From sequence record OR846000.1: a stretch of 1,372 bases of DNA; one strand, given 5' to 3'. This DNA comes from a phage. The position numbers were made by a program, and so were the translations under genes. The stretch's first letter is position 1. Each line of letters opens with the position of its first letter. Below are positions 1 to 1,372 of the stretch, piece after piece. A model generated the notes under the pieces. The model made no database searches. It was not told the origin of the DNA and was given only the letters and a program-made list of their open reading frames with translations.

Positions 1-214
1 CTCCCTGATATATGCCATGTGGATGATCATTGATAAATTGATGTGGGGAAACCCTGTTCCTGGTTATCCTTCGCTTATGACCGCGATTCTCTTCTTAGGC
101 GGCATCCAGCTTATCGGCATAGGCATCATGGGTGAATATATCGGACGCGTTTACACGGAGGTAAAGCAAAGGCCTCGCTATATCGTGAAAAACAAAAAAA
201 CAATGATGGAATAA
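1..214 (+). CDS. gtrB: C-terminal end of a bactoprenol glucosyltransferase (GtrB-like, family-2 glycosyltransferase); 5'-partial, CDS continues upstream of the window
   Basis: The reading frame is open from position 2 (SLIYA precedes the track's Met at 17) to the TAA stop at 212-214, so the ATG at 17 is internal, not the true start. The translation ...[54 protein letters not shown] matches the characteristic C-terminal membrane anchor and GEYIGR(V/I)Y...RP.Y motif of GtrB/ArnC-type polyprenyl-phosphate glycosyltransferases. This is recognised from memory, not from a database search. Confidence 0.85.
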
Positions 215-229
215 TGATGGAATAATGAT
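203..229 (+). repeat. Perfect 11-bp tandem direct repeat (unit ATGATGGAATA, two full copies plus a 5-bp partial third) spanning the gtrB stop codon and the downstream start codon
   Basis: Read directly: 203-213 ATGATGGAATA, 214-224 ATGATGGAATA, 225-229 ATGAT. The gtrB stop TAA (212-214) is built from the end of copy 1 plus the first base of copy 2; the downstream ATG (225-227) is the first three bases of the partial third copy. Confidence 0.9.
216..221 (+). promoter_or_regulatory. Possible weak Shine-Dalgarno-like element (GATGGA) for the downstream gene; translation probably coupled to gtrB termination
   Basis: A GGA at 219-221 lies 3 nt upstream of ATG 225 and 12 nt upstream of ATG 234. 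The match to AGGAGG is poor and the spacing is not ideal for either start. The 10-nt gap between the gtrB stop and the next ATG suggests co-transcription and coupling rather than an independent strong RBS. Confidence 0.3.
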
Positions 230-1372
230 TACTATGCTCAAGATATTACCGAAAACGGCGATGATACTACTGGCTTTTTTGGCCATTTTTCTTATTGAAT
301 GGTATACCCCCATTCACTCTGATGATTACCGCTATTACCTTTTAGGAATTTCGCCGGAATCACATTTTCATCATTATATGACCTGGAGTGGCAGGATTAT
401 AGCTGATTACACCAGCGCACTTATCCTGTATACACGTTCTCAACTCGTGTATTCCATCAGCGCTGCCGTTTCGACACTGGTATTTTGTTATTTCATTGTG
501 AAGACACCCTCAGGTACATTACGCTGGAATAAATCCGACTACTTATTATTCCCACTAATATTCTTCACTTACTGGATTTCGAACCCGAATTTGGGTCAAA
601 CCACTTTCTGGATCGTTGGTGCTGCGAATTATTTGTGGACGAATCTGTTCGTTGTTGCATGGCTGTTCTTCTTTTACACCATAACAATAAAAAACAGTAA
701 AGCGATCAGCCCGTGGGTTGCATTACTAAGCTTTATGGCAGGCTGTTCCAATGAAAGCGTCTCACCTTTCGTCTCGCTTATTTCTGTTCTGGCCATTGCA
801 TACGAGTTATGGCAAAACAAATCTGTTTCGCGCAATAAGATAGTTTATAGTCTCTGTGCAATCGCAGGTTCATGCGTATTGATACTTTCTCCGGGCAATT
901 TCATCCGCGCCAGCGGCAAAGAATTCTGGTATGGAAGGCCGATTTTTGAACGTATTTTCATTCACTTAACAGAACGCGTTCATAACCATCTGGCGCTGAT
1001 CTGGATAGCTTATGTTGTTTTGTTATTGCTGGTCTTACTGGTCATATTCAATAAGCAGATTCGCGCCAAAATTGATAAAACGTCCCTTATCTGCGCTGCG
1101 TTAGTCGTATGTATAGGTATTAGCACTTCCTTAATTATGTTCGCGTCGCCGTCCTACCCCGATCGGGTTATGAACGGTACGTTTATGTTTTTCCTTTTAG
1201 CTATCTCCTTCATCGCTTACGCCCTGTTGAAAAGTGGCGTTAAGGCTGGAGTCGTCGGCGTAACTGCCGTGACTGTCCTCTGTGGTATCGTATTCCTTTG
1301 GTCCTATTCATTGATGCTTAACGGTTATAAAAAAACGGCCGGACAGGAAATCGTAAGACAAAAAATCATTAC
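225..1372 (+). CDS. Polytopic inner-membrane glycosyltransferase, most likely the serotype-specific O-antigen glucosyltransferase of a gtr cluster (GtrC / Gtr type-specific, GT-C-like); 3'-partial, continues beyond the window
   Basis: Hand translation in the frame of ATG 225 gives 382 sense codons with no stop to the window end (last complete codon 1368-1370). The protein begins MITMLKILPKTAMILLAFLAIFLIEWYTPIHSDDYRYYLLGISPESHFHHYMTWSGRIIADY... and contains about 10-11 hydrophobic segments of 16-25 residues separated by short loops (for example aa 11-26, 73-91, 106-118, 127-151, 181-196, 205-221, 254-275, 286-306, 318-335, 340-361). Its position immediately downstream of gtrB in the same orientation is the canonical gtrA-gtrB-gtr(type) arrangement. 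The start is uncertain: ATG 225, ATG 234 or ATG 261 are all in frame; 225 is the first ATG after the in-frame stop at 204-206. Family assignment is by synteny and architecture, not by a recognised named homolog. Confidence 0.7.
   Translation, partial: MITMLKILPKTAMILLAFLAIFLIEWYTPIHSDDYRYYLLGISPESHFHHYMTWSGRIIADYTSALILYTRSQLVYSISAAVSTLVFCYFIVKTPSGTLRWNKSDYLLFPLIFFTYWISNPNLGQTTFWIVGAANYLWTNLFVVAWLFFFYTITIKNSKAISPWVALLSFMAGCSNESVSPFVSLISVLAIAYELWQNKSVSRNKIVYSLCAIAGSCVLILSPGNFIRASGKEFWYGRPIFERIFIHLTERVHNHLALIWIAYVVLLLLVLLVIFNKQIRAKIDKTSLICAALVVCIGISTSLIMFASPSYPDRVMNGTFMFFLLAISFIAYALLKSGVKAGVVGVTAVTVLCGIVFLWSYSLMLNGYKKTAGQEIVRQKII

Follow-up and report, generated by a model that had tools for sequence, protein, structure and literature searches.

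The window, a 1,372-nt stretch of phage record OR846000.1 read on one strand from 5' to 3', holds the 3' end of gtrB together with the 5' three quarters of gtrC, both from the Salmonella gtr LT2_II cassette (GtrC family IV). Two open frames lie on the plus strand. The first, in frame 2, runs without interruption from base 2 to the TAA at 212-214 (70 codons), and the second starts with the ATG at 225 and has no stop before the window ends (382 codons). Both are far longer than expected by chance at 41-45% GC. The features are as follows.

2-214, plus strand: gtrB 3' end, the last 70 codons and the TAA stop (212-214)
202-229, no strand assigned: 11-bp tandem repeat, unit AATGATGGAAT, 2.5 copies
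214-225, plus strand: mini-ORF ATG ATG GAA TAA (M-M-E-stop), read directly from the sequence
225-1372, plus strand: 5' part of gtrC (GtrC family IV; LT2 tag STM4204 in the SARB27 notes), 382 of 515 codons
321-326, plus strand: Asp33-Asp34 codons GAT GAT (HSDDY motif), invariant in 58 homologues

At the DNA level the window is 99.9% identical to OR850955, a contig derived from S. Kentucky, and 98.3% identical to S. Infantis SARB27, whose annotation of the locus cross-references STM4206, STM4205, and STM4204. The gtr LT2_II operon was defined as STM4204-4206 (Broadbent et al. 2010, PMC2909390), and gtr STM_II was assigned to GtrC family IV (Davies et al. 2013, PMC3688519). The gene order gtrA-gtrB-gtrC and the position inside a tail remnant are the same in gtr LT2_II/gtr STM_II and in the window locus. 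This is a well-known Salmonella sugar-modification cassette, and the window is largely ordinary. Cassettes of this type alter Salmonella surface glycans and so bear on phage susceptibility, serotyping, and the design of O-antigen vaccines. The window confirms the locus and brings no further biology, except for a GT-C fold and Asp33-Asp34 assignment and a minor junction polymorphism.

An earlier note, made from the letters of the window, had recognized a gtrABC-type cluster of the kind carried in Shigella, Salmonella, and E. coli. The Salmonella part of that claim held, whereas no close E. coli counterpart was found and the Shigella Gtr(type) Pfam family was not matched. Megablast of the window against 5,426 complete E. 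coli genomes returned nothing, and a more distant search of E. coli genomes reached only the tail of yfdH (gtrB), at 67-70% identity, so the identity of the locus as an E. coli or Shigella gtr cluster was rejected. The E. coli genes 3' of the matched yfdH belong to other families, annotated as a glucosyltransferase domain or DUF6311. A scan of GTDB genomes turned up relatives, none above 76% identity, but not a near-identical locus from S. enterica, and the Salmonella distribution described here therefore rests on phage-collection, IMG/VR, metagenome, and NCBI contigs. Rfam identified no RNA element in the window; its one hit, Chlorobi-1, was a chance match below threshold (17.9 bits, gathering score 50).

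The gtrB part of the window codes for the transmembrane hairpin region at the C-terminus of a bactoprenol (undecaprenyl-phosphate) glucosyltransferase of the GT2 type. The GtrB-like C-terminus seen in the earlier note was borne out by profile searches, in which the 70-aa tail matches phrog_841 (E 4e-37) and phrog_34335 (E 4e-42); it also matches the NCBIfam models PgfS and ArnC (positions 241-310). Full-length GtrB and GtrC were taken from contig L002, which is 99.9% identical to the window and whose 309-aa GtrB ends in exactly the 70-aa tail of the window. The full-length protein aligns end to end with Synechocystis GtrB (sll0501, PDB 5EKP; residues 2-302) at 305 bits, compared with only 150 bits to ArnC and 60 to DPMS. 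Directly 5' of gtrB in L002, and overlapping its start, is a gene for a 124-aa GtrA (519-893), just where gtrA had been predicted. Its counterpart in L083 matches PF04138, and the gene 5' of gtrB in L001 is annotated "GtrA-like protein". Since gtrA falls outside the window, its presence is read from these three near-identical loci.

The gtrC part of the window spans essentially the entire membrane-embedded GT-C domain and ends before the C-terminal β-sandwich domain. The gtrC peptide of the window matches Pfam PF19528 (DUF6056) over profile positions 10-382 of 442 (E 4.5e-58; 197.5 bits, cutoff 27); full-length GtrC is 515 aa in L002. PF19528 now carries the name GT_STM0557_N. DUF6056 was the sole match in a Pfam scan at E up to 1, in which GtrC did not match the Shigella-type Gtr(type) family, which we take to be Glucos_trans_II. 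A GtrC profile run against PDB sequences gave no meaningful match (best E 0.58), so a fold comparison was needed. The predicted structure (pLDDT 94.7, pTM 0.93) is helix-rich and multi-span, with a C-terminal β-sandwich at residues 390-515, and the multi-span fold is superimposable on solved GT-C enzymes. Judged by this model, GtrC is a GT-C glycosyltransferase and not a transporter. The large multi-helix membrane protein that the earlier note had placed directly 3' of gtrB on the same strand is family IV GtrC, and the note's view of the window as the junction of gtrB with a type-specific transferase stands, with GtrB profiles on one side and a PF19528 GT-C protein on the other.

Across 58 homologues that reach down to 18% identity, nine GtrC residues do not vary: D33, D34, R57, W129, N135, Y136, E177, R228, and R314. 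In the model, D33 and D34 come immediately after helix 10-26, in the loop that follows transmembrane helix 1. PMT, ArnT, and PglB carry acidic motifs in loop 1, and by analogy Asp33-Asp34 is predicted to be the catalytic acidic pair. The GT-C fold would place both residues on the periplasmic side; topology was taken from the fold because a simple Kyte-Doolittle and charge count of GtrC gave no clean topology. The GtrC protein cluster contains 3227 member sequences. Among loci from other species, gtrB directly precedes gtrC in 16 of 18 with an identity of 45% or above and in 17 of 43 with 28-45%. This recurrent gtrA/gtrB adjacency is indirect evidence that GtrC may use a polyprenyl-phosphate-linked sugar donor.

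Several known systems resemble this one. GtrC family III (STM0557, the O:12-2 glucosyltransferase) and the GtrC of epsilon34 (family VIII, 31.5% identity over 81% of the family IV protein) share both PF19528 and the gtrA-gtrB-gtrC operon logic with family IV, and O-antigen modification has been reported for both systems (Davies 2013, PMC3688519). According to the literature, family III is Dam/OxyR phase-variable and lies beside a tRNA in SPI-16, whereas family IV is constitutive and lies in a tail module. Shigella flexneri GtrI, II, IV, V, and X and E. coli K-12 YfdI are likewise multi-span products of the third gene in gtrA-gtrB-gtr(type), and they use the same Und-P-glucose relay (PMC3259042), but no sequence relationship to family IV GtrC was detectable in Pfam at E up to 1. 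The GT-C transferases Pmt1/2/4, ArnT, AftB, ALG12, and STT3/PglB share only 8-11% identity with GtrC, whose soluble domain, unlike theirs, is a small C-terminal β-sandwich.

Based on these relationships, the three proteins would form a relay across the membrane. GtrB, a GT2 enzyme at the cytoplasmic face, would transfer glucose from UDP-glucose to undecaprenyl phosphate, as its strong homology to 5EKP suggests. GtrA, by family membership, would then flip Und-P-glucose to the periplasmic face. We infer the chemistry of the last step, in which GtrC, with Asp33-Asp34 after TM1 and a C-terminal periplasmic β-sandwich, would transfer the sugar to a periplasmic glycan acceptor. The transferred sugar is assumed to be glucose on the sole basis that GtrB is a close GtrB homologue.

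The relay leaves the acceptor to be considered. The earlier note had assigned the locus to O-antigen glucosylation and serotype conversion, an assignment drawn from homology that published assays do not support. Family IV gave no LPS ladder shift from either its native promoter or pTac, in Typhimurium and in Infantis, and is one of two families without an assigned activity (Davies 2013, PMC3688519). We found no later functional assignment of family IV in the literature after Davies 2013. The "gtrC2" of recent papers is the family II acetyltransferase OafB, a different gene from family IV gtrC. The gtr LT2_II operon is described as lacking the OxyR site, having one GATC, and not being phase-variable (Broadbent 2010, PMC2909390; Davies 2013, PMC3688519), and its non-phase-variable promoter is active at 185 Miller units (Broadbent 2010, PMC2909390). 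L002 likewise has one GATC in the interval from the gpV stop to the start of gtrA, and the Dam/OxyR phase-variation signature of four GATC sites and OxyR half-sites is absent upstream of gtrA. Expression of the cassette is constitutive instead of phase-variable. A promoter and terminator scan of L002 returned fewer sites than shuffled controls, and a terminator-like hairpin inside gtrC (L002 1876-1890) was set aside as probably due to chance.

Serogroups B, C1, C2, and E have differing O-units and nearly identical family IV GtrC proteins (Davies 2013, PMC3688519), and in our comparison GtrC was at least 99% identical in Infantis, Kentucky, and Senftenberg contexts. Since these O-units differ and constitutive expression gives no ladder shift, the target is most likely something other than every O-antigen repeat, a preference based on the negative gel assay and the serogroup distribution. 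More likely is a single-site or serogroup-independent acceptor, for instance the LPS core, an O-unit in first or terminal position, or another undecaprenyl-linked glycan, e.g. ECA. The lack of an LPS shift in two serovars also means that GtrC could be inactive there or need a missing acceptor. Taken as a whole, an explanation that combines the locus identity, the relay mechanism, a non-repeat acceptor, acquisition as a moron, and a junction duplication is, in our judgment, very probably the best one. Family IV is found in several serovars and is both constitutive and under constraint.

The strongest competitor is a classic serotype-converting module, in which family IV GtrC glucosylates an O-antigen repeat sugar and the antigenic or phage-receptor change was missed by the gel, for example if stoichiometry was low or the modification left migration unaltered. 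The O-units of groups B, C1, C2, and E all contain mannose (Kauffmann-White O-antigen structures), which is consistent with conversion across these groups. The operon architecture is identical to that of proven O-antigen converters, and the Pfam family of GtrC includes the protein of converting phage epsilon34 and takes its name from STM0557; STM0557-0559 adds glucose α-1,4 to the O-antigen galactose according to a report cited in Davies 2013 (PMC3688519). However, families I, III, V, and VI shift visibly in the same assay in which family IV, tested in two serogroups, does not shift even from pTac, and family IV is not limited to serogroups with related O-units (Davies 2013, PMC3688519). The near-identity of GtrC across the Infantis, Kentucky, and Senftenberg contexts also argues against a repeat sugar as the target, and the literature we found links no O-factor to the gtr LT2_II locus. 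We therefore regard conversion of this kind as possible but doubtful, and favor the non-repeat acceptor.

The genomic setting of the cassette is informative as well. In related loci it sits between the baseplate genes V and W, with a GC content of 42-46% compared to 56-60% in the flanks, and a 52-nt direct repeat (94% identical) is present on both sides. The cassette is a low-GC moron, acquired horizontally and carried among the baseplate genes of a headless P2/Mu-like tail cluster, which agrees with the earlier description of the window as accessory, prophage-associated DNA. An integrase, an attachment site, and a tRNA gene had also been expected nearby, but none of the three lies there; the deposited annotation of the 31-kb L001 includes no integrase and ARAGORN found no tRNA in it. 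Locus 4 is given as a P2 integration site alongside tRNA genes (Davies 2013, PMC3688519), and none of these tRNA genes was seen within ~15 kb of the cassette. The surrounding cluster has genes for a complete contractile tail, for lysis, and for a Mor-type activator (LT2 tag STM4219 in the SARB27 notes), with no head, terminase, or integrase genes in the deposited annotation. Its tail genes have pN/pS values of 0.06-0.09, indicating strong purifying selection.

The insertion between V and W, the 52-nt repeats, the headless cluster, and the low pN/pS of the tail genes together raise another idea, that the family IV cassette is not a serotype converter but the self-protection (receptor-masking) module of a tailocin-like particle. 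If so, GtrC would glucosylate a serogroup-independent envelope glycan (LPS core, ECA) that is the receptor of the tail, and receptor masking would account for both the constitutive expression and the lack of an O-antigen ladder shift. The literature searched describes no Salmonella tailocin specific to the gtr LT2_II locus, and we consider this proposal improbable.

About as improbable is that the cassette is an inactive relic, riding in a decaying prophage remnant and modifying nothing now. The LPS gels without a phenotype and a premature stop in the family IV gtrC of S. Choleraesuis (Davies 2013, PMC3688519) point in that direction, as do single-base gaps in gtrA, gtrB, and gtrC of the IMG/VR contig L084 and two chimeric, internally deleted gtrB alleles (L086 and L089). 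On the other hand, pN/pS is 0.19 for gtrC and 0.16 for gtrB, and internal stops are absent from the 8 and 7 gap-free alleles compared for the two genes, respectively. All family-invariant residues are kept, including D33 and D34, the protein cluster is large, and the promoter is active (Broadbent 2010, PMC2909390). For the favored reading of a working cassette with a non-repeat acceptor, the insertion in a conserved headless tail cluster, the flanking repeats, and the recombinant gtrB alleles provide handles for an acceptor search.

Finally, a lipid A modification operon, with ArnC or another GT2 enzyme upstream and an unrelated transporter downstream, is extremely unlikely: the 70-aa tail, a fragment, matches NCBIfam ArnC weakly (E 5e-11, 42 bits against a cutoff of 529) and MFS transporters are among the Foldseek matches of GtrC, but full-length GtrB scores twice as high to 5EKP as to ArnC, its neighbours are gtrA (rather than arnB) and gtrC with no arn genes nearby, and the GT-C fold comparison rules out an unrelated transporter.

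The sole unusual feature within the window is at the gtrB/gtrC junction, where Tandem Repeats Finder reported a period of 11 with 2.5 copies at 100% match. Relative to most Salmonella alleles, the window has an extra 11-bp unit at 215-225. The alignment to SARB27 has an 11-base gap opposite this unit, which is also missing in L083 and in all seven IMG/VR and metagenome matches (each 42 nt, no insert). Altogether, the duplication is present in two of the 11 compared sequences and missing in nine. We expect this allele to be confined to a lineage related to Kentucky. The excerpts of Broadbent 2010 and Davies 2013 on gtr LT2_II do not mention the duplication, the V/W position, or the 52-nt repeat. 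Unduplicated alleles have the start of gtrC directly overlapping the stop of gtrB (L001 15214; L083 6001). In the window, the 11-bp duplication by slippage places a 3-codon mini-ORF between the two. At both ends the mini-ORF lies across a TAATG: its ATG overlaps the stop of gtrB, and its stop overlaps the ATG of gtrC. From this arrangement, translational coupling of gtrB and gtrC is probably kept despite the duplication, though possibly weakened.

Both genes of the window lie on the plus strand, which bears out the earlier note's reading of a glycosyltransferase C-terminus followed in the same orientation by a long hydrophobic protein:

Base 2 to the TAA at 212-214, plus strand: 3' end of gtrB (frame 2 open), encoding a 70-aa tail
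ATG at 225 to the last window base, plus strand: 5' part of gtrC (MITMLKILPK...), 382 open codons
321-326, plus strand: codons of the invariant pair Asp33-Asp34, directly after the first GtrC helix

The minus strand of the window has no ORF longer than 72 aa, and window GC is 41-45%. The GtrB tail matches the GtrB families phrog_841 (E 4e-37) and phrog_34335 (E 4e-42) and, at their C-terminal positions, the PgfS and ArnC models of NCBIfam. For the gtrC ORF, Pfam gives only DUF6056 (E 4.5e-58, 197 bits vs a cutoff of 27), renamed GT_STM0557_N in current Pfam. By megablast the window has no match in E. coli and two in Salmonella, namely S. Infantis SARB27 (98.3%) and OR850955 (99.9%), a 4.2-kb contig from a serovar Kentucky phage preparation. 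The latter, which differs from the window at a single base (position 383, synonymous), carries gtrA (listed at 124 aa, TTG start) and complete gtrB (309 aa) and gtrC (515 aa). The SARB27 annotation links its three cassette genes to the LT2 tags STM4206, STM4205, and STM4204.

The window locus is the published gtr LT2_II, or GtrC family IV, and was already known. Broadbent et al. 2010 (PMC2909390) named STM4204-4206 'gtr LT2_II', and the promoter data in that paper describe a single GATC, no OxyR site, 185 Miller units, and no phase variation. OR850955 agrees: its stretch from the gpV stop to the start of gtrA has one GATC. The operon is listed as 'GtrC family IV' at 'locus 4' by Davies et al. 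2013 (PMC3688519). According to that paper, no member of this family has the phase-variation signature, no activity is assigned, and constitutive expression from the chromosome left the LPS ladder of S. Typhimurium and S. Infantis unshifted. We found no later paper assigning a family IV function; the 'gtrC2' of recent papers is the family II acetyltransferase OafB, not family IV gtrC. It is very probable that the cassette is gtr LT2_II and operates as a three-step relay, in which GtrB would make Und-P-glucose, GtrA would flip it across the membrane, and GtrC, a GT-C enzyme, would transfer the sugar in the periplasm.

The earlier note had assigned the junction of gtrB and a type-specific transferase to O-antigen glucosylation, that is, serotype conversion. 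We lean instead toward an acceptor other than every O-repeat, such as the core, a single site, or the candidate glycan ECA, because a near-identical GtrC serves serogroups with differing O-units and because the LPS gel assay described by Davies et al. 2013 (PMC3688519), which shows shifts for families I, III, V, and VI, is blank for family IV. Classic O-unit glucosylation overlooked by the gel assay is possible, though we doubt it. The GtrC of phage epsilon34, which is O-antigen-converting, is a 31.5% relative. The locus itself is ordinary and documented, and the acceptor is a modest, genuine question that the window does not make more testable.

Partnership was scored in 80 loci from other species as a same-strand GtrB homologue directly upstream of the GtrC relative. 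Where identity to this GtrC is at least 45%, 16 of 18 loci have this arrangement; the counts are 17 of 43 at 28-45% and 1 of 19 below 28%. GtrA usually precedes the upstream GtrB. Among gap-free, near-identical Salmonella alleles, both genes are intact, with 18 synonymous and 12 non-synonymous polymorphic codons in gtrC (n=8, pN/pS 0.19) and 7 and 4 in gtrB (n=7, pN/pS 0.16). Intact frames and synonymous-biased polymorphism indicate that selection maintains both genes, and they argue against the view of the cassette as an inactive relic, which is improbable. The IMG/VR contig L084 has single-base gaps relative to the reference in gtrA, gtrB, and gtrC; these may reflect either errors in sequencing or decay of the allele. 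Two more DUF6056 paralogues, 58-60% identical to the window GtrC, are encoded by Salmonella enterica strain s1 (CP191473.1); one lies downstream of gtrA and gtrB and adjoins tRNA-Ser and tRNA-Asn, and the other has neither gene adjacent.

Searching a large protein collection gave 117 relatives of GtrC, every one DUF6056. An identical protein in the collection (P0001, named from serovar Senftenberg) stands for a cluster with 3227 members. The AlphaFold2 model from an alignment of 58 relatives is very confident (mean pLDDT 94.7, pTM 0.93), with an all-helical membrane domain at residues 1-387 and a beta-sandwich at 390-515; the window takes in essentially the whole GT-C domain without the C-terminal beta-sandwich. 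Fold-comparison scores were 16.8 for Pmt4, 15.3 for Pmt2, 15.0 for both AftB and ALG12, 13.1 for STT3B, 12.8 for ArnT, and 10.3 for PglB, in a set that also included ALG3, ALG6, ALG9, PimE, AftA, AftD, and DPY19. Sixteen residues are invariant across the 58 relatives, down to 18% identity: P29, D33, D34, Y51, W54, G56, R57, W129, G132, N135, Y136, E177, G215, G224, R228, and R314. PMT, ArnT, and PglB have catalytic acidic residues at the corresponding place after the first helix, and Asp33-Asp34 would by analogy be their counterpart. We are confident in the modelled GT-C fold with its Asp33-Asp34 pair, which the present analysis adds. Foldseek is concordant, its MFS transporter matches having probability 0.1-0.2 and TM-score ~0.1. 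Full-length GtrB scores 305 bits against 5EKP, the solved Synechocystis GtrB, vs 150 bits against ArnC, which rules out ArnC, the alternative named in the earlier note, as the upstream gene; an ArnC/transporter reading of the two genes is refuted and retains practically no probability.

In SARB27 (L001) and NCBI contig L083, the gene order is sheath, tube, tape measure, U, X, D, V, small ORF, gtrA, gtrB, and gtrC, followed by W (gp25-like), J, I, tail fibre, and fibre-assembly. On the left, adjoining lysC, are lysis genes (membrane protein, SLT transglycosylase) and an activator of the Mor family. The gtrABC cassette is a compositional island (GC 42-46% vs 56-60% in the tail genes), spanning 3.15 kb between direct repeats and inserted between baseplate genes V and W. 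The 52-nt repeat is 94% identical (L001 13644-13695 and 16793-16844), and its core (CCCGGTAAGCGCAGAAGCGCCACCGGG), hairpin-forming and REP-like, is found in OR850955 at 269-299 and 3430-3460. The repeat looks like a scar or target of cassette insertion. The V/W/J neighbours are Salmonella-specific, and cassette homologues occur without them in Citrobacter, Leclercia, Enterobacter, Kosakonia, and others. These boundaries and the synteny statistics are additions of the present analysis. The proposal of accessory, prophage-associated DNA holds for the low-GC island in a tail cluster, but the integrase, attachment site, and tRNA arrangement does not: the deposited annotation of the L001/L083 tail cluster includes no head, terminase, or integrase genes, and the 31 kb of L001 are free of tRNA genes by ARAGORN.

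The cluster (L001 ~2860-21640, lysC side to fibre-assembly genes; also L083) holds a complete contractile-tail gene set. Its organisation is tailocin-like, and we found no account of such an organisation at this locus. Across 5-9 contigs, V, W, J, and I are free of stop codons and have pN/pS of 0.06-0.09. We give little credence to the cassette being a receptor-masking or immunity module for this headless cluster. The cassette is several-fold less diverse at synonymous sites (pS 0.03-0.05) than the adjacent tail genes (pS 0.15-0.24; L001, L083, L085, L087, L088), which suggests that the cassette spread or was homogenised more recently than the surrounding module. In the IMG/VR contigs L086 (1-2425) and L089, family IV gtrC follows a different gtrA and a chimeric 285-aa gtrB, ~24 residues shorter, that changes to family IV sequence near gtrB nucleotide 692; upstream is an integrase fragment. 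The arrangement is evidence for recombination inside gtrB, with exchange of the cassette's left flank.

The sole unusual feature of the window, also added here, is a duplication at the gtrB-gtrC junction:

202-229: 11-nt tandem repeat, 2.5 perfect copies (Tandem Repeats Finder); extra unit at 215-225
214-225, plus strand: mini-ORF ATG ATG GAA TAA (M-M-E-stop), created by the duplication

Among 11 sequences, only the window and the S. Kentucky-derived OR850955 have the extra unit. SARB27 has one unit fewer, as does L083, which encodes an identical GtrC, and all junction matches in six IMG/VR contigs and one metagenome contig are 42 nt, that is, without the insert. Slippage between AATGAT microrepeats accounts for the duplication. 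In alleles without it, the gtrB TAA overlaps the gtrC ATG as TAATG; with it, the mini-ORF ATG overlaps the gtrB stop and its own stop overlaps the gtrC start, giving TAATG on both sides. Both ORFs are left intact and the 11 nt just 5' of the gtrC ATG are unaltered, and we expect the effect on gtrB-gtrC translational coupling to be modest at most.

Follow-up and report, generated by a model that had tools for sequence, protein, structure and literature searches.

Family IV GtrC of Salmonella, a probable GT-C membrane glycosyltransferase: analysis of a gtrB-gtrC junction in record OR846000.1

Described relatives of the transferase

The GtrC proteins of phages epsilon34 and HF4s and the STM0557 protein of Salmonella are relatives, with assigned activity, of the transferase analysed here. 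Epsilon34 GtrC (gp20) belongs to family VIII and brings about O:34 conversion, the phage shifting the serotype from 3,10,15 to 3,15,34; the linkage formed is Glc-alpha1-4-Gal. In a lysogen of coliphage HF4s, whose host is E. coli 4s, glucose was located by NMR at O-4 of GalNAc, and a shift on LPS gels was not visible. The products of STM0557-0559 add alpha1-4 glucose to the backbone galactose (GtrC family III, O:12-2) (PMC3688519).

We compared these systems with the protein encoded in a stretch of 1,372 nucleotides, hereafter the window. When this protein was searched by tblastn against 50,697 phage records, only four relatives were found, namely epsilon34 GtrC, HF4s GtrC and two weaker ones, and both GtrC proteins match PF19528, as the window protein does. 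Epsilon34 GtrC is 31% identical (E=4e-67, residues 14-444) and is encoded after gtrA-gtrB, but it has 551 residues with an unrelated C-terminal part, and it comes from a P22-like podovirus in which it adjoins the tailspike gene. HF4s GtrC is 30% identical, has 410 residues and is without the C-terminal domain. Among Salmonella proteins, 546-residue Typhimurium sequences match PF19528, are 32-34% identical over about 430 residues and keep the motif PxHSDDY, but their C-terminal region cannot be aligned with that of family IV GtrC. We denote these proteins as STM0557-like and not as STM0557, since one of them lies in a P22-like prophage beside the tailspike gene and not in SPI-16. They are encoded after gtrAB and are 37-41% identical to epsilon34 GtrC, which fits the 30-40% given for STM0557 and epsilon34 GtrC by Villafane et al. 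2008. The STM0557 locus itself lies in SPI-16, undergoes Dam/OxyR phase variation and has proven activity, whereas family IV occupies another locus and does not vary in phase.

The original prediction had proposed GtrII, GtrV, YfdI and Salmonella GtrC families among its comparators, and a sequence relationship with GtrII, GtrV, YfdI or P22 GtrC was not detectable by BLASTP or Pfam. The BLASTP E-values of P22 GtrC, SfII GtrII, SfV GtrV and K-12 YfdI against the window protein ranged from 0.078 to 24, and these four proteins were also absent from the tblastn results in the phage collection. P22 GtrC and SfII GtrII match PF14264, a family that the window protein does not match, and neither SfV GtrV nor K-12 YfdI has a Pfam family. 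Shigella phage matches were likewise absent among the 50,697 phage records, and GtrI, GtrIV and GtrX were covered solely through this search. What P22 GtrC, GtrII, GtrV and YfdI have in common with family IV is the operon slot and a presumed three-step logic based on undecaprenyl-phosphate-glucose.

Gene identity and operon setting

In the classification of Davies et al. 2013 (PMC3688519), 59 gtr operons of Salmonella fall into ten GtrC families, members of one family being more than 96% identical and different families less than 46% similar. Here gtr STM_II belongs to family IV, which alone occupies locus 4 (the P2 site); Table S1 of the same work lists LT2_II as STM4206-4204 (PMC3688519), and S. 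Infantis gtr S1326/28_III is also a member. Searching the phage collection with the window DNA, we obtained two records. The first is OR850955.1, a 4.2-kb 'UNVERIFIED_ORG' record with S. Kentucky as host (99.9% identity, one mismatch), and the second is a contig of S. Infantis SARB27 (98.3% identity). The window protein is identical to that of OR850955.1 and differs at 2-3 of 382 residues from 515-residue proteins of Typhimurium, Infantis, Senftenberg and Rissen (at least 99% identity), which places it above the 96% amino acid identity of family IV. The gtrA, gtrB and gtrC genes of SARB27 are annotated as equivalents of LT2 STM4206, STM4205 and STM4204. The assignment to STM4204 therefore goes via the SARB27 annotation, the Typhimurium members of the cluster and Table S1 and not via the LT2 sequence itself, as a scan of genome contigs for STM4204 returned orthologues from other species only, with LT2 not among them. 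From the 2-3 residue differences and the listing in Table S1, the downstream part of the window is, by sequence, the first 382 residues of family IV GtrC, orthologous to LT2 STM4204.

As such, the gene was already known and the window contributes no new gene. The suggestion that the allele might be unrecognised or uncharacterised does not hold, given the at least 99% identity to the four Salmonella proteins and the existing name of the family. An identity above 90% to a characterised transferase had been named as the sign of a known allele; family IV is indeed known and has been tested by experiment, but the outcome was negative and yielded no specificity. The original prediction was right that a serotype cannot be read from this sequence. 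An E. coli origin, or an allele of YfdI, was considered and rejected, a distant search having matched yfdH at the gtrB end alone (67-70% nucleotide identity); megablast against 5,426 complete E. coli genomes gave no match to the gtrC part.

Table 1. Positions of the annotated features in the window
Feature	Position (strand)	Basis
gtrB 3' end, last 70 codons; stop TAA 212-214	2..214 (+)	translation, NCBIfam, phrog_841
11-bp tandem unit ATGATGGAATA, two copies	203-213 and 214-224 (+)	repeat search and SARB27 alignment
family IV gtrC, orthologous to STM4204; first 382 of 515 codons	225..1372 (+)	
GAT GAT = D33-D34, invariant acidic pair, candidate catalytic motif of the putative first periplasmic loop	321..326 (+)	

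The gtrC frame is open from ATG 225-227 through 382 codons to the end of the window (Table 1), and it was missing from the listing of open reading frames because it runs past that end. Full-length gtrC encodes 515 residues (OR850955.1 1830-3377). The window carries 74% of it, comprising nearly the whole membrane domain, and the C-terminal beta-rich domain (about residues 390-515) falls outside. Translation could instead begin at ATG 234-236 (Met4), the position at which the 512-residue orthologues of other genera start. The upstream part encodes the end of GtrB, the bactoprenol glucosyltransferase, a GT2 protein that is 100% identical to the 309-residue GtrB of OR850955.1, matches the C-termini of polyprenyl-phosphate glycosyltransferases in NCBIfam (PgfS, ArnC) and matches phrog_841 'GtrB-like O-antigen conversion'. 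Salmonella DNA has a GC content of about 52%; that of the window is 39-46%, below this figure, which fits acquired DNA. An Rfam scan of the window gave no match. On the antisense strand of the window, no open reading frame exceeds 72 residues.

At the junction of the two genes, 10 nt separate the gtrB stop from ATG 225, and this gap is produced by the 11-bp tandem duplication at 203-224. The duplication also creates a mini-ORF of three codons, from ATG 214 to TAA 223-225, which again overlaps the gtrC ATG. When Infantis SARB27 was aligned to the window, an 11-nt gap appeared in place of the duplication, and in the Infantis SARB27 and Senftenberg loci the end of gtrB and the start of gtrC overlap with one base in common. 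The duplication is thus carried by the window allele and the S. Kentucky-associated OR850955.1, in contrast with the family IV loci of Infantis and Senftenberg. All family IV operons in Table S1 of Davies et al. span 2833 bp (PMC3688519), and this uniform length implies that the genomes surveyed in 2013 lack the duplication as well.

The gtrA, gtrB and gtrC genes adjoin one another in SARB27 (Infantis), in OR850955.1 and in the Senftenberg contig, and the 3' end of gtrB lies inside the window, so gtrC holds the third position of the operon, that of its variable gene, as had been predicted. In SARB27 the three genes are flanked by the baseplate V gene on one side and by gpW, J, I and the tail-fibre genes on the other, within the remnant of a P2/Mu-like prophage, and the Senftenberg contig has the same order of gpV, gtrABC, gpW-J-I and tail fibre. 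The window itself is too short to include the flanks; downstream of gtrC in OR850955.1, gpW is identical to the Senftenberg gpW. In Salmonella, a defective P2-like prophage carries the family IV operon as a cargo insert within its tail/baseplate module. The presence of gtrC genes in such defective P2-like prophages had been noted by Villafane et al. 2008 for serovars among which are Kentucky and Typhimurium. Outside Salmonella, gtrA-gtrB stands immediately 5' of gtrC in seven of eight related loci of other Enterobacteriaceae, and in Enterobacter, Siccibacter and one further member of the Enterobacteriaceae the three genes of the cassette form an islet of their own amid housekeeping genes, outside any prophage. 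In the region 5' of gtrA, which lies outside the window, OR850955.1 and SARB27 have one GATC as against four in P22, in agreement with the published absence of phase variation from the family IV operon.

Protein family, predicted fold and selection

PF19528 (DUF6056), for which the cut-off is 27 bits, is matched by the window fragment with E=4.5e-58 and 197.5 bits and by the full protein with 210.8 bits. The family has been renamed GT_STM0557_N in a newer Pfam release. More than 100 homologues of the window protein were found. In an alignment of 65 sequences reaching down to 19% identity, 19 residues are invariant, including D33 and D34 as well as P29, Y51, W54, G56, R57, E177, P223-G224-N225, R228 and R314.

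To describe the fold, we used an AlphaFold2 model computed with the 65-sequence alignment (pLDDT 95.2, pTM 0.93). The model shows a helical membrane domain up to about residue 387, followed by a beta-rich C-terminal domain, which is predicted to be periplasmic. Helix 2-26, the first transmembrane helix, is followed by short helices at 32-40 and 44-53, and D33-D34 come directly after helix 2-26. When only the C-terminal domain was modelled from its single sequence, the pLDDT was 49.7 and the model was unusable. In a Foldseek comparison with the PDB, STT3 ranked first with a weak E-value of about 6e-3. A profile search of the sequences of solved structures returned noise alone (E of at least 0.56), and a fold search of BFVD gave no P22 or Shigella phage Gtr protein, its sole real match being an Oenococcus phage protein. 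The model supports a GT-C fold with a multi-helix membrane domain. As in GT-C enzymes, acidic residues of what seems to be the first extracytoplasmic loop are conserved, and this loop would lie on the periplasmic side. Considering their conservation and their place in the model, D33-D34 are the candidate catalytic pair. GT-C enzymes with polyprenyl-phosphate sugars as donors (PMT, ALG, AftB, ArnT, STT3/PglB) share 7-11% sequence identity with the window protein and act on other acceptors.

Some gtr clusters have an acetyltransferase in the third position. This is so for GtrC family II, the other GtrC family that was still an orphan in 2013 and that later work identified as an acetyltransferase, and the positional precedent is what speaks for reading the window protein as an acyltransferase-3 O-antigen acetyltransferase like GtrC family II or OafB. 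However, the protein has no match to PF01757 (acyltransferase-3) at E<=1, while the SfII acyltransferase SfII_25, included as positive control, matches it with E=2.2e-12. The 382 residues contain no RxxR motif, the predicted fold is GT-C, and an intact gtrB accompanies the family IV gtrC, unlike family II. The profile, motif and fold evidence refutes the acetyltransferase reading, and we give it a practically negligible probability. The original prediction of a protein resembling glycosyltransferases and not acyltransferases is borne out by PF19528, the lack of PF01757 and RxxR, and the predicted GT-C fold. As for the profiles it had proposed to search, the acyltransferase-3 profile did not match, as anticipated, but neither did the GtrII-like PF14264, and PF19528 was found instead.

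To see how the gene is maintained, we compared its alleles and orthologues. Between two orthologue loci, L003 and L004, dN/dS is about 0.10. Against the orthologues of other genera, pS is about 0.8, synonymous sites being saturated, and pN is about 0.11-0.31 over the membrane domain and 0.20-0.37 over the C-terminal region. Salmonella alleles show few differences, 6 of them synonymous and 2-3 nonsynonymous. At 90% identity the cluster comprises 3227 member sequences, with GtrB proteins mixed in. By these sequence comparisons, gtrC of family IV is maintained under purifying selection, and taken together with the PF19528 score and the more than 100 homologues they indicate that the reading frame did not arise by chance. 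The downstream membrane transferase was thus correctly recognised in the original prediction.

Proposed mechanism and candidate acceptors

The identity of the gene, its family, its fold as modelled and its operon context are established by this analysis, whereas the donor, the catalytic residues and the acceptor are what we infer. In the proposed route, GtrB would make undecaprenyl-phosphate-glucose at the cytoplasmic face, GtrA would flip it to the periplasmic face, and GtrC would use D33-D34 in the first periplasmic loop to move glucose onto a hydroxyl group in a glycan of the envelope. Conserved adjacency of gtrA-gtrB lends support to the proposed use of a polyprenyl-phosphate donor by GtrC. 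Overall, the family IV protein, the orthologue of STM4204, is very probably a GT-C membrane glycosyltransferase of the PF19528 family, which would use the three-step Gtr route.

The operon has been tested by experiment. When family IV was expressed constitutively from the chromosome, no LPS ladder shift was seen in Typhimurium ST4/74 or Infantis S1326/28 (Davies et al. 2013, PMC3688519). A fusion to the Infantis family IV operon showed low promoter activity (177 Miller units), and in Choleraesuis the gene is interrupted by a premature stop (PMC3688519). Carriers of family IV belong to serogroups B, C1 and C2, the O units of which are chemically unrelated (Davies et al. 2013, PMC3688519), and this spread argues against one single O-unit acceptor. 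In a deletion screen in Typhimurium 14028, delta-STM4204 was scored as 'reduced swarming only', which is the result of a single screen, and delta-STM0557 swarmed faster in the same screen. A literature search for a later functional assignment of STM4204-4206, family IV or DUF6056 found none.

These results could be accounted for if the enzyme is active on a glycan that the carrier serovars have in common, such as the LPS outer core with its galactose or ECA, and not on the O-antigen repeat. Such an acceptor would explain both the negative ladder-shift assays in two serogroups and the spread of the family beyond chemically similar O units. The orthologues of other genera point the same way, as stand-alone islets with gtrAB in Enterobacter, Citrobacter, Leclercia and Siccibacter encode proteins of 52-77% identity and presumably meet other O antigens there, and the swarming phenotype concerns a surface-dependent behaviour. 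The Salmonella cassette also sits in a P2-like tail module, and for phages of the P2 type the LPS core is the typical receptor. A gene of the GT9 heptosyltransferase family lies 3' of gtrC at L003, but at that locus only, with an IS110 transposase in its place at L004, and we rejected this neighbour as evidence for a link to the LPS core, one locus being too weak a basis. Against a shared glycan, a hexose added to the core in stoichiometric amount would probably displace all bands on Tricine gels, an effect that was not reported. Furthermore, all PF19528 relatives with assigned activity modify an O unit, and the negative gels carry little weight because the glucose added by HF4s gives no visible shift either. 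An acceptor other than the O antigen is a conjecture to be reckoned with, but we consider it rather unlikely. We are also doubtful of the more specific idea of an undecaprenyl-phosphate-glucose GT-C system for lysogenic conversion that is aimed at the core receptor of P2-like phages, or at ECA. If true, decoration of the core or of ECA would explain the spread over serogroups and genera and the absent ladder shift.

Alternatively, the operon might be a silent passenger of a decaying prophage in Salmonella, intact by descent and with no fit acceptor or meaningful expression. The lack of a detectable modification even under a constitutive promoter, the low activity of the native promoter, the absence of phase variation with one GATC in place of the four of P22, the premature stop in Choleraesuis and a degraded copy in Symbiopectobacterium all lean this way. 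However, the few differences among Salmonella alleles are mostly synonymous, the protein is strongly conserved over genera with its invariant residues all intact, thousands of sequenced isolates have kept the gene along with a gtrAB pair of its own, and a swarming phenotype is on record for delta-STM4204. This conservation and the phenotype make a silent passenger less likely, and we regard it as quite improbable.

Our best guess for the acceptor is an LPS-associated sugar that would be glucosylated at a low level or in a form invisible on gels. We favour an LPS sugar modification that the gels missed because HF4s shows that such a case exists. As HF4s GtrC is active with no gel shift, inactivity of family IV does not follow from the negative result that was published. 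By analogy with the characterised relatives, the glucose would go to O-4 of a residue with galacto configuration.

The gtr operons create O-antigen diversity, which affects serotyping, vaccine design and the escape from phages and IgA, and family IV is among the most widespread of those in Salmonella, occurring in Typhimurium, Infantis, Kentucky, Newport, Heidelberg, Agona and other serovars. The acceptor of family IV is an old question and a real one, which the window alone does not make more tractable. Taken all together, the question is sharpened to that of a GT-C enzyme with an intact putative catalytic signature under purifying selection, the relatives of which glucosylate galactose (STM0557) or O-4 of GalNAc (HF4s).

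The gtrB/gtrC junction and the start of gtrC

At the junction between gtrB and gtrC, the window carries an 11-bp tandem duplication, which is also present in OR850955.1, the Salmonella Kentucky-associated record. The duplication was missing in the Infantis SARB27 and Senftenberg loci, and there the gtrC ATG overlaps the gtrB stop codon (TAATG). Since the duplication restores the stop/ATG overlap, now behind a three-codon mini-ORF (MME*), translational coupling between gtrB and gtrC may be relayed via the mini-ORF rather than lost. The duplication probably originated by slippage between ATGAT repeats on its flanks.

The start codon of gtrC in the window is ambiguous between two candidates. The 512-aa orthologues from Citrobacter, Leclercia, Enterobacter and others start at the position of Met4, that is, at the second ATG, and the equivalents of codon 1 in these orthologues are non-start codons.

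Coordinates and settings of the features discussed
Feature	Position	Remarks
11-bp tandem duplication, ATGATGGAATA x2	window 203-224	gtrB/gtrC junction
Two possible gtrC starts	window 225-236	ATG 225 (MITM...) and ATG 234
phrog_34335 match	window 2-1370	PHROGs search
OR850955.1	L002 1-4183	4183 bp
80-aa hypothetical gene	L002 212-452	upstream of gtrA
GtrC C-terminal beta-rich periplasmic domain	full-protein residues about 386-515; L002 2985-3374	beyond window end
gtrABC islets	about 4700-7550 of each locus	L003, L004, L006, L008, L009
L003 islet flanks		TonB-dependent receptor, MFS transporter, icd
L006 islet flanks		MCP, alcohol dehydrogenase
L008 islet flanks		yciC, ispZ, yciA-tonB
L009 islet flanks		solute-binding protein, GGDEF protein
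gtrC homologue, Salmonella enterica strain s1 (CP191473.1)	L007 6001-7548	60% identical
gtrA, gtrB and gtrC matches, Symbiopectobacterium MAG	L010 4934-7529	broken pieces

Settings of gtrABC in related loci

In other Enterobacteriaceae (L003, L004, L006, L008 and L009), family IV-like gtrABC forms a bare three-gene islet and is not inserted in a prophage. These islets are flanked by housekeeping genes, and neither a tRNA nor an integrase was found within 6 kb of them. A GT9 heptosyltransferase-family gene lies 0.6 kb downstream of the islet in L003, and its place is taken by an IS110 transposase in L004. The gtrC homologue of Salmonella enterica strain s1 is located near tail-fibre genes and a hexapeptide-repeat transferase gene. 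With no gtrA or gtrB upstream, it would have to depend on GtrA and GtrB borrowed from another operon. In the Symbiopectobacterium MAG, all three gtr matches are broken and lie in different frames, and the locus looks like a decaying gtr operon in a symbiont genome.

OR850955.1 (L002) is named 'Salmonella phage S.Kent 1-2-1', is flagged UNVERIFIED_ORG and contains gtrABC together with the gpW gene of a chromosomal P2-like remnant. The record is probably host DNA of the Kentucky propagation strain, not the genome of the isolated phage. The 80-aa hypothetical gene is intact in the Infantis and Senftenberg loci; in L002 its matches were limited to two pieces, with 75% and 90% identity, that overlap and differ in frame, and it may be frameshifted there.

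Annotation, spread and C-terminal domain of GtrC

The 825-position profile phrog_34335, labelled 'GtrB glycosyltransferase', spans both GtrB (positions about 240-306) and the window GtrC (311-692) in a single model. Furthermore, 309-aa GtrB proteins are mixed into the 90%-identity cluster of the window GtrC (that of protein P0001). Gene calls fusing gtrB and gtrC evidently exist, and automatic annotation can give the window GtrC a wrong GtrB label.

Matches to PF19528, the Pfam family of the window GtrC, extend past Gram-negative bacteria to include Enterococcus and Lachnospiraceae proteins, and the sole convincing BFVD structural match was an uncharacterised protein of Oenococcus phage phiS13 (E=6e-11).

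Compared with the closest genera, the nonsynonymous difference proportion (pN) was 0.20-0.25 in the C-terminal domain versus 0.11 in the membrane domain, which represents about twofold faster evolution. This domain of family IV GtrC cannot be aligned with the GtrC of phage epsilon34, and HF4s GtrC does not have the domain. It is plausible that the C-terminal domain of GtrC is an acceptor-recognition module.
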